Positions 1-64,000 of a DNA stretch of 64,000 bases are shown piece after piece. How positions within the stretch are numbered: position 1 is the stretch's first letter; each line of letters starts with the position of its first letter. Made by a program: the position numbers and the translations under genes. The DNA lies in the IMG/VR virus record IMGVR_UViG_3300044633_000899, positions 232,331 through 296,330 of that record, one strand, 5' to 3'. A model generated the notes under the pieces. The model saw only the letters and a program-made list of their open reading frames with translations, was not told where the DNA came from and did not search any database.

Positions 1-1
1 T

Positions 2-529
2 ATCGGTAATACATCAACAACATTATTTAGACCATACGGAAATGTTTTGGTTGACGGAGCATTAAGTGTAACAACAATCTCAGCAACAACATATCAAAAC
101 TTACCAGTTAGTGGTTTAACAGAAGGATCAAACATAAGTTTAACAAACAATAGTGGAAACTATACTGTGGCCGTTACTGGTATTACAAACCCAATCAATA
201 GTTATTTTAGTGCTGGTAGTGGAACAACAGTAAACTGGGATGTTTCGGGTCAAAGTACCAATTACGAAATTACTTTAACTGGTACAACAACATTAAATTT
301 AACAAACGTTAGAAATGGTGATTTCGGAACTATCATAATTAGACAAGACGGTGTTGGTGGAAGGACATTAACTTTGGGAACAATAAATGGACCATTAGGA
401 ACACATATAGTTGCGAATGGTGGTGGTGGTTCTATAATATTAACATCAAATGCTAGTGCTATTGATGTTCTAACATTCACATATAATGGTTCAATAATGT
501 TTTGGACAGTTGGAAATGATTACACCTAA
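2..529 (+). CDS. C-terminal part of a tail-fibre/virion structural protein (5' truncated by window edge)
   Basis: Frame is open from base 2 (IGNTSTTLFRPYGNVLVDG...), so the TTG at 47 is not the real start. Thr/Gly/Asn-rich beta-type sequence ending in a TIIIRQDGVGGRTLT motif typical of phage fibre C-termini. Confidence 0.55.
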   Translation: MGNTSTTLFRPYGNVLVDGALSVTTISATTYQNLPVSGLTEGSNISLTNNSGNYTVAVTGITNPINSYFSAGSGTTVNWDVSGQSTNYEITLTGTTTLNLTNVRNGDFGTIIIRQDGVGGRTLTLGTINGPLGTHIVANGGGGSIILTSNASAIDVLTFTYNGSIMFWTVGNDYT

Positions 530-539
530 AAACTAAAAT

Positions 540-1847
540 ATGAGTAGACAACAATTTACGGCAAGAAATAATATTGGTAGTGTGTTAACATTTCAAAAGA
601 GTGGTGCGACCGCGTCTTTTGATCCTTTTGTTTCATTTAGTAGTGGTTCACGACGTGTTTCTTGGAAATTAGATAATGGTACAAATGTTACTCAAACCGC
701 AGGTAATGGTATTACTTATACTGGATTTACTTCAGATACTGGAATTAGGACAATACAAATGAAAGGTAATAGTTTTAGGGATATAAACTTTTTTAGATTA
801 GATAATGATAATTTATATGGTCATTTAGATCTAACCCAATTATCAGAGTTGAGTAATGTTTTTAGGGTGGATGGTAATATAAATTTAACCGGTATTACAC
901 ACGCGCCGTCATCACAAAATTTCTTACAATACCAAGCTAATAATTGTAAACTGACAGGAAATTTAGATTTAACACCATTATCTGGGTTAGGTGGTAGCTT
1001 TCAGGTTTCTAGTAATATAAATTTAACCGGTATTACACACGCGCCGTCATCACAAAATTTCTCACAATACATTGCTAATAATTGTAACCTAACCGGAAAT
1101 TTAGATTTAACACCATTGTCTGGGTTAGGTGGTGGGTTTTGGTTATATACAAACCCAAAATTAACTGGAATAACACACACACAATCATCACAAATTTTTA
1201 GTAATTATTACGCACAGTTTTGTAATCTAATAGGAATTTTAGATTTAACACCATTGTCTGGATTAGGTGGTGATATTAGAATTAATTCTAATACTGGTTT
1301 AACCAATGTAAACTTTACTATAAGTACACAAAACATAACAGCGTTAGCCTTGGACGGGTGTGACATAACGGGAGAAATAGATTTATCACCATTAACAAAA
1401 TTAGGCGCATCAAGCAGTGGTGTCACATTTAGTTGGGTGAGTTTACATACAAACCCAAACTTAACTAGTGTTATTTTCCCAAATACCAATCAGTTTTTTA
1501 AAAATGGTGTAGGGGGTGCCGAAGTGGTTAGCGTTTTTAGGTTATATGGTTGTAACTTAGATTACGTTGACTTTACCCCACTATCAGGTGCAACATTAGT
1601 GTCTGGTACAACACAAGGAAGACCAAGAATATCATTACGAGATAACAATATGTTAGCAGCAGATGTTAACCATATATTAGTTGATTTCAGTGGAAACACA
1701 ACATATAACCCAACAGGGTGGTCAAATGTAAATTTAAATATTGGAGGAACAAACGATCCCCCAGACTCATTTTCGGGTGGATATGATGGTTTAGCTGCAA
1801 TAAGTTTTTTAACGGGTTCACCGTATAATTGGATAATAACAACGTAA
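540..1847 (+). CDS. Leucine-rich-repeat-like beta-solenoid protein with 46-aa repeats, probable virion/receptor-binding accessory protein
   Basis: Repeated LxGxLDLTPLSGLGGxFxxxxNxNLTGITH units; lies directly after a fibre-like gene. Confidence 0.55.
   Translation: MSRQQFTARNNIGSVLTFQKSGATASFDPFVSFSSGSRRVSWKLDNGTNVTQTAGNGITYTGFTSDTGIRTIQMKGNSFRDINFFRLDNDNLYGHLDLTQLSELSNVFRVDGNINLTGITHAPSSQNFLQYQANNCKLTGNLDLTPLSGLGGSFQVSSNINLTGITHAPSSQNFSQYIANNCNLTGNLDLTPLSGLGGGFWLYTNPKLTGITHTQSSQIFSNYYAQFCNLIGILDLTPLSGLGGDIRINSNTGLTNVNFTISTQNITALALDGCDITGEIDLSPLTKLGASSSGVTFSWVSLHTNPNLTSVIFPNTNQFFKNGVGGAEVVSVFRLYGCNLDYVDFTPLSGATLVSGTTQGRPRISLRDNNMLAADVNHILVDFSGNTTYNPTGWSNVNLNIGGTNDPPDSFSGGYDGLAAISFLTGSPYNWIITT
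813..1395 (+). repeat. 138-bp (46-codon) intragenic tandem repeat, about 4-5 units
   Basis: taatataaatttaaccggtattacacacgcgccgtcatcacaaaatttct occurs at 875 and 1013 (period 138); atttagatttaacaccatt recurs at the same period. Confidence 0.85.
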
Positions 1848-1854
1848 TAAACAT

Positions 1855-1883
1855 TTGACAATTATTAATTAATATCGTATGTT
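1855..1883 (+). promoter_or_regulatory. sigma70-like promoter TTGACA-N17-TATGTT upstream of DNA polymerase
   Basis: Exact 17-nt spacing; the same TTGAC[AT]-N17-TATnTT pattern precedes the SSB and RecA-like genes. Confidence 0.65.
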
Positions 1884-1900
1884 TTTATTGTAAAGGTAAA

Positions 1901-1920
1901 TGTCGTTAGAACACACGGCA
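1901..1920 (+). promoter_or_regulatory. 5' UTR hairpin TGTCGT-TAGAACAC-ACGGCA, candidate translational operator of the polymerase gene
   Basis: 6-bp stem (one G-U pair) with an 8-nt loop; a GC-rich island in an AT-rich leader, 26 nt before the ATG. Confidence 0.4.
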
Positions 1921-1946
1921 GCGAATAAACCAAATAAAAACATATT

Positions 1947-4886
1947 ATGATATCAGCAGAAGAAATTAAATCCTTCCTAGAAGGGAATGATCCAGAAGAA
2001 CACATAGTCGCAATTGAGTTTGATTACCAAAAGGACTGTATATATAAAATCAAAGAAATCCCAGATAAGGGAAAATCTATCGTTAAAGATAGTTTAATAG
2101 CATTCGCTTGGGTTGGTGACCTACGTGGGTTAAATTTTTACCAAGGTTCAAAAGCATTACAAAAAGAAGCAATGTCCAAATATGGTATTGTTATTGATAA
2201 ATTACGAACCGATGGAAACGAACAATTAGAAAAAGGTTTAACATTCTTAGTTAAATCAATGAAAGGTTATAGATCATTAACACAATTCTTTAAAGATGGT
2301 GGTATTGATCCGTGGGGTGAAAAAGCAAAAGATAAATTCATAATGTTAACCCCCACAGAACAATTCCTAGTATCAAAAGAAAAAAGATTGTTTAAAGGTT
2401 TTGAGGATTATAACACTGTTACCAGACTTGTATTTGACCTTGAGACAACCTCTTTAGAACCAAAAGATGGTAGGATATTTATGATTGGTATCAAAACCAA
2501 TAAAGGATACAGAAAGGTTATTGAGTGTACAAACGATGATGAAGAAAGAAAAGGTATTACCGAATTTTTTAAAATCATTGACGAATTAAAACCATCAATA
2601 ATATCTGGTTACAATTCATTTAACTTTGACTGGAAATGGATTTATGAAAGATGTGAAATCTTAAACATTGACATAAAAAGAATCGCAAAAACATTAAACA
2701 GTCAACGTCCAATATCACAAAAAGATTCAATGTTAAAATTGGGTAACGAAGTTGAGAGGTTTGTTCAAACTCAAATGTGGGGTTATAACAATATTGATAT
2801 TATCCATTCTGTACGTAGAGCACAAGCAATTAATTCATCAATAAAAGAAGCGGGTCTTAAATACATAACAAAACATATTAACGCAGAAGCAAAAGATCGT
2901 GTGTATATTGATCATAATAAAATTGGGTCAATGTATAGAGATAAGGAAGAACATTGGTTAAATATTGAGAATGGTAATTATAAAAAGATTGGTGTTGACC
3001 CAAAGATTGATGAGATTTGTGAACGAAGAAACGATATCTATATTAAAACAACAGGTGATGATATTGTTGAGAGATACCTTGACGATGACCTTGAAGAAAC
3101 GTTATTAGTTGACGAACAGTTTAATCAAGGATCATTTCTATTAGCGTCATTACTTCCAACAACTTATGAGAGAGTATCAACAATGGGTACTGCGACAATC
3201 TGGAAATTGGTAATGTTGGCGTGGTCATATAAAAATGGTTTGGCAATTCCTGCGAAAAAAGAAAAACGAAACTTTGTTGGTGGATTGTCACGATTGTTAA
3301 AGGTGGGTTACTCAAGAGACGTTTTAAAATTAGACTACTCGTCACTTTACCCATCAATCCAACTTACACACGATGTGTTTCCAGAATCAGATATAACTGG
3401 TGTTATGAAAGGTTTATTATCTTACTTTAGGGATACTCGTATTATGTATAAGAATTTATCCGCCGAATGGAAATCAAAAGATGTTAAAATATCACAGAAG
3501 TATGATAATTTCCAATTACCTGTAAAAATATTTATTAATTCACTTTTTGGTGCGTTATCAGCACCACAAGTATTTCCGTGGGGTGATATGGACAGAGGTG
3601 AAATGATAACCTGTACCGGTCGTCAGTATTTAAGAATGATGATAAATTTTTTTACAGAAAGGGGTTACAATGCGAGCGTGATGGACACTGACGGCATTAA
3701 TTTCTCTGTTCCAAGTGGTGTTGAAAATAGAAGGTATGTTGGTAAAGGTCTTAACTGGTTGGTGGAAGAAGGTAAAGAATATGTTGGGGCTGACGCTGAT
3801 GTTGCGGAATTTAACGATATGTGTATGAGGGGAACGATGGGCCTCGATACTGACGGGAGTTGGCCAGCATGTATTAATCTTGCTCGTAAAAATTATGCGT
3901 TATTAACAGATAAAGGTAAAGTCAAGTTAACGGGTAACTCAATTAAGTCCAAAAAAATGCCAAAATATATTGAGGTGTTTTTAGATAAAGGAATTAAAAT
4001 GTTATTAAATGGTTATGGTCAAGATTTTGTTGAGTGGTATTATGATTATTTACATAGAATTTTTGACCAAGATATCCCCCTAATGGAAATTGCGAATAAA
4101 GCCAAGATTAAACAAAGTGTTGGTGATTACATTAAAAGAAGTAAAACAACAACCAAATCTGGTGCGTTAATGTCAAGACAAGCACATATGGAGTTGGCGA
4201 TTTTAGAGAACTTAAACGTCAATCTCGGTGATGTCATCTATTATGTAAACAACGGAACAAAGGCAACACACGGAGATGTACAAAAAGTTAATAAACCAAA
4301 GGCGGGTTGGAACGATGAACAAATAAAATTATTTTTTTCCGATTCTACAACATCTAAAGTTACTTACAAAGAAAAAGAAAGTTTCCTGCTTGAAAATGGT
4401 TGGGAAAAGTCTTGGTCAGAAGATAATTGGGTACGTAGTAATTCTAAAAATAAAGAGGCAAATACTGGTATACCAACAGATACCGCTTATAAAGTTGCTA
4501 ATTCAGATTCCGTTATCCAATTAAATTGTTATAGAATTGACCCCCAGGAATTAGAGAGTAACCCTAATCTAAGAGGTGAATATAATGTTCAAAGGGCAAT
4601 CGCAACATTTAATAAAAGGGTTGAACCATTATTGGTATGTTTTAAAGAAGAAGTTAGAAATGGATTGTTAGTTAAAAATCCAGAAGAAAGACCTTACTTT
4701 ACAAAAGATCAGTGTGAACTAATCAATGGCGTTCCTTTTGATGATGAAGATCAGGATAAATTGGAGGACGTTATGGAAATGTCAGACGATGAGGTTGTGT
4801 TTTGGGAAAAGGTTGGTGTTTCACCATATCATATGTATGATAACATTGACCCATATATGGTCAAATTCATACCTCAAGAAGTTTAA
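1947..4886 (+). CDS. polB: Family B DNA polymerase with 3'-5' exonuclease
   Basis: ExoI FDLETT, region A LDYSSLYPSI, region B KIFINSLFG, region C MDTDG. Confidence 0.95.
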   Translation: MISAEEIKSFLEGNDPEEHIVAIEFDYQKDCIYKIKEIPDKGKSIVKDSLIAFAWVGDLRGLNFYQGSKALQKEAMSKYGIVIDKLRTDGNEQLEKGLTFLVKSMKGYRSLTQFFKDGGIDPWGEKAKDKFIMLTPTEQFLVSKEKRLFKGFEDYNTVTRLVFDLETTSLEPKDGRIFMIGIKTNKGYRKVIECTNDDEERKGITEFFKIIDELKPSIISGYNSFNFDWKWIYERCEILNIDIKRIAKTLNSQRPISQKDSMLKLGNEVERFVQTQMWGYNNIDIIHSVRRAQAINSSIKEAGLKYITKHINAEAKDRVYIDHNKIGSMYRDKEEHWLNIENGNYKKIGVDPKIDEICERRNDIYIKTTGDDIVERYLDDDLEETLLVDEQFNQGSFLLASLLPTTYERVSTMGTATIWKLVMLAWSYKNGLAIPAKKEKRNFVGGLSRLLKVGYSRDVLKLDYSSLYPSIQLTHDVFPESDITGVMKGLLSYFRDTRIMYKNLSAEWKSKDVKISQKYDNFQLPVKIFINSLFGALSAPQVFPWGDMDRGEMITCTGRQYLRMMINFFTERGYNASVMDTDGINFSVPSGVENRRYVGKGLNWLVEEGKEYVGADADVAEFNDMCMRGTMGLDTDGSWPACINLARKNYALLTDKGKVKLTGNSIKSKKMPKYIEVFLDKGIKMLLNGYGQDFVEWYYDYLHRIFDQDIPLMEIANKAKIKQSVGDYIKRSKTTTKSGALMSRQAHMELAILENLNVNLGDVIYYVNNGTKATHGDVQKVNKPKAGWNDEQIKLFFSDSTTSKVTYKEKESFLLENGWEKSWSEDNWVRSNSKNKEANTGIPTDTAYKVANSDSVIQLNCYRIDPQELESNPNLRGEYNVQRAIATFNKRVEPLLVCFKEEVRNGLLVKNPEERPYFTKDQCELINGVPFDDEDQDKLEDVMEMSDDEVVFWEKVGVSPYHMYDNIDPYMVKFIPQEV

Positions 4887-5260
4887 TTAAATTTAACACC
4901 ATCACTTGCGATAACATACCAATTACCTTCAAGAAACTGGAACTGAACACAGGCACCCTTCTCTAAAAGAAGTTCGTCCCATTCTTCATCTATAGAACCA
5001 ACATCAGTTTTAATTAAAACATTTGTTAGTGATTTAATTGTTATTTTATTTGTTTTTCCCGATTTTAAAGTAACTTCAGAATATTCAACGTCTTTAACAA
5101 TTAAAAATGACTCATCGTTAATTATGTAATTATCAACAGAAATTATTTTTTGTATTTCCGTTGGTTTTTCAACAACTACTTTTGGTTCAACAACCGTTTG
5201 TGTGTGATATCTAACAACATTTTTTCGTTGTGTGATATTTTCTACTCTTAATCCACCCAT
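4883..5260 (-). CDS. Hypothetical protein, probably structural (beta-rich)
   Basis: 125-aa ORF co-oriented and abutting the neck gene; its stop overlaps the polymerase stop. Confidence 0.7.
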   Translation of the reverse strand: MGGLRVENITQRKNVVRYHTQTVVEPKVVVEKPTEIQKIISVDNYIINDESFLIVKDVEYSEVTLKSGKTNKITIKSLTNVLIKTDVGSIDEEWDELLLEKGACVQFQFLEGNWYVIASDGVKFN

Positions 5261-6387
5261 TATATTACGTATATTTGTCTTGGCATCGCCCTAAATTTTA
5301 GGGATTTATTTAAATTTTCAGCAAGTAATGCTTCTCTTTCAATTACTTTGTCTGGTTTCAATCTTGTTAATCTTCCTTCAGCACCAATTAACTCATCAAT
5401 TAATTTTGTTTTTTCATCTTTCGCTTCAGTTGCAAGTGATGTGTAATCCATTGTTAAGTCACCGTCTGGTGTTTTTAAGTTACCACTGAATTTTCCACGT
5501 ACTCTAGAAAGTGTTTCTTTACAGTAAGCAATAAACCATCGTCTAACCCAAATTTGAGAGGGGTTATTTAAGTCCACCCAACTCATTTTATCAAATGGTA
5601 CATCAGAAGGTAATTTAATAATGTCTGGGTTGTCTTTTAAACATTTGTCTCTATCGGCAGGACCAACATCATAATACCAATACCAGACCTTTCCTTTTGT
5701 TAGTGTTCCATTACCAAAGTCAAATTTACCACCAGGTGTGTTCATTAAGTGTATCGCTTTTTTACCATCGGGTAACGCTGTTACTCTATATGTTAAATCA
5801 CCTGCGATAATTCTTCTTTGTATGTTTATTTCTTGCATTCTTAATAACATATCAAACGCCGGCATCATAAAATAACTTCCGGCCATATTACCCATTTGTG
5901 CAAGACCTCCGCCACCACCAAGACCACCTCCGGCACCTAACGCACCAAAAGACCAAGGGTCAAACATTGTATTATTTAATGTCGCTGGGGTAAACCATAG
6001 TAATTCGTTTAATTCACGATTGGCAGGTATTTCATATATTTGTTGGTTTGGTGCTAATTGAATGTAGTCTTTTTTTAAGACACTCTCACCGCCTGCTTGT
6101 AACCCAACAATTTTTGAGTAAGCATAAGTATATCTTGTTTCATAATCTAAACTTCTTGTCGTAAACGCTTTTGATAAAGATTGTGTGTCTAAGTTTAAAT
6201 TGTTTAATGCAGTCCATTGTGACTCAATTAACCAATCTTGTACATATTGTGAATATTCATCAATTGAGAACTCTAAAAGTGTATCCATTTGTTCGTCCTC
6301 TAACTCAACACTTCTCTGTGGAGCACCTAATAAATGTCTAACTTTTTTATATAAGTTACTTCTTTCTGGTTCGTCAATTATTCCCAT
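5260..6387 (-). CDS. Neck/head-completion protein (T4 gp13-like)
   Basis: N-terminal LLGAPQRSVELEDEQMD pattern and C-terminal coiled coil as in gp13-type neck proteins; TATTTAT motif upstream at 6401-6407. Confidence 0.65.
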   Translation of the reverse strand: MGIIDEPERSNLYKKVRHLLGAPQRSVELEDEQMDTLLEFSIDEYSQYVQDWLIESQWTALNNLNLDTQSLSKAFTTRSLDYETRYTYAYSKIVGLQAGGESVLKKDYIQLAPNQQIYEIPANRELNELLWFTPATLNNTMFDPWSFGALGAGGGLGGGGGLAQMGNMAGSYFMMPAFDMLLRMQEINIQRRIIAGDLTYRVTALPDGKKAIHLMNTPGGKFDFGNGTLTKGKVWYWYYDVGPADRDKCLKDNPDIIKLPSDVPFDKMSWVDLNNPSQIWVRRWFIAYCKETLSRVRGKFSGNLKTPDGDLTMDYTSLATEAKDEKTKLIDELIGAEGRLTRLKPDKVIEREALLAENLNKSLKFRAMPRQIYVI

Positions 6388-6423
6388 AGTGATTTTTTAT
6401 ATAAATATCAACAAGTTTAAATT

Positions 6424-6870
6424 TTAACCGATTACCATTAATTTTGGGTTGTAGTTTCTAACTGGGTTTGCGTCACTTATGTTAAACGTTTTGTCTAACC
6501 ACACTTTTATAATTGATTCTGTTTGTTCTGGTGTTAATTTAAAAAAATTTTCTAACACCATCCAAAATTCAGAATTGTTAATAAACATTTTTTTTGTCAA
6601 TAGATTAAAAACTATCAAATTGTCATTTGGTTTTTTGCGAAACAACATTAAATTAGATGATGTTTTACTTATAACCGTTTCTAAATCGTTATACAAATTT
6701 AAAAACTCAAACGGATTGTTGTCAAACCCTTTTGATATGATTGTGTCAATACTATTAAAATATATTAATTTATTCCACCCCTCATTTTTAATCTTATTTT
6801 GGATGATTTCTTTTTCACTTAAAGATTCATTTAATCTTTTGTACTGACTTTCGGATATAATAATTTTCAT
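6424..6870 (-). CDS. Variable-tail family protein, divergent member
   Basis: MKIIISESQYK leader; PFEFLNLYNDL matches the family motif PMDFLNLFNDL; WLD..FN motif followed by a tail of the same length ending IG. Confidence 0.85.
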   Translation of the reverse strand: MKIIISESQYKRLNESLSEKEIIQNKIKNEGWNKLIYFNSIDTIISKGFDNNPFEFLNLYNDLETVISKTSSNLMLFRKKPNDNLIVFNLLTKKMFINNSEFWMVLENFFKLTPEQTESIIKVWLDKTFNISDANPVRNYNPKLMVIG

Positions 6871-6874
6871 ATTG

Positions 6875-6881
6875 ATAAATA
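6875..6881 (-). promoter_or_regulatory. TATTTAT motif, putative late promoter (representative copy; about 22 copies upstream of genes)
   Basis: Coding-strand TATTTAT at 6401, 6875, 7346, 7832, 9391, 9875, 10346 (minus) and 12149, 13773, 15616, 21049, 23028, 35179, 38178, 41494, 46346, 47862, 48988, 51303, 51990, 52422, 61599 (plus), about 4-40 nt before start codons, mainly of structural genes. Confidence 0.7.
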
Positions 6882-6891
6882 TTCTATTTTT

Positions 6892-7341
6892 TCAATTTGT
6901 AGACCTCATCCAATTGTCATCAACACCAATTATCAATGGTATGACATCCCTTAAATTGTGGGTCAACCATTTCTGTATAAGTTTCTGTATATTAGTGTAG
7001 TTAAGACCAAAGTTACCTTCCAAAACTGACCAAATTTCATTATAATTAATATAAACCTCATCACTTTCTCTATCGTGAATGATAAAATTATGACCTTTTT
7101 TAAAACGATATAATGTCCAATATTCTTCTTCTTCACTCTGAACCGATTCCAGATCATTAAATAAGTTTAAGAAATCCATTGGTTCTTTAATGTCAAAAAT
7201 TTCAAGAGTTTTATCCAAGGACCCAACAATCTTTGTTACAGATTCAAAACCAACCTTTTTTATTAAACCCAATAATTTTTCTTTTAAAGAAACGTTTTCT
7301 TTAATTAGTTTGTATTGACTTTCGGTGATGATAATTTTCAT
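6892..7341 (-). CDS. Variable-tail family protein
   Basis: 149 aa, family core PMDFLNLFNDLESVQSEE; ends in the second repeat copy read as WMRSTN*. Confidence 0.9.
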   Translation of the reverse strand: MKIIITESQYKLIKENVSLKEKLLGLIKKVGFESVTKIVGSLDKTLEIFDIKEPMDFLNLFNDLESVQSEEEEYWTLYRFKKGHNFIIHDRESDEVYINYNEIWSVLEGNFGLNYTNIQKLIQKWLTHNLRDVIPLIIGVDDNWMRSTN

Positions 7342-7377
7342 ATTGATAAATATTCTAATTTTTTTAAATTGTAGATA

Positions 7378-7827
7378 TCATTCAATTTTTCCAATTACTT
7401 CCGTGCTGTTTGCGTAGATTCTGACTCCCCTTAAATTGTAGACCTCACCCAACCATATCTCTATAATTTTCTGTCTTTCAGAAAATTTAAGACCAAATTT
7501 ATCTTCCAATACTGACCAAATTTCATCAGAATTGATATAAACAGAATCATTTTTTCTATCGTAAACCATAAAGTTATGACCTTTTCTATAACGATACAAT
7601 GTCCAATTTTCATCTTCCTCACTCTGAACCGATTCCAAATCATTAAATAAATTTAAGAAATCCATCGGTTCTTTGACATCAAAGATTTCAAATGTTTTAT
7701 CCAAAGATCCAACAATCTTTGTTACAGATTTAAAACCAACTTTTTTTATTAAACCCAACAATTTTTCCTTTAAAGAAACGTTTTCTTTGATTAGTTTGTA
7801 TTGACTTTCGGATATAATAATTTTCAT
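7378..7827 (-). CDS. Variable-tail family protein
   Basis: 149 aa, family core; WLGEVYNLRGVR plus unique tail IYANSTEVIGKIE*. Confidence 0.9.
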   Translation of the reverse strand: MKIIISESQYKLIKENVSLKEKLLGLIKKVGFKSVTKIVGSLDKTFEIFDVKEPMDFLNLFNDLESVQSEEDENWTLYRYRKGHNFMVYDRKNDSVYINSDEIWSVLEDKFGLKFSERQKIIEIWLGEVYNLRGVRIYANSTEVIGKIE

Positions 7828-7862
7828 ATTGATAAATATTCTAATTTTTTAAATTGTAGACC

Positions 7863-9386
7863 TCATCCAGTAAAGAAATCCATTGGCATAAATACAAATT
7901 TAGGTGTGACTCCCCTTAAATTGTAGACCTCATCCAACCACCTCTCTGTAAGTTTTTGTATTTCAGAGTAGTTAAGACCAAATTTATCTTCCAAAACTGA
8001 CCAAATTTCATCATAATTGATATAAACATAATCCTTTTTTCTATCGTAAATCATTATATTATGATCTTTTTTATAACGAAATAATATCCAATTTTCTTTT
8101 TCTTCAGATTGGGTACCTTTCAAATCATTAAATAGATGTAAGAAATCCATCGGTTCTTTAATGTCAAAAATTTTAAATAAATTATCCAAGGATCCAACAA
8201 TTTTTGTTACAGATTCAAAACCAACTTTTTTGATTAAACCCAATAATTTTTCTTTTAAAGATATTGATTCATTTAATGGTTTTTTATTATCCTCTTTTTT
8301 TGTTTTTGAGATATATAAATCATTAACAAATTCCCAATTAACACAATTCCAAAAGTTTTTAATATATTCGTCACGTTTATTTTGATATTTTAAATAATAC
8401 GCGTGTTCCCAGACATCCAACCCCAACAATGGATAACCACCATCTTTAATGATATTCATTAATGGATTATCTTGATTTGGTGTGGACATAATTTTAAGTC
8501 TATTTGTTTTTGTTAAGACAAGCCAAACCCAACCAGAACCAAATCTATCTTTTGCAATTTGGTTAAACTCATCTTTCATCTTTTTTATATTACCATATTG
8601 TTTGGTAATTTTATCAAAAATTTCACCCTTTGGTATTTGTTTCTTTGGTGACAACATCTTCCAAAACAAAGCGTGGTTAAAAGCACCCCCAGCGTTGTTT
8701 CGTACTTTCTCATCAAATTTACTAATTGATTTTATAATATCTTCTAATTCAAGATCTTTATGTTTTTTTTCAGATAAAGCATCATTTAATTTTTTAACAT
8801 AACCTTTATAATGTTTGTTGTAATGAATATCCATCGTTTTTGGATCAACAAATTGTTTTAATGCGGAATATGAATATGGTAATTTTTCAATACCAATTTT
8901 TTTCATTTCCATAATAAACTCTTCTTTGATGTTTTCTTTTTCCGTTAAGAGAATTTGTTCTGAGATAAGATTAATTTTATTAACTATTTTTTCTGAACAC
9001 TCAAAAACCAATTGATTATAATCTGGGTATTCTTTTTCAAACATTTTTATTAATCTACCAGCAAAAGCGTTTGCCTCATCTTCATTTTGACCACCAATAT
9101 CTGGTCCTCGTTCTCTACCTAAAGAAAAACGTTGGTGTGCGTGAACCCACTCGTGAGCCAAGGTTCTCATAATGTCACGATTTAATCTATTTTTTGATAA
9201 AATTTTTAATGTACCGTCCATACTCTGACTACCAGTTGACATTTGACCCATTTTATCACCCAAAAACAAAATTGTTAAATCTTGATTAACAGGATAATGA
9301 TTACCTAAAAACTTGATAAAATCATTGTACATTTTTTTATCGTTAGCATCAAGTCCAGAATCATTATGTTTAATTGTGATTTTCAT
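7863..9386 (-). CDS. sodA: Tripartite fusion: HExxH zincin-like domain + Mn-type (Fe/Mn family) superoxide dismutase + variable-tail family domain
   Basis: TLAHEWVH...EDEANAFAG (aa ~75-110); SOD motifs LPYSYSAL, HYNKH, NNAGGAFNH, FGSGWVWL, NQDNP, DVWEHAYY (GG and NQD point to the Mn type); the last ~135 aa are a variable-tail domain. Confidence 0.9.
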   Translation of the reverse strand: MKITIKHNDSGLDANDKKMYNDFIKFLGNHYPVNQDLTILFLGDKMGQMSTGSQSMDGTLKILSKNRLNRDIMRTLAHEWVHAHQRFSLGRERGPDIGGQNEDEANAFAGRLIKMFEKEYPDYNQLVFECSEKIVNKINLISEQILLTEKENIKEEFIMEMKKIGIEKLPYSYSALKQFVDPKTMDIHYNKHYKGYVKKLNDALSEKKHKDLELEDIIKSISKFDEKVRNNAGGAFNHALFWKMLSPKKQIPKGEIFDKITKQYGNIKKMKDEFNQIAKDRFGSGWVWLVLTKTNRLKIMSTPNQDNPLMNIIKDGGYPLLGLDVWEHAYYLKYQNKRDEYIKNFWNCVNWEFVNDLYISKTKKEDNKKPLNESISLKEKLLGLIKKVGFESVTKIVGSLDNLFKIFDIKEPMDFLHLFNDLKGTQSEEKENWILFRYKKDHNIMIYDRKKDYVYINYDEIWSVLEDKFGLNYSEIQKLTERWLDEVYNLRGVTPKFVFMPMDFFTG

Positions 9387-9423
9387 AATTATAAATATCT
9401 AATGATTGTAAAATATAGTTTTA

Positions 9424-9870
9424 TTAAATCATAGATATCATCCAATCCCAATTCTGAAAGTTCTCAAAAACCCAAGTCGGTCTGGTTCTCTTTAAATTGT
9501 AGGTATCATCCAACCAATCCTTAATAAGGTTACTTATATCATAATAGTTTGTTAAATGTTTCTGTTCTAAAACTGACCAAATGTCACCATAATTGATATA
9601 AACAGCATCACTTCTTCTGTCGTGAATCATAATGTTATAACCTTTTTTATAACGATATAATGTCCAAGATGGTCTTTCCTCACTCTGAATTACATCCAAT
9701 TCATTAAATAAATTTAAGAAATCCATCGGTTCTTTGATATCCAAAATTTCAAGTGTTTTATCCAAGGATCCAACAATTTTTGTTGTGGACTTAAAACCAA
9801 TTTTTTTAACTAAACCTAGTAATTTTTCTTTAATCGATTTATATTGATTTTCGGTTATAATAATTTTCAT
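9424..9870 (-). CDS. Variable-tail family protein
   Basis: 148 aa, family core; WLDDTYNLKRTR plus unique tail ending WMISMI*. Confidence 0.9.
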   Translation of the reverse strand: MKIIITENQYKSIKEKLLGLVKKIGFKSTTKIVGSLDKTLEILDIKEPMDFLNLFNELDVIQSEERPSWTLYRYKKGYNIMIHDRRSDAVYINYGDIWSVLEQKHLTNYYDISNLIKDWLDDTYNLKRTRPTWVFENFQNWDWMISMI

Positions 9871-9891
9871 ATTGATAAATATTTCACTTTT

Positions 9892-10341
9892 TTAAATTGT
9901 GGTGTTGTGTATACCAACAATATGGTTATACGTTGTGATTCCCTTTAAATCATAGACCTCATCCAACCACGTTTCTACAAGGGTTGTAATGTCACCAAAG
10001 TTAATATCAAAATTATCTTCCAAAATTGTCCATATTTCGTCATAATTAATGAAAACATATTTAATTTTTCTATCGTAAATCATAAAATTATGACCTTTTT
10101 TATATCTATACAATACCCAATTTGGTTCTTCTTCACTCTGAACAACATCCAAATCATTAAATAAGTTCAAGAAATCCATTGGTTCTTTAATATCAAAGAT
10201 ATCAAAAGTTTTATCCAAAGACCCAACAACTCTTATCGTTGATTCAAATCCAACCTTTTTGATTAAACTCAATAATTTTTCTTTTAAAGAAACGTTTTCT
10301 TTGATTAGTTTGTATTGACTTTCGGTTATTATTATTCGCAT
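9892..10341 (-). CDS. Variable-tail family protein
   Basis: 149 aa, family core; WLDEVYDLKGIT plus unique tail TYNHIVGIHNTTI*. Confidence 0.9.
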   Translation of the reverse strand: MRIIITESQYKLIKENVSLKEKLLSLIKKVGFESTIRVVGSLDKTFDIFDIKEPMDFLNLFNDLDVVQSEEEPNWVLYRYKKGHNFMIYDRKIKYVFINYDEIWTILEDNFDINFGDITTLVETWLDEVYDLKGITTYNHIVGIHNTTI

Positions 10342-10352
10342 AATAATAAATA

Positions 10353-12110
10353 TTACATTTTTTGATTAATTGATTTTAAAATTTCTTCAACGGTATCACC
10401 AGGGTCTGAACTAACATCACCCATAACAGTACCAATTATTTTTTTCTTATTGTTTAATATGTCATAAATAGCACCCTCAATTGTGTTGATAAACAAAGGA
10501 TAATAAACCAATACATTATTTTTTTGACCATATCTGTACGCCCTATCTTCGGCTTGTGCGTGTTCCGCTGGGACAAAAGATAAGTCATTCATTATTACCG
10601 CTTCAGCCTTTGTTAGTGTTAAACCAACCCCCGCCGCTTTTAGATTTCCAACAAATACTTTTATCTTGTCGTTTTCTTGAAACTGGTCAACAGCATATTG
10701 TCTTTGTGTTTTATTACAACTACCATCCAAATAGACAGATTGTTTACCGAAGTGATTATGAATCATTTGTAACGTTTCCGTAAAGTTTGTAAAAATAATA
10801 ACTTTCTTATCTTGATCAATTATATTTTGGGCAAATTCAATTGTTTCTTTAACCTTTTCATTAGCAATCAATTTTCTAATTTGCATAAGTTTTGAAAATT
10901 GTACCGTTAACGACGACGACCCTTCTTCTTTATCCAACCACACATAATATTCACCCATAAGGTCTTTATACTCTTTTGATGTTGTTTTTAAATAAATTGG
11001 TGTTATTATCTTATCTGGTAAATCTAAAACCTCATCTTTTAACCTACGAAGAATTTGACCCGAAGTTCTTTCCCTTAGTTCTTCCAAGTTTGATGCACCA
11101 TTAACATTCCAAACCTTTCTATTGCCAGCCCTAAATTGATAACCTTCACAATAACGAATAGCATATGCCATCCAGTTTTGTGCAACAGGACTTTCAATCA
11201 AGTTTAATAAATTATAATAATTGATTGGTCTGTTTGTCATTGGTGTTCCCGTTAATAACCACAAATATTTGGCCTTTTTTGTAAAACTATTAATTATTTT
11301 TGTTCTGGCCGCCTGACTATTACTTACCATATGTGCCTCATCCAATATGATCAAATCAAAATTAATTTGACCTATAACCGAATCGTGGGGGTTTTTAATG
11401 TCATAAAAATTTTTTAAGATGTCATAATTAACAATTACAATGTCGTGTTCCGTTGAGAATTTTTTACCTTCCGCAATAAAAACAGATTTATCTGAATATA
11501 TTGCAATCTCTCGTTGCCAATTTATTTTAAGAGACGCGGGACAAACAACTAAAATCTTTTTCGCTTTGGTCTCAAGTGCTGCAATAATTGTGGAGCATGA
11601 CTTGCCAACGCCCATGTCATCCGCCAAAATAAACCTTTTTGACCCCACCAATTTCTCAATCGCTTCTTTTTGATGTGGTAATGGGGGTCTGTTGTCATAC
11701 TTTGAGTAATCAACCTCAACCTTTTCAATTGTATGTGATTTTATTAATGATGATTTTGGAATCCAAAATTCGGATAATTGATCCTTCTCAAAGAACTTAC
11801 CCCAAATATGGTAGGACTTATCTTTTTCAACTAATAATTTCTCAATGTAAATTTGTTTTGGTGTTTCAAGAAAATACCTTTCTTTAGCGAATTTTTCAGC
11901 AAAATACGTATCAAGGTCAACCCACTTTCTAGCGACTTTTGGGTTCGTACTATAATAATTTACAATATATTCCGCTTGAGTTCTAGTTGGGTAAAACTTT
12001 TTATTTGTTTGTTTTTTGACTTTCATATATAATATATGATTGTTCGCACCATCATATGTGTCCAATAATTCTAAAGCCTTATGTTCTATTAGTTGTTTTT
12101 GATTTTCCAA
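10353..12110 (-). CDS. SNF2-family (SWI2/SNF2) helicase/ATPase
   Basis: ILADDMGVGKS, LIILDEAH, LTGTP, QAEDRAYRYGQ motifs. Confidence 0.92.
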   Translation of the reverse strand: MENQKQLIEHKALELLDTYDGANNHILYMKVKKQTNKKFYPTRTQAEYIVNYYSTNPKVARKWVDLDTYFAEKFAKERYFLETPKQIYIEKLLVEKDKSYHIWGKFFEKDQLSEFWIPKSSLIKSHTIEKVEVDYSKYDNRPPLPHQKEAIEKLVGSKRFILADDMGVGKSCSTIIAALETKAKKILVVCPASLKINWQREIAIYSDKSVFIAEGKKFSTEHDIVIVNYDILKNFYDIKNPHDSVIGQINFDLIILDEAHMVSNSQAARTKIINSFTKKAKYLWLLTGTPMTNRPINYYNLLNLIESPVAQNWMAYAIRYCEGYQFRAGNRKVWNVNGASNLEELRERTSGQILRRLKDEVLDLPDKIITPIYLKTTSKEYKDLMGEYYVWLDKEEGSSSLTVQFSKLMQIRKLIANEKVKETIEFAQNIIDQDKKVIIFTNFTETLQMIHNHFGKQSVYLDGSCNKTQRQYAVDQFQENDKIKVFVGNLKAAGVGLTLTKAEAVIMNDLSFVPAEHAQAEDRAYRYGQKNNVLVYYPLFINTIEGAIYDILNNKKKIIGTVMGDVSSDPGDTVEEILKSINQKM

Positions 12111-12174
12111 AATTACCCGTTAATAAATAAAAATAATTATAAATTTGATATTTATAAATACAAAACAATTTAAA

Positions 12175-12690
12175 ATGAATACACCAAGAGTTCCAATAAC
12201 AAGATTAGGTAAGTTTTTTGGCTCAAATGATTTTGATTTAGAGGTCTCACTTTCCGAGGAATGGTTGATTGGCGATATGAATTACACTTGTGTGTTGTAC
12301 CGTGTTGATAAAACCAAAACCAAAACTGACGATGTTTACGGTGAAACGGTACCTGATGGTATTAAGTTTTTACCCCCAGTTGAGTTTAACGCACAGGTTA
12401 CAATTGCGTCACCAGAAAATAAACTTATGGGTTCAACAAAATTAGATCAACTTGAACCTGGTAATATAACTGTTTCGGTATTTTTAAAGACTTTGGACGA
12501 TCTTAATATTGATATTGAGTTTGGTGATTATATTGGGTATTACGACACAGAAAGTTTTGTAAGATATTATACCGTTGTTAACGATGGTCGTATAACGTCT
12601 GATACAAAACATACATATAAAGGATATCGTCCTTTTTATAGAACAATAACTGGAGCACCTGTTGGTCCTAACGAATTTAGGGGTTTATAA
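12175..12690 (+). CDS. Head-closure/neck protein (T4 gp14-like)
   Basis: YRVD...DDVYGE pattern; the ATG at 12175 is preferred because the TTG at 12145 lies upstream of the TATTTAT motif. Confidence 0.55.
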   Translation: MNTPRVPITRLGKFFGSNDFDLEVSLSEEWLIGDMNYTCVLYRVDKTKTKTDDVYGETVPDGIKFLPPVEFNAQVTIASPENKLMGSTKLDQLEPGNITVSVFLKTLDDLNIDIEFGDYIGYYDTESFVRYYTVVNDGRITSDTKHTYKGYRPFYRTITGAPVGPNEFRGL

Positions 12691-12693
12691 TTT

Positions 12694-13734
12694 ATGGCAC
12701 TACCAAAAAAAATAAAAAAAGATATTAATCTAATAGAGAGTAAAACTTTATTACCTAGACGGCATGAGATGGCAGATATGATTTCACAAGATGGAACGTA
12801 TTTACCCAAATCATTATTACATTCCGATTTAGATAGGGGGTTTATGGATTTTGTTCGTGACGATTTAAAATGTGTTGTTGATGGAAAAATAATACCAACA
12901 ATTGATGTGTTGATAACAACTCAAAACTGGGCACAATTTACGGAAACTTGGGATTTTCAAAACATTGATAAAAACGCGGAACCACCATTTATTGGTATTG
13001 TTAGATCACCAGAAGTAACGTTTGGTAATAACCCATCAATTATGTTGTCAAATATTCCAAATAGAAGACAATATTTCTATATGAAAGTACCGACTTGGGA
13101 CGGTCAAAGAAATGGTTACGATATATATAAAATACCTCAACCAATACCTGTTGACATCAAATATACCGTTATTATCGTTTGTAATAGAATGCGTGAATTA
13201 AATAAATTAAACCAAATTATTATTACAAAATTCGCATCAAAACAAGCGTATCATATTATTAAGGGTCATTATATTCCTATTATTATGGGGAATATTTCCG
13301 ACGAATCAAGTATGGATTTGGAAAAAAGAAAGGTTTATTTACAAAAATACGAATTTACGTTACAAGGGTTTTTGATGGATGAAGATGAATTTGAGATAAC
13401 CCCAGCGATTACAAGAACGTTTCAGATTTATGAAACCGACACTAAAATAAAAACTAGAAAACCAAAAAAACAAATTCCTGAAATACCACAAACGTATACT
13501 GAAAAATATTCTATTGGTAATGTTGTATCTGTTTATAAGTTTAATTACACAACAAATCTTAAATTATCATCAAATCAAAACATCACTCAATTTGAGGTGT
13601 ATATTAATGATGATTTTTACGGTAATGATTTAACGGAAATACAAATAAATACTGGTGATGAATTAAGAATCACCGTAACAAAGGATAATATTGGTCAGGT
13701 TTCTGAGATTGTGTTTTTACAAGAGATTATTTAA
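12694..13734 (+). CDS. Tail terminator/completion protein (gp15-like)
   Basis: Position after the neck gene and before the sheath; PIPVDIKYTVIIV...LNQIII pattern typical of tail-completion proteins. Confidence 0.5.
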   Translation: MALPKKIKKDINLIESKTLLPRRHEMADMISQDGTYLPKSLLHSDLDRGFMDFVRDDLKCVVDGKIIPTIDVLITTQNWAQFTETWDFQNIDKNAEPPFIGIVRSPEVTFGNNPSIMLSNIPNRRQYFYMKVPTWDGQRNGYDIYKIPQPIPVDIKYTVIIVCNRMRELNKLNQIIITKFASKQAYHIIKGHYIPIIMGNISDESSMDLEKRKVYLQKYEFTLQGFLMDEDEFEITPAITRTFQIYETDTKIKTRKPKKQIPEIPQTYTEKYSIGNVVSVYKFNYTTNLKLSSNQNITQFEVYINDDFYGNDLTEIQINTGDELRITVTKDNIGQVSEIVFLQEII

Positions 13735-13794
13735 TATTTTTTATTAAAAAATCGTTTTTTTTTTTTTTGATATATTTATAATAAAAAACATATT

Positions 13795-14211
13795 ATGAAA
13801 AAAATTTTAAGACTAACAGAAAACGATTTAACCCGTATCGTTAAACGAGTTATTCGTGAACAAGATGGTGAATCACATAATAAAATATCAGATGAAGATT
13901 TTGATTCTTTTTTAGATGTTTTATCACAATATGAATCAGGTGACATTACTTGGGATGACTTTTTAGAAAAAAGTGAAGCTATTGGTTCAAAATATGTGGT
14001 TGGACCAAAACCAAAATCAAACGTTTTTATTGGGTTGTCTAATCAAGTTGAAGAGTTTAATCAAAAGTTGTCAAACCATTATGATGACCTAATTAGAAAT
14101 TCTACGTTATTTGGTAATATTTATGATGCTTACGAATCTGGTGAATTAACTAACGATGAAGGGTTCACTCTATTGAAAATGATCCGTACGGTAGAATATA
14201 ACGACCGTTAA
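13795..14211 (+). CDS. Acidic protein with LTExDLxRIVxRVIxE leader, putative internal head protein
   Basis: MKKILRLTENDLTRIVKRVIREQ N-terminus shared with 47881 and 52024; own TATTTAT motif at 13773. Confidence 0.75.
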   Translation: MKKILRLTENDLTRIVKRVIREQDGESHNKISDEDFDSFLDVLSQYESGDITWDDFLEKSEAIGSKYVVGPKPKSNVFIGLSNQVEEFNQKLSNHYDDLIRNSTLFGNIYDAYESGELTNDEGFTLLKMIRTVEYNDR

Positions 14212-14326
14212 TGTTTAAAATCGTCCGATAAAGGTGATCCTATTGAAGTAATTAAAGAAGTTTCAGAACGAAGTGAAAGGGGTTTACAGTAAATTTTTAT
14301 AAAGTAATCACTAATGTTATCATATT

Positions 14327-15256
14327 TTAAAAATTTAATAGTTTCAATGTATGGTTAACATTGTTCCCATTAAGATATGTTGTGTAATATTGTCTTGCGT
14401 TTTTTGTTATAAATTTTAAAAATTCTAAATCATCTTTTACATTTAAAAATTTTTTTTCAATTAGTTTAGCGTGTTTTTCTAAACCTAACCTATCAGTTGA
14501 TAGTCCATTATGTCTTGGTATGTCGTCTGGTCTATCAACTGATATATAGTGATAATTTGGTATGAGTTTTGGGTTCAATTCACTTAGATATTCAAACCTT
14601 AAAAAAGGTATACCTAAACACATATATTCAATGTCTCTATAACATAATTCCCCAACTCCAGCTACTGATAGTCCAATTTTATATTTTATAATATCGTCAA
14701 AATAATTTGGAACTGGTTGAAACCCTTCAACATATTTTTTATCAAAAAATTGGGTTATTGGTCTTTCACTTACAGTACCCCTAAAGCACATCTTATCAAT
14801 ATAAGATTTAAATGTTTCTCTTTTTTCATAAAACATTTCATAATCAAAGACATCTTGAGGAAAATAAATCCAAGGACTATATTTTTCAATACTATCACCA
14901 ACATGTTGTTTTAGATAATTATAATTAAATTGTGACAATAAAACTTTTTTTAAAAACGGATTATTATGTTCATTTAAAATTGCTGTAGATAATCTATCTG
15001 AAACTGATAAAACATAAAATTCACCAGTATCATCAAATTCAATCACATATTCACATTCGTGTAATACGAAATATTTTGAGTTACCTTTTTTTAATTTTAT
15101 TGGAAACTGATGTGAATTTGCAAATTCAAAAAACCTATTTTCCACAACAACAAAACGTTTTTTTAATTCATCTGTTAATTTATCCCAAAATAAATTATAG
15201 TTTCTATAGTATCTTGTGTTTTCATTACACGGATTGTGTACGATAATTTTTCTCAT
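14327..15256 (-). CDS. Putative glycosyltransferase (GT-B-like C-terminal domain)
   Basis: CFRG followed by KYKIGLSVAGVGELCYRDIEYMCLGIPFL, resembling the nucleotide-sugar-binding segment of GT-B-type enzymes. Confidence 0.5.
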   Translation of the reverse strand: MRKIIVHNPCNENTRYYRNYNLFWDKLTDELKKRFVVVENRFFEFANSHQFPIKLKKGNSKYFVLHECEYVIEFDDTGEFYVLSVSDRLSTAILNEHNNPFLKKVLLSQFNYNYLKQHVGDSIEKYSPWIYFPQDVFDYEMFYEKRETFKSYIDKMCFRGTVSERPITQFFDKKYVEGFQPVPNYFDDIIKYKIGLSVAGVGELCYRDIEYMCLGIPFLRFEYLSELNPKLIPNYHYISVDRPDDIPRHNGLSTDRLGLEKHAKLIEKKFLNVKDDLEFLKFITKNARQYYTTYLNGNNVNHTLKLLNF

Positions 15257-15371
15257 AATTATATATTATTATGAATTTATTTTAAAAAAAAATATAGTGA
15301 TTTTTAATTATAAAATAAATAATACTTATTATGAAAGTCATTCCATAATAATACGAAAACGTTAAAAATTT

Positions 15372-15536
15372 TTAATCATCCCCGTAAATATCTCTTTTTT
15401 CCTTACATTTTTCAATTATTAGACTCTCAAGAAATTTATACATTTTAATCCCTCGTTTATCACAATATTTCTTTAAAACATCGTGAACGTCCTTATCAAT
15501 CTTTAAATTTTTAATTTTTTTTTCGTTTGGTTCCAT
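15372..15536 (-). CDS. 54-aa ribbon-helix-helix-like DNA-binding protein (absent from ORF track)
   Basis: Translates MEPNEKKIKNLKIDKDVHDVLKKYCDKRGIKMYKFLESLIIEKCKEKRDIYGDD*, a beta-alpha-alpha pattern of CopG/MetJ type. Confidence 0.75.
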   Translation of the reverse strand: MEPNEKKIKNLKIDKDVHDVLKKYCDKRGIKMYKFLESLIIEKCKEKRDIYGDD

Positions 15537-15656
15537 AAGTAGAAAAAAGGTAGAAAAAAAACCTACCTATCTATAAATACTTTTAAGTATGTAAAGTTTT
15601 TGATAAAAACGTGAATATTTATTAATAAAATAAAATTATAAATAAAATTAAAATCT

Positions 15657-18600
15657 ATGGCAACTAACAGTAAAATATTTGTATCACCAGGTGTTTATAC
15701 TTCAGAAGTGGATTTAAGTTTTGTCGCGCAGAGTGTTGGTGTTACAACACTTGGTATTGCGGGGGAAACTTTAAAAGGTCCGGCTTTTGAACCAATTTTC
15801 ATTAAAAACTTTGACGAATTCCAAAATTATTTTGGGGGTACGTCACCGGAAAAATTTGTTAATACACAAATTCCGAAATATGAAGCGTCGTACATCGCAA
15901 AAGCGTATCTACAACAATCTAATCAATTATTTGTAACTAGAATCCTTGGATTATCTGGTTATGATGCGGGACCATCTTGGTCAATTGTAACTAAAGCAAA
16001 CGTTGATCCAACAACCGTTGATTTTATGTGTGAAAGTGGTCAAACGATTGATTGTGAATTTGTTTGTCAAGAACCAAGTGGTAACACGTTTAGTTTTGGA
16101 TTTGTCGGTTGTACAAATTCGTCTGAAACAATTGAATATTCTGAAACTTCATTACCAATTCAAATTGAAAGTATGTTGACCACACAATATGAAACATTTA
16201 ATGGGTCTGTATCAACATTGGATGCAAACATTAGAAGTTTGATTAGTGGTGTTATGGCCGAACCATCAACATCAGCAGATACTATTAGTTATTTCGGTTC
16301 AATTTGGGGTGACGATTATAGTACTTTATCAACATTGTTTACAAACGAAAATAATGTGTTTAATGTTCCCTCACCATCAAGTGAGTTAACAGACTACACA
16401 TCACCATTTAACGATCCTTGGTATTACGCTCAATTTGAAAACATTGGTAATGGTTTATACTCAGGTTTTTCATTCTTCTTATATGTTGACGAATTATCTG
16501 AAATTATACCAGTAACAACAACAACAACAACGTTACCACCAACTCCAACTCCAACACCAGATCCGTGTAATCCAACACCAACTACAACAACAACGACAAC
16601 AACACAACCAGAGGTTATTACTTGTTATTCAGGTAATGTTGTTGGTAAAATTTATTACTATTCAGGTATTTCTTATACGGAATATGATAATTTAGTTGTT
16701 GGAACATTAAGATCTAGAGGTATCGCAACATACGCTGACGGTAATAATCCAGTATTTGAGGTTTCAGCAACAACAAATGTTACTTTAAATATGGGTGGTC
16801 AGTATAGTCCTGTTCTTAAAGATCCGTATATGCCGTTTGCGATAAATGTAACAAATAACACTGGTACTAACTTTGTTTTTGAAGCGTCATTTTCTCAATC
16901 CGATTCACAATATATTGCTAAAGTATTTGGTGGTACAAATTTTGGGAAACCAAGAACCTCAACACCATTGTTTTTAGAAGAGAATTTCCAATCAATATTA
17001 AATTACGGATGGAAAAAAGGTTATATTAGAGGTTTAAGTTCTGATTTAATTGCGTTGGATTCGGCTCAAAGTAACGATTCATCATCAATTGGTTGGTATT
17101 TAGATAAATATCAAACACCATCTTCACCTTGGGTTGTTTCTGAATTAAGAGGTAATAAAACATTTAACCTATTTAAATTCTATACAATATCTGATGGTAA
17201 TTCAGCAAACAGCGAGGTTAAAGTTTCATTTATTAATATGTCATTCAATAACAGAACTTTTGATGTTTTAGTTAGAGATTATTATGATGTTGACGCAAAT
17301 CCAGTTGTACTTGAGAAATTTACAAACTGTACAATGGATCCGTCACAAAATAATTTTATCGCGAAAAAAATCGGTACACTAGATGGTGAATACCAGTTAA
17401 ATTCAAAATATATAATGGTTGAAATGAATGAGGACGCACCTACAGATGCTTTACCTTGTGGTTTTGATGGTTATGTGTTTAGAGAATACGCTGACGCTAA
17501 ATCACCATTCCCAGTTTATAAAACAAAATATGATTTCCCTGGTGAGGTTGTTTATAACCCCCCATTTGGTTTCTCAAGCGGAAATGACGATGCAATAATT
17601 TCTGGTGGTGATAATGTTAGAAAAACATATTTAGGATTTTCTAATAACATCGGATTTGATACTAGTTTCTTTGAATATAAAGGAAAAAGAACCCCTGTAT
17701 CTTCATGCGATTTAGAGGGTGGTGAATGGTCTTACAAGACACGAGGTTTCCATATGGATAAATTCGCTAGTGGTATAACAGTTTCAAACGGATTTACAAC
17801 AAGTGGATCACCAAAATATTACGTTGGTGATGCAGCATTTTCATCTGAACCAACAAGTATTGAAAGTCCTTATTATAGATTATTCTCAAGAAAATTCACA
17901 ATGCTTGTTGGTGGTGGATTTGACGGATGGGATATTTATAGAGAACATAGAACAAATAGTGATCGTTTCGTTTTAGGTCGTGCAGGATTCCTAAATGGTG
18001 CGTGTGTTTCTGATAGATATCCGAACGCTAAAGGTTGGGGTGCATTTAAACAAATCGCCGTTGGTGATGGTACTGTTGACTACGCAAACACTGATTACTA
18101 CGCTTATTTATTGGGTATTAGAACATTTGCAAATCCAGAAGCGGTTAATATAAACGTATTTGTATCACCAGGTATTGATTATGTGAATAATAGTGACTTA
18201 GTTGAAGCTACGATTGATATGGTTGAGAATGAAAGAGCCGATTCATTATATATCACAACAACACCAGATTATAATATGTTTGTTGCGTCAACAACAGAAG
18301 GTGATAATTTTATCTACCCACAAGAAGCGGTTGATAATTTAGAGGAAACTGGAATTGATTCAAACTATACTGCAACATATTACCCTTGGGTGTTAACTAG
18401 AGATAGTGTTAATAACACACAAGTTTATATACCAGCAACGGCTGAGGTTACAAAAAACCTAGCGTTAACTGATAATATCGCATTCCCTTGGTTCGCGGCC
18501 GCTGGATATACTCGTGGTATTGTAAATTCTGTTAAGGCTCGTAAAAAGTTAACACAAGAAGACAGAGACGTTCTATATACTGGTAGACTTAATCCAATTG

Positions 18601-18980
18601 CAACATTCGCTGACGTGGGTACTGTAATTTGGGGTAATAAAACATTACAAGTTAGAGAATCAGCACTTGATAGAATTAACGTTAGAAGATTGTTATTACA
18701 AGCACGTAAATTAATATCTGCGGTTTCTGTAAGGTTGTTATTTGACCAAAACGATGAACAAGTTAGACAAGACTTCTTGAACGCTGTTAATCCAATTTTG
18801 GATGCGATTAGAAGAGATAGAGGTTTATATGACTTTAGAGTTGAGGTATCAAGTGATACTGCTGATTTAGATAGAAATCAATTGACGGGGAAGGTGTATA
18901 TCAAGCCAACTAGATCGCTAGAATATATCGATATTACATTCTATATCACACCTACTGGTGCGTCGTTTGACAACATTTAA
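15657..18980 (+). CDS. Contractile tail sheath protein (gp18-like) with large insertions
   Basis: N-terminal SPGVYTSEVDLS; C-terminal WFAAAGYTRG, LNPIATF, VIWGNKTLQ, RINVRRLL, YIKPTRSLEYIDITF. Confidence 0.93.
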   Translation: MATNSKIFVSPGVYTSEVDLSFVAQSVGVTTLGIAGETLKGPAFEPIFIKNFDEFQNYFGGTSPEKFVNTQIPKYEASYIAKAYLQQSNQLFVTRILGLSGYDAGPSWSIVTKANVDPTTVDFMCESGQTIDCEFVCQEPSGNTFSFGFVGCTNSSETIEYSETSLPIQIESMLTTQYETFNGSVSTLDANIRSLISGVMAEPSTSADTISYFGSIWGDDYSTLSTLFTNENNVFNVPSPSSELTDYTSPFNDPWYYAQFENIGNGLYSGFSFFLYVDELSEIIPVTTTTTTLPPTPTPTPDPCNPTPTTTTTTTTQPEVITCYSGNVVGKIYYYSGISYTEYDNLVVGTLRSRGIATYADGNNPVFEVSATTNVTLNMGGQYSPVLKDPYMPFAINVTNNTGTNFVFEASFSQSDSQYIAKVFGGTNFGKPRTSTPLFLEENFQSILNYGWKKGYIRGLSSDLIALDSAQSNDSSSIGWYLDKYQTPSSPWVVSELRGNKTFNLFKFYTISDGNSANSEVKVSFINMSFNNRTFDVLVRDYYDVDANPVVLEKFTNCTMDPSQNNFIAKKIGTLDGEYQLNSKYIMVEMNEDAPTDALPCGFDGYVFREYADAKSPFPVYKTKYDFPGEVVYNPPFGFSSGNDDAIISGGDNVRKTYLGFSNNIGFDTSFFEYKGKRTPVSSCDLEGGEWSYKTRGFHMDKFASGITVSNGFTTSGSPKYYVGDAAFSSEPTSIESPYYRLFSRKFTMLVGGGFDGWDIYREHRTNSDRFVLGRAGFLNGACVSDRYPNAKGWGAFKQIAVGDGTVDYANTDYYAYLLGIRTFANPEAVNINVFVSPGIDYVNNSDLVEATIDMVENERADSLYITTTPDYNMFVASTTEGDNFIYPQEAVDNLEETGIDSNYTATYYPWVLTRDSVNNTQVYIPATAEVTKNLALTDNIAFPWFAAAGYTRGIVNSVKARKKLTQEDRDVLYTGRLNPIATFADVGTVIWGNKTLQVRESALDRINVRRLLLQARKLISAVSVRLLFDQNDEQVRQDFLNAVNPILDAIRRDRGLYDFRVEVSSDTADLDRNQLTGKVYIKPTRSLEYIDITFYITPTGASFDNI

Positions 18981-19008
18981 TAAGAATAAAATAAAAAAAT
19001 AAGATAAG

Positions 19009-19040
19009 ATCCTCCAAGTAATTTGGGGGATTTTGTTTTT
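19009..19040 (+). terminator. Rho-independent terminator after the sheath gene
   Basis: ATCCTCCAA-gtaat-TTGGGGGAT hairpin followed by a T-rich run. Confidence 0.75.
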
Positions 19041-19066
19041 GATATATAAGTTTTTTTTAAAAAAAT

Positions 19067-19097
19067 GTTGTTGGTTAAATAAAAAATTATAACTTTG
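19067..19097 (+). promoter_or_regulatory. Bacteroidota-type promoter GTTG-N19-TAACTTTG
   Basis: Matches the -33 TTG / -7 TAnnTTTG consensus, 30 nt upstream of the HAD gene. Confidence 0.45.
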
Positions 19098-19127
19098 TCA
19101 AGTAAATAAAGAAATATATTAACAGAG

Positions 19128-19922
19128 ATGATAGACGAGAAGCCAAACCCAACTATGAAATATTACGCATTTGATTGGGATGATAATATTATGTTTATGC
19201 CAACAAAGATTTATCTTAAAGATGAAGATGGAAATAGTGTTGGTATGTCAACAGAGGACTTTGCTGAACACAGGACTGAAATTGGTGTAACACCTTTTAA
19301 GTGTGGTGATAGTATTATTGTAGGTTTTGATGACAATCCGTTCAGAGACTTTAAAGTTAGTGGTGACGAACACTTCTTACGTGACGCAATGAAAGCAACA
19401 ATAGGTCCAGCGTGGAATGATTTTGTGGAAGCGGTTAATAATGGTTCTGTTTTTGCAATAATAACAGCAAGAGGTCACACACCAGCGGTATTAAAAGAAA
19501 CCATATATCGTTTAATCACATCAAACAAACACGGATTAAAGTCCAATAAACTTATTAAAGTTTTAAAAAAATATAGAGAATTGGCTGATGAGGGTTTACT
19601 TTCCGATGACGAACTAATTAGATCCTATTTAGATTTGTGTAGGTTTCATCCAGTATCATTTGGTGATGGTTCCGCAATAAATCCAGAACAAGGTAAAATT
19701 GACGCTATGGAAATATTTGTTAGATACGTAATGTTGTTATCACATAGACTACAGAAAAAAGCGTTTATGAAAAATAAAATTAGTAACTATTTTACACCAA
19801 ACATCGGGTTCTCAGATGATGACATTAGAAACGTAGATAAAATAAAAACACATTTTAGTAAGAAGAAAGATAATATCTTACAAACTTATTTAACATCAGA
19901 AGGTAATAAGAAAAAGTATTAA
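19128..19922 (+). CDS. HAD-superfamily phosphatase/nucleotidase-like protein
   Basis: YAFDWDD (DxD motif I), IITARGH (motif II), GFSDDD (motif IV). Confidence 0.75.
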   Translation: MIDEKPNPTMKYYAFDWDDNIMFMPTKIYLKDEDGNSVGMSTEDFAEHRTEIGVTPFKCGDSIIVGFDDNPFRDFKVSGDEHFLRDAMKATIGPAWNDFVEAVNNGSVFAIITARGHTPAVLKETIYRLITSNKHGLKSNKLIKVLKKYRELADEGLLSDDELIRSYLDLCRFHPVSFGDGSAINPEQGKIDAMEIFVRYVMLLSHRLQKKAFMKNKISNYFTPNIGFSDDDIRNVDKIKTHFSKKKDNILQTYLTSEGNKKKY

Positions 19923-20030
19923 GTTATTATTAATAATATATGTTATATAATAAATAATATTAATAATTAAGTTATATAAGTTAAGTTATATATAAGTTAT
20001 TAAGTAAGTTATATTAATATATATAATTTC
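19921..20030. repeat. Low-complexity AT-rich tract with six AAGTTA units
   Basis: About 110 bp, almost entirely lacking C; AAGTTA at 19921, 19969, 19978, 19983, 19994, 20006. Confidence 0.75.
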
Positions 20031-20130
20031 AAAATAACTGAAAGTAAATAGAAAAATTTTTATTTGTTAAAATAACCGAGTAAACTATTTAAAATTTCAT
20101 ATTTCATTATTACATTTTTAATAAAAAATT

Positions 20131-20895
20131 ATGGAACAAGATTTAATTACTCACGGTCAAATGGATTTTAATTTACCACACGATGTGGTACCATTACCGT
20201 CTGGTGGTATTTTTTATAAATCAAAAAAGAAAAATGTTAAAGTTGGTTATTTAACCGCATCAGACGAAAACATATTAGTCAATATTGATGGTGCCAAAAC
20301 AATTAAAGAATCAATAATTATTCCGTTATTAAGAAATAAACTTTATGAACGAGAAATTAGACCTGAAGAATTATTGGAGGGTGATGTTGAGGCGATACTA
20401 TTGTTTTTAAGAAATACTTCTTTTGGCCCAGAATATAATATTATTGTTACAGATCCAAAAACAAGTAAACGTTTTGAAACATCAATTATGTTAGATGAAT
20501 TAAATATCGTCAAACCGGTGTTTCAACCAGATGAAAATGGATTGTTTAGTGTTACATTACCAGTTTCAAACACACAAGTAAAACTAAAGTTATTAAGTTT
20601 AACAGACACAATGGAAATTGATAATATTGTTAATTTATACCCAACAGGATATAATGCACCAATAGTTACAACGAGGTTGTCAAAAATGATTGTTGAGTTA
20701 AATGGTAGTACAGATGGTAATCAAATATCAACATTTGTGCAAACAATGCCGATTAGAGACTCAAAATTCATCAGATCGTTTATGAAAGAAAATGAACCTA
20801 AATTAGATCTTAAAAAAACAGTAATAGCCCCGTCTGGAGAAAAAGTTGATGTTGAAATCAACTTTGGGGTGGAATTTTTTCGGCCTTTCTTCTAA
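20131..20895 (+). CDS. Tail/baseplate hub assembly chaperone (gp26-like)
   Basis: VVPLPSGGIFY, LTASDENIL, GDVEAILLFLR, EINFGVEFF motifs; lies just upstream of the tape measure. Confidence 0.7.
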   Translation: MEQDLITHGQMDFNLPHDVVPLPSGGIFYKSKKKNVKVGYLTASDENILVNIDGAKTIKESIIIPLLRNKLYEREIRPEELLEGDVEAILLFLRNTSFGPEYNIIVTDPKTSKRFETSIMLDELNIVKPVFQPDENGLFSVTLPVSNTQVKLKLLSLTDTMEIDNIVNLYPTGYNAPIVTTRLSKMIVELNGSTDGNQISTFVQTMPIRDSKFIRSFMKENEPKLDLKKTVIAPSGEKVDVEINFGVEFFRPFF

Positions 20896-21043
20896 GTACT
20901 CACAACATATGTTAGATGAATTTTTCTATTTGTCTAAATCCTTACATATGCAATATAGTGAATTTCTAAAAGTCCCAACTTACGCTCGTAAGTATTTAAT
21001 ACAAAAAATGATTGACGACGTGAACCCAAATAAAATTGGGTGA
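20846..21043 (+). CDS. Small tail-chaperone partner (gp51-like), possibly a frameshift extension of the upstream gene
   Basis: MLDEFFYLSKSLHMQYSEFLKVPTYARKYLI; overlaps the upstream ORF in the +1 frame across GAATTTTTTC. Confidence 0.6.
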   Translation: MMLKSTLGWNFFGLSSKYSQHMLDEFFYLSKSLHMQYSEFLKVPTYARKYLIQKMIDDVNPNKIG

Positions 21044-21069
21044 TAAAGTATTTATAATATAAAATACTA

Positions 21070-22992
21070 ATGGACATTCAAGCCCTTGCTGCAAAAATTT
21101 TTGGTAAGCCGTGGAACACGTTTTCAAAGGAAGAAAAATCATACGCAGAAAAACTCTATAGTGCCGGTCAAAGTTCTGTAACATCATCAGATTCAGGTGG
21201 GACAACTTCAGAGGACGGGCCATTATCACTAGGTGGTGCTTTTAACGAAGGAATAACCTCCGCAGCATTAATAGGTAAATCTATAACTGAAATAGATGGT
21301 CACGTCAACGAACTAATTAACAAGGCCCAACAATTTGGTAATTCAATGGGTATCGGTAGAGCAAGAGCCTCCGAACTGAGAACAACGATTGCCGATACCG
21401 TACCAGAGTTAATGAAACTTGGTGTTACCCAAGATGAAGCATTAAGTAACATTACGGCCATTCCTGCGGCGCTTAAAACAAACACAATCCTTGCTAGTGA
21501 GACCATTGTAGAATTAGGTGCAACAGCTAAACTTACGGATCATAATATTGGTGCATTAGTTACGAGTTTCCAAGGTGTTGGTGTTCAATTGTCTGACGTT
21601 GGTACTCAGATGTCAAAAGCCGCAAGTTATGCAAAAAGTATTGGTGTTAATGTTAAAGAAGTAACAAATGGGGTTGTAACTAATTTAAAAAATCTAAATC
21701 TTTTTAATTTTGAAAATGGAGTCCAAGGATTAGCGAAAATGGTCGCAAACTCTGCAATAATGGGTGTTAATATGGACAAAGTATTAGCTAAAGCGGAAAC
21801 TTTATTAAACCCTGAATCAGCAATTGAATTTTCGTCGGCACTACAACGACTTGGCGTTACATCAAGTGAACTTTTAGACCCGTTAAATGCAATGGATTTA
21901 GCAATGAACAATCCTGAAAGATTGGCTGGTGAGATGACAAAGGTAGCACAACAATTTACAAGATTAAAAGCGGACGGTACTGGATTTGAGATTCTACCAG
22001 GTGCTAAACTTCAGTTAAGAGAAGTTGCTGGTGCTATGGGGATGACTGCGGACGAACTTGCTGGTATGGCAATTAAGTCATCAGAATTTGATATGAAATT
22101 AAAACAGATTAAATTCCCAAGTTTTGCCGCTAGTGAGGAAGACAAAACGTTAATTGCTAATATGTCACAAATGAAAGACGGTAAAGCGGTTATACAAATG
22201 ATGAATGATAAAACTGGTGAAATGGATTCCGTTGACGTTGAAAAATTAACAATAGACCAACTTGAGGAATTACGAAAAGATCAAACAAACCAAAATAAAA
22301 CAGCAGAACAATTAGCGGCAGAACAATTAACGGCACTAGAAACCATCGCATTCAACACTGCAGGTGGTGCTAAAGCCGCAGGTTACGGTGTTGCTAGCAT
22401 GCCAGCTATTCAAAGATTAGCAGACCTTAATTTAGGTACTCGTGAAGCCGCAGCAAAAAACATATACGGGGCACCAAAATCCAGTGGTATAAGAACGGAG
22501 GGTCAAAAATTAACTGGTGGTTTAGAAGAGAGTGTTGTAAAATTAGGAACAGAGGGAATCACATCTAGTTCTGTTAAGGACGTAGCGCAAAGTTTGGTGG
22601 ATATTATGCCCAAACTTACAGATTTGCTTGGAACCATTAAAGACCAAGGCGTGTTAGCACTTAAAAACACTAAAAAGGATATTGTTGAAAACGCACAAAA
22701 AACCTATGCTAATATTGGTGGTGTGTCAGAAGTTAAACCTAGTGTTATGACTAATAATATTGACCCTTCAATTTCTACAGGAAATTTAAACCAAATACAA
22801 ACAAACAATGTTAACTTTGAAAATAGAACAACAGTTGATTTAACAAATTCTGACGGTTCACTAAAAAATTTAACAGAAAGTCAAAAAGATGAAATAGTAA
22901 AAATACTAACGGATAAATTCCAAAACAACGCAGAAATGAAGAAAATTATTTATGATGTTGTCACTAAATATAATCCTAATCAAAACCAGTAA
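21070..22992 (+). CDS. Tape measure protein-like
   Basis: Ala/Leu-rich helical 640-aa protein following the tail chaperones and preceding the baseplate genes. Confidence 0.7.
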   Translation: MDIQALAAKIFGKPWNTFSKEEKSYAEKLYSAGQSSVTSSDSGGTTSEDGPLSLGGAFNEGITSAALIGKSITEIDGHVNELINKAQQFGNSMGIGRARASELRTTIADTVPELMKLGVTQDEALSNITAIPAALKTNTILASETIVELGATAKLTDHNIGALVTSFQGVGVQLSDVGTQMSKAASYAKSIGVNVKEVTNGVVTNLKNLNLFNFENGVQGLAKMVANSAIMGVNMDKVLAKAETLLNPESAIEFSSALQRLGVTSSELLDPLNAMDLAMNNPERLAGEMTKVAQQFTRLKADGTGFEILPGAKLQLREVAGAMGMTADELAGMAIKSSEFDMKLKQIKFPSFAASEEDKTLIANMSQMKDGKAVIQMMNDKTGEMDSVDVEKLTIDQLEELRKDQTNQNKTAEQLAAEQLTALETIAFNTAGGAKAAGYGVASMPAIQRLADLNLGTREAAAKNIYGAPKSSGIRTEGQKLTGGLEESVVKLGTEGITSSSVKDVAQSLVDIMPKLTDLLGTIKDQGVLALKNTKKDIVENAQKTYANIGGVSEVKPSVMTNNIDPSISTGNLNQIQTNNVNFENRTTVDLTNSDGSLKNLTESQKDEIVKILTDKFQNNAEMKKIIYDVVTKYNPNQNQ

Positions 22993-23049
22993 TCAAAAAT
23001 AACATCATAAAAAAACAATAAAAATTGTATTTATTAATAAAATACAAGA

Positions 23050-26000
23050 ATGGCCGAAAGCGTTTTATCATTTGTTAATTCATCAAGTTTTAGAAATCAA
23101 CTAATTTCTAGAAACTTAAAACCATATTCGGTTTCAGGTACGTTTTCCGGGCCAACAACAAACATTAATTACGAAACAAATTTAACTGTTAGTAGTGTTA
23201 TTGATTCCCCAGACACATTAATATCAACAAATACTTTTGCAAATACATTATATCCGTTAAATGAGTTTGGACCTGAAGGTGGGTTCAATGGCAAATATTC
23301 GTTACCAGGAGCACCATATCCTGTAGATTCAAATTCTGGGCCATACAATCCAAACGACACAAATCTTGATTTAATAAATGAATTTTTTATTGATGCGGCA
23401 TATATTCAAAACATATATGGGCCAGAAGGTGGATATAGTGATTTAGTTGTGATAACAGACGTTGTAGGAGGTCCAAAACTATATAAACCATACTGGGATC
23501 CGTCAGCATTTGTTACCTCAACATATAGTACGTATGATTTAGTCTTTAATAATAATCCGACAGGTTCAAACGGACCATTGTCACAAGATACATATTTAGC
23601 GAAGATTGGTGCACAACAATTAAAAAGTGCGTTTGACGAGAGAATTGCCGAACAAGTTAGAAAAAACACAATCGGTCGTATAAATTTGGATTCATTACAA
23701 GATCCATTTAGTGCGTCATTAGTTGCTACTGGTAAAGAACCGTTTATTGAAAAAAATTGGACAATTACACAACCAGAAAACCCAATTGCCGCAGCCGCGT
23801 CTTTCGCGTTAAGAATGTCTGGAACATATTTTCCTGTTTCAACAATTCCTGGTGATTATTTTAATGATACTAATATTCAATCACCATTACTTGAAAAAGC
23901 ACTAAACGTTGGTAACGCTTTAACTGGTGGTTTGTTAGGGCCAATCTTAGATGTTTATAGAAATCCATCTGAAACATTTGTTGCAAACACTGGTAATGGT
24001 CAACGGTCAATTCTATTTTCAACATTAGATTATAATAAATACAGACCAAAATATTCAAGGGGAATACTACAAAGTATAACAACTGGTATTGATCGTTTAT
24101 TAGATTCTGACAAACCAAATACTGGTGGGTATTACGTTGGAAGTCCGAACGCGGAACCATCACAAATAAGTTCCCCAGCAAACCAAATTCCAATTGGTCC
24201 TAACGGAAGACAAATAAACACAATTGTTTATGGTCCACAAGAGTTGGGTATACTATATGAAGGTAATGAAAACAGAATAGTAAACGGCCTAAAAGGTAAA
24301 TCACTTAATGATGGTGGTGGTATTTCAGGACAATTTGTTTGGACATCACCCAAATACAAAGATAATGCAGGATTTAAACAAGGTGTTGGTGGTAAAACAA
24401 CAACATTAGATGTTGGTTTTGAATCAATTAGTGCCGACTACGAACGATACCAATCAACCGAAATTCCATTTAAAGAGGGGTCAATATTAGACCAAACTCA
24501 AAGATTGATAGATTCGGCGGATAAAGTTACAGGCCAATCAAGATTAAAACACGTCGGAAATGCGATTAATCAAGTATCAAAAGTGTTTAATGATGGTTAT
24601 AAAGAATTAACAAAAGGTTCTCAAGTTTTATCATATAAAAATGATTCAGATGGTACTGAAGAAGGGCTTGAATATTGTCGTGTATTCACTAAAGACACAC
24701 CATATTACACATATGGTGATTTACAAAAAACAGATGGTATTACAGAAGAAGGTCGTAAGTTTTCTCACTCTGTGTTTGATAAAACATACAATTTAAATAT
24801 TGCACCATTAAAAATACCAGGATCAACAAATATTGTTGATAATAAAGTAAAAAAATATATGTTCTCAATTGAGAATTTGGCTTGGAGAACATCCGACAGA
24901 CCAGGGTATACGTATGATGACTTACCTGTTTGTGAAAGAGGTGCGAATGGTGGTCGTGTAATGTGGTTTCCACCATATGATTTAACTTTTTCAGACGAAA
25001 GTTCACCAACATTTAACCAAACATCGTTTTTGGGTAGACCAGAACCGATATATACATACAAAAACACAACAAGAAAGGGTTCCATTAGTTGGAAAATAAT
25101 TGTGGATCATCCAGCAGTTATGAATACAATCGTTCAAAAACAATTAAAAAATGTTGACCCAATAAAATTAAACTCAATGATGGACTCGTTTTTTGCGGGT
25201 TGTTTAAAATATGATTTATATGAGTTGGGGATTAAATTTAACACAATACCAACTAAAGATTTATTTACTTACCAACAAATATTAAATAACCCTAGATTAA
25301 CATCCGAAGAATTGGGTCAAGTGGCGTTAGAATTACCAAAAGACCAACAATCTGGCGGTGGAACTAAAGGTGACGCAAACGCAGTTGTTGATAATACACC
25401 TCAAGTTGCCGAAACAAAAGAAGACACCTCAAATGAATTACAATCTGTTGACTTAACTAAATTTGTTGGTTATGGATTTTATTTTGACAACGATTGTCCG
25501 GAATGTAAAAATAGTACATCAATTACTGCTAGTCAACCATATGATTCGTGGTATTCTCAATATGTTGGTAGAGAATCGGTATATCAATCTACAGCACCAA
25601 TAAAGGTTTATATTGACAACGGAACAACAGAATTTTCTAAAGATGGTATTGGTGAATTTTTTACACAAGTTGTAAAAGGAAATTATGATGTTATTAATAA
25701 TGATTTAATAAAACAACTTGGTGATATTTTATCAAAAGGTGGTAATGTTACAATTGATTTACAAGGATCCGCTTCAGCGGTTGCTTCAACAGGATATAAT
25801 GAAAAATTATCAAAACGAAGAATTGACTCGGTAAAAAAATGGTTAAAAACAAAACAAGATGTGAATGGTGTTTCTTTTAACGATTATATCACTAATAATA
25901 AAATAAAAATTACTGAAGATCCCAGAGGTGAAGAAATTTCAATACCAAAAACAAGCACAAAGGACAGTGAAACACAAACAGTTGTTAACACAGACAATAC

Positions 26001-28143
26001 ACAAGGTATATTATCAACAAATGTAAATTGTAACTCAAACGTACAAGAAAAAGTAGGAAATACGTTTAAAACAACAGTAAACGCTGAGATTTACTCAATA
26101 CCCGCGATGGCATGTAGACGTGTTGTTATTAAAAATATTACAGCGCAACAACCACCAGAAAAAACACCAGATGTGGTTGGTGGTGGTAGTCAAACTACAA
26201 CAACAACAACAATAAATGTTGCGGAGGTTAAAACAAAAGTTAGTGATACTATTAAACCAACACCAAACACAACAATTGAACAAAAGATAAAAGATGGTAT
26301 ATCTAAAAAAGTATTACGCCATTTATTTTCAGAATGTGATTATTTTGAGGTTATTAAAGAAAGTGACCCAATGGTTTATCAATCAATTAAGGATAAAATA
26401 AAACATTTTAATCCAGCGTTTCACTCAATGACACCAGAAGGTTTAAATTCACGTTTAACGTTTTTAAATCAATGTGTTAGACCAGGACAAACAATTCCAA
26501 TCATTGGTGCTGACGGTAGACCAAAATATAATGACGCATTAAACACATCATTTGGTGCACCACCAATTTTAGTTTTAAGGGTTGGTGACTTTTACCATAG
26601 TAAGATAGTACCAAATAGTTTATCGTTTTCTTATGATGATGCGAAATACGATTTAAATCCTGAAGGTATTGGTGTACAACCAATGATTGTTAAAGTATCA
26701 ATGAGTTTTGATTTTATTGGTGGTCACGGTTTAAAAGAACCTGTTGAAGAATTACAAAATGCACTATCATTTAATTTTTATGCAAATACTGAGATTTATG
26801 ACGAGAGAGCAACAGCAACAGAAGATGTTAGTGAGAGAGATAAATATGTTGTTGAAAAAATATTATCAAATCAACCACCAGTAAAAATAAATCAAGTACA
26901 AAACCAAATACCAAAAAGGGGTGGTAGTACAATTGGGAATATAGTTAGCGCTACTGAAATAGATTATACAAGTAGTTTAAACAATTTCTGGAAAAAAACT
27001 GTTGAGTACATTGATTCGGTTATTGATACAACAAACACGTTGGTTAAAACAACCAATATTGGTATTGTGTATTCATTATTTAACGATAGAGATTATACAA
27101 CAGGAACTTATGATGAGTACGGAACAGGTGGAACAATAACAATTTACGGAAAACCAAAAACTATTGAAGAAAAATTAGACAAACTTTACGAACGAGTTTT
27201 AGATGATATATCTAGTGACAACGATAGTAATAGTTTTATGAACCAAATTCAATTAAATTCAAATAACATAACAAAAAAAGACATACGTGAAATTGGTGAT
27301 AGACTTAAAACTTATGTTTCAACAATGAAAGATAGTTTTATTACGAATGTTAGTAACAATGTTAGTAAATTGGTTCTATTACAACAAGATTATGTACAGT
27401 ATGTTAGACAATATAATTTATTGTTAACAAAAACTGATGGGTCTATGAATTCAAATAATATACCGAATATATATAATTTATCTGGTGATAATTTAAATTT
27501 AATAACAAACGTTTATACAACAATAAAAAACAAACATATAGAATTTTTTGATAACCCTAACGGTATTATTAAAGGTGTTAGCAAAACAACTGGTGTGCAA
27601 TTTTATGGATTAACACTAGAACCAACCGTAAATGAAATTAACATCTATGATAATAAAACTTCAACATTTAAAGATGAGGGTTTTCGTGGGGATAGTGGTC
27701 TTGGTGAAATACAAGACGCAAAAGTCGCTTTTGCTTGGGAAACAGCATCTAACCCAGCCGACAATAGATTTTATCAAGTTATGGCACAAGTGTTTAATAA
27801 TACAACATTAACCAACGAATTAACAACACAATTACTAAACAGTAATGTATATAGTGATAAATCAAAGGTTGAGACCGCAATTAACCAAGCGATTACATAT
27901 TGGACAGATAGGAATTTTTATACTGAATATTGTAATAAAAGATTTTCAGATGAAATAAAAAAGGCACAAGAATATACAACATTAATTGAATCACCAATTG
28001 ACGATAGTGTAAAATATGTTGTAGATTACACATTTACAACTGAGGGAACACAAGATCAAAAAACAAGAATTAATAACATTTATTCAACAAATAACATTAA
28101 CACGAAAACAAATACGTTTGATGGTAAAATAAAATTTAATTAA
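23050..28143 (+). CDS. Large baseplate protein with two tube-initiator-like domains and an OmpA-like insertion
   Basis: MWFPPYDLTFSDES...GRPEPIYTYKNTTRKGSISWKIIVDH and PPILVLRVGDFY...PMIVKVSMSFDFIGG; OmpA-like YNEKLSKRRIDSV...RGEE...CRRV between them. Confidence 0.6.
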   Translation: MAESVLSFVNSSSFRNQLISRNLKPYSVSGTFSGPTTNINYETNLTVSSVIDSPDTLISTNTFANTLYPLNEFGPEGGFNGKYSLPGAPYPVDSNSGPYNPNDTNLDLINEFFIDAAYIQNIYGPEGGYSDLVVITDVVGGPKLYKPYWDPSAFVTSTYSTYDLVFNNNPTGSNGPLSQDTYLAKIGAQQLKSAFDERIAEQVRKNTIGRINLDSLQDPFSASLVATGKEPFIEKNWTITQPENPIAAAASFALRMSGTYFPVSTIPGDYFNDTNIQSPLLEKALNVGNALTGGLLGPILDVYRNPSETFVANTGNGQRSILFSTLDYNKYRPKYSRGILQSITTGIDRLLDSDKPNTGGYYVGSPNAEPSQISSPANQIPIGPNGRQINTIVYGPQELGILYEGNENRIVNGLKGKSLNDGGGISGQFVWTSPKYKDNAGFKQGVGGKTTTLDVGFESISADYERYQSTEIPFKEGSILDQTQRLIDSADKVTGQSRLKHVGNAINQVSKVFNDGYKELTKGSQVLSYKNDSDGTEEGLEYCRVFTKDTPYYTYGDLQKTDGITEEGRKFSHSVFDKTYNLNIAPLKIPGSTNIVDNKVKKYMFSIENLAWRTSDRPGYTYDDLPVCERGANGGRVMWFPPYDLTFSDESSPTFNQTSFLGRPEPIYTYKNTTRKGSISWKIIVDHPAVMNTIVQKQLKNVDPIKLNSMMDSFFAGCLKYDLYELGIKFNTIPTKDLFTYQQILNNPRLTSEELGQVALELPKDQQSGGGTKGDANAVVDNTPQVAETKEDTSNELQSVDLTKFVGYGFYFDNDCPECKNSTSITASQPYDSWYSQYVGRESVYQSTAPIKVYIDNGTTEFSKDGIGEFFTQVVKGNYDVINNDLIKQLGDILSKGGNVTIDLQGSASAVASTGYNEKLSKRRIDSVKKWLKTKQDVNGVSFNDYITNNKIKITEDPRGEEISIPKTSTKDSETQTVVNTDNTQGILSTNVNCNSNVQEKVGNTFKTTVNAEIYSIPAMACRRVVIKNITAQQPPEKTPDVVGGGSQTTTTTTINVAEVKTKVSDTIKPTPNTTIEQKIKDGISKKVLRHLFSECDYFEVIKESDPMVYQSIKDKIKHFNPAFHSMTPEGLNSRLTFLNQCVRPGQTIPIIGADGRPKYNDALNTSFGAPPILVLRVGDFYHSKIVPNSLSFSYDDAKYDLNPEGIGVQPMIVKVSMSFDFIGGHGLKEPVEELQNALSFNFYANTEIYDERATATEDVSERDKYVVEKILSNQPPVKINQVQNQIPKRGGSTIGNIVSATEIDYTSSLNNFWKKTVEYIDSVIDTTNTLVKTTNIGIVYSLFNDRDYTTGTYDEYGTGGTITIYGKPKTIEEKLDKLYERVLDDISSDNDSNSFMNQIQLNSNNITKKDIREIGDRLKTYVSTMKDSFITNVSNNVSKLVLLQQDYVQYVRQYNLLLTKTDGSMNSNNIPNIYNLSGDNLNLITNVYTTIKNKHIEFFDNPNGIIKGVSKTTGVQFYGLTLEPTVNEINIYDNKTSTFKDEGFRGDSGLGEIQDAKVAFAWETASNPADNRFYQVMAQVFNNTTLTNELTTQLLNSNVYSDKSKVETAINQAITYWTDRNFYTEYCNKRFSDEIKKAQEYTTLIESPIDDSVKYVVDYTFTTEGTQDQKTRINNIYSTNNINTKTNTFDGKIKFN

Positions 28144-28145
28144 TT

Positions 28146-28469
28146 ATGAATTTACAATATTTTAACCGATATAATCAATTTTTATCAAATGGTGTACAAC
28201 AAGTTGTTCCGTACATTAACCTACCATCAAAAGCGACGGATAAAACGTTTATATACCGTGCCGGACTATCTAGACTAGATAAGATCTCATTTCAATTTTA
28301 TGGAACACCATTCTTTGGGTGGTTAATCCAACAAGCAAACCCCCAATATTCTGGGTCTGAATGGAGCATACCAGACGGTGCTATCTTGACAATTCCATTT
28401 CCTTTACTAACTTCATTACAAGATTACAATAACGAATTAAACAACCACTTCTTCTATTATGGTAGATAA
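28146..28469 (+). CDS. LysM-like baseplate wedge protein (gp53/tail X-like)
   Basis: RLDKISFQFYGTPFFGWLIQQANP...IPDGAILTIPF. Confidence 0.75.
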   Translation: MNLQYFNRYNQFLSNGVQQVVPYINLPSKATDKTFIYRAGLSRLDKISFQFYGTPFFGWLIQQANPQYSGSEWSIPDGAILTIPFPLLTSLQDYNNELNNHFFYYGR

Positions 28470-31400
28470 CGGAGAAAATATATTAGTAGAATTTGATTAT
28501 GACAACGTATCGCTTATTGACCCAAACAAAGTTATTGATAATGACGGTAAAGTAAAAGATAGGTTAGTCAAACAAGAAAATTTGGTAATGTATGCCAACC
28601 TTGAATGTAGTGTTGTACCAAGAACCAAACTGGCGATTGGTGCGGCATTAAACGATAATGTACGAACAATATCTGTTGGTAAAATAAATTTCCTAAATCC
28701 AGGGTTTAAAACATTTTTGGACAATAACTGGTCTGATGAAATAACAGGTAAAGGAACGATTAAAGGTGTTGGTGTTAACCAACCAAAATTAAACGCGGTG
28801 AAAAACCCCCAAAAATCGGACGATTATTATATAACACAATCAACATATTCAAATGGAACTCCAGGTGCTGTTGACAATGGATTATTGGGTATTAAAACAA
28901 TTGATGTATCAATTGACAGTAGTTTTTACCCCCAAATTACAATAACATTAGAGGACGTTAAAGGTCGTGCTTTATTTGAGGGTGGAAATAGTTCACCATA
29001 CGCTGCGTTCTACCAATTACCCTACCCAATTTTTTATTTAACACTAAAGGGTTATTACGGTAAGGCGGTTAGAATGCCATTAATGTTACAAACATTTAAT
29101 TCTGTTTTTGACGGAACAACAGGTAATTTTAAAGTTACATTAAAATTATTTGGTTATAAATATGGTATTATGTCCTATGTAAATTGGGGACATATGTTAG
29201 CCGTTCCACATATGTATAATTCGTTTGTAAGTACAAATCAAGTATCACAAGGTAATCAACAAACTGGGGGTGAAAACGTAAAACCAATTGTTGTATCTAG
29301 GGGGTATCAGAAAATGAAAGAATTATATTCAGAATATAAATCAAAAGGTTTAATTGACGATGATTTCCCAGAATACAATTTATTTCAATTGAAAAGTAAA
29401 TTAGATAAATTTATTACGAATATATTAGAAAAATTTACAAAAGAAAACTTAGGACCATTAACTGAGTTAGACAATTATGCAACAATATTGACTGAACTAC
29501 AAAATAGAGTTTTCTTTAACGGGAAATCGTGGTTTGCAACATATTTGGACGAAAAAGAACCATTAGTTTTACTGGATGGAACTAAAGTATATGGTTTTAG
29601 GAAAGAATTTAACACACCACAAAAAAAAATAACAGCACTCACAGAACTAGGTGGGATTATAATAGAATTTAAACAAAAGTTAGATAATAATAGTGTTTGT
29701 GGGACAAACGGAAAATATATTGTTGGTGGTAAAGAAACTAGAGCACAAGTACCACTTAATGTTAGTGTAGATAATGTTATTAAAACAATAACAACCAACG
29801 ATGTTGATTTTAATAAATCAGCCCAAGAAACTTTTAAAAAGACAACGATATCTGATTTGGCATTAGTTGAATACATCGCAACAAAAACTCGTGATATTAA
29901 CGCTAATAAAAATTATTATATTTTTGATGGTAAATCAAATTTTAATGATATTTGTAATCAAGCGGCAAAAGATTTAAAATCTTTAAGAACTGAAATTGAA
30001 AAACAAATTGGTGACAATTTATCAGATCAATTAGCAAGAAAAGATAGTGGTATTGGGTTTAAACCAACAATAAGAAACATATTAGCGGTTTTCTTTGCAC
30101 AAGGTGAAGCGTTTTTAAGGTTAATGGATGATGTTCACCACTCGGCTTGGGACGTTAGAGATAATCCATATCGTAAAGCGTCAGTTTTTACCTCATCAAC
30201 AGCACAAAGTGTTGATGTTAAGAACTCACAAGAACAAGGAGAACCTATATACCCTTGGCCACAAATAATTATTGAAAATCAAACAGGTGAGGGTGAGAAA
30301 TTTGAATGTAAATACCCTGGTGATCCTAAAATATCAGCAATAACAAAGGCGTATATTCCAGAGTTATGGCCAGAAGTTGAGTTTGTTGAAGAATTTATTA
30401 AAGGTTTTATTGAAAGGGAGGAAACACAACCAGATTTAGGTGATACAAATAATAGTGAACAACAACCGAATAGATTAAGTTTAAATGCGTTAGACTTCCC
30501 GATATCAAACGAGGTTTTCCAAAATAAAGAAGAGGTTAAATTTTATTATGAAATTTACGAGAGGATTATGGTTAACACTTTTTTTTCAAAACTAAGTCGT
30601 ATTGATGGATACCAATCTAGTGTTTATTTGGTTGAATCTGAAAACGAAAAAATTAACGCATTAAAAAGTTTGGGTGTTGATAGTCCATTTTTAATTAAAA
30701 AACTAAAACAATATTTAATTGAAGGTGATAATTTTTTAACTTTTTTACGACATATATCAAATCAGGGTGAAGGTGAAAGTTGGCAAAAATTTATTAGAGG
30801 TGAGTTTGTTACACCGTATATTAAAAATAATACTGATGTACCATACCAATTGTTTAATAAAAATATATTAACAAATCCAACATCACAACCAAATGTGTCG
30901 GCAACACAACAAGCGAAAATTGAGGATTATATAAATGTGAAAACGTATAGTAATCAATATGATTTTACTGATATGTATCCAATTACGAATTTAGATTGGT
31001 GTAAAAACTATTTGGCAAATGGTAAATCAACAAATGGTGTCAATGATATTTTTAATACGAATAAAACGTTAGTATATAGTACAACACATAAAAACATAAC
31101 AAATTTTAGTGATACGGATAACGAAGATACTAAACGACCGATAACAAATTTTAACTACACTTCCGAAATTTTTAATCAGACACTCAACACGAATTTAAAA
31201 GAATTTTATGAAAATAGAAAAATTGAAGAACAATTTATTACCGAAGGAAACGTTTATTATAGTGGGTATAATGGTTATTTAACTCAAAACCAAACAACAT
31301 CAATGTTAAACACACCATATTTTATCAACGCGATACAAGATGGTGTATTTAATTTTAGGTTTAACGTGAAAGAAACCAGTCCATATAAAGCGGCAGCGTT

Positions 31401-34400
31401 TTTATTTATAAACAGTTTACCAGTTGCAACATTAAAAGAAAAATTTAAAACAAAAGATTCTGTAAATGATCTTGATTATATTGTGTCAACATTGAAAAAA
31501 TTTGGCGGTGTTCACAAGTTACCATATGTTTGGATATTAAAATACGGATCAATTTGGCATAGATATAAAGTTTGGAATAGAGAAGGTAAAGATATCTTAA
31601 ATAACGCTTGGAAAGACTTTAACTATTTAGGTAATTTTGATCCAGTAAATTCTGCATCAACAAAAACATATTCACTCAATATTAATAACACAACCAGAGA
31701 TATAACATTAACAAATAATTTAGGTACTGGAACATACACGACATACATTAATACTGGGTTTTACCCCAAGTTAATTGACGATATGAATGTGTTTTTACAG
31801 GGTTTAAAGTTGTTTAGTGGTGCAACACAAATAAATGGTACTTGTAGTGTGTTTGATAACACAATGGTTGTATCAACATTAAGTGATAATAATTTAACAG
31901 TTGGTCAAATAATTTCAGGACCAAACGTTGATATTGGTACGACAATAACAGGACAATTAAGTGGTACAACTGGTGGTGTTGGTATTTATACCGTATCACC
32001 ATCACAAAACACAACAACAACAATTAATGGTACTTGTAGTGTTTTAGATTCAACAATGGAAATCACCGATATAACTGGTGGTACATTAAACATTGGTGAT
32101 ATTATCGCAGGACCAAATATAATACCTGGAACAAAAATTACTGGTCAAATAGTAGAAACATCAAACCCAAATTTGGTATATACGATTAACAACAATCAAA
32201 ATTTAAGTGGTGAGGTATTCTTTGTCTCAAATCCAACTGATTTTTTTGTAACTAATGTATCATCAATTGGATATAGTCAAACAGATATTCAAACACTAAT
32301 TAACGACAAACAAATTGTATTAACGACAAACACTAACTCAAAGATATTAAAACCACTAGGTTTTGACCCAAATAATCCATCAAGATTATTAAATTTAACA
32401 CCTTGGTCTGTATTATCAAAAGTAAAAAATAAAGAAGAATATTATGTTATACCTTCATTCGGCACAACAAAAAACCAGATAAATAATGAATGTTTTAAAA
32501 ACAATAAACTAAAGATAGAACTTACTGGTAATACAGCAATGTTTAATGGATCAACGAGGTTGTTTTGGGGTGCACCAAACTACGGGTATTTTGATAATAA
32601 TAAATTAACAATACCAACACCCGATTCATATTTAAAACAAATTTTTAACGATAAAACAATACAAGAAAACTTCTCCATTAATGGGGATGTAACAAAATAC
32701 TCAAAAATCTCAGAAATATTTACAACATTTGAAACTGAGGTTTTGGATTATCTGGAAGAGGAATTTTTAAATTTTAGTAAGTCAATTTATGATTATAAAA
32801 CATTAATTCCTGGTCAAGAAGACGAGGAAACTGAAACCGATATCGCAATTAAAAATTTCCAATATCTAATGCGTTTAATTTTAAAAATTGAAAAACCAAC
32901 ATCACTTGAAACTGAAGGTTTGATAGATGAGGTTATTACAAAACAAAACGCAACCTTTGGTTCATATTTTAATAAATTAATGACATATGATTGTGTTTTA
33001 AAATTAGGTAATCCAACAATGTTTGATAAAAAATTGTTTTATACATTCTCAACTAAATTTATTCAAGATCCAATAACATTTAATGGTTACAGTCAAGGGA
33101 TTGGAGATGTATTACCAACAACAAACGGAACAATATCATTAGCACAATCAAAACAAATTAATCCCCAAACGTGGAAAGATTTAGAATATTATGTTGGGTT
33201 TTCGGAAATACCAAAATTAAAATATACAGACAACGGATCCTATATCACAGATTTCTTTGTTGATTTAAATGTTGAGTTTACACAAAAAAACGTAAAAGCG
33301 TTTGCACCAATTATAAAACTGTATGCAACACAAAAACTACAAGACCCAACTATTGACGCATCAAAATTTTATGGTGCGATGAATCTATATTTGGACAATT
33401 GTGAATTATATTTAAAAAATGTTATTGATGATTTAATGACGGGTATTAGAAATGAGTTACCAGATATTACAATAAATAGAGAAGATTTGAGTGCGAAGGC
33501 ACCATTAACAGGTGACCAGAGTAGAGATGAACTTTGGGATTCATTTAAGTCACTAAACGACACTTGGATTTCAGGTAGTGATTTTAAAACAAAAACATTA
33601 TTTGAGGATATTTTATTATTTGACAGAGCATGTAGAGACGTTGGTCAAAAAGTGTTGGTTGATATTTTTATGGTTAAAGATATGATTGAGGGTGGTCAAC
33701 CAAAAAGTAGTATGGAAAACATCATTAAATCCATTATTCAACCCTATTTCAGCATGTTTCCATTACCGGCCTATAGTAATTTCTACAACGCACAAGACGC
33801 GGTTAAAAACGCAACACCAAGTCCAGAAGGATCAACAGAGTTTGCCAACTCAATTTGGGGTACGTTTTTAAATGTTGATTATAGAAACACTTCACCAAAA
33901 TATTTGTGTTATTATAGAAATGTACCTAGCAATCATTTAGCGATGAATGATAATGCTGATTGTAAATTTAGGGATGATGCTTTTGATTTACGAAGAGCAA
34001 GTGATAATCCATTATTGGAAAATCAATTAAATAAAACAGACTGGGATAAATCAAATAAAGTTTGTGGTTTTAATGTTGATTTTAGTAATCAAAACCAACA
34101 GATATTTACACAATTTAATTTACAACAAAGTGTTGGTAAACCAACCGCGGAATCATTACAAATGATTAATCAAATGGCAAACACCACAAGAAATAGAAGT
34201 ACTGGTGTTCAAAACCCATCACTATATAATATCTATAAAAACAGAAGTTATGAATGTACTATAGATATGATGGGTAACGCACTGATGCAACCTATGATGT
34301 ACTTTAATCTAAGAAACGTACCAATGTTTAGTGGTCCATATATGATACAAAAGATTTCACATAGTATTAGTGAGGGTGAATTTAAAACTAGTGTTACAGG

Positions 34401-35160
34401 AACTAGACAACCATTTTATGATCTACCAAAGGTTGATAATTTTATCCAATCGATTAATATAAATTTAATTAGTAAATTAAAAGAACAATTACAGAAAAAA
34501 GAAGCCGAAGATAGAAAATCAACAACAAATGTTATAACACAAATAAATAACGTTGTTTCAACCGCATTAGAAAAAGATGTTTTAACAACAAACCAAGACT
34601 GTGGTAATAATTTAAAACCTATTTACCAAAATTACACAACGATTGACGCACCAGAGTTAAAAACAATAAGTGCGCAAGTTTTAAACCAATTAATAATAAC
34701 TAAAGTTAGATCTTTTGGATATGAGGCAAACACACAAAGAGATTTTGATATTAGACAATTATTATTTAATTTAATTTATTTAGATTCGGGTAGTGGCAAT
34801 TCTTTTAAGGGTTATGAAAACAACTTATCATCAATATCATTAGATGAAACTTATGGTCCAGCATTTGTTAATTACGTTGATAAAAAATATTTTTGTGTTA
34901 ATAGAGGCAATATTAAAAATACGCCAATGGTTAGATTTACGAGTTTGGATAAATTTATGGAGTTTGCGGTTGCTAGGGCTAACAATCTTTTATCGGCATA
35001 CACATCTAATAAAACCCCAGAAAACATTGTTAAATTATACATCACCTCTTGGCCGGTCAACAGAGATTCTAGTGTTTATGATAAATTAATAGAAGAAGAT
35101 AGGAAAAAAATGGTTGATAGAGTTTTTGTTGGTGATAATCTTTTTGCGTCACAGAATTAA
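28459..35160 (+). CDS. Baseplate hub protein (gp27/VgrG-like) with multiple insertions
   Basis: N-terminal LLGIKTIDV...PQITITLEDVKG and C-terminal CTIDMMGN...GPYMIQKISHSISEGEFKTSVTG barrels; follows the LysM gene. Confidence 0.65.
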   Translation: MVDNGENILVEFDYDNVSLIDPNKVIDNDGKVKDRLVKQENLVMYANLECSVVPRTKLAIGAALNDNVRTISVGKINFLNPGFKTFLDNNWSDEITGKGTIKGVGVNQPKLNAVKNPQKSDDYYITQSTYSNGTPGAVDNGLLGIKTIDVSIDSSFYPQITITLEDVKGRALFEGGNSSPYAAFYQLPYPIFYLTLKGYYGKAVRMPLMLQTFNSVFDGTTGNFKVTLKLFGYKYGIMSYVNWGHMLAVPHMYNSFVSTNQVSQGNQQTGGENVKPIVVSRGYQKMKELYSEYKSKGLIDDDFPEYNLFQLKSKLDKFITNILEKFTKENLGPLTELDNYATILTELQNRVFFNGKSWFATYLDEKEPLVLLDGTKVYGFRKEFNTPQKKITALTELGGIIIEFKQKLDNNSVCGTNGKYIVGGKETRAQVPLNVSVDNVIKTITTNDVDFNKSAQETFKKTTISDLALVEYIATKTRDINANKNYYIFDGKSNFNDICNQAAKDLKSLRTEIEKQIGDNLSDQLARKDSGIGFKPTIRNILAVFFAQGEAFLRLMDDVHHSAWDVRDNPYRKASVFTSSTAQSVDVKNSQEQGEPIYPWPQIIIENQTGEGEKFECKYPGDPKISAITKAYIPELWPEVEFVEEFIKGFIEREETQPDLGDTNNSEQQPNRLSLNALDFPISNEVFQNKEEVKFYYEIYERIMVNTFFSKLSRIDGYQSSVYLVESENEKINALKSLGVDSPFLIKKLKQYLIEGDNFLTFLRHISNQGEGESWQKFIRGEFVTPYIKNNTDVPYQLFNKNILTNPTSQPNVSATQQAKIEDYINVKTYSNQYDFTDMYPITNLDWCKNYLANGKSTNGVNDIFNTNKTLVYSTTHKNITNFSDTDNEDTKRPITNFNYTSEIFNQTLNTNLKEFYENRKIEEQFITEGNVYYSGYNGYLTQNQTTSMLNTPYFINAIQDGVFNFRFNVKETSPYKAAAFLFINSLPVATLKEKFKTKDSVNDLDYIVSTLKKFGGVHKLPYVWILKYGSIWHRYKVWNREGKDILNNAWKDFNYLGNFDPVNSASTKTYSLNINNTTRDITLTNNLGTGTYTTYINTGFYPKLIDDMNVFLQGLKLFSGATQINGTCSVFDNTMVVSTLSDNNLTVGQIISGPNVDIGTTITGQLSGTTGGVGIYTVSPSQNTTTTINGTCSVLDSTMEITDITGGTLNIGDIIAGPNIIPGTKITGQIVETSNPNLVYTINNNQNLSGEVFFVSNPTDFFVTNVSSIGYSQTDIQTLINDKQIVLTTNTNSKILKPLGFDPNNPSRLLNLTPWSVLSKVKNKEEYYVIPSFGTTKNQINNECFKNNKLKIELTGNTAMFNGSTRLFWGAPNYGYFDNNKLTIPTPDSYLKQIFNDKTIQENFSINGDVTKYSKISEIFTTFETEVLDYLEEEFLNFSKSIYDYKTLIPGQEDEETETDIAIKNFQYLMRLILKIEKPTSLETEGLIDEVITKQNATFGSYFNKLMTYDCVLKLGNPTMFDKKLFYTFSTKFIQDPITFNGYSQGIGDVLPTTNGTISLAQSKQINPQTWKDLEYYVGFSEIPKLKYTDNGSYITDFFVDLNVEFTQKNVKAFAPIIKLYATQKLQDPTIDASKFYGAMNLYLDNCELYLKNVIDDLMTGIRNELPDITINREDLSAKAPLTGDQSRDELWDSFKSLNDTWISGSDFKTKTLFEDILLFDRACRDVGQKVLVDIFMVKDMIEGGQPKSSMENIIKSIIQPYFSMFPLPAYSNFYNAQDAVKNATPSPEGSTEFANSIWGTFLNVDYRNTSPKYLCYYRNVPSNHLAMNDNADCKFRDDAFDLRRASDNPLLENQLNKTDWDKSNKVCGFNVDFSNQNQQIFTQFNLQQSVGKPTAESLQMINQMANTTRNRSTGVQNPSLYNIYKNRSYECTIDMMGNALMQPMMYFNLRNVPMFSGPYMIQKISHSISEGEFKTSVTGTRQPFYDLPKVDNFIQSININLISKLKEQLQKKEAEDRKSTTNVITQINNVVSTALEKDVLTTNQDCGNNLKPIYQNYTTIDAPELKTISAQVLNQLIITKVRSFGYEANTQRDFDIRQLLFNLIYLDSGSGNSFKGYENNLSSISLDETYGPAFVNYVDKKYFCVNRGNIKNTPMVRFTSLDKFMEFAVARANNLLSAYTSNKTPENIVKLYITSWPVNRDSSVYDKLIEEDRKKMVDRVFVGDNLFASQN

Positions 35161-35202
35161 TTTTATTGATTACTGGTATATTTATAATAAAAACAAATAA
35201 CT

Positions 35203-35427
35203 ATGAGTACAAATTTAATATTAGACAATTTTTTAGGTAAAAACGCTAAAACGTCAGAGAAAGATCTTGGTAATGGAACAAAACAAGTTTGTGATTTAAC
35301 AAACGGTGAATGTTATGTTGTTAGAGAAAAAGATGGGTTAATTGAAAGAGTTGACAACACAATGAAAACAAATAAAAAAATCCAGGTTGAAACTAAAACT
35401 GGAATAAAACAACTTTTAAACGATTAA
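35203..35427 (+). CDS. Hypothetical protein
   Basis: 74-aa ORF with TATTTAT upstream (35179), coupled to the next gene. Confidence 0.7.
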   Translation: MSTNLILDNFLGKNAKTSEKDLGNGTKQVCDLTNGECYVVREKDGLIERVDNTMKTNKKIQVETKTGIKQLLND

Positions 35428-35428
35428 T

Positions 35429-36100
35429 ATGTCTATTGATAAAAAAATATTAGAAGAAATTGCAAGGTTTAATAATATAAATAATTATATTTTAGAACAA
35501 GAAGATCCGAATATGATACCACCTGCGGATCCTAACGCAATGCCGCCTGCTGACCCGAATATGATGCCACCGGCCGACCCTAACGCGATGCCACCTGCTG
35601 ACCCAAATGCCGCACCACCAGCCGATCCGAACGCACCACCAGCAGCACCAACACCAATTGATGTTGAAGCAGACAAAGACGTTGAAGTTATTGGTGATGA
35701 TGAAAATGAAGAATTAGAAATAACTGATCTTGTTGATTCACAAAAAAGTATTGGTGAGAAACAAGACGAATATTTTGATAATTTATTTGCACAAATAAAA
35801 GGTCTTGAAGAAAAATTATCGGCAATGGATCAATTAGTTTCAAAGATAGATAACTTAGAAACAAACATTGAGAAAATGAGACCTAAAACACCACAAGAAA
35901 AACTTGAATTAAGAAGTTTGGATTCTGGACCATTTAATCAAAAACTATCAGATTTTTTCACAGACAAACAAGAAGACTTTGAAAAAACTGGAAAAGAATA
36001 TGTATTAACAACAGATGATGTTGAACAATATTCTGGAAACCAAATTAAAGACTCATTCACCGATTACGAAGACAATGAGGAAGACACTGAAATGATGTAA
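35429..36100 (+). CDS. Acidic coiled-coil protein with PPADPN repeats, possible scaffold/internal head protein
   Basis: Five PPADPN[AM]x units after a leader ending YILE|Q; acidic coiled-coil C-terminal half. Confidence 0.6.
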   Translation: MSIDKKILEEIARFNNINNYILEQEDPNMIPPADPNAMPPADPNMMPPADPNAMPPADPNAAPPADPNAPPAAPTPIDVEADKDVEVIGDDENEELEITDLVDSQKSIGEKQDEYFDNLFAQIKGLEEKLSAMDQLVSKIDNLETNIEKMRPKTPQEKLELRSLDSGPFNQKLSDFFTDKQEDFEKTGKEYVLTTDDVEQYSGNQIKDSFTDYEDNEEDTEMM

Positions 36101-36101
36101 C

Positions 36102-36139
36102 AAATAAGGTCGGAAAAAAAAACGACCTTATTTTTTTTT
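36102..36139 (+). terminator. Rho-independent terminator
   Basis: AAATAAGGTCG...CGACCTTATTT hairpin plus T-run. Confidence 0.8.
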
Positions 36140-36146
36140 AAACATA

Positions 36147-36175
36147 TTGACTACGACAATTATTTATCTTATATT
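36147..36175 (+). promoter_or_regulatory. sigma70-like promoter TTGACT-N17-TATATT upstream of SSB
   Basis: Exact 17-nt spacing, directly after a terminator. Confidence 0.65.
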
Positions 36176-36207
36176 TTCTATTGTAAACTTTTAAATTATA
36201 TACACAT

Positions 36208-37074
36208 ATGGCGACAAACAATGTTTTAGATGCAGTTTTGGCACAGTACGAAAACGCAAAACAAGGTGGTTCTTCTTCCACCTCAAAATTTTCACAAGAA
36301 GACAGAATGAAAAAGTATTTTGCTGCAATACTTAAAGATAACGAAAAACAAGGACAAAAAAGGATTCGTATCCTACCAACACCTGACGGTTCATCACCAT
36401 TTAAAGAAGTGTGGTTTCACGAAATCCAAGTTGATGGTAAATGGCAAAAATTTTACGACCCAGCAAAAAACGATAACGAAAGATCTCCATTAAGTGAGGT
36501 TTACGAAGAGTTAATGTCAACTGGAAAAGAATCCGACAAAGAATTGGCAAAACAATACAAACCTCGTAAGTTTTATATTGTTAAAGTTATTGACCGCGAC
36601 AACGAACAAGACGGAGTTAAGTTTTGGAGATTTAAACACAATTACAAACAAGAAGGAATTTTTGATAAAATTATTCCAATCTATAAGGCTAAAGGTGATG
36701 TTGCTGATGCGGAAAAAGGTAGAGACCTTATCCTTGAATTAACAAAAGCAAAAACACCAAAAGGGGCTTTTTATACCGTAATACAAACGGTAATGTATGA
36801 TGATCCATCACCAGTACACGATGAGGCAGATACAATGTCCGAATGGGTTAATGATGAATTAACTTGGGAAGATGTTTACTCTAAAAAACCAACAGAATAC
36901 TTGGAGTCAATCGCCAGAGGTGAAACACCAAGATGGGATACAGACGCTGGTAAATATGTGTATTCAGATACGTCAGAAGGCGAAATCACAATGGGTGGTT
37001 CTAAAACAACAACAGAACCAACATATGTAGATCCACAAGTCAACGAAGAAGTTGATGAAGAATTACCATTCTAA
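36208..37074 (+). CDS. Single-stranded DNA-binding protein (T4 gp32-like)
   Basis: RIRILP...PFKEVWFH, GRDLILEL and an acidic C-terminal tail ending EELPF. Confidence 0.85.
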   Translation: MATNNVLDAVLAQYENAKQGGSSSTSKFSQEDRMKKYFAAILKDNEKQGQKRIRILPTPDGSSPFKEVWFHEIQVDGKWQKFYDPAKNDNERSPLSEVYEELMSTGKESDKELAKQYKPRKFYIVKVIDRDNEQDGVKFWRFKHNYKQEGIFDKIIPIYKAKGDVADAEKGRDLILELTKAKTPKGAFYTVIQTVMYDDPSPVHDEADTMSEWVNDELTWEDVYSKKPTEYLESIARGETPRWDTDAGKYVYSDTSEGEITMGGSKTTTEPTYVDPQVNEEVDEELPF

Positions 37075-37093
37075 TTAAAATTTTAAAAAAATT

Positions 37094-37137
37094 ATATGGG
37101 TATATTGCTTGACAATGTACCCATATTTTATTATCTT
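37094..37137 (+). terminator. 14-bp hairpin terminator overlapping a TTGACA-N17-TATCTT promoter
   Basis: ATATGGGTATATTG-cttga-CAATGTACCCATAT plus T-rich run; TTGACA at 37109, TATCTT at 37132. Confidence 0.7.
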
Positions 37138-37151
37138 TAAATAAAAACATT

Positions 37152-38138
37152 ATGGCATTAAGGAAAAAAGAATTTAAATTTGAGGATATTAAATCAAAAT
37201 TCTCTAGCAAAACAAAATATAAACCAGAAGCGTTCTATAATTGTGGAGAAGCATTTATGGAAGCGTGCGGATTACCAGGTCCTGTAATGGGGGGTATATC
37301 GATGCTCTTGGGTCACAGCAACGCGTCAAAAACCACAGCAATGATTTTGGCTGCTGCGGATGCGCAAAAAAAAGGACATTTACCTGTGTTTATTATCAGT
37401 GAAAAAAAATGGAATTGGGACCACGCCGTAGAGTTAGGACTACAAGCGACAAAGAATGAAGAAGGTGAATGGGAGGGAATGTTTATATTTAATGATTCTT
37501 TTGACTATCTAGAACAAGCAACCGACTTTATGAATGAAATTTTAGATGCTCAAGAAAAGGGGGATATACCATATAGTATTGTATTTTGTTTTGACTCAAT
37601 CGGATCCATCCCATGTCAAATGACATACGAAGGAAAGGGTGGAGGCATGCATACAGCAAAAGTATTAGCAGATAAAGTTGGGATGGGACTACACTCAAGA
37701 ATTTCAAAATCAAAAAAAGAAGATTACCCATATTATAATACATTGATCGTGGTTAATCAGCCTTGGGTTCTTCTTCCGGACAACCCGTTCGGCCAGCCTG
37801 AAATCAAAAGTAAAGGTGGTGAGGCAATTTGGTTAGCTAGTAGTTTAATATTTCTTTTTGGAAATCAAAAAAAATCAGGTATTAACCATATTGACGCAAC
37901 AAAAAATGGTAGAAAAATTTCATTCGCAATACGAACCAAAATATCAATACTTAAAAATCACGTTAACGGATTAGGTTATAAAGATTCAAAAATTATTGCC
38001 GTTCATAATGGTTATATCTCAGACACAAAAGAATCGTTAGATAAATACAAAAAAGAATTTTCAGATTATTGGGCAACTAAAATGGGTGGTAATGATTTTT
38101 CATTGGAAGAATCAAAAGAACCTGATTTTGAAGATTAA
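37152..38138 (+). CDS. uvsX: RecA/UvsX-like recombinase
   Basis: P-loop region GHSNASKT, Walker B IVFCFDSIGS, LIVVNQ, GGEAIW...; adjacent to SSB. Confidence 0.85.
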   Translation: MALRKKEFKFEDIKSKFSSKTKYKPEAFYNCGEAFMEACGLPGPVMGGISMLLGHSNASKTTAMILAAADAQKKGHLPVFIISEKKWNWDHAVELGLQATKNEEGEWEGMFIFNDSFDYLEQATDFMNEILDAQEKGDIPYSIVFCFDSIGSIPCQMTYEGKGGGMHTAKVLADKVGMGLHSRISKSKKEDYPYYNTLIVVNQPWVLLPDNPFGQPEIKSKGGEAIWLASSLIFLFGNQKKSGINHIDATKNGRKISFAIRTKISILKNHVNGLGYKDSKIIAVHNGYISDTKESLDKYKKEFSDYWATKMGGNDFSLEESKEPDFED

Positions 38139-38190
38139 AAAAAATGTTTAAAATAACATTTTTAAAAAAAAACTAGATATTTATTAATAT

Positions 38191-38352
38191 ATGGGAAGAG
38201 TTAAAGTTGATACAGATAAAAAAAAGAAAAGTATTTCGGTTGCAATGGAACCAGAGGTTCTTGATTATATTAGAAACAAACATATCAATCTTTCTTCCCT
38301 AGTTAATAAACTATTGAAAGATTATATTAAAAATGGAAACAAAGATTTGTAA
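38191..38352 (+). CDS. 53-aa ribbon-helix-helix-like protein (absent from ORF track)
   Basis: MGRVKVDTDKKKKSISVAMEPEVLDYIRNKHINLSSLVNKLLKDYIKNGNKDL*; TATTTAT at 38178; overlaps the HNH start by 20 nt. Confidence 0.75.
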   Translation: MGRVKVDTDKKKKSISVAMEPEVLDYIRNKHINLSSLVNKLLKDYIKNGNKDL

Positions 38353-39004
38353 CAAGTGTAAAATTGAAAAAGAACTAATAGAATTTTATAAATCAAAATC
38401 AAGTAAAGATGGTTATAATGGGTGGTGTAAAATTTGCCTTAATGAAAAAAATAATAAATGGCGTGAGAATAATAGGGATATTGTAAATCAGTGTTCTAAA
38501 AATTGGTATCAAAATAATAAAGATAAAAAATCTGAATATTTTGAAAAATATCGTTTAGAAACACCAGAAAAACTTAAAGAGACAGGAAGGAAGTATCGTG
38601 AAAAAAACAAAGAGATTATAAAACAAAAAAAGAAAATTTATAATGAAAATTATAAACAAAAAAGAAACGAACTTCGTAGAGAAAAATTAAAAACGGATAT
38701 TTTATTCAAACTCGTGAACAGCGTCAGATCTCGGTTAAGAAAATATCTAAAAACAAAAAACATAACCAAAAAAAACACAACTTTTGAAATTGTAGGTTGT
38801 ACACCCCAGGAATTAAAAGAACATTTAGAAAAACAATTTGTTGACGGAATGGGGTGGGAAAACAGATTTGAGTGGCATATTGATCATATTATACCATTAT
38901 CATCTGCTAAAACTGAGGAAGAATTATATCAGTTATGTCATTATACTAACCTACAACCACTTTGGGCTATTGACAATCTCAAAAAAAGTAACAATATTTT
39001 ATAA
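38333..39004 (+). CDS. Free-standing HNH homing endonuclease with N-terminal Cys4 zinc finger
   Basis: KICNKC...WCKIC; basic helical linker; WHIDHIIPLS...HYTNLQPLWAIDNLKKSN. Confidence 0.88.
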   Translation: METKICNKCKIEKELIEFYKSKSSKDGYNGWCKICLNEKNNKWRENNRDIVNQCSKNWYQNNKDKKSEYFEKYRLETPEKLKETGRKYREKNKEIIKQKKKIYNENYKQKRNELRREKLKTDILFKLVNSVRSRLRKYLKTKNITKKNTTFEIVGCTPQELKEHLEKQFVDGMGWENRFEWHIDHIIPLSSAKTEEELYQLCHYTNLQPLWAIDNLKKSNNIL

Positions 39005-39014
39005 AAAAAAACAA

Positions 39015-40028
39015 ATGAACGATAAATTAAAAGTAATTTCACTATTTTCCGGATACGGAACACAAGAATTGGCATTAAAGTATATTGGTGTGGATTATGA
39101 TGTTATTGCAAACTGTGATAACTTTAAGGCGGCCAACGAATGTTATGACGCACTACACACAACACAAAATGGTAACTTGGGTGATATTAGACAAGTAAAT
39201 GAGAACACTTTTCCCAATTCTGATCTATTAACATACTCTTTTCCTTGTCAGTCAATTTCTATTTCCGGTAAACAAGAAGGAATTAAAGAAGGTACAAGAA
39301 GTGGGTTATTGTATGAGGTTGAAAGACTTTTGTCTGTTAATAGACCAAAGGTTTTATTAATGGAAAACGTTAAGAACCTAGTTTCAAAGAACCACTATGA
39401 AGCGTTTAAAAAACACATTTATTTCTTACGAGGACTTGGGTATTCATCTTACTGGAGATTATTAAATGGTGCTGATTTCGGTTGCCCCCAGAATAGAGAG
39501 AGGGTTTTTATGATTTCAGTATTACACGGTAATCCAAATGAGGTTAAAGAAAAGATGATGAATGTTGATCGTTATAAAAAACCGAGAGTACCAATGTTGT
39601 CATTTATTGATAGTAATATTGATGAGTCTTTGTTTGTTGATTGTCCGTTCACCTTACACGAAGCAAAACAAAATACTGTTTGTAAATTGGTTGCAAGGAG
39701 AGATGATATTAACTATGATCAAATGAGACGTATTTATTCGTTGGATGCTTGTTCACCTTGTTTAACAACCAGTGGGTCACCACAAATTATGACACCAGAT
39801 GATAGGGTACGAACACTTACTGCTAGAGAGGGTTATAGATTTATGGGTGTTAAAGATTCTGATATTGACGTTATGTTAACAACATCGTTATCAACTAGGG
39901 CTCACATTTCATTGGCCGGTAATTCTATTTGTGTTCCAGTTATGGAAGCGATATTTAGTGAGTTTTTTGCGGATTACATTGTAGGTTCTACGGTGTCAAA
40001 TCCCCTTAATGAAACAACAAATGTCTAA
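39015..40028 (+). CDS. DNA (cytosine-5)-methyltransferase
   Basis: LFSGYG (I), FPCQ (IV), MENV (VI), QNRERVF (VIII), LAGNS (X); the ATG at 39015 is preferred over the TTG at 38838 inside the HNH gene. Confidence 0.93.
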   Translation: MNDKLKVISLFSGYGTQELALKYIGVDYDVIANCDNFKAANECYDALHTTQNGNLGDIRQVNENTFPNSDLLTYSFPCQSISISGKQEGIKEGTRSGLLYEVERLLSVNRPKVLLMENVKNLVSKNHYEAFKKHIYFLRGLGYSSYWRLLNGADFGCPQNRERVFMISVLHGNPNEVKEKMMNVDRYKKPRVPMLSFIDSNIDESLFVDCPFTLHEAKQNTVCKLVARRDDINYDQMRRIYSLDACSPCLTTSGSPQIMTPDDRVRTLTAREGYRFMGVKDSDIDVMLTTSLSTRAHISLAGNSICVPVMEAIFSEFFADYIVGSTVSNPLNETTNV

Positions 40029-41037
40029 GACCTTATTGGTTGATGGTAATAACCTACTGAAGATCGGAATACATGGTGTTAAAGACTTTTTTAATAATGG
40101 TGAACACGTTGGTGGTATTTGGCATTTTATTAATACGTTAAGAAAGTTCTTAGAAGATAACAATTATAACAAGATTGTTGTTTGTTGGGACAGTGAAACT
40201 GGATCCTCAGAGAGACGTTCGTTTTACCCCAAATACAAACTTAATCGGAAACAAAAGGGTGAAGGTGATCAAGACATTGAACATTCCTTTACACGTCAGA
40301 AAAACAGGGTAAAAGAATACCTTGAGGAAATGTTTGTTAGGCAGTTAGAGGTTGAAAATTCTGAAGCGGATGATTTAATCGCTTATTATTGTCAGATATC
40401 CCAGGATGAAGAAAAGACAATATTTTCATCTGATAGAGATTTGACACAATTAATATCTGATAAGGTGAGAATTTATTCACCACAACAAAAAAGATATTAT
40501 AATAATGGTGATAAGATTAAAATATATGAGGCCGAAATTCCCCACTATAACGTTAAGACCTATAAGATATTAACTGGTGATAGTTCAGATAATATTGATG
40601 GTATTTTTTATTTAGGTGAAAAAACATTTCTTAAATTTTTTCCTGAGATACTTGACACAGAAGTAAATTATACCGATATTTTAATAAAGGCCGAAGAATT
40701 ATTAAAGGAAAAAAAGAATTCCACTTTACAAAACCTTTTAAGTGGAAGAACTAAGGATGGTATATTTGGAAATGAGTTCTTTGTTGTAAATGAGAAATTG
40801 GTGGATTTGGATAACCCATTAATTTCAGAGGAGGGGAAAGAATTGGTTAAGTTGTATTATTCCGAAACGTTGGATCCAGATGGTAGAGGACATAGAAACT
40901 TAATTAGGATGATGATGGACGACGGATTCTTCAAGTATTTACCCAAAGGTGATGACGCTTGGGTTGGGTTTTTAAAACCATTTTTAAAGTTATCAAGAAA
41001 AGAAAAAACAAATTTTAGAAACAGAACAAAAAAGTAA
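40009..41037 (+). CDS. 5'-3' exonuclease / flap nuclease (T4 RNase H-like)
   Basis: LLVDGNN, EADDLIA, SSDRDLTQL, LTGDSSDNIDG. Confidence 0.9.
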   Translation: MKQQMSKTLLVDGNNLLKIGIHGVKDFFNNGEHVGGIWHFINTLRKFLEDNNYNKIVVCWDSETGSSERRSFYPKYKLNRKQKGEGDQDIEHSFTRQKNRVKEYLEEMFVRQLEVENSEADDLIAYYCQISQDEEKTIFSSDRDLTQLISDKVRIYSPQQKRYYNNGDKIKIYEAEIPHYNVKTYKILTGDSSDNIDGIFYLGEKTFLKFFPEILDTEVNYTDILIKAEELLKEKKNSTLQNLLSGRTKDGIFGNEFFVVNEKLVDLDNPLISEEGKELVKLYYSETLDPDGRGHRNLIRMMMDDGFFKYLPKGDDAWVGFLKPFLKLSRKEKTNFRNRTKK

Positions 41038-41040
41038 AAA

Positions 41041-41484
41041 ATGAGAGAGCAAGATGCAACAAAAATAGAATTTTTGTTAACGTGTAACGATAACATTGTC
41101 GTACAACGATTTTTTAATGTTAAGGGTTATAATAAAACTGCCCACAAATCAGAAGAGTTTTATGATTATATTAGAATGTTTTGTAATGATTTGCAAAATA
41201 ATTTAAAAATGCGAACTGTCGTATATATGTTGGAAAACAAATATGAGATTGGGGAAAATCCTGACGTGTTAAATACGTCAATAACAGAGGGTGATGAAAA
41301 TTTTAATTTATTTATTAAGGTGGATAATATGACAATTTGTCATAGAGTTTTTGATGCTAAAGTATACCCACCAAAGGTAAGATATACCGTAGACCTACGC
41401 CCAAGGCTAAAAACAATACTTACTGAGTTAACTGACATTTTTTCAGGTAAAAATTTTAATTATATCTATCCACAATTTATCTAA
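41041..41484 (+). CDS. Hypothetical protein
   Basis: 147-aa ORF tightly packed in the replication operon; no recognised motif. Confidence 0.75.
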   Translation: MREQDATKIEFLLTCNDNIVVQRFFNVKGYNKTAHKSEEFYDYIRMFCNDLQNNLKMRTVVYMLENKYEIGENPDVLNTSITEGDENFNLFIKVDNMTICHRVFDAKVYPPKVRYTVDLRPRLKTILTELTDIFSGKNFNYIYPQFI

Positions 41485-41523
41485 TATTAGTAGTATTTAT
41501 CATTACTAACAGAAAGAAAAACT

Positions 41524-42900
41524 ATGGCGACAAACAAAAACTTTGAATATCTTGGAAACAATTTCCAAATCCAGTTACTTAACCAAATCGTATTAGATAA
41601 GGAGTTTTCACATTCAATTGTGGAGGTGATTGAAAACAACTATTTTGAAAACAAATACTTTAAAATCATTATACAAATGATTAAAGAGTATCATAAAAAA
41701 TATGATCACACACCATCATTTGACACACTAGAACAGGTGGCTAAGTCTGAATTACAACAAGAAACGGCGATTAAAGTTGTTCTTGACACAATTAAGAAAA
41801 TTAAGAACGCGCCAATTGAGGGTGCCGATTTTGTACAAGAAAAAGCGTTGAAATTTTGTAAACAACAAGAGTTACAACGTGTTATGAAACAAGCACAAAA
41901 GATTATTGATGGTGGTGAGTTTGAAAACTATGATACCCTAGAGGAAATGGTTAGAGAAGCGTTGATGGTTGGGTCAAAAGATACAACAACAATGGACGTT
42001 TTTTCAAATCTAGATCAAGTGTTAGATGAAGATTATAGACACCCAATACCAATGGGAATACCTGGTATTGATAGACTATTAAAAGGTGGTTTAGCAAAAG
42101 GTGAATTGGGGGTTATCTTGGCACCAACAGGTGTGGGTAAATCAACAATCTTAACAAAGATTGCTAATCATGCGTATAACCTTGGATTTAATGTCTTACA
42201 AATATTCTTTGAAGACAACCCTAAAGTAATCCAGAGAAAACATTTCACACTTTGGACTAAGATTCATCCTGATGAATTATCAGAAAAAAAAGATGAGGTA
42301 ATGACTAAAGTTAGGGATATTGAAAAAACAATGTCAAACACATTAGATTTAAAAAAATTACCATCTGACACTAAAACAATGTCACAAATAAAAAACGAGA
42401 TTCGTAAAATGATTGGTGACGGTATTAAAGTGGATATGGTTGTATTAGATTATATTGACTGTGTTTTACCAGATAAAAACTTAGGTGACGAATGGAAAAG
42501 TGAAGGGTCCGTAATGAGAGGTTTTGAGGCTATGTGTCACGAATTAAATCTTGTGGGGTGGACAGCAACCCAAGGAAATCGATCAAGTATTTCATCACAA
42601 GTTGTTACAACAGACCAAATGGGTGGTTCAATTAAGAAAGCACAAGTAGGTCACGTTATTATATCTATAGCGAAATCGTTACAACAAAAAGAGATGAAGT
42701 TAGCAACAATCGCAATTACCAAATCCAGAATCGGAGATGATGGTGTTGTATTTGAAAATTGTAAATTTGATAATAGTATGATTGAAATTGATACAGAATC
42801 AACAACAACATTCCTTGGTATTGAAGAACAAAAAGAAGAACGCCAACGACAAAGAGTTAAGGAATTGTTGGAAAGAAGAAAAGAAAGAGAAGGTAAATAA
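41524..42900 (+). CDS. dnaB: Replicative DnaB/gp41-like helicase
   Basis: [30 protein letters not shown] arginine finger. Confidence 0.9.
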
Positions 42901-42923
42901 TAAAAATAATTAAAATAAAGAAT

Positions 42924-43871
42924 ATGGAAAAAATATTAGTAAATAACCCCAACCGATTTGTGATTTTCCCAATTGAACATAATGACATTTGGGATTATTA
43001 TAAACAACATCAAGCGGCTTTCTGGACGGCAGAAGAAGTTGATTTGACAAATGACATTAGAGACTGGGAAGGCTTAACTGAAAATGAAAAATATTTCATT
43101 AAAAATGTGTTATCATTTTTTGCAGCGTCTGATGGGATTGTTAATGAGAATTTAGCGGAAAACTTTTATAGAGAGGTACAATACCCTGAAGCAAAATTCT
43201 TTTATGGATTTCAGTTGGCAATGGAAAACATTCATTCATTAATGTATTCATTGTTAATTGATACGTACATTACAGATCAAAAAGAAAAGGATGAATGTTT
43301 TAATGCAATTGATAGATTACCAGCGGTACAAAAAAAGGCAAAATGGGCTTTAGAATGGATTGAAAACGCGTCGTTCGCGGAACGTTTAGTTGCGTTTGCT
43401 GCAGTTGAAGGTATATTCTTCTCAGGTTCGTTCTGTTCTATCTTCTGGTTAAAATCTAGGGGTATTATGCAGGGGTTATGTAATGCTAACACATTGATTT
43501 TTAAAGATGAAAATCTACATTGTGATTTTGCTATCCATTTGTTGAATAATCACTTAGAAAATAAACCATCAGAAGACCGAATTAAAGAAATACTATTATC
43601 GGCACTTGAGATTGAAAAAGAATTTATAACAGAATCATTATCGGTATCGTTAATTGGGATGAACTCAAACTTAATGAAACAATACCTTGAGTTTGTTGTT
43701 GACGGATTACTACTTAAATTTGGTTGTAGTAAACACTTCAATGTTGAACAACCGTTTAAATTTATGGAACAAATTGCTCTTGAAACAAAAGGTAATTTCT
43801 TTGAATCAAGAACAATGGAATATCAAAAAGCCAAATTAAATGAAACAATAACATTCACGGAGGATTTTTAA
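42924..43871 (+). CDS. nrdB: Class Ia ribonucleotide reductase beta subunit
   Basis: [41 protein letters not shown]. Confidence 0.96.
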
Positions 43872-43881
43872 AATATAATTT

Positions 43882-46299
43882 ATGTCACTAAAAATAATTA
43901 AACGAGATGGGGAGATCGTATCATTTAATCCCCAAAAAATATACAACAGAATTAAAAAATCCGCTAAAGGGTTAAATGTTAACTCTGATGAAATCTTTAT
44001 TAAAGTAATTACATCTGTACCAACAGAAGGTGAAGTAACAACAAAGGAGTTGGACAAGTTGGTATATGAGATTGCTGCGGCGTATACAGGTAGTCACCAC
44101 GACTACTCAAGGTTAGCGGCAACGGTTGCAATATCATCATATCACAAAGAAACAAACCCTAGTTTTACACAAACAATGTTTGAACTTTATGAAGAAGGTA
44201 TTATTAACGATATACTAATTGAAACAATTAAAGAGTATGGTGAAGAAAATATTGACGCAATAATTGAACACGAAAACGATTATAACTTTGATTATTTTGC
44301 TTGGAGATCGTTACAAGAAATGTATTTATTAAAAAAATCAAACGGTAAAACGATTGAAAGACCTCAACATATGTATATGCGTGTTGCATTGTGGACAACC
44401 AATACTTTTGAAGAGGCTGTTGATTATTATAAATCATTGTCAAAACAATTAATTTCCAAAGCAACACCAATTATGATTAATTCTGGAACAAAAGTTCCTC
44501 AATTAGCATCGTGTGTATTACATTATAATAATGCGGATTCAAGACAAGGTCTTTTGGATACATTGACAGATATCTCAACGTTTTCATCTGATGCCGCGGG
44601 GATTGGATTAGCAATGTCTAATATCCGAAGTAAAGAAAGTAGAATATCAACATCTGGTGGTTATGCTGGTGGTTTATTGAAATACCTTAAAATTGTTAAT
44701 GAATCATTAAGATTTTTTAACCAACAAGGTCGTAGACCAGGATCCGCGGCAATTTATTTAGAACCTTGGCATAAGGACATTATTGATTTATTGGAAATCA
44801 AGAAAAACACAGGAGCTGAAGAACTAAGAGCCCGTGATCTATTCACAGCGCTTTGGATACCAGATAATTTTATGGAAGCGGTTAAGAACAATGGTGACTG
44901 GTATTTATTTTGTCCAAGTGATATTATTAAATCTGGGTTAAAACCACTACAAGATACTTATGGTGATGAATATGAAACAAACTATAATAAGGCGGTTAGT
45001 TTAGGTTTAGGTAAAAAAGTTAAGGCACAAGATATATGGTCAAAAATCATTGAATCACAAGTTGAAACTGGTGTTCCTTATTTATGTGCTAAGGATAGTG
45101 CTAATAAAAAAACCAACCATCAAAACATTGGGGTTCTTAAACAATCCAACCTCTGCTCCGAAATTTTCCAAACGACGGATGAGGCAACCACCGCGATTTG
45201 CAGTCTATCATCAATAGTTATAAAGAATTTTATACAAGGGGGTAAATTTAATCACGAGTTATTATTCCAAGAGGTTAGAAAGGTTGTGAGATCGTTAAAT
45301 AAAGTAATTGATATAAACAACTACTCAACAGAAAAGGGTAGAAAGGGTGGTCTAGAACAACGAGCAATTGCTATTGGTGTACAAGGACTTGCGGATGTTT
45401 TTTACTTAATGGATTATATCTTCACATCAGAAGAAGCAAAACGACTTAATAAAGAAATATTTGAAACGATATACTATGGTGCGATTTACGAAAGTAATCA
45501 ACTATGTATTGAGGGTAAATATAAACCATATGACTATTTTGATGGGTCACCGATGTCACAAGGTGTGTTTCAATTTGATATGTGGGGGTTAAATGAGGGT
45601 AGTTTATTTTGGGATTGGTCAACATTAAAAGAAAACGTTATTAAACACGGTATTTGTAACTCACTATTTACTGCTCAGATGCCAGTAGCCTCGTCGGCAA
45701 AAATTACCGGTTCATATGAAATGACAGAACCAGCACATTCCGCAATATTTAATAGACGTGTTGTTGGGGGTGAAATTACGATTGTTAACAAGTATTTAAT
45801 TAATGATTTTGAAAAAATTGGAATATGGTGTGAGGATTTAAAGAATGAAATTATTATGAACGAAGGTTCAGTCCAAAATATCAATTTTAATAATTACCTT
45901 GATCCAGAAGATAAAAATTATATTAAAAAGGTAAAAAGAATTGAACATCTAATACCAAAATATAAAACAATCTGGGAGATATCACAAAAACAACTTATTG
46001 ATATGGCAACAGATAGAGCGCCTTTTATTGATCAATCACAATCAATGAATATCTATATGGCAGACCCAACACTATCAAAAATCACATCATCACATTTTCA
46101 TTCTTGGGAAAGTGGTTTAAAAACATTGTGTTATTATGTTAGAACAAAGGCTATCTCAACTGGGGCGAAACATTTGGCTGTAGACATTACAAAAAGAGAA
46201 ACACCAAAACAGGAACAACCAAAAATAAATTATACAAATATTAATTTACCACCAAAACCCGAAAATTCTGACTTTGAATGTTTTGGATGTTCATCATAA
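43882..46299 (+). CDS. nrdA: Class Ia ribonucleotide reductase alpha subunit with ATP cone
   Basis: N-terminal ATP cone (IIKRDG), QLASC, SNLCSEI, MPVASS, YYVR, C-terminal CFGC. Confidence 0.96.
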   Translation: MSLKIIKRDGEIVSFNPQKIYNRIKKSAKGLNVNSDEIFIKVITSVPTEGEVTTKELDKLVYEIAAAYTGSHHDYSRLAATVAISSYHKETNPSFTQTMFELYEEGIINDILIETIKEYGEENIDAIIEHENDYNFDYFAWRSLQEMYLLKKSNGKTIERPQHMYMRVALWTTNTFEEAVDYYKSLSKQLISKATPIMINSGTKVPQLASCVLHYNNADSRQGLLDTLTDISTFSSDAAGIGLAMSNIRSKESRISTSGGYAGGLLKYLKIVNESLRFFNQQGRRPGSAAIYLEPWHKDIIDLLEIKKNTGAEELRARDLFTALWIPDNFMEAVKNNGDWYLFCPSDIIKSGLKPLQDTYGDEYETNYNKAVSLGLGKKVKAQDIWSKIIESQVETGVPYLCAKDSANKKTNHQNIGVLKQSNLCSEIFQTTDEATTAICSLSSIVIKNFIQGGKFNHELLFQEVRKVVRSLNKVIDINNYSTEKGRKGGLEQRAIAIGVQGLADVFYLMDYIFTSEEAKRLNKEIFETIYYGAIYESNQLCIEGKYKPYDYFDGSPMSQGVFQFDMWGLNEGSLFWDWSTLKENVIKHGICNSLFTAQMPVASSAKITGSYEMTEPAHSAIFNRRVVGGEITIVNKYLINDFEKIGIWCEDLKNEIIMNEGSVQNINFNNYLDPEDKNYIKKVKRIEHLIPKYKTIWEISQKQLIDMATDRAPFIDQSQSMNIYMADPTLSKITSSHFHSWESGLKTLCYYVRTKAISTGAKHLAVDITKRETPKQEQPKINYTNINLPPKPENSDFECFGCSS

Positions 46300-46304
46300 A
46301 ATAT

Positions 46305-46333
46305 AAAAAACCACTAATTAGTGGTTTTTTTTT
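46305..46333. terminator. Palindromic (bidirectional-type) terminator
   Basis: AAAAAACCACTAATTAGTGGTTTTTT is a perfect palindrome. Confidence 0.75.
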
Positions 46334-46364
46334 GTTATAACGATATATTTATAAATAAAAAATT

Positions 46365-47051
46365 ATGAAATTAATTATTACAGAAGAAGAAAAAAATAGA
46401 ATACTTGGTATGCACCAATCGGCAACCTCAAGACAGTATTTAAAGGAAAATACGGGATATGATAGTTCTGGTGGTGCGCCAATAAATGATGGGTCTGGTG
46501 CTTATAATTATTTTATGGGTTTAATAAAAAAAACTGGAAAATTAGATAAAAACACTGCTTGGCTCGGTAAAACGACATATTGGATTGTAACACAACCTTG
46601 GCAAGAAGGAACCGGTACCATTCCTGGAAATTTTGCTTATTTAACAATGAGAGGAATTGTGAAGAGAAATGGTCTTTATTTTGACGTTTCAAATGATAAT
46701 GAATCTATCACAACATTCAAGTTAGGAAAAACAAATGCTGATTCATTTTTGATTGCCGAAACAGCAAATGAAGTTGAAAATTGGTTACCAAACACACAAA
46801 CATTAAAATCACTAGGTGCGGGAACTCCAGGTGGAAATATGGGACTTGTAGGTGGTTTAACAAATTTTAAATCAATGGTTAAAAATTTACCTAATAAGGA
46901 CCTTTTATTAAAAAATTATGTTAATGCGTCAGCTCAACCTAATTTTAAAAATGCAGTACCACAAGATCAGATGGATTTATACACAACATCCGCAACATCC
47001 GTTAAACCAGCAACATCCGTTAAACCAGCAACACCAACAAAACCACAATAA
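46365..47051 (+). CDS. Protein with ITEEEK..RILGMH leader and C-terminal ATPTKP tag
   Basis: Leader shared with 47058; ends SATSVKPATSVKPATPTKPQ*. Confidence 0.75.
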   Translation: MKLIITEEEKNRILGMHQSATSRQYLKENTGYDSSGGAPINDGSGAYNYFMGLIKKTGKLDKNTAWLGKTTYWIVTQPWQEGTGTIPGNFAYLTMRGIVKRNGLYFDVSNDNESITTFKLGKTNADSFLIAETANEVENWLPNTQTLKSLGAGTPGGNMGLVGGLTNFKSMVKNLPNKDLLLKNYVNASAQPNFKNAVPQDQMDLYTTSATSVKPATSVKPATPTKPQ

Positions 47052-47057
47052 AAAATA

Positions 47058-47846
47058 ATGAAAAAATTCTTAATAACAGAAGAAGAAAAATCAAGAATAC
47101 TTGGTATGCACAAAAGTGCAATTGCTAGAGAATTTTTAGGTGAACAAGGAACTCCAGCAGTACCAACAGGTACACAACCAGCACAACAACCAGCAACTCC
47201 AGTAGTCGCGCCGGTAGCCGCAGGAACACAACCAGCACAACAACCGAATCCAACATTGGATCGTTTAAATCAACTTATGGGTACGTCATTACCTCAAAAC
47301 GCAAGAAACGAAGACGTAATTAATGCGTATAAAACATATTTGGGTACAGATATTAATGGTATGGTTGGTAAAACGATTGTTGTGTTTAAAAACGCAAACA
47401 CAGCAAACCCAACAATTTTAGGTTCTACAATTGCTTCTGAATTTATTATTGGATCATTATACTTTAATGGTACTAATACAACCTGGGTTTGGAAAACACC
47501 AATTAAAACTAACTTTAATGAAAGTGACCAAGAGAATAATTACACCGTTACAGATGGCGTTAACGCAATAAGAAAGGGTGTAAGTTTATTCACATTACAA
47601 GGTGGTGCAGTTACAGACTTACAAAACATTGGTTTAGTAAAACAAAGACTAACACCACTTGTTGGTACTTTTGGTATGGTAGCAAAAAATCAGACACCAT
47701 ACTCAAGTTGGGTAACTAAAGCGAACCCACAAAATACAGACACAGGATTTTTTACTATAACACCATTTATTGCCGGCACTGGATCACAATTATCATCAAC
47801 GATTACACCGATTGCGGCAACACCAGCAACACCAACAAAACCATAA
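47058..47846 (+). CDS. Protein with ITEEEK..RILGMH leader, Pro/Gln-rich linker and C-terminal ATPTKP tag
   Basis: Leader shared with 46365; GTQPAQQP twice; ends ATPATPTKP*. Confidence 0.75.
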   Translation: MKKFLITEEEKSRILGMHKSAIAREFLGEQGTPAVPTGTQPAQQPATPVVAPVAAGTQPAQQPNPTLDRLNQLMGTSLPQNARNEDVINAYKTYLGTDINGMVGKTIVVFKNANTANPTILGSTIASEFIIGSLYFNGTNTTWVWKTPIKTNFNESDQENNYTVTDGVNAIRKGVSLFTLQGGAVTDLQNIGLVKQRLTPLVGTFGMVAKNQTPYSSWVTKANPQNTDTGFFTITPFIAGTGSQLSSTITPIAATPATPTKP

Positions 47847-47880
47847 AAATAAACAATAATATATTTATAAATAAAAAACA

Positions 47881-48375
47881 ATGAAAAAAATAATTAGATT
47901 AACAGAATCAGATCTTACAAGAATTGTAAGACGTGTGATTAAAGAACAAGGTGTTAGAACTCTTGTACCATTAACAATTTCGGTACCATTTAGAAAAGAC
48001 TCAACAGGTCAAATGGTTTTTGACCCAAATTATCAAGTTAAAATTTTTGCAAAGAATGGTGAAGGGACAGAACAAACTAGTTTGGAAAACTACACAAAAA
48101 TTGTAGGTCTCCAAATAACAAGTGAGTATTTTGTGAATCCAGTTACTAAAAAAGATGCTGCAGGAAATATCGTAGGTTCTTTCTCAATCGGAAATCAAAA
48201 AAACCTTGGAACTTACTTGAAAAACCAAGTAGGAAAAACAACACCTTTTTCGGATCAAAGTATTTCAATAACTATAGGTCAAGTACCTTCTGGTTCAACA
48301 ATAGTATACGGTGGTGGAACAAAATTTGTAATGTACGACACTGGTGCTAAAGTAGCAACACCAACAAAACCATAA
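47881..48375 (+). CDS. Protein with LTExDLxRIV leader and C-terminal ATPTKP tag
   Basis: MKKIIRLTESDLTRIVRRVIKEQ; ends KVATPTKP*. Confidence 0.75.
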   Translation: MKKIIRLTESDLTRIVRRVIKEQGVRTLVPLTISVPFRKDSTGQMVFDPNYQVKIFAKNGEGTEQTSLENYTKIVGLQITSEYFVNPVTKKDAAGNIVGSFSIGNQKNLGTYLKNQVGKTTPFSDQSISITIGQVPSGSTIVYGGGTKFVMYDTGAKVATPTKP

Positions 48376-48379
48376 TAAA

Positions 48380-48405
48380 AAAAACCCATCTTTTGATGGG
48401 TTTTT
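48380..48405. terminator. Bidirectional terminator between convergent genes
   Basis: AAAAACCCATC-tttt-GATGGGTTTTT. Confidence 0.85.
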
Positions 48406-48409
48406 CATT

Positions 48410-48826
48410 TTAAGAACCTTTTACAATTATAAAGTCTGAGAATTTGGTTAACTCAATAAAATTATCTGTGTTTGAAAACCAAGTTACTTGTTCGTTATCA
48501 ATATCGGTATTAATAACCATCCAGATGTTATATTCGTCAATTAAAAACTTAACTAAGATAACACCATCTTTATCATCAAAGGTAATTTCACCCTCACTCA
48601 AAACAATGTTGTTTTTGATGTGTGTGAATGACTTGTTTGTTAAATCAATGTTATATGTACTATTAACTTTTCTATATTCATAAACTAAACTGTCGTCATT
48701 AATAAGATTAAAAACACTGGTGTCATAACCATATGTGTCAATAACACCTGACACCTCAATTTTAATAACTTGTGAATTAACAGAAGTTGTAAATAACAGA
48801 CATAAAATAAAAATAATTGTTTTCAT
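48410..48826 (-). CDS. Exported beta-rich protein with Sec signal peptide
   Basis: MKTIIFILCLLFTTSVNS|Q signal peptide with Gln at +1; TATCTTTG (-7 type) motif upstream at 48856-48863. Confidence 0.7.
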   Translation of the reverse strand: MKTIIFILCLLFTTSVNSQVIKIEVSGVIDTYGYDTSVFNLINDDSLVYEYRKVNSTYNIDLTNKSFTHIKNNIVLSEGEITFDDKDGVILVKFLIDEYNIWMVINTDIDNEQVTWFSNTDNFIELTKFSDFIIVKGS

Positions 48827-48999
48827 AATGTTTGGGTTTTAAATTATTAATACATCAAAGATATATATATTACTAAAACAAACGTAAATTTTAACATTTT
48901 TTAACAATTTGTCTTTTATATAAATATTTGAGAATGTTCCAGAACACAACAACATCTTTTTTCTTTATATAAAACAACCAACCATTATATTTATTAAAT

Positions 49000-49458
49000 A
49001 TGGCAAATGGTGTAACATATGGGATAAATTTTCCTTTTAGAGATTCTTTTAATGGACGTTATTTAGATTTATCTGACACTACGGATGAAGAAATTAGAAC
49101 TGATTTGGTGCATTTATTATTATCCAGAAAAGGAACAAGATATTTTTTACCAGACTTTGGTACGAGATTATATGAATATATTTTTGAACCATTAGACGGG
49201 CCAACGTTTGCTGATGTTGAGTCTGAAATTAGGGATTCTGTTGAAAAATACATACCTGGGATTCAGATTTTAAATATTGAAATTAAAGATGCTTCTGAGG
49301 GTGAAGAAAATAAAGGTACATTTATTAATTCACAAGGTGAACGAGAATATACGGTACAAGGTATTGGTGAAAAAGAACATACGGCAAGAATAAAAATAAA
49401 TTATAGGGTAACAAATCAAGCGTTTGAAAGTACAGATTTTGTTATTATTAATATTTAA
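49000..49458 (+). CDS. Baseplate wedge protein gp25-like (GPW/gp25)
   Basis: LLLSRKGTRYFLPDFGTRLYEYIFEP...IRDSVEKYIP. Confidence 0.88.
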   Translation: MANGVTYGINFPFRDSFNGRYLDLSDTTDEEIRTDLVHLLLSRKGTRYFLPDFGTRLYEYIFEPLDGPTFADVESEIRDSVEKYIPGIQILNIEIKDASEGEENKGTFINSQGEREYTVQGIGEKEHTARIKINYRVTNQAFESTDFVIINI

Positions 49459-49463
49459 TAATT

Positions 49464-51302
49464 ATGGCAGAGAAAAAGATTTCATATACGGCTAGGGATT
49501 TCCAAACGATTAGAACGGAATTAATAAATTTTACACGAACGTATTATCCAGATTTAATCCAGAACTTTAATGATGCTGGTGTTTTTTCTGTTTTAATGGA
49601 TTTGAACGCGGCGGTAACTGATAATCTACAATTCCAAATAGATAGAAGTATTCAAGAAACGGTATTACAATACGCACAACAAAAATCATCAATTTATAAC
49701 ATAGCAAGAACATACGGATTAAAAATCCCTGGTCAACGACCTTCTGTTGCGTTAACTGATTTCTCAATTACGGTACCAGCGTTTGGTGATAAAGAAGATT
49801 TAAGATATTGTGGTATATTAAGACGAGGATCGCAAGTATCTGGTGCTGGACAACCATTTGAAACTGTTTATGATATTGATTTTGCATCACCATTAAATGG
49901 TGAGGGTTCACCAAATAGACTTAAAATACCAAATTTTGATTCAAACGGTAAAATTTTAAATTATACAATAACAAAAAGAGAGGTTGTTGTTAATGGGACA
50001 ACAAAGGTATTTAAGAGAGTTATTACACCAAATGATGTAAAACCTTATTTTGAATTATTCTTACCAGAAAAAAATGTTTTGGGAATAACAAGTGTTTTAT
50101 TAAAAGATGGTACACAATATACAACAATACCTGAACCACAAGAATTTCTTGGGTTGGATAACAGATGGTATGAAGTTAAAGCGTTGGCCGAAGATAGAGT
50201 GTTCATTGAGGACCCAACAAAGGTATCAGACCAACCTGGTGTTAAAGTAGGTAAATATATCACAACTAACACTAAATTCATTAGTGAATACACACCAGAA
50301 GGTTATCTAAAAATGACATTTGGTGGTGGTAATGTTTCGGCTGAAGAACAATTAAGAGAATTTACAAGAACTGGTAATTCATTTGATTTAAACAAATACT
50401 CAAACAATCTAGCACTAGGTGCTGCGTTAAAGTCAAACTCTACTTTATTTATTCAATATAGAATTGGTGGTGGACAATCAACAAACCTTGGATCAAATGT
50501 GATTACACAGATTGGTACGGTTTCGTTTTTTGTTAATGGACCATCAGAAACGATTAATAAAAGTGTTATTAATACATTAAGATGTAATAACGTGACAGCA
50601 GCAATAGGAGGGGCGAACGCACCAACAACTGAAGACGTAAGACAAATGGTTTCATTTAATTTTGCGGCACAAAACAGAGCGGTAACAATTAATGATTATG
50701 AATCAATAATAAAAACAATGCCATCACAATTTGGTGCACCAGCAAAAGTTGCGATAACTGAAGAAAACAATAAGATAAAAGTTAAAATGTTATCTTATGA
50801 TAGTAATGGTAATTTAACTGATACAATATCAAACACACTAAAAAGTAATTTATCAAATTATTTATCAAACTATAGAATGATAAATGATTATATCTCAATT
50901 GAGAGTGCAAACCCAATTGATCTATCTGTTGATGTTGATGTTGTATTAGACGCGACACAAAACCAAGGTGCTATCATATCAAAATTAATTAATATTGTAA
51001 CAACATTCTTTAGTCCAACAAATAGACAATTAGGACAAAACGTTAACGTATCTGAATTAAGAAGAATTATCCAGAACGAAAATGGAATTGTGAGTATTTC
51101 GGATTTAAGGTTTTTTAATAAGGTTGGGGGTCAGTATTCTTCATATCAGACATCACAAAGGTATTCCGATTTATCAACAAAACAAATTGAATTAATTAAT
51201 GATACGATATTTGCGGAACCAACACAGACTTATCAAGTTAGGTTTCCGAATAAGGATATTAATGTTAGGGTAATAAACTTAAAAACTGTGAATTTTTCAT
51301 AA
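49464..51302 (+). CDS. Baseplate wedge protein gp6/J-like
   Basis: RDFQTIR, FIQYRIGGGQSTN, AAIGGANA, QNRAVTINDY. Confidence 0.88.
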   Translation: MAEKKISYTARDFQTIRTELINFTRTYYPDLIQNFNDAGVFSVLMDLNAAVTDNLQFQIDRSIQETVLQYAQQKSSIYNIARTYGLKIPGQRPSVALTDFSITVPAFGDKEDLRYCGILRRGSQVSGAGQPFETVYDIDFASPLNGEGSPNRLKIPNFDSNGKILNYTITKREVVVNGTTKVFKRVITPNDVKPYFELFLPEKNVLGITSVLLKDGTQYTTIPEPQEFLGLDNRWYEVKALAEDRVFIEDPTKVSDQPGVKVGKYITTNTKFISEYTPEGYLKMTFGGGNVSAEEQLREFTRTGNSFDLNKYSNNLALGAALKSNSTLFIQYRIGGGQSTNLGSNVITQIGTVSFFVNGPSETINKSVINTLRCNNVTAAIGGANAPTTEDVRQMVSFNFAAQNRAVTINDYESIIKTMPSQFGAPAKVAITEENNKIKVKMLSYDSNGNLTDTISNTLKSNLSNYLSNYRMINDYISIESANPIDLSVDVDVVLDATQNQGAIISKLINIVTTFFSPTNRQLGQNVNVSELRRIIQNENGIVSISDLRFFNKVGGQYSSYQTSQRYSDLSTKQIELINDTIFAEPTQTYQVRFPNKDINVRVINLKTVNFS

Positions 51303-51313
51303 TATTTATTGAT

Positions 51314-51832
51314 ATGAAAATAATTATAACCGAAAATCAATACAAGTTAATTAAAGAAAACATTTCTTTAAAAGAAAAATTAAAGGACTTAATCAAAAAG
51401 GTTGGTTTTGAATCAATGGTAAGAGTTGTTGGATCCTTGGATAAAACGTTTGAAATCTTTGATGTCAAAGAACCGATGGATTTCTTAAATTTATTTAATG
51501 ATTTGGAATCGGTTCAGAGTGAAGAACGTGAAGATTGGACGTTATATCGTTATAAAAAAGGACATAATTTTATAGTTTACAATAGAAAAAATGATTATGT
51601 TCATATCAATTATGATGAAATTTGGTCAGTTTTAGAAGACAATTTTGGACTTAACTACTCTGAAACACAGAAACTTACAAAGAGATGGTTGGATGAGGTC
51701 TACAATTTAAGGGGAGTCACACCTTATATTTTTGACTTAACATCAACAGGGTTAAGGTTGGATGAGGTCTACAATTTAAGGGGAGTCACACCTCGCGAAA
51801 ATATATCGTTCGATATGTCTCGGATTGGATGA
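51314..51832 (+). CDS. Variable-tail family protein with duplicated tail unit
   Basis: 172 aa; family core; ...WLDEVYNLRGVT-PYIFDLTSTGLR-LDEVYNLRGVT-PRENISFDMSR-IG*. Confidence 0.9.
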   Translation: MKIIITENQYKLIKENISLKEKLKDLIKKVGFESMVRVVGSLDKTFEIFDVKEPMDFLNLFNDLESVQSEEREDWTLYRYKKGHNFIVYNRKNDYVHINYDEIWSVLEDNFGLNYSETQKLTKRWLDEVYNLRGVTPYIFDLTSTGLRLDEVYNLRGVTPRENISFDMSRIG

Positions 51833-51856
51833 GGTCTACAATTTAAGGGGAGTCAC
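51687..51856 (+). repeat. CRISPR-like repeat-spacer mini-array inside and beyond a CDS (3 x 34 bp; 35- and 33-nt unrelated spacers)
   Basis: GGTTGGATGAGGTCTACAATTTAAGGGGAGTCAC at 51687-51720 and 51756-51789 (identical) and 51823-51856 (1 mismatch); no cas genes in the window. Confidence 0.92.
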
Positions 51857-52023
51857 CGTCTATTGTAATATTTCCACAAAAAAGACATTTTTGTGAAACA
51901 ACACCAATCTTTTACTTTTTCACAAACAAGATTATTCTTTGAAAATAGGAAATAAACTTAAAAAGTGTAAATTTTTCATAACATCAATATATTTATATTG
52001 TAAATAATAAATAAAAAAAAACG

Positions 52024-52326
52024 ATGAAAAAAACAGTTAGATTAACAGAAAGAGATTTAACAAGAATTGTTAAAAGAGTAATTAAAGAAGGTAGTGAAAA
52101 CATTGAAGATTTACGACACGAAAGATTAGACCTACTAAAAAGAATTAAAAGATTTGCAAACAAATCTTATAATTTAGAAAACACGGTAGATATTGATTTA
52201 GAAAACACGGTAGATATGGATGATGACGATATGTATGGTGTTGGTGAATGTGTTGAAACTGCAGACGAACTGCTCAAAGCCTTGAAAAGAATTGGTGAAG
52301 ATCACGATATTAACGATTTTGAATAA
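52024..52326 (+). CDS. Acidic protein with LTExDLxRIV leader
   Basis: MKKTVRLTERDLTRIVKRVIKEG; internal 24-bp duplication (LENTVDID/LENTVDMD). Confidence 0.75.
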   Translation: MKKTVRLTERDLTRIVKRVIKEGSENIEDLRHERLDLLKRIKRFANKSYNLENTVDIDLENTVDMDDDDMYGVGECVETADELLKALKRIGEDHDINDFE

Positions 52327-52337
52327 ATTTTAAATTA

Positions 52338-52368
52338 AAAAAACCCCAATCTCAAGTTGGGGTTTTTT
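52338..52368 (+). terminator. Rho-independent terminator
   Basis: AAAAAACCCCAA-tctcaag-TTGGGGTTTTTT. Confidence 0.85.
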
Positions 52369-52445
52369 ATTTCTTTTACTTTTTCACAAACAAGATTATT
52401 CTTTGAAAATAGGAAATAAACTATTTATCAAAAAAGAAGGAATTA

Positions 52446-55400
52446 ATGCCCAAGTCATATAGAATAAGAACCGAGATTGGTCAAGACAAGTATGTTAATG
52501 TTAAATTAGAACAAGATTTTGACCAATTAGAAATATTATCACTTAAAATAAACGAATCCGATATATACACTAGAGTTTGTTCGGATTATGGTGTTATTGT
52601 TGGTCGTGTTTTGGTTAATGGTGGGTTTGGAGTACCAAACGCAAAAGTATCGGTTTTTATACCGTTATCAGATGAGGATGAGTTAAACCCATTGATTTCT
52701 GAATTATACCCATATAAAAATTTAACTGATTTAAATGAAGATGGTTATAGATATAATTTATTACCAAAAGACCCCTCTTATACAACACACGCAGCAACGG
52801 GAACGTTTCCAACAAGGGATGAGGTTTTGTTAGAACAATCGTACATTGAGGTGTATGATAAATATTATAAATTTACGGTTAAAACAAATGAAAGTGGTGA
52901 CTATATGATATTTGGTGTACCAACAGGAACACAAACAATTGTAATGGATGTTGACTTATCCGATATCGGATGCTTTTCATTAACACCACAAGATTTAATT
53001 GACTCTGGTGTTGCCAACCCATCACAAGTTAACGGAAACACATTTAAAACCTCAACAAATTTAAACGAGTTACCACAAATTAAAACTTTAAATACGATTA
53101 CTGAAATCGCACCATTTTGGGGTGATGCTGATATTTGTCAATTTGGTATAAATCGTCTTGATTTTGACTTAACCGCCGAGGCAAATATCAAAATTGAACC
53201 AACCGCTATTTTTATGGGATCAATAATAACAACAGCGGATGATGATGCTTTAAAAACAAATTGTAAACCAAAAAACAATACTGGTAATTTATGTGAATTA
53301 ATATCTGGACCAGGTCAAATATTATCAATTAGACAAACAATATTTCCTGATAGTCAAAATTTACCGGTTTTAGAAGAGTATAAATTTGAACAAAATGGTA
53401 AAGTAATTGATGGTGACGGATCGTTTTTAACTAAAGTACCAATGAATTTGGATTATATTATTACAAATGAATTTGGACAACAAGTTTTATCAAACGACAT
53501 AACAAAAGGAATACCAACAAAAGGAAAATATAGATTCAAGTTTAAATTTGAAAATGAACAAGGATTACAAAATGAGTTTTTACGAGCAAATTTTCTTGTC
53601 CCAAATATAAAAGAACACGGATGGACATCATCATCTAACGACCCATTTGACCCAACTACAGCGGTACCTTTAATAATTACGTTACCAGTTGGTACATTAA
53701 CTGGAACGACAACAATAACACAAACAGGGGGGTTGTTATTTGAAAATACTATAAATTCATCTAATTTTTCCGTTGTCATAAATGGTCAACCATATTTTGG
53801 TGACACTGGTGTAATACCAGTAATTGCTGGTGACATAGTTCAGATAATCTCAAATCCAATTGATGATACACAATTACAAGATATAATCTTTAAATCGTTA
53901 CCTCAAGGTTATTTTGATGTCTTGAGATCGTATACGTTTAGTTTAGATTGGGATGATTATGCCGATACTCAATCAGCAATTGATTGTGAAGACACTTTTT
54001 ATGAGTTTCACTACAATAAAGTATATACGACATCGATGTTTCTTGACCGATACAAAAATGGTTTAGGTAGGGCAAAACACCTTGGAATTAAAGAAATTGA
54101 TAATAGAACTTGTAAGACAACAGTAAATACATTCCCTGTTAATGATGCTATAAGAAATTTTGATTTTATATTTTTTGTTTTTAATATATTAATAACAATA
54201 TTAACATTTCCGATACTAACGTTATTATTTGTGGCCCATCTAATTTCATTTATGTGGCCAATATTAAAATATGTTTTAATATTTTTAGGGATATATTTAA
54301 CTTATACTGCTGGTGTTGCATTGGTTGAGTCAATACAAAGTGGTATACAAACAATAAACACAGGCATTGCGGCGGTAACGAATGCTGGGTTAGCCCTTGA
54401 TTTTGTTAGGTTAATTTTATACACTGTTTATACCATTGGTGTGGCAGCATTTAAACTTGCAATGGCACTTGCGTTTTTAGCCTTTGCTGTTGTTGCGGCA
54501 CTACGAATTAAAGGTTTCCCAAGAATTGGGTTACCAATGTTATCTTACCCCGAATGTACAAGTTGTGATTGTAAATGTGGTAACGCAGAAATGGATGACG
54601 ACTTTGATGAAACGTCAATACAAAGTCAAATAGACGCAAACAATAACAATAATACAACTATAGCACAATCAAATTCATTTTTAGCACCTATAAATTTATC
54701 TGAAACATATGTTGTTGATCACCCTAACTTTGAAAATAGACCAGGGTTTGACGTAGACCAAAATAGTAAAGGTTGGTTCAACGACACAAGTACTGGGGGT
54801 TCTACAGATTATAACTATAGGTCACTTTTAAATCGTTTTTATGATCAAGAAATAACTGCTGAGGTTGTTGCACAATCATCAATTGACTTTAGAAGACTTT
54901 TTTCTGGGTGGGACGATTTGTCAACAACTAATAATCCTATGTATAAATCACCAGAGTTCTTCTTATTTGGTGCAGAAAAAGTTAGTGGTTCTAATAATGA
55001 TAAACGTTGGTTCGCAAAACCAACGAAACAGACATACCCACAAAGGTTAAATGAATTTAATACGAGGGATAAATACTTCAACGGAGTAAACCAAATAACA
55101 ACAACGATTAATCCATCTTTAGGTTCACAACAATTTAATGATCAACCATTAGTGTTACTAGTAAAAAAAGGGACTACCAATAATTTAGGGGTTGGTGAAA
55201 TATTTTCTTTTGTTGACCCAAAAAAATCTAATGGTCAGATAAATATTACTGGTGCAACATTAAACCAATTTGGTTTAAATTCTGTAACTGGGACAACAAT
55301 AACTGGAATCACAAGTTACCCTATAACATATGCACACCCATCAAATCCATCTGTGGGGTTAACAGCAAATATACAAATCGTACAAACAGGTAATACCGAA

Positions 55401-57884
55401 AATCAAGTACAATTTTTACCAGACATTGAGTACTTCCAAATTATTACAGGAATGACTGTTGGTGATTATGAAAACATATCCGAATCTATTAATGTTAACA
55501 CGACATTATATCATAGCACATATCTTAAACATAAAATATCATATTCTGTTTATAATAATAATGGAAATACATTATCAACACCCCCAACAACAATAACAAC
55601 TGAAGATAGTTTTGGTGATGTTGTAACAAAACAAGTTAATAATTATACCGCGATAGAAACTATTGCTGATTATAGTTCAGAATATGAAATAATTGTTGTT
55701 GTTCGTGGTGTTGACCCATATACACAGAAACAAATAATAAAATACGATTTATCAAAGATATTCGGTTATTCAACAACAAATCCAAACACCGTTATTGAAG
55801 GTCAGTACTACATAAACTGGCCTATCCAGTCTGGATCAATAGCACCTAAAACACATAATACTATTGATAATAATACAACAACTAATTTGTATTTTAATTC
55901 TTTAACCTTTACTCCGTCTGTTGATTATAGTGGTTTTACATCTAATAATCCATATTATTATATTTCTACTGATGATAATACTATGTTACCTTACACACTT
56001 GGTGGCCAAAATTACCAACCAGTTAATAACGCAAACCCACTTTCGTTTTTCACATCACCTGGAACACAATATTCTGTGACATTAAACCCATCAAGAATTT
56101 TACCATTACCACCATCTAATATACCATATTATATTGGGGGTGGTTCGTTTATTGGTATAAATACAAATATAAGCACTAGTGATTTGTATATTAATAATGT
56201 TACTGATTCCGAAGTTGGTTGGCCGTTTAGTAATAATAATTTACTACGATATACAATGTATTCTGCCGCATATTACAGATACACAAATACTGGGGAATTA
56301 CTAGGGGTAAACTTCTCAAATCGTAATAATATTGTTATGCGAAGTGATAGGTTACCAACATCTTCTTGTGTTGAAGACGGGTTCAATAACAGAACTGGAT
56401 ATGCTTTACATCAGAACAATAATTTTTGTTATTATAAAACAGATGGACAGACATCAAACCCAACACAAGGTGTTGCTTCTGACCTTCCTTCTGGAGAAGG
56501 TTTTGACAACGAACTTATTGGTTTGACACAAACTTTAAATTGTGATAATATGGTTTCGTTAAACTGTTATAGTGGAACTGGAACAAACGTTGGGGTCCTA
56601 CCACAAGGAGATTGTGATGTTCCAGACAATAGGGTTGTAAATGGGTGTTTTTGTTTATTAAATAAACGATATTTATTTGAATATGGTGATGACGCAAAAC
56701 TATTCTTAGAATGGAAAACTAGGTTTACAATAACGTTTGCGACGTGTAGAGGTGTGTTCGCACAAACTTTTCAAAATAATTGGGTAAATGGTGTTTTATA
56801 TATGTTTACATTTAATAAAACAGCAACATACCCAATAAATAACCCCAATGACCCAACCTATAATTATTGTTCAGACGTAATTGTTTATAATGATATAAAC
56901 AATGGGTTTTATTATAGATCGTCACCTTGGGATGGTAATGACTTTATAGGTAAAAACAGCCCAACAATACCAACAACTTGGCCGTCAGTGTTAGTTAATG
57001 ATTACCCAGGTACTGGTTATAACACAAAACAAATTCAATTCCCAACGACAATTGTTGATATGGGTCCTAGAGAAAAATTTATATCTGAAATCTGTAATAA
57101 TAATAATTTTAATAGTTATTACGTTGATAACATAAAATCAACGTCATACCAAGATCTATCTGATGTTATTCAGATTGGATTTTTATCTAGATTACTAAAC
57201 GATAATTTTAGACAAGCAATATTACCAATATCAAACCCTGCTGGTGATAATACTGAAGGTAAGGGTATAATCCAATTCTTTAATAGCACTAGACAAGCAG
57301 ATAGAATTGATGGTGATTTTGCACAAATGTTCTCGATAAATTCTGAATGGAAAATATCACCATTTTTAAGTGAAAACTACCCAAATCCGGATTCTATATT
57401 TTTTGGAAATGACACACAATCAGATCAAAGACCGGTTTTTGGTGTTTTTTATGAAGTACCACAAATTAATAATTCATATAGAAAAAACTTAACACCTGGA
57501 CTTGAAACCTTAAACTACTCACCACTATTACAATATTACTACGGATACCCAAAAACACAAGAAGTACCATTCTATAAATGGACAATTGAATCACAATCTG
57601 GTAATATTTTTGGTAATGAAAATAATAATTGGGACACAACCGGACCTTTCTATAAGAGAGGGTATCAAGATTTAGATTTTACAAATAATAACGAGTACTA
57701 CCAAACATCTACAACACAATTAGGATATTTAACAAATTTTGATCTAAATGGAGATCCTCAACCATTACAAAATAATTCTGGTAGTTACGTTGTTGGCGCA
57801 CCATTTCATTTTTATTTTGGTTTAAATAATGGTAAAACAGCAATTGATAAATTTGTTAAATTATATGTAAACACTGAGGAATAA
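52446..57884 (+). CDS. Large virion/baseplate protein with an N-terminal carboxypeptidase-regulatory-like beta-sandwich and a multi-helix hydrophobic segment
   Basis: GVPNAKVSVF...TNESGDYMIFGVPTGTQTIVMD; hydrophobic stretch at aa ~570-690; lies in the baseplate cluster. Confidence 0.55.
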   Translation: MPKSYRIRTEIGQDKYVNVKLEQDFDQLEILSLKINESDIYTRVCSDYGVIVGRVLVNGGFGVPNAKVSVFIPLSDEDELNPLISELYPYKNLTDLNEDGYRYNLLPKDPSYTTHAATGTFPTRDEVLLEQSYIEVYDKYYKFTVKTNESGDYMIFGVPTGTQTIVMDVDLSDIGCFSLTPQDLIDSGVANPSQVNGNTFKTSTNLNELPQIKTLNTITEIAPFWGDADICQFGINRLDFDLTAEANIKIEPTAIFMGSIITTADDDALKTNCKPKNNTGNLCELISGPGQILSIRQTIFPDSQNLPVLEEYKFEQNGKVIDGDGSFLTKVPMNLDYIITNEFGQQVLSNDITKGIPTKGKYRFKFKFENEQGLQNEFLRANFLVPNIKEHGWTSSSNDPFDPTTAVPLIITLPVGTLTGTTTITQTGGLLFENTINSSNFSVVINGQPYFGDTGVIPVIAGDIVQIISNPIDDTQLQDIIFKSLPQGYFDVLRSYTFSLDWDDYADTQSAIDCEDTFYEFHYNKVYTTSMFLDRYKNGLGRAKHLGIKEIDNRTCKTTVNTFPVNDAIRNFDFIFFVFNILITILTFPILTLLFVAHLISFMWPILKYVLIFLGIYLTYTAGVALVESIQSGIQTINTGIAAVTNAGLALDFVRLILYTVYTIGVAAFKLAMALAFLAFAVVAALRIKGFPRIGLPMLSYPECTSCDCKCGNAEMDDDFDETSIQSQIDANNNNNTTIAQSNSFLAPINLSETYVVDHPNFENRPGFDVDQNSKGWFNDTSTGGSTDYNYRSLLNRFYDQEITAEVVAQSSIDFRRLFSGWDDLSTTNNPMYKSPEFFLFGAEKVSGSNNDKRWFAKPTKQTYPQRLNEFNTRDKYFNGVNQITTTINPSLGSQQFNDQPLVLLVKKGTTNNLGVGEIFSFVDPKKSNGQINITGATLNQFGLNSVTGTTITGITSYPITYAHPSNPSVGLTANIQIVQTGNTENQVQFLPDIEYFQIITGMTVGDYENISESINVNTTLYHSTYLKHKISYSVYNNNGNTLSTPPTTITTEDSFGDVVTKQVNNYTAIETIADYSSEYEIIVVVRGVDPYTQKQIIKYDLSKIFGYSTTNPNTVIEGQYYINWPIQSGSIAPKTHNTIDNNTTTNLYFNSLTFTPSVDYSGFTSNNPYYYISTDDNTMLPYTLGGQNYQPVNNANPLSFFTSPGTQYSVTLNPSRILPLPPSNIPYYIGGGSFIGINTNISTSDLYINNVTDSEVGWPFSNNNLLRYTMYSAAYYRYTNTGELLGVNFSNRNNIVMRSDRLPTSSCVEDGFNNRTGYALHQNNNFCYYKTDGQTSNPTQGVASDLPSGEGFDNELIGLTQTLNCDNMVSLNCYSGTGTNVGVLPQGDCDVPDNRVVNGCFCLLNKRYLFEYGDDAKLFLEWKTRFTITFATCRGVFAQTFQNNWVNGVLYMFTFNKTATYPINNPNDPTYNYCSDVIVYNDINNGFYYRSSPWDGNDFIGKNSPTIPTTWPSVLVNDYPGTGYNTKQIQFPTTIVDMGPREKFISEICNNNNFNSYYVDNIKSTSYQDLSDVIQIGFLSRLLNDNFRQAILPISNPAGDNTEGKGIIQFFNSTRQADRIDGDFAQMFSINSEWKISPFLSENYPNPDSIFFGNDTQSDQRPVFGVFYEVPQINNSYRKNLTPGLETLNYSPLLQYYYGYPKTQEVPFYKWTIESQSGNIFGNENNNWDTTGPFYKRGYQDLDFTNNNEYYQTSTTQLGYLTNFDLNGDPQPLQNNSGSYVVGAPFHFYFGLNNGKTAIDKFVKLYVNTEE

Positions 57885-59623
57885 TGGGTATAGACAACAC
57901 AACAACAATTGTTTTAGGTAGTGAAAGATTTAAATCATCACAGAACCAAAGTATTTCTTTAAACGTCCCATTAGAACAGACACATAAAGAATCGGTTGAG
58001 TATGATAGAAATGTTGATTTAAATCTACAAATAGTTTTTGATCAAGAACGTCAATCGTCAACGGTTTTTAGACCAACTTGTAAGTACACTTTTATATTCC
58101 AAAATGAATTTAGTGGAACAACAACATACAAACCATATAAAGATAATTTATTTTATACAAATAGTATTAACAATAAAATATCACAAATAACTGGATCAAC
58201 AAATAATCCGTGGGATGGCAATCCACAATATTTTGAATTTGATTTATTTAGAAATGATAATAATACTTTAGGTTATACACAACCACCAAACAACCACATT
58301 AACTTTATAAACAAAAGTGCGACAACCTATAATTGGTCACATTACATAACATATGCGTTTGAGAGCGATTACGATAAACAACTATATGCTATTGACCCCC
58401 AAACACAAGCATCGTGGTATTGGTTAGCAAATGAGGGTATTCCATTTTATATTAAGTTTGGTACTGATTTAAACGGGAATGAAATATCGTTTCAAACACC
58501 GATGAAACACGGATTAAATGTTGGTGAATTTGTTAAATTACCTTTTAATTATAATGGTGTTGATATTTTTCAGGTAAGTAGTTTGGGTGACGTTGGTTAT
58601 GGTAGTGACGTTTATATTTTTAATATTGATAACATTGGGTATACTGGCACAACGTTTCAAACGGGTAATGTTGGTAATTTCAAACGAATAATCAATGATA
58701 CAAATACTGGTGAAACAACTTCTAAGTATTACGTTAGATTACATAAAGTATTAACAAACTCAGAATGTGCCGTATTAACTAAGGCTGGTTTTGAATTAAA
58801 TAATTTTAGTACTAAAACAAAATTAGAAAAGGCTGTCTTAACACCCAATAACACTGAAAGAACTTCAATTAAAGATGGTAATCAAAGTTATACATTATCA
58901 TTTAATTGTGATATAGATATTAATCCATTATTGGATAACCAAAAAAGACCAATTAGTGAATTATATTTTACAACAATTTGGAGAGGTTATTTTGGTTGGA
59001 CAAAAGATTTAAAACAAGGTTTTGATTTTAACGTACCATTAATTAATGGGTTAACAAATCCTTGGTGGGATCAAACAAACCCCCTCTCATCAACTGGTGT
59101 TTTGCAATCATCGTATAATTCAAATACACAACCACCAATAGGTCCATTTTATTATAATGAATTATTAACGATTGGTGATATTATTGATGGAGCGTATTGT
59201 GAATGGAATGATTATGATCAAATTGAACGTGTTATATCTGAAACGAATCATAAAATAACATTTAACGTTAGTCATTTTAATGTTCCTTCATTAATGTTAT
59301 CAACAAATCCATTAGGTTACTATTATAGACCGCACTCACCATTAAAAATTAGGGCGTTCTCGGATTATATTGAGGAAGCACCAGCGAGTGGTGTTATTGG
59401 GATTCCTAATTATGCGTTTTATTCAAATTTATCAAATAGTTTTAGATGGCGAGATATGTATCCATATGGATATATTGATACTGCTGATATTGGTGTTGAT
59501 TATCCGTTTTTAAACAGTAAACATTATCCGTATGATAATTATATTTTTAGGTTATACCCAGAGGGTATTGGACTACAAAACATAAGTGAAATTGAAATAC
59601 CAACAACAGATGAGTGTGAATAA
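57884..59623 (+). CDS. Putative virion structural protein
   Basis: 579 aa, Asn/Thr/Gly/aromatic-rich, translationally coupled in the structural operon. Confidence 0.6.
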   Translation: MGIDNTTTIVLGSERFKSSQNQSISLNVPLEQTHKESVEYDRNVDLNLQIVFDQERQSSTVFRPTCKYTFIFQNEFSGTTTYKPYKDNLFYTNSINNKISQITGSTNNPWDGNPQYFEFDLFRNDNNTLGYTQPPNNHINFINKSATTYNWSHYITYAFESDYDKQLYAIDPQTQASWYWLANEGIPFYIKFGTDLNGNEISFQTPMKHGLNVGEFVKLPFNYNGVDIFQVSSLGDVGYGSDVYIFNIDNIGYTGTTFQTGNVGNFKRIINDTNTGETTSKYYVRLHKVLTNSECAVLTKAGFELNNFSTKTKLEKAVLTPNNTERTSIKDGNQSYTLSFNCDIDINPLLDNQKRPISELYFTTIWRGYFGWTKDLKQGFDFNVPLINGLTNPWWDQTNPLSSTGVLQSSYNSNTQPPIGPFYYNELLTIGDIIDGAYCEWNDYDQIERVISETNHKITFNVSHFNVPSLMLSTNPLGYYYRPHSPLKIRAFSDYIEEAPASGVIGIPNYAFYSNLSNSFRWRDMYPYGYIDTADIGVDYPFLNSKHYPYDNYIFRLYPEGIGLQNISEIEIPTTDECE

Positions 59624-60422
59624 ATTTAAAATAGTGTTACCAGATAACGATCAGTTCGTAAATGTCCCTGTTGAGATGAAATGGGATTTTACTGGACGTG
59701 ACGATAGTATCGCTGAGTATCAAGAAAAAATGGTTAAAGAAATTATTGGTTTGGCCAATGATTTTGAAACAATTCGGTTTTCACACAATGAGTTCCAAAA
59801 CCAAACAACTGAAATTAATTATGAGTTTCAGTTTTATGACAATACTTTACCAATAAGTGCGACAACTGTAACACCATTAAATTGGGGTGTTACATATTTA
59901 AATAAGGGTTTTACACCATCTAATGTTTATTATTTTGTTAAACCATTCACAAAATCATTTTTTAAATTGGATTTTTATGATACACCACAAGATAAAACAC
60001 AAACATTATATTTCACAATTATATTACCCGTACAACAAGGCCAATTCCAAACGGGGATTTCAATTTCACCTTTATTACCACCAGTTGATATTAGAAAACC
60101 AAAATTTAATTTGGATTTTATTGGTGATAAGGAAGGTTTTTTTATTTATTGGTTAAGAAAAAGAGATTTCATTGATATATCTGAATTTTATATGTCGGCA
60201 AAATTTTTTAATGGTAGAACTGGCGTTTATTCAGTGATGACAAACACACCACAACCATTAATAACACCCAATAAATTCACATTTCAAGGGGAAAATTACT
60301 TTTACTATAAACTAAATTTAGATTATAACACAAACACATATGAGGTATTCTCAACAACAACAAACAATAGAGTTGGTGATACCACAAACCCAATAACTTG
60401 GTACGAATATATTAACCCATAA
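59610..60422 (+). CDS. Putative virion structural protein
   Basis: The ATG at 59610 (MSVNKFKI) overlaps the upstream gene end; coupled to the next gene. Confidence 0.6.
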   Translation: MSVNKFKIVLPDNDQFVNVPVEMKWDFTGRDDSIAEYQEKMVKEIIGLANDFETIRFSHNEFQNQTTEINYEFQFYDNTLPISATTVTPLNWGVTYLNKGFTPSNVYYFVKPFTKSFFKLDFYDTPQDKTQTLYFTIILPVQQGQFQTGISISPLLPPVDIRKPKFNLDFIGDKEGFFIYWLRKRDFIDISEFYMSAKFFNGRTGVYSVMTNTPQPLITPNKFTFQGENYFYYKLNLDYNTNTYEVFSTTTNNRVGDTTNPITWYEYINP

Positions 60423-61597
60423 TGGAAGAACAAAAATATTATTTTAAGATATCACCCGAAAATATTAAATCGGACTTAACCACAGTAACATATACCGCTG
60501 GAACTGAAGTGTACTATGATGTTGATCTTTGTTGTTTAGTTACAGCAACAACAGAAAACACCATAACAGGAACTACTGGTTTATATTTGGATATGAGAGA
60601 TATTTTATCTGGTGGAACAAATGGAACGTCAATTTTAACTGGATTAACTATACCAATTTTATTCACACAAACTGCGATTGATTTTGGTTATTATTCGGTA
60701 TTTGACGGTGCTATACTACAAAAAGACGTTATAAATAATTTTGTATTTACTGCTAACACATCAAATCCTTATACTTACATATTCTATAATACATCAGATG
60801 TTGAGATGGTTAAATTTTTAGGTTTAATCACATACACTTTGAGTTGGGGTGACGGATCACCAGAAATTACATTAACAACACCTGGACCAATAAACCATAC
60901 ATACCCGTCATCAGATAGTGATTACACTATAACAATGAAAGCAAACTCACCCTGGGGTATATCTTTAGTACAAAAAACAATAACAGTACCATTTACTGGT
61001 ACAACAATAGCAAACCCAAACGGTGTTGCAACATTTACACCAACTGGTGGTAATTGGAGTGGTACACCCATAAGTTATGACTATATATTCACTGGTGATT
61101 CTAACACAAATTTGGTTGATTTTTATAGTAGTAATTACACTCAAGTACCGTTTTTAGTTAGTGGATATACTGAATCATCAATCAACGATTTATCACAATA
61201 TGGGCCAAAATATAATTTACTTGGTGGTAAATTCAAAATTGGTGTTGAAGTTACGGGAACAACAGGATGTGTTGGTACTGTTTGGGGTCCAGATGTGACA
61301 AATGTATACACAGCATACACGATAAATAACATTGACTATTTTGATTTTGAGGATTATACCTTATATGTTACATATTCGTCTGGTTTAACACAAAACGATC
61401 TTGTTATGTCGGCAATAACTAAAAATGAGGGATTAATTAATGTTATTGATCAACCTGAAGTTCAGACAAATGTTTTTATTGAAAGAGGGAAACAAGGTGT
61501 TTTAGAATATATAGAAAGGATTGGTGAGATTGATAACGTTGGTGATTTGGAAAAATATGGTTATGGGTTTTTTAATGTAAAAAAAGATACAGCATAA
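60422..61597 (+). CDS. Putative virion protein with a PKD-like domain
   Basis: YTLSWGDGSPE...INHTYP...YTITM is the PKD/Ig-like pattern. Confidence 0.6.
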   Translation: MEEQKYYFKISPENIKSDLTTVTYTAGTEVYYDVDLCCLVTATTENTITGTTGLYLDMRDILSGGTNGTSILTGLTIPILFTQTAIDFGYYSVFDGAILQKDVINNFVFTANTSNPYTYIFYNTSDVEMVKFLGLITYTLSWGDGSPEITLTTPGPINHTYPSSDSDYTITMKANSPWGISLVQKTITVPFTGTTIANPNGVATFTPTGGNWSGTPISYDYIFTGDSNTNLVDFYSSNYTQVPFLVSGYTESSINDLSQYGPKYNLLGGKFKIGVEVTGTTGCVGTVWGPDVTNVYTAYTINNIDYFDFEDYTLYVTYSSGLTQNDLVMSAITKNEGLINVIDQPEVQTNVFIERGKQGVLEYIERIGEIDNVGDLEKYGYGFFNVKKDTA

Positions 61598-61642
61598 CTA
61601 TTTATTACTAAGAAGGATAAACAAAATTTTAAATATTAAAAG

Positions 61643-62548
61643 ATGTCAGTTGGCAATTACGGAACAATAAGAAGTGCGGATGTTAGTCCGGATGATGTTG
61701 AGATTATATTAAATTACACATCAAGTCGTGATGTGACAGATAATTTTGTATTAACAAAGTTGGATGCCAAATCAATATTAAAACCTTATTTTCATAATTC
61801 AGAAACTGGTGGGTCAAATAATGAAATTATTGGTGGTCTATATAATTTAAAACTACCGGCTGACGTGTTTAACAAGTTAGGTATCTACACATTATATATT
61901 AAACCAGCGGAAATAAGAACAACAATAACTGATTGTGGTGTTTTATCCGCATTACCGAACGTTAAAGGAATTGTAGTTGATTTAAACAATGTTCCATCAC
62001 AATTTAGAAATAAATTTGTCAATCAAGGACTTGTTGGTTTTAGAGTTGAATATTTAAATTCAGACGGAACAAAGATACCAAATTTTTTCAGAGTAATAAC
62101 GTCATCATTTTATTGTGAACCAGTTGTTCAGAATTTAACTAATACGTCACAAAAGTCTATTAGATATATCTATGTTGAAGGTGCGTCAAACTTATTATTT
62201 TGTACATTATCACCATCCTCATCACCAACTAACAAACCAAACGCAACACCATTTATTGGCCAACCAAATCAAAATATAATAATTTCTAATACATACTTTA
62301 ACCCAATAACCACTGAGATTGAAATTGTAGATCAGGATATTTCAACATTAGCGATTGCGTTATACGGAAATCAGACCAAATCTATGGATGATGGTATCTA
62401 CACAATTTACGATAGTAATAACAATATTTACAAACAATACAACTTATACGAAATTAAAGACCAATTTAATGACTTGTTATATGAAGTTAGACAAGACAGG
62501 GGTAATAACATTGATTTTAGTAAAGCGTTTAACAATATAACGGGATAA
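61643..62548 (+). CDS. Putative virion structural protein
   Basis: 301 aa with TATTTAT upstream (61599); beta-rich. Confidence 0.6.
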   Translation: MSVGNYGTIRSADVSPDDVEIILNYTSSRDVTDNFVLTKLDAKSILKPYFHNSETGGSNNEIIGGLYNLKLPADVFNKLGIYTLYIKPAEIRTTITDCGVLSALPNVKGIVVDLNNVPSQFRNKFVNQGLVGFRVEYLNSDGTKIPNFFRVITSSFYCEPVVQNLTNTSQKSIRYIYVEGASNLLFCTLSPSSSPTNKPNATPFIGQPNQNIIISNTYFNPITTEIEIVDQDISTLAIALYGNQTKSMDDGIYTIYDSNNNIYKQYNLYEIKDQFNDLLYEVRQDRGNNIDFSKAFNNITG

Positions 62549-64000
62549 TGGCATTAAAAAAATATACATGCCCACCACAAACACCATCGGGAAGTGGGAC
62601 TTTTTCTGACAACTTAGTTGGTTTCCAATTAGTTGATGGGGGAGGTTTTACACAAGGAAATTTTGAATTTACAGAAAACTTAACAGAAAAACAAAATAGA
62701 ACATTCAATATTGGTTCTTTTTCTGACCCAATAAATTTGGATAGTTTAAAAATAACGAGTGTTGACGAATCTAGATTATTACAAGCAAAAAACTTCAGAG
62801 TTTTCCCAAATTTTGATTTATCACAAGTAACAAATTTTACGTTATATGGGTCGTTAGTAAAACGAATTTCAGTGTCTGTTACAAACATTATAAATTATTT
62901 TCCAGGTGGGTTAGAAATTATTACAACAAAACCTGACTTCACAAAAACGGAGACGGCAAAAAACATTGTTTACGATCCAATTGAGAATGAAACTTATTTT
63001 CAAATTCCATTAAATGCGATTAGAAATCCTTTTGGTGTTGATTACTCAAAAAATGCTACAAGAAATTTAGAAGTTAGTGAGTTAAAAGTTTCGCAATTAA
63101 GAAATTTTACACTAAATTATGATAAATACGCGGTTTTTGTTAATGGTAATAATTACATAATAAATACTTTTGAACCAACAACATCAACCTCACAAACATT
63201 AAATATGTATGTTGAGGGAAATCCATTTTCTGGTGAATCAATAACGTACACATCAATATTAATACGACCAACAGACTATTATGTTAGTAAAGTTTTTAAC
63301 GAAGAGTTTGATGAGGTTGAAAAGTTTTTACTAAATAGAAGTTCAGTACCACAATATACCGCAACATTTAATGTTACAAAAGAAAATGATGATGGTACGT
63401 TTTATTTAACAACTGAAAATATAACATTTCCTAAAAATGGTTTTTGGAATTTGGATATTAGTTCAGTTTCATTTGACAAATATTTAACACAATTAAATAC
63501 TTTTGCAGCAAGTTTAGATACTTTCAGAACAAATTTGGTATCTAGATTTTTAACAACTGGTGCTTTTAAAGATTTTGATACTGATGATCAAAAAATGGAA
63601 AAAATCTTACAAATTTATGGTAGGAGTTTTGATGAATCAATGAAATTTATATTGGCATTACCAAATATGAATAACGTTCATTATATTGTTAAAAATGATA
63701 TACCATCACAATTATTAAAAAACTTAGCACAAACATTAGGGTGGAAAACAAATATCTCACCAATAACCGAAGAACAATTATTGGATTCAGTTTTTAATAA
63801 TGGTTCTAACAATTTTTCTGGTGTTGGTATTGGTCAAACCCCAGAAGAGTTAAATTACCAATACTATAGAAATCTAATATTAAATTCGGCTTACTTATTC
63901 AAGTCAAAAGGAACCCGTAAATCTATTGAAATATTATTACGATTAATTGGTGCTCCAGAAATGTTAGTTGAATTTAATGAATACATTTATATTGCTGACC
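62548..64000 (+). CDS. Baseplate wedge protein (gp7/P2 gpI-like), 3' truncated, absent from ORF track
   Basis: ATG overlaps the upstream TAA; frame open to the window end (MALKKYTCPPQ...); contains LLKNLAQTLGW and LFKSKGTRKSIEILLRLIG, the KGT motif of gpI/gp7-type wedges. Confidence 0.7.
   Translation, partial: MALKKYTCPPQTPSGSGTFSDNLVGFQLVDGGGFTQGNFEFTENLTEKQNRTFNIGSFSDPINLDSLKITSVDESRLLQAKNFRVFPNFDLSQVTNFTLYGSLVKRISVSVTNIINYFPGGLEIITTKPDFTKTETAKNIVYDPIENETYFQIPLNAIRNPFGVDYSKNATRNLEVSELKVSQLRNFTLNYDKYAVFVNGNNYIINTFEPTTSTSQTLNMYVEGNPFSGESITYTSILIRPTDYYVSKVFNEEFDEVEKFLLNRSSVPQYTATFNVTKENDDGTFYLTTENITFPKNGFWNLDISSVSFDKYLTQLNTFAASLDTFRTNLVSRFLTTGAFKDFDTDDQKMEKILQIYGRSFDESMKFILALPNMNNVHYIVKNDIPSQLLKNLAQTLGWKTNISPITEEQLLDSVFNNGSNNFSGVGIGQTPEELNYQYYRNLILNSAYLFKSKGTRKSIEILLRLIGAPEMLVEFNEYIYIAD

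What the first reader, a model, noticed from the sequence alone, without database searches (positions are those of the whole stretch)
51688..51792. The repeat also resembles a Bacteroidota type VI-B CRISPR repeat: possible crRNA mimic or mini-array
Seen: taken as GTTGGATGAGGTCTACAATTTAAGGGGAGTCACACC the unit is 36 nt with 31-33-nt spacers, and most spacers in the family begin ACC. Established (recalled, needs alignment): Cas13b repeats are 36 nt, begin GTTG, end CAAC, often contain TTT.AAGGG, and have ~30-nt spacers; phages are known to carry cas-less mini-arrays and solitary repeat RNAs that inhibit CRISPR. Inference: the gene ends may double as, or derive from, CRISPR-like RNA. Against this: the inner hairpin is weak, and the repeat encodes a motif conserved at protein level in the divergent paralogue.
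Basis: partly seen in the sequence, partly recalled or inferred. Interest (0 to 1): 0.6.

Follow-up and report, generated by a model that had tools for sequence, protein, structure and literature searches.

The report
Phage gene ends carrying CRISPR mini-arrays
The flagged repeat is a real three-repeat CRISPR-type mini-array in a roughly 296-kb phage genome. Its first repeat doubles as the last 12 codons of a multi-copy phage gene. Its sequence resembles the repeats used by the RNA-cutting Cas13b system, a type not yet reported on phages in two published surveys.

Summary
Two identical 36-nt repeats lie at 51688-51723 and 51757-51792, and a degenerate third lies at 51824-51859. They are separated by unrelated spacers of 33 and 31 nt.

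Comparative data show a CRISPR-type array. Related phage contigs carry up to 6 repeats at the same site. In total there are 44 distinct arrays and 66 unique spacers, 59 of them 29-32 nt long. Terminal repeats are degenerate, and spacer turnover occurs at the gene-proximal end. One pair of contigs has 100% and 99.5% identical flanks and differs only in the first spacer.

The first repeat is always the in-frame 3' end (LDEVYNLRGVTP) of a real, expanded phage gene family. The variable protein tails are translated spacers.

The repeat matches published Flavobacterium and Prevotella Cas13b repeats at 21-23 of 36 positions in register (shuffle p <= 1e-4). Type II-C and V-A control repeats match at only 8-16. 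The repeat lacks the stable inner hairpin of Cas13b repeats.

I found no cas gene, no host array with this repeat and no protospacer.

Best reading: these are VI-B-derived phage mini-arrays, co-transcribed with the gene. They most likely act on host Cas13b as crRNA decoys, and the spacers are inserted by a Cas1-Cas2 integrase. The function is inferred, not shown. This is a new variant of known viral mini-arrays and solitary repeat units.

The parts
51314..51832 (+). Family gene ORF (172 aa). The conserved protein ends at 51724. Residues beyond that are translated spacer 1, repeat 2 and spacer 2. The TGA stop (51830-51832) lies inside repeat 3.
   Evidence: The body shows a coding pattern of conservation (codon positions 1/2/3 = 0.75/0.83/0.70). 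369 word-matched homologues and 805 clusters at 50% identity.
51688..51723 (+). Repeat 1, 36 nt, proximal to the gene (leader end). It is in frame and encodes LDEVYNLRGVTP.
51724..51756 (+). Spacer 1, 33 nt, unique.
   Evidence: No match elsewhere except in the same array in near-identical contigs.
51757..51792 (+). Repeat 2, identical to repeat 1.
51793..51823 (+). Spacer 2, 31 nt, unique.
51824..51859 (+). Repeat 3, the degenerate terminal repeat (4 mismatches; it ends CACCGT). The same degenerate end closes the arrays at this site in L047 and L019.
6424..10341 (-). Tandem cluster of six paralogues of the same gene family. One (7863-9386) is fused to an Fe/Mn superoxide dismutase. In four of the six (genes 9892-10341, 7863-9386, 7378-7827 and 6892-7341) the gene end is followed by a short spacer and then a degenerate or truncated repeat copy that abuts the next gene's start region; this was read in detail for 7863-9386, 7378-7827 and 6892-7341. 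The other two (9424-9870 and 6424-6870) have a decayed repeat and no downstream copy was documented.
7903..7938 (-). Perfect repeat at the in-frame end of ORF 7863-9386. It is followed by a 31-nt spacer (7872-7902) and a repeat truncated after about 23 nt (7849-7871), which contains the stop codon.
7418..7453 (-). Repeat with 4 mismatches at the end of ORF 7378-7827. A degenerate partial copy follows at about 7364-7383.
9932..9967 (-). Decaying repeat (5 mismatches; it ends CACAAC) at the end of ORF 9892-10341.
6891..6913 (-). Truncated repeat copy after ORF 6892-7341. That gene's own in-frame repeat carries a 6-nt deletion.

Best explanation
The region is a CRISPR-type mini-array carried by a T4-like jumbo phage, probably of Flavobacteriia. 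It is one of at least six such loci in this roughly 296-kb genome.

Shown:
- The repeats are 36 nt and identical, and the spacers are unique and about 30 nt long.
- The distal repeat is degenerate.
- In related phages, spacers change at the end next to the gene.
- The first repeat is the in-frame last 12 codons of a real, multi-copy phage gene, so the gene serves as the array's leader and the variable protein tails are translated spacers.
- The repeat is significantly similar to published Cas13b (type VI-B) repeats.

Inferred:
- Spacers are inserted by a Cas1-Cas2 integrase that measures a 36-bp repeat and a 30-31-bp spacer. In Flavobacterium columnare, the type II-C Cas1 serves the VI-B array in trans (PMC8092290).
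- The array is transcribed as the 3' part of the gene's mRNA.
- Cas13b crRNAs have the guide first and the repeat second. Each family mRNA would therefore end in a ready-made crRNA-like unit: a gene-derived 'guide' followed by repeat 1.

I think the most likely function is to occupy host Cas13b with harmless crRNA-like RNAs. This would resemble RNA anti-CRISPRs and the 'extraneous crRNA' described for VI-B arrays. The extra spacer-repeat units would then add decoy dosage, or arise as a by-product of integration.
For: Array anatomy:
- Searches give 44 distinct arrays and 66 unique spacers, 59 of them 29-32 nt long, with up to 6 repeats per array.
- The same syntenic site holds entirely different spacer sets in the window, L047, L019 and L075.

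Polarised turnover:
- L008 and L009 have flanks that are 100% and 99.5% identical. They share three distal spacers and differ only in the gene-proximal one.
- L106 versus L087, and L012 versus L002, show the same polarity.
- Terminal repeats are degenerate.

Constraint on the repeat:
- The repeat is more conserved than the gene. Gene pairs about 60% identical in the body are 76% identical in the repeat. Third codon positions score 0.81 in the repeat against 0.70 in the body (p = 0.012).
- Genes with arrays have a median of 1.5 mismatches to the consensus repeat, even when the body is only 0.67-0.75 identical to the family consensus.
- More distant family members carry their own variant repeat, and the downstream copies match that variant (L126, L127, L131-L137). 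This is what duplication of the first repeat at each integration would produce.

VI-B similarity:
- The repeat matches three published Cas13b repeats at 21-23 of 36 positions in register (p <= 1e-4). Controls match at 8-16.

In favour of the decoy reading:
- 36 of 99 non-redundant genes carry one full repeat, one spacer and a truncated repeat. In a guide-then-repeat system only the gene-derived unit is intact in that arrangement.
- Copy number per genome is high.
- No target was found for any spacer.
- Over-expressing an extraneous crRNA lowered Cas13b phage defence about 1000-fold (PMC13187072).
- Phage solitary repeats are proven RNA anti-CRISPRs for other CRISPR types (PMC10651486).
Against: - No cas gene was found in the 64-kb window or in about 870 kb of related loci.
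- No bacterial array with this repeat core was found in 185,579 species genomes or 241 million metagenome records. The Cas partner is therefore unidentified.
- The repeat lacks the stable two-stem hairpin of Cas13b repeats: -2.1 to -5.3 kcal/mol with insignificant z-scores, against -10.9 to -12.2 for genuine ones. Binding to Cas13b is therefore unproven.
- A pure decoy needs no spacers, yet spacers turn over.
- Essentially no spacer matches the phage's own sampled genome: 0 full matches among 66, and one partial match of 20 nt. This is what selection against self-targeting by active crRNAs would produce, and it favours the guide hypothesis.
- The first two-thirds of the repeat also carries a protein-level constraint, so part of its conservation has nothing to do with RNA.
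Confidence: 0.45

Rival explanations
1. The arrays are working guide arrays. They are processed by host Cas13b into active crRNAs that the phage uses against competing phages, other mobile elements or host transcripts, as in the archaeal virus mini-arrays.
For: - Arrays of up to 5 spacers are flanked by full repeats.
- Spacer turnover is rapid and polarised.
- Self-matching spacers are absent from about 870 kb of own and related phage DNA, as expected if self-targeting crRNAs are lethal.
- Spacers have more open reading frames than their shuffles (1.8 against 1.4), which suggests they come from coding DNA.
- There is precedent in PMC11656645 and PMC7162821.
Against: - No protospacer was found in related phages, in GenBank phages, or (for 5 spacers) in IMG/VR. 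Known viral mini-arrays mostly target relatives.
- Many genes carry a spacer followed only by a truncated repeat, which cannot give a Cas13b crRNA.
- Cas13 collateral RNase activity would also damage the carrier phage. This point rests on established knowledge, not on a test here.
- The repeat hairpin is weak.
Confidence: 0.2
2. The phage encodes its own effector, a Cas13b-like or novel protein, and perhaps an integrase, in the roughly 60% of the genome I could not read. The dispersed arrays would then serve that phage system.
For: - No host array with this repeat exists in very large collections.
- Huge phages are known to carry CRISPR-Cas systems and compact arrays (PMC7162821).
- The repeat has co-evolved with a phage gene over a deep family.
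Against: - None of 44 distinct arrays, each with 3-7 kb of flanks, sits next to a recognisable cas gene or a large protein with two HEPN motifs.
- The window has none either.
- Arrays are scattered rather than clustered beside one locus.
Confidence: 0.12
3. The arrays are a neutral by-product. The conserved gene end happens to look like a host leader-repeat junction, so the host's Cas1-Cas2 occasionally inserts spacers there (ectopic or 'neo-CRISPR' integration). The RNA would have no function.
For: - The protein motif is older than the arrays. The most divergent homologues keep the motif W-x-x-E/D-x-Y/F-x-L/I/V but have no downstream copy and no VI-B-like sequence.
- Translated tails are random.
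- No targets and no cas genes were found.
Against: - 78 of 99 genes keep at least one intact repeat plus a spacer.
- Repeats are kept nearly perfect, including at synonymous sites, while gene bodies diverge to about 60-70% identity.
- The arrangement persists across several deep sub-lineages, each with its own repeat variant.
Confidence: 0.13
4. It is not CRISPR at all. The repeats would be recombination scars, slippage products or a protein-level tandem repeat at the C-terminus of the family.
For: - The first repeat is coding.
- In tandem gene clusters the second copy abuts the next gene's start region at a TTTAA microhomology, so some copies were shaped by recombination.
Against: - Spacers are unrelated to each other and to family genes, and are tightly sized (59 of 66 are 29-32 nt).
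- Downstream repeats fall in any of three reading frames, two of which contain stop codons, so they are not selected as protein.
- Polarity and terminal degeneracy fit CRISPR adaptation.
Confidence: 0.05

Closest known systems
Virus-borne CRISPR mini-arrays (Faure et al. 2019; Medvedeva et al. 2019; reviewed in PMC11656645) and the compact cas-less arrays of huge phages (PMC7162821)
   Same: - Short arrays on a viral genome with no adjacent cas genes.
- Spacers vary between close relatives.
- Presumed use of Cas proteins supplied in trans.
   Different: - Known mini-arrays have repeats identical to the host's array, and their spacers mostly hit related viruses. Here no host array with the repeat was found and no relative is targeted.
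- Here there are many arrays per genome.
- Each array starts inside the coding end of a paralogous gene.
Solitary repeat units / RNA anti-CRISPRs (Racr; PMC10651486) and the VI-B 'extraneous crRNA' (PMC13187072)
   Same: - A phage-encoded CRISPR repeat with a non-immune 'guide', in high dosage and behind a promoter.
- In the VI-B guide-then-repeat layout, the first repeat plus upstream sequence forms a crRNA-like unit. When over-expressed, such a unit titrates Cas13b.
   Different: - Racrs are non-coding and solitary. Here the repeat is translated and is usually followed by real spacers.
- The Racr survey found solitary repeats for every CRISPR type except type VI.
- Binding to Cas13b is untested here.
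Type VI-B (Cas13b) CRISPR arrays of Flavobacterium and Prevotella (repeats in PMC5395568 Table 4 and in bioRxiv 10.1101/2023.03.10.532141, which cites Cox et al. 2017; adaptation in trans in PMC8092290)
   Same: - 36-nt repeat and roughly 30-nt spacers.
- 5' GTTGG, a central TTT-AAGGG, and a 3' CACAAC in sister clades.
- 21-23 of 36 positions identical in register.
- Transcription from the leader end is plausible.
   Different: - No cas13b, csx27 or csx28 was found.
- The window's repeat ends CACACC.
- The inner stem (CCCUU/AAGGG) is lost and the fold is weak.
- The leader is a protein-coding gene.
Ectopic ('neo-CRISPR') spacer integration at repeat-like sites
   Same: A sequence outside a canonical array becomes a repeat because the integrase duplicates it when inserting a spacer.
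   Different: Here the arrangement is conserved, multi-copy, and maintained at nucleotide level across a large phage gene family. It is not a rare one-off event.

Membership tests
CRISPR array (generic) | Near-identical direct repeats of 23-47 nt separated by unique spacers of similar length | tested here: met
   36-nt repeats and 66 unique spacers, 59 of them 29-32 nt.
CRISPR array (generic) | Polarised spacer gain at one (leader) end, and a degenerate distal repeat | tested here: met
   L008 versus L009 (flanks 100% and 99.5% identical), L106 versus L087, and L012 versus L002 all differ at the gene-proximal end. Terminal repeats carry 1-7 mismatches.
CRISPR array (generic) | Non-coding AT-rich leader and nearby cas genes | tested here: not met
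   The leader is a coding gene. No cas gene was found in the window or in the flanks of the arrays. About 60% of the phage genome was not readable.
Type VI-B (Cas13b) repeat | 36-nt repeat with roughly 30-nt spacers, GTTG at the 5' end and CAAC at the 3' end | tested here: inconclusive
   Repeat length, spacer length and 5' GTTGG are met. The 3' end is CACC in the window but CAAC in sister clades such as L051, L049 and L127.
Type VI-B (Cas13b) repeat | Sequence similarity to authenticated Cas13b repeats beyond chance | tested here: met
   21-23 of 36 positions in register against F. columnare, F. branchiophilum and Prevotella sp. repeats (p <= 1e-4 in 20,000 shuffles). II-C and V-A controls match at 8-16. 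Genuine VI-B repeats match each other at 22-29 (sources). No Rfam CRISPR-DR family matched.
Type VI-B (Cas13b) repeat | Stable repeat hairpin with a terminal stem and an inner stem | tested here: not met
   Phage repeats fold at -2.1 to -5.3 kcal/mol with z-scores from +1.75 to -1.4. Genuine repeats fold at -10.9 to -12.2 with z-scores from -2.5 to -3.7. Only a partial terminal stem remains.
Type VI-B (Cas13b) repeat | Association with cas13b, in cis or in the host with the same repeat | tested here: not met
   No bacterial array with the repeat core was found in the species-representative genomes or the metagenome collection; every hit is phage-like. I had no Cas13b sequence to search with, so absence from the whole phage genome could not be tested.
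Viral mini-array (inter-virus conflict type) | Repeats identical to the host array, and spacers that target related viruses | tested here: not met
   No host array was found. None of 66 spacers fully matches anything in 867 kb of related phage DNA. No hits in GenBank phages or, for 5 spacers, in IMG/VR.
RNA anti-CRISPR / solitary repeat unit | A repeat-like RNA expressed by the phage that binds Cas proteins and lowers immunity | not testable with these tools
   Only the anatomy fits: many gene ends carry one intact repeat, and there is a VI-B precedent (PMC13187072).

The most novel reading that the evidence does not exclude
A large phage gene family has turned its own C-terminal coding sequence into a Cas13b-type CRISPR repeat. 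Every family mRNA would then be a built-in crRNA decoy that soaks up host Cas13b. Every gene end would also be a decoy leader-repeat junction that draws the host's Cas1-Cas2 integrase away from the bacterial array. Together these would form a two-level RNA/DNA anti-CRISPR written inside protein-coding genes. The arrays we see would be the footprints of captured integration events.
Probability: 0.2. Interest if true: 0.9.

Novelty: new variant of a known kind. Interest (0 to 1): 0.75.

Why it matters
Phage-borne mini-arrays and solitary repeats are known. However, the two published surveys cited here found none of type VI on viruses or plasmids (PMC10651486, PMC11656645). This family would fill that gap.

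It also shows an arrangement I could not find described: the repeat nearest the leader is translated as the conserved end of a protein, so one 36-nt stretch is under both protein-level and nucleic-acid-level constraint. The arrangement is maintained in many copies per genome across a deep family of freshwater jumbo phages.

It offers a natural test of three questions:
- Can Cas13b be titrated by phage crRNA mimics?
- Can CRISPR integrases act on phage DNA during infection?
- Can new CRISPR repeats arise from, or become fused to, coding sequence?

Tried and rejected
- **Rfam, all families, permissive threshold, over 51200-52100:** no CRISPR-DR or other credible hit.
- **Megablast of 13 kb around the site, and tblastn of the family protein, against GenBank phages:** no match.
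- **Pfam, PHROGs and NCBIfam on the family protein:** nothing.
- **Structure of the family protein:** the AlphaFold2 model has pLDDT 74.8. Foldseek against the PDB, VIA-align wide and a profile search against PDB sequences gave no convincing fold (best Z 3.8). The protein's function stays unknown.
- **Protospacer searches:**
  - Local BLAST of 42 and then 66 spacers against 640 and then 867 kb of related phage DNA gave only a 20-nt partial hit, in the same sense as the ORF it lies in.
  - One array searched against GenBank phages gave only chance-level hits. A second query used wrong coordinates and is void.
  - Exact 22-23-mers of five spacers in IMG/VR returned only the arrays themselves.
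- **Host-array searches by degenerate repeat pattern:** the only genome hit is a 1.8-kb fragment of the same phage, binned into a Flavobacterium MAG. All 50 metagenome hits are phage-like, with at most 5 repeats.
- **Leader-repeat hairpin, as in host VI-B arrays:** a pairing is predicted, but it is no more stable than in shuffles (z = +0.4). Inconclusive.
- **Strand bias of spacers, from open frames and base composition:** no clear signal.
- **Anti-repeat or tracrRNA-like complement of the repeat in the window:** none. All minus-strand copies are gene ends.
- **Simple tandem duplication:** rejected, because the spacers are unrelated to each other.
- **Protein-level tandem repeat:** rejected, because downstream copies fall in all three reading frames.

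Full report
**What is at the coordinates**

The window reads, on the plus strand:
- a 36-nt unit at 51688-51723;
- 33 unrelated bases;
- the identical unit at 51757-51792;
- 31 unrelated bases;
- a third copy at 51824-51859 that differs at its first base and last three bases.

The 31-nt core occurs five times in the window at up to 3 mismatches, where shuffles give none. The first copy is in frame at the end of ORF 51314-51832 and encodes LDEVYNLRGVTP. The ORF then reads through spacer 1, repeat 2 and spacer 2, and stops at a TGA inside repeat 3.

**Genomic setting**

The window is the last 64 kb of a 296-kb IMG/VR contig. It encodes a tail sheath, a baseplate wedge protein, a family-B DNA polymerase, a ribonucleotide reductase, a DnaB-like helicase and an SNF2 helicase. 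A related contig (locus L070) has a T4 gp20-type portal with an intein, and another locus from the window's contig (L040) has three tandem C5-cytosine methyltransferases.

The nearest isolates by baseplate protein are Flavobacterium myophages, at 26% identity. A 1.8-kb fragment of this phage was binned into an uncultured Flavobacterium MAG. The element is therefore a jumbo myophage. A host within Flavobacteriia is likely but not proven.

**Why I call it a CRISPR-type array**

An exact 25-mer of the repeat occurs in 42 IMG/VR stretches, and a degenerate version in 50 metagenome stretches.

At the same syntenic site as in the window (baseplate wedge gene, then family gene, then array, then a gene of about 1800 aa), the content differs between contigs:
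- L047 carries six repeats with five unique spacers of 29-30 nt, and the same degenerate terminal repeat as the window.
- L019 carries one spacer and L075 carries two others.
- The flanks are 92-99% identical, while no spacer is shared.

Over all loci there are 44 distinct arrays and 66 unique spacers. Of these spacers, 59 are 29-32 nt long, with the mode at 31.

Turnover is polarised:
- L008 and L009 are 100% identical over 1 kb upstream and 99.5% identical over 600 nt downstream. They share three distal spacers and differ only in the spacer next to the gene.
- L106 versus L087, and L012 versus L002, behave the same way.

Identical repeats, tightly sized unique spacers, a degenerate far end and change at the near end are the signature of Cas1-Cas2 spacer integration. 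I know of no other process that produces this combination.

**The gene attached to every array**

The upstream ORF belongs to a real protein family:
- In 100 non-redundant genes from the fetched loci, the gene body shows the coding pattern of conservation. Codon position 2 is most conserved and position 3 least (0.75, 0.83 and 0.70 for positions 1, 2 and 3).
- A word-based search finds 369 homologues.
- A profile search finds 805 clusters at 50% identity.
- The family has no Pfam, PHROG or NCBIfam match and no recognisable fold.

The residues that follow LDEVYNLRGVTP are hypervariable. There are 94 different tails among 107 proteins. They end in VG-stop, in WMRSTI-stop, or in a second in-frame LDEVYNLRGVTP. 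These are simply the three reading frames of the next repeat. The tails are therefore translated spacers.

Of 99 genes examined:
- 42 have two or more full repeats;
- 36 have one repeat, one spacer and a truncated repeat that runs into the next gene's start region;
- 21 have a solitary, decayed repeat.

The minus-strand cluster at 6424-10341 in the window is of the second and third kinds.

**Two layers of constraint on the repeat**

Where arrays exist, the repeat is much better conserved than the gene:
- Gene pairs about 60% identical in the body are 76% identical in the repeat.
- Third codon positions are more conserved in the repeat than in the body (0.81 against 0.70, p = 0.012).
- Genes that carry arrays have nearly perfect repeats even when the gene body is only 0.67-0.75 identical to the family consensus.

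At the same time, distant homologues keep the motif W-[LV]-x-[ED]-[VT]-[YF]-[NG]-[LI] through conservative amino-acid changes. The first two-thirds of the repeat therefore also serves the protein. In the AlphaFold2 model the last helix ends at W125-L126, and residues 128-137 fall below pLDDT 50.

More distant members such as L126, L127 and L131-L137 carry their own variant repeats. In each case the downstream copies match that gene's variant, again with 29-31-nt spacers. This is expected if the first repeat is copied at each insertion.

The three most divergent members I fetched (L128-L130) keep the protein motif. They have no downstream copy and none of the VI-B-like 3' half. The protein motif therefore appears older than the arrays. 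Whether a CRISPR repeat was fused onto it, or the coding sequence evolved towards a repeat, remains open.

**Which CRISPR type**

I took authentic repeats from papers rather than from memory:
- Flavobacterium columnare and F. branchiophilum 36-nt repeats with 29-30-nt spacers, together with their II-C and V-A repeats as controls (PMC5395568 Table 4). That table does not label the subtypes; the VI-B, II-C and V-A labels are mine. For F. columnare they follow PMC8092290, which describes its two 36-nt loci as VI-B and II-C. For F. branchiophilum they rest on recalled literature and on close similarity to the F. columnare repeats.
- The Prevotella sp. Cas13b repeat (bioRxiv 10.1101/2023.03.10.532141, citing Cox et al. 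2017).

Results:
- The phage repeat and its close variants match the three VI-B repeats at 21-23 of 36 positions, without gaps and in register (p <= 1e-4 by shuffling).
- They match the controls at 11-16, and the more distant L126 variant drops to 8 against one control.
- The VI-B repeats match each other at 22-29.

Shared features are the 5' GTTGG, the central TTT-AAGGG and the 3' CACA-C. Sister clades end in the canonical CACAAC.

Against membership:
- The phage repeats fold at only -2.1 to -5.3 kcal/mol, with no significant z-score. The genuine repeats fold at -10.9 to -12.2.
- The inner stem is gone.
- Rfam gives no hit.
- No cas13b was found.

I therefore say that the repeat is VI-B-like, and probably of VI-B descent. 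I do not file it as a proven Cas13b repeat.

**What I could not find**

- No cas gene lies in the window, in the other fetched pieces of this genome, or in the flanks of the arrays in related contigs. About 60% of the 296-kb genome was out of reach.
- No bacterial array with this repeat core turned up in 185,579 species genomes or in the metagenome collection. Every hit is phage-like, with at most 5 repeats in those two collections; the longest array, 6 repeats, is in an IMG/VR viral contig.
- No spacer has a convincing target.
- The near-total absence of matches to the phage's own sampled DNA is itself informative. Either the phage's own, probably methylated, DNA is not sampled for spacers, or self-matching spacers are removed by selection.

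**How it most likely works**

*Shown:* the array anatomy, polarised turnover, in-frame fusion to a multi-copy gene, nucleotide-level maintenance of the repeat, and similarity to VI-B repeats.

*Inferred:*
- A Cas1-Cas2 integrase that measures 36 bp and about 30 bp inserts the spacers. In F. columnare the type II-C Cas1 serves the VI-B array in trans despite different repeats and leaders, and VI-B arrays are transcribed from the leader end (PMC8092290).
- The array is transcribed with the gene. In L126 a terminator-like GC-rich hairpin followed by a T-run comes after the last repeat.
- Cas13b crRNAs have the guide first and the repeat second. Each family mRNA would therefore end in a crRNA-like unit whose guide comes from the gene.

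In Porphyromonas gingivalis, such an 'extraneous crRNA' is normally blocked by a leader-repeat hairpin. When over-expressed, it lowers Cas13b phage defence about 1000-fold (PMC13187072).

I therefore favour a decoy role against host Cas13b, akin to RNA anti-CRISPRs (PMC10651486). The spacers would add further harmless crRNAs or reflect integration as a side effect. My estimates:
- That it is a CRISPR-type array: about 0.85.
- That it is of VI-B lineage: about 0.6.
- That it specifically has the decoy function: about 0.35-0.45.

The main rivals are active guide arrays, a phage-encoded effector, and neutral ectopic integration. Each is listed with its test in the Rival explanations section.

**Novelty**

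Cas-less viral mini-arrays, compact arrays in huge phages and solitary repeat anti-CRISPRs are established (PMC11656645, PMC7162821, PMC10651486). What I did not find described:
- A type VI-like repeat on a phage. The Racr survey found solitary repeats for all types except VI, and a plasmid survey found all types except VI.
- A leader-proximal repeat that is translated as the conserved end of a protein.
- A repeat with no cognate host array.
- Many such gene-attached arrays per genome, across a deep phage gene family.

I rate it a new variant of a known kind, and of high interest to CRISPR and phage biologists.

Noticed in passing
window 51314-51360 and 6424-10341 (-); related loci L107, L102, L052, L122: The N-terminus MKIIITESQYK..E of the family is shared by otherwise unrelated ORFs in these phages. 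It resembles a T4-type capsid-targeting signal with prohead-protease sites (I/L-x-E), which would make these proteins packaged and injected. This is inference only.
   Followed up: no
window 7863-9386 (-): A 507-aa ORF joins an N-terminal region with an HExxH motif and a complete Fe/Mn superoxide dismutase (Pfam E = 6e-40 and 4e-22) to the C-terminal half of the family, including a perfect repeat.
   Followed up: partly
window 13795-14211, 47881-48375, 52024-52326 (+): A second small paralogous family (MKK..RLTE.DLTRIV...) with conserved upstream regions (family D7). No repeat is attached to it.
   Followed up: no
window 51900-51955 and 52372-52425 (+): An intergenic element of about 50 nt (CTTTTACTTTTTCACAAACAAGATTATTCTTTGAAAATAGGAAATAAAC) occurs twice, once after the array and once before the 1812-aa gene. 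It is promoter-like and is also conserved in L047 and L075.
   Followed up: no
L040:4723-7255 (same phage genome, outside the window): Three tandem C5-cytosine DNA methyltransferase genes (Pfam E = 1e-43 to 1e-51). The phage DNA is probably heavily methylated, which may bear on which DNA is sampled for spacers.
   Followed up: partly
L070:6734-9835 (-): A T4 gp20-like portal protein interrupted by an intein splicing domain.
   Followed up: no
window 35504-35647 (+) and 802-1410 (+): A Pro/Ala-rich coding repeat with a 24-nt period, and a 138-nt tandem repeat inside ORF 540-1847. Neither was examined.
   Followed up: no
L040:225-244 versus spacer 3 of L029/L072: The first 20 nt of one spacer are identical to a stretch of an SbcC-like ORF of the window's phage. 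The match then breaks off, and it is in the same sense as the ORF. This is the only spacer with any similarity to phage DNA.
   Followed up: partly
L135, L136: The C-terminal module of about 55 aa, together with its array, also occurs behind different N-terminal regions. The module and the repeat, rather than the whole gene, seem to be the conserved unit.
   Followed up: no

What the first reader, a model, noticed from the sequence alone, without database searches (positions are those of the whole stretch)
51908..52422. One-gene cassette bracketed by an exact 51-bp direct repeat
Seen: the repeat is the sequence just upstream of the TATTTAT motif of the 1812-aa gene. Between the copies lie a TATTTAT motif, a leader-bearing ORF and a terminator, forming a self-contained expression unit. 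Inference: recent Campbell-type insertion of a circular cassette, excisable by one crossover; a snapshot of how leader-cargo genes move between loci.
Basis: partly seen in the sequence, partly recalled or inferred. Interest (0 to 1): 0.6.

Follow-up and report, generated by a model that had tools for sequence, protein, structure and literature searches.

The report
Gene cassette stacked in phage hotspot
In a 296-kb T4-like lake-water phage, a small gene with its own promoter and terminator sits between two identical 51-base copies of its neighbour's promoter region, and close relatives carry the site empty or with only this gene, so it is a well-documented but ordinary case of phages gaining and losing accessory genes by recombination.

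Summary
The 51-bp exact direct repeat (51908-51958, 52372-52422) is real. It has only these two copies in the genome and is supported by independent assemblies. Its right half is the near-invariant upstream element of the 1812-aa gene's promoter. Between the copies lie a TATTTAT promoter-like motif, a 100-aa ORF with a conserved 22-aa N-terminal leader, and a hairpin terminator.

The predicted empty-site allele exists (L005, L105, a contig in run X3). So does a third allele (L097/L098, run X4), in which the cassette directly follows the 612-aa baseplate gene.

The cassette carries a 23-nt relic of a 612-gene 3' end on its left. The window is therefore best read as an offset crossover between these two allele types at an 8-11-nt microhomology (AATAAACT). 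A 464-bp circle is not needed, though it is not excluded.

This intergenic site is a hotspot. 66 of 80 relatives have no gene there. Others carry different leader-cargo genes, terminator relics, or other duplication scars.

The closest known analogues are morons, T4-type PeSL cassettes and the T4 internal-protein loci. The phage encodes a gp21-type prohead protease, and leader conservation stops right after an I/L-x-E site. A capsid-targeting leader is therefore a plausible but untested function.

The parts
49464..51302 (+). 612-aa baseplate gene (Baseplate_J / gp6-like); left border of the hotspot
   Evidence: Pfam PF04865, E 1.2e-5, above cut-off. Homologue present in 79 of 80 related loci.
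51269..51305 (+). X: the last 31 coding nt, stop codon and 3 nt of the 612-aa gene. It begins GGTAATAAACT, which supplies the microhomology partner of the R51 end.
   Evidence: 33 of 37 nt identical to 51948-51984. These are the only two such places in the genome.
51314..51832 (+). 172-aa ORF of the MKIIITENQYK paralogue family; the occupant of allele A
   Evidence: At least 12 paralogues in the genome. No Pfam or PHROGs family. Present alone at this site in L005, L006, L007 and L105.
51688..51859 (+). Three 36-nt repeats (51688, 51757, 51824; the last degenerate) separated by unique 33- and 31-nt spacers. The first repeat encodes the C-terminus of the 172-aa ORF.
   Evidence: Spacers differ between close relatives.
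51908..51958 (+). R51 copy 1: the upstream element of the 1812-aa gene's promoter, cut off from its TATTTAT
   Evidence: Exact 51-mer. Followed by the relic instead of ATTTAT.
51959..51981 (+). Relic of a 612-aa gene 3' end (encodes ..KSVNFS and a stop), carried on the left of the cassette
   Evidence: Identical to the genuine 612-gene end in L105. 20 of 23 nt identical to the window's own gene end. L033 carries a shorter relic of the same kind.
51990..51996 (+). TATTTAT promoter-like motif of the cassette, 27 nt before the ATG, followed by an A-rich untranslated stretch
   Evidence: TATTTAT lies within 60 nt upstream of 103 of 356 crude gene calls, mostly 4-20 nt before the ATG.
52024..52326 (+). 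Cassette ORF, 100 aa (P0001): 22-aa leader followed by an acidic cargo
   Evidence: Homologues of 79-90% identity all lie at this hotspot. No protein family. AlphaFold model poor, pLDDT 57.
52172..52219 (+). 24-nt tandem duplication inside the cassette ORF (8 extra residues)
   Evidence: D8. One unit is absent in P0002-P0005 and in run X4.
52338..52371 (+). Intrinsic-terminator-like hairpin (A-run, GC stem, T-run)
   Evidence: 100% identical in L097. Analogous hairpins follow the cassettes of L008, L033, L036, L038, L064 and L073.
52372..52422 (+). R51 copy 2: the functional-context copy, directly joined to the TATTTAT of the 1812-aa gene
   Evidence: Its right half is near-invariant in 80 relatives.
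52422..52428 (+). TATTTAT of the 1812-aa gene
52446..57884 (+). 1812-aa gene (no family found; lies in the baseplate/tail module); right border of the hotspot
   Evidence: At least 597 relatives in IMG/VR.

Best explanation
**What it is.** The window comes from a complete, about 296-kb, T4-like phage from lake water. The short spacer between its gp6-like baseplate gene (612 aa) and the next structural gene (1812 aa) is a hotspot where small accessory genes are gained, swapped and lost.

**Ancestral state.** The spacer is 75-82 nt with no gene. It ends in a very conserved promoter region: an upstream element, then TATTTAT, then an A-rich leader.

**Three alleles circulate among close relatives.**
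- A: 612 gene, 172-aa ORF with repeats, R51, 1812 gene.
- B: 612 gene, leader-cargo cassette, terminator, R51, 1812 gene.
- C (the window): 612 gene, 172-aa ORF, R51, 23-nt relic of a 612-gene end, cassette, terminator, R51, 1812 gene.

**How C arose.** C is the product of one offset (unequal) crossover between an A-type and a B-type genome in a mixed infection. It joined the end of R51 (..GGAAATAAACT) to the look-alike ..GGTAATAAACT in the last codons of the 612-aa gene. This stacked both inserts and duplicated the 51-nt promoter segment. Recombination would be by the phage's or host's general machinery, not a site-specific enzyme.

**What can happen next.** Once formed, the two identical 51-mers allow loss of the cassette by one homologous crossover, as a deletion or as a 464-bp circle. 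That regenerates A.

**The cassette itself.** It is a moron-like unit with its own TATTTAT promoter, an ORF and a terminator. Its ORF belongs to a family whose 22-aa N-terminal leader is conserved at the protein level and whose remainder is unrelated from gene to gene. The leader-coding DNA on the left, and the terminator plus promoter block on the right, act as homology arms for cargo exchange.

**Leader function (inferred, about 0.35).** The leader is a capsid-targeting propeptide like that of the T4 internal proteins, removed by the gp21-type prohead protease after I/L-x-E.

**Shown:** the structure, the three alleles, the relic, the hotspot and the leader conservation pattern.

**Inferred:** the order of events, the recombination machinery and the function of the leader and cargo.
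For: **Structure and repeat:**

**Alleles**
- A, the empty site: L005 has a single R51 and lacks exactly 464 nt. L105 has an R51 100% identical to the window's, including copy 1's left flank. Run X3 has the joint 51908->52373.
- B: L097 and L098 have the cassette directly after the 612 stop. Their terminator and R51 are 100% identical to the window's, and the backbone is 97-99% identical. Run X4 has the joint 51303->51983.

**Relic:** 51959-51981 equals the true 612-gene end of L105.

**Microhomology:** 8 exact nt, or 10 of 11, at the junction. The chance of 8 exact is about 5e-5 (my arithmetic). This wording of the 612 end occurs only in the window's clade.

**Hotspot**
- 66 of 80 relatives have a 75-82-nt spacer. 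The promoter core is near-invariant even at 63% protein identity.
- Six other loci carry different leader-cargo ORFs with the same promoter/terminator frame. Two loci keep only the terminator.

**Other offset-recombination scars:** L100 has a second copy of at least 118 nt of the 612 3' end between two cassettes. L033 has a tandem copy of 612 end plus promoter.

**Cargo swap at the end of the leader:** L100 has the promoter and leader of the L064 type joined to P0001-type cargo.

**Recombination machinery:** no integrase or resolvase. A weak RecA/UvsX-like match, E 2.8e-5, below cut-off.

**Leader**
- 24 of 356 genes carry the N-terminal motif, against 0.05 in shuffles.
- 120 synonymous against 126 non-synonymous codon differences in the first 24 codons. 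Identity collapses right after ..I-K-E.
- The genome encodes a Peptidase_S77 (gp21-type) protease and a Gp23 capsid protein.
- T4 capsid-targeting sequences (CTS) are 10-20-residue propeptides, and the protease cuts after Glu (PMC5694885, PMC3012670).
Against: - No exact donor was found. L097's 612 end and promoter differ from the window's relic and promoter at 6 of 63 nt. A metagenome scan for the exact relic-plus-promoter string found nothing.
- At sites that distinguish A-type from B-type relatives, the window is mosaic on both flanks rather than A-like on the left and B-like on the right. So the parents cannot be identified, or later recombination has blurred them.
- The same product would come from a circle integrating at R51. 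Sequence alone cannot separate the two routes.
- L099 shows a colinear composite in a distant backbone with diverged R51 copies. The arrangement may therefore be older than '100% identical repeats' suggests, with the window's copies kept identical by selection or gene conversion.
- All read evidence is from assembled contigs, which hide rare variants.
- The leader function is untested. No proteomic data exist and the structure model is poor.
Confidence: 0.68

Rival explanations
1. Campbell-type insertion. A 464-bp circle carrying relic, cassette, terminator and R51 was excised from a B-type genome, and then integrated into an A-type genome by one homologous crossover within R51.
For: - The product is formally identical to the window.
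- In a B-type genome the two AATAAACT words are direct repeats 464 nt apart, so excision of exactly this circle is conceivable.
- In T4-type phages, mini-circles made by recombination between promoter/terminator cassettes were detected experimentally (PMC2839356).
Against: - It needs two rare events, one of them at the same 8-11-nt microhomology, where one suffices.
- There is no site-specific recombinase.
- No contig with the circle or tandem junction was found in the metagenome collection. This is weak, because small circles are rarely assembled.
Confidence: 0.17
2. C is the older arrangement, and A and B are its two pop-out derivatives. A would arise by R51 x R51 recombination, and B by recombination between the 612 end and its relic.
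For: - Both deletions are exactly the joints seen in runs X3 and X4.
- A C-like composite occurs in a distant backbone (L099).
- A with an identical R51 (L105) could be a revertant.
Against: - In B (L097, and by the joint position X4), the 612 end carries the window's own gene-end variants up to position 35 of the 37 shared nt. A crossover would have to fall in the last 2 nt.
- The single-cassette state directly after the 612 stop is the common form in many diverged relatives.
- The relic itself shows that the cassette once followed a 612 gene directly.
Confidence: 0.1
3. Assembly artefact: a chimera of co-occurring A and B strains.
For: A, B and C alleles all occur in lake-water metagenomes. 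Repeats do break short-read assemblies (contigs end at the repeat).
Against: - The R51-to-relic junction exists in no A or B allele. It is covered, with 30 nt of R51-specific sequence, by error-free contigs in two runs and by two independent IMG/VR assemblies.
- Runs X1 and X2 show no A or B joint.
Confidence: 0.02

Closest known systems
PeSL (promoter-early stem-loop) cassettes of T4-type phages (Arbiol et al. 2010, PMC2839356; Comeau et al. 2014, PMC4122927)
   Same: - The phage is T4-like.
- Small ORFans are framed by a composite terminator-plus-promoter block.
- Indels between near-identical phages are bounded by these blocks.
- Exchange is by general homologous recombination on patches of about 50 bp.
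- No dedicated recombinase is involved.
- The unit is transcriptionally insulated, so insertion does not disturb its neighbours.
- PeSLs are occasionally found inside virion modules next to genes of unknown function.
   Different: - The duplicated 51-mer is a locus-specific promoter segment with two copies only, not a genome-wide repeated motif.
- The promoter motif is TATTTAT with short A-rich leaders, not a sigma-70 early promoter.
- The duplication was created by a microhomology junction, with a relic of the upstream gene.
- The 5' homology arm is a conserved coding leader.
- Mini-circles were not tested here.
Morons of tailed phages (moron accretion, Hendrix et al. 2000, as summarised in PMC2839356)
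   Same: - A single gene with its own promoter and terminator.
- Inserted between two genes of a conserved structural module.
- Absent from close relatives.
- Likely acquired by illegitimate recombination.
   Different: - It has the same orientation as the flanking genes.
- It sits in a recurrent hotspot with conserved linkers, so later exchange is homologous rather than random.
Internal-protein (IP) loci of T-even phages: diverse cargo behind a conserved capsid-targeting sequence (PMC3012670; PMC5694885; Repoila et al. 1994, as cited in PMC2839356)
   Same: - A short conserved N-terminal leader ending in Glu, followed by unrelated cargo.
- Many variants among close phages.
- Loci framed by promoter and stem-loop elements.
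- The phage encodes a gp21-type prohead protease.
   Different: - There is no sequence similarity to the T4 CTS.
- The leader is 22 aa, and 24 genes are scattered over several loci, including the baseplate module.
- Packaging, cleavage and any anti-defence role are untested.
Integron gene cassettes
   Same: One-gene units that can exist with or without a given cassette at a fixed site. A circular intermediate is conceivable.
   Different: - There is no integrase and no attC-like site.
- The cassette brings its own promoter.
- The flanking repeat is a duplicated piece of the target.

Membership tests
Moron | Single ORF with its own promoter-like element and terminator | tested here: met
   TATTTAT at 51990-51996 (motif general in this genome). 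Terminator at 52338-52368. Function of both is inferred from sequence only.
Moron | Inserted between two adjacent genes of a conserved module and absent in close relatives | tested here: met
   66 of 80 relatives have only 75-82 nt between the two genes. The empty-site allele occurs in L005, L105 and run X3.
PeSL cassette (T4-type phages) | Host phage belongs to the T4 superfamily | tested here: met
   Gp23 capsid protein (E 2.8e-64) and Peptidase_S77 (E 5e-23). gp25 and Baseplate_J next to the site.
PeSL cassette (T4-type phages) | Conserved composite motif of a sigma-70-like early promoter plus stem-loop, repeated many times in hyperplastic regions | tested here: not met
   R51 and its upstream element occur only twice. 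The promoter-like motif is TATTTAT, not TTGACA/TATAAT. Terminator-then-TATTTAT composites do recur upstream of other leader genes, so the architecture is analogous, not homologous.
PeSL cassette (T4-type phages) | Indels between near-identical phages bounded by the motif | tested here: met
   The 464-nt indel is bounded by R51.
PeSL cassette (T4-type phages) | Mini-circles formed by recombination between flanking motifs | not testable with these tools
   Only assembled contigs were available. The scan for a circle/tandem junction found nothing, which is uninformative.
Campbell-type site-specific integration | Site-specific recombinase (tyrosine or serine) encoded by the element or genome | tested here: not met
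   No PF00589 or PF00239 match in the 296-kb genome. Controls were positive.
T4-type internal proteins (CTS-bearing) | Short conserved N-terminal propeptide ending at a Glu of an I/L-x-E site, followed by unrelated cargo | tested here: met
   The 22-aa leader ends ..V-I-K-E, and LTE lies at residues 7-9. 258 of 504 leader codon pairs are identical, against 7 of 336 cargo codon pairs.
T4-type internal proteins (CTS-bearing) | gp21-type prohead protease present | tested here: met
   PF03420, 78.9 bits, genome 167773-168498.
T4-type internal proteins (CTS-bearing) | Protein packaged in the head and leader cleaved off | not testable with these tools
   Needs virion proteomics. No isolate is known.
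T4-type internal proteins (CTS-bearing) | Sequence homology to known IP or CTS families | tested here: not met
   No Pfam or PHROGs family. No named Atlas cluster. The motif is not found in the literature library.

The most novel reading that the evidence does not exclude
The 22-aa leader is a capsid-targeting and protease-cleaved propeptide. On this reading, the roughly two dozen leader genes of this T4-like, probably Flavobacterium-infecting, jumbo phage are an exchangeable arsenal of injected proteins. The conserved leader-coding DNA, together with terminator/promoter blocks, forms a built-in cassette-exchange system. That system swaps and stacks cargo among co-infecting phages, possibly through mini-circles, and even inside the baseplate gene module.
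Probability: 0.25. Interest if true: 0.7.

Novelty: new member of a known kind. Interest (0 to 1): 0.45.

Why it matters
It gives an unusually complete natural record of moron accretion. Both single-insert parent types, the stacked product, the junction microhomology, a relic that names the cassette's former neighbour, and later loss products are all recovered from environmental genomes.

It extends promoter/terminator-linked modular shuffling, known from coliphage-type T4 relatives, to large freshwater phages with a different promoter grammar.

It also points to a large leader-cargo gene family. If the leader is a head-targeting signal, the family would be a ready-made catalogue of injected phage proteins, and the leader a natural tag for packaging proteins into capsids.

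Tried and rejected
- Phage GenBank collection (blastn, distant mode): no match.
- Rfam on 51200-52600: only sub-threshold terminator look-alikes and no CRISPR repeat family.
- Pfam and PHROGs for the cassette protein, the 172-aa ORF and the 1812-aa protein: nothing above cut-off.
- ESM Atlas feature search with the leader: only unnamed clusters below 0.9.
- AlphaFold2 of the cassette protein with 7 sequences: pLDDT 57, too poor for a fold search, so none was run.
- Search for the exact donor and for a circle or tandem junction in the metagenome contigs: 0 hits each, which is uninformative.
- Informative-site test for 'left flank from A, right flank from B': mosaic, no decision.
- A CRISPR reading of the neighbouring 36-nt repeats. 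I found no Cas1 or Cas2 in the genome. There was no exact protospacer in IMG/VR for the two window spacers and no self-match. The repeat does not fold. It is absent from bacterial representative genomes except one mis-binned phage contig. Left open.
- Complex prediction was not used. The leader/scaffold binding idea is only a hypothesis and the test has low power.
- Sigma-70 type promoter scan: not enriched, 9 against 7.5.

Full report
**Setting.** The window is the last 64 kb of a 296,330-bp IMG/VR virus record. The record's two ends overlap by about 174 bp, so the genome is complete. It is AT-rich, about 31% G+C. It encodes a T4-type major capsid protein and a gp21-type prohead protease. The finding lies in the baseplate module. 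A gp25-like gene (49000-49458) and a Baseplate_J/gp6-like gene of 612 aa (49464-51302) lie to the left. An 1812-aa gene without a known family (52446-57884) lies to the right. All sequencing runs that hold the stretch are lake-water metagenomes.

**Observation.** The exact 51-nt direct repeat (R51) is at 51908-51958 and 52372-52422, and these are its only copies in the genome. Three features lie between them. TATTTAT is at 51990-51996. A 100-aa ORF (52024-52326) begins MKKTVRLTERDLTRIVKRVIKE. A hairpin with a T-run is at 52338-52368. Copy 2 runs into the TATTTAT of the 1812-aa gene.

TATTTAT is a genuine general signal here. It lies within 60 nt upstream of 103 of 356 crude gene calls, mostly 4-20 nt before the ATG. 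The structure is reproduced in an independent IMG/VR contig (L004). It is also reproduced in error-free 494-nt contigs from two runs, which cover 51929-52422.

**What R51 is.** I collected 80 relatives through the N-terminus of the 1812-aa protein (63-100% identity). In 66 of them the two flanking genes are separated by only 75-82 nt. In all of them the segment corresponding to the right half of R51 plus TATTTAT plus an A-run is almost invariant. It is better conserved than the coding flanks. R51 is therefore the upstream part of a strongly constrained promoter region of the 1812-aa gene. The element occurs nowhere else in the genome. Copy 1 is cut off from its TATTTAT.

**Alleles.**
- L005 (about 99% identical) lacks exactly the 464 nt and has one R51.
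- L105, a phage fragment binned in a Flavobacterium MAG, has the same allele, with an R51 identical to the window's.
- Run X3 has a 956-nt contig with the joint 51908->52373.
- A third allele, B, was found through homologues of the cassette protein. In L097 and L098 the cassette follows the 612-gene stop directly. It is followed by a terminator and an R51 that are 100% identical to the window's, on a backbone that is 97-99% identical.
- Run X4 shows the matching joint 51303->51983.

**The relic and the junction.** The 37 nt at 51948-51984 match the last 37 nt around the stop of the window's own 612-aa gene (51269-51305) at 33 positions. The first 11 of these are the end of R51. The next 23 (51959-51981) are a copy of a 612-gene 3' end, and they are identical to the real gene end in L105. 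So the cassette once lay directly behind a 612-aa gene, as in allele B. The join to R51 lies in the shared word AATAAACT (10 of 11 nt with the two preceding G). That wording of the gene end is peculiar to the window's clade.

One offset crossover between an A-type and a B-type genome at this microhomology yields the window (allele C). A circle would have to be cut out at the same microhomology and then integrated at R51, which is two events. Neither a tyrosine nor a serine recombinase is encoded. A weak RecA/UvsX-like match exists. I cannot exclude the circle, because only assembled contigs were available, and a scan for the circle or tandem junction in metagenome contigs was empty.

The reverse order (C first, with A and B as pop-outs) is unlikely for B. 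Its gene end keeps the resident variants up to position 35 of the 37 shared nt. A may be either a parent or a revertant.

**Limits.**
- The exact donor was not found.
- At sites that separate A-type from B-type relatives, the window is mosaic on both sides, as expected in a freely recombining population.
- L099 has a backbone only 72-82% identical. It carries a colinear composite whose first R51 copy, promoter and leader are 96-97% identical to the window's. Its own promoter copy and terminator differ.
- Either the stacked unit was transferred between diverged phages, or it formed twice. 'Recent' is therefore not established.

**The site is a hotspot.**
- L008, L033, L036, L038, L064 and L073 carry other ORFs at this position. 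Each has TATTTAT, an A-rich leader, the same 22-aa N-terminus, an unrelated body, a GC hairpin terminator, and the same short T-rich linker into the conserved promoter.
- L031 and L074 retain only the terminator.
- L100 has two cassettes separated by a second copy of at least 118 nt of the 612-gene 3' end.
- L033 has a tandem copy of gene end plus promoter.
- Together these are independent scars of the same offset recombination.
- L100 also joins the promoter and leader of the L064 type to the cargo of the window's type, exactly at the end of the leader. This shows that the leader-coding DNA serves as a crossover site for cargo exchange.
- All homologues of this cargo lie at this one locus. 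I see exchange between genomes, not movement between loci.

**The leader family.** 24 of 356 genes begin with the motif MK(K)II.(L/I)TE.(D/Q)(L/Y), against 0.05 in shuffles. There are two subtypes. One is the cassette's type (MKKIIRLTESDLTRIVKRVIKE). The other is the type of the neighbouring 172-aa ORF (MKIIITENQYK).

Among the seven strict copies the leader shows about as many synonymous as non-synonymous codon differences, and similarity vanishes right after ..I-K-E. So the peptide itself is under selection. T4 internal proteins share only a 10-20-residue capsid-targeting propeptide that the gp21 protease removes after a Glu. They are otherwise highly diverse (PMC3012670, PMC5694885), and their loci are framed by promoter/stem-loop elements (PMC2839356). 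This phage has the protease. One family member lies in the head-gene cluster next to it, and the capsid protein's N-terminal region also contains VIKE. I rate the targeting-propeptide reading at about 0.35. No family, structure or literature hit supports or contradicts it.

**Comparison and verdict.** The unit meets the definition of a moron. It works like the PeSL cassettes of T4-type phages, but it is not a member in the strict sense. The repeat is a locus-specific duplicated promoter piece and the promoter grammar differs.

This is a new, well-documented member of a known kind of phage genome plasticity. The leader-cargo family is the more promising lead.

Noticed in passing
window 51688-51859; also genome 31860, 50215, 77390, 79354 (+) and window about 7380-9960 (-); L006, L007, L099, L105: CRISPR-like repeat-spacer strings. 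A 36-nt repeat (begins GTTGG, ends CACACC) is separated by unique 29-33-nt spacers, with the last repeat degenerate. There are up to 6 or 7 repeat units in L006 and L007, which differ only in the spacer next to the gene. Spacers differ completely between near-identical phages. Oddly, the first repeat encodes the conserved C-terminus (LDEVYNLRGVTP) of the MKIIITENQYK paralogue family. I found no Cas1/Cas2, no hairpin, no exact protospacer and no bacterial array with this repeat. The strings may be mini-arrays, or stacks built by the same offset recombination. Unexplained.
   Followed up: partly
whole genome; in the window 6424-10341 (-), 13795, 47881, 51314, 52024: 24 of 356 genes share an N-terminal motif MK(K)II.(L/I)TE.(D/Q)(L/Y), in two subtypes. 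The window holds a tandem cluster of five 148-149-aa paralogues on the minus strand.
   Followed up: partly
window 7863-9386 (-): A 507-aa ORF is a fusion. It has an N-terminal part with an HExxH-like motif, a complete Fe/Mn superoxide dismutase (Pfam Sod_Fe_N and Sod_Fe_C, E 4e-22 and 6e-40), and a C-terminal copy of the 172-aa ORF family domain ending in the 36-nt repeat.
   Followed up: partly
genome 112591-112642 and 114822-114873 (outside the window): A second exact promoter-region direct repeat: 52 nt, 2,231 nt apart, each just upstream of a TATTTAT and a leader-type gene. It brackets a 593-aa and a 104-aa gene in a region dense with leader genes (110-116 kb). It is possibly the same kind of stacking scar.
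   Followed up: no
window 52172-52219: A 24-nt tandem duplication inside the cassette ORF adds 8 residues (DIDLENTV). Homologues and run X4 have one unit.
   Followed up: yes
L105 (CAZSZH010000129.1, 1825 nt): A contig filed under an uncultured Flavobacterium MAG is a fragment of this phage group (612-aa gene end, 172-aa ORF, repeats, R51, start of the 1812-aa gene). It is either a binning contaminant or a weak hint at the host.
   Followed up: partly
genome 1-174 and 296157-296330 (window 63827-64000): The record's two ends repeat each other (127 and 46 nt exact, with one mismatch between), although the record is classed as linear without end repeats. The genome is probably complete, and either circularly permuted or has a short terminal repeat.
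   Followed up: no
L073 versus L074, L036 versus L031: Pairs of relatives in which the cassette ORF is gone but its terminator remains. In L073 the ORF is flanked by two TATTTATAA words, and L074 looks like the deletion between them.
   Followed up: partly
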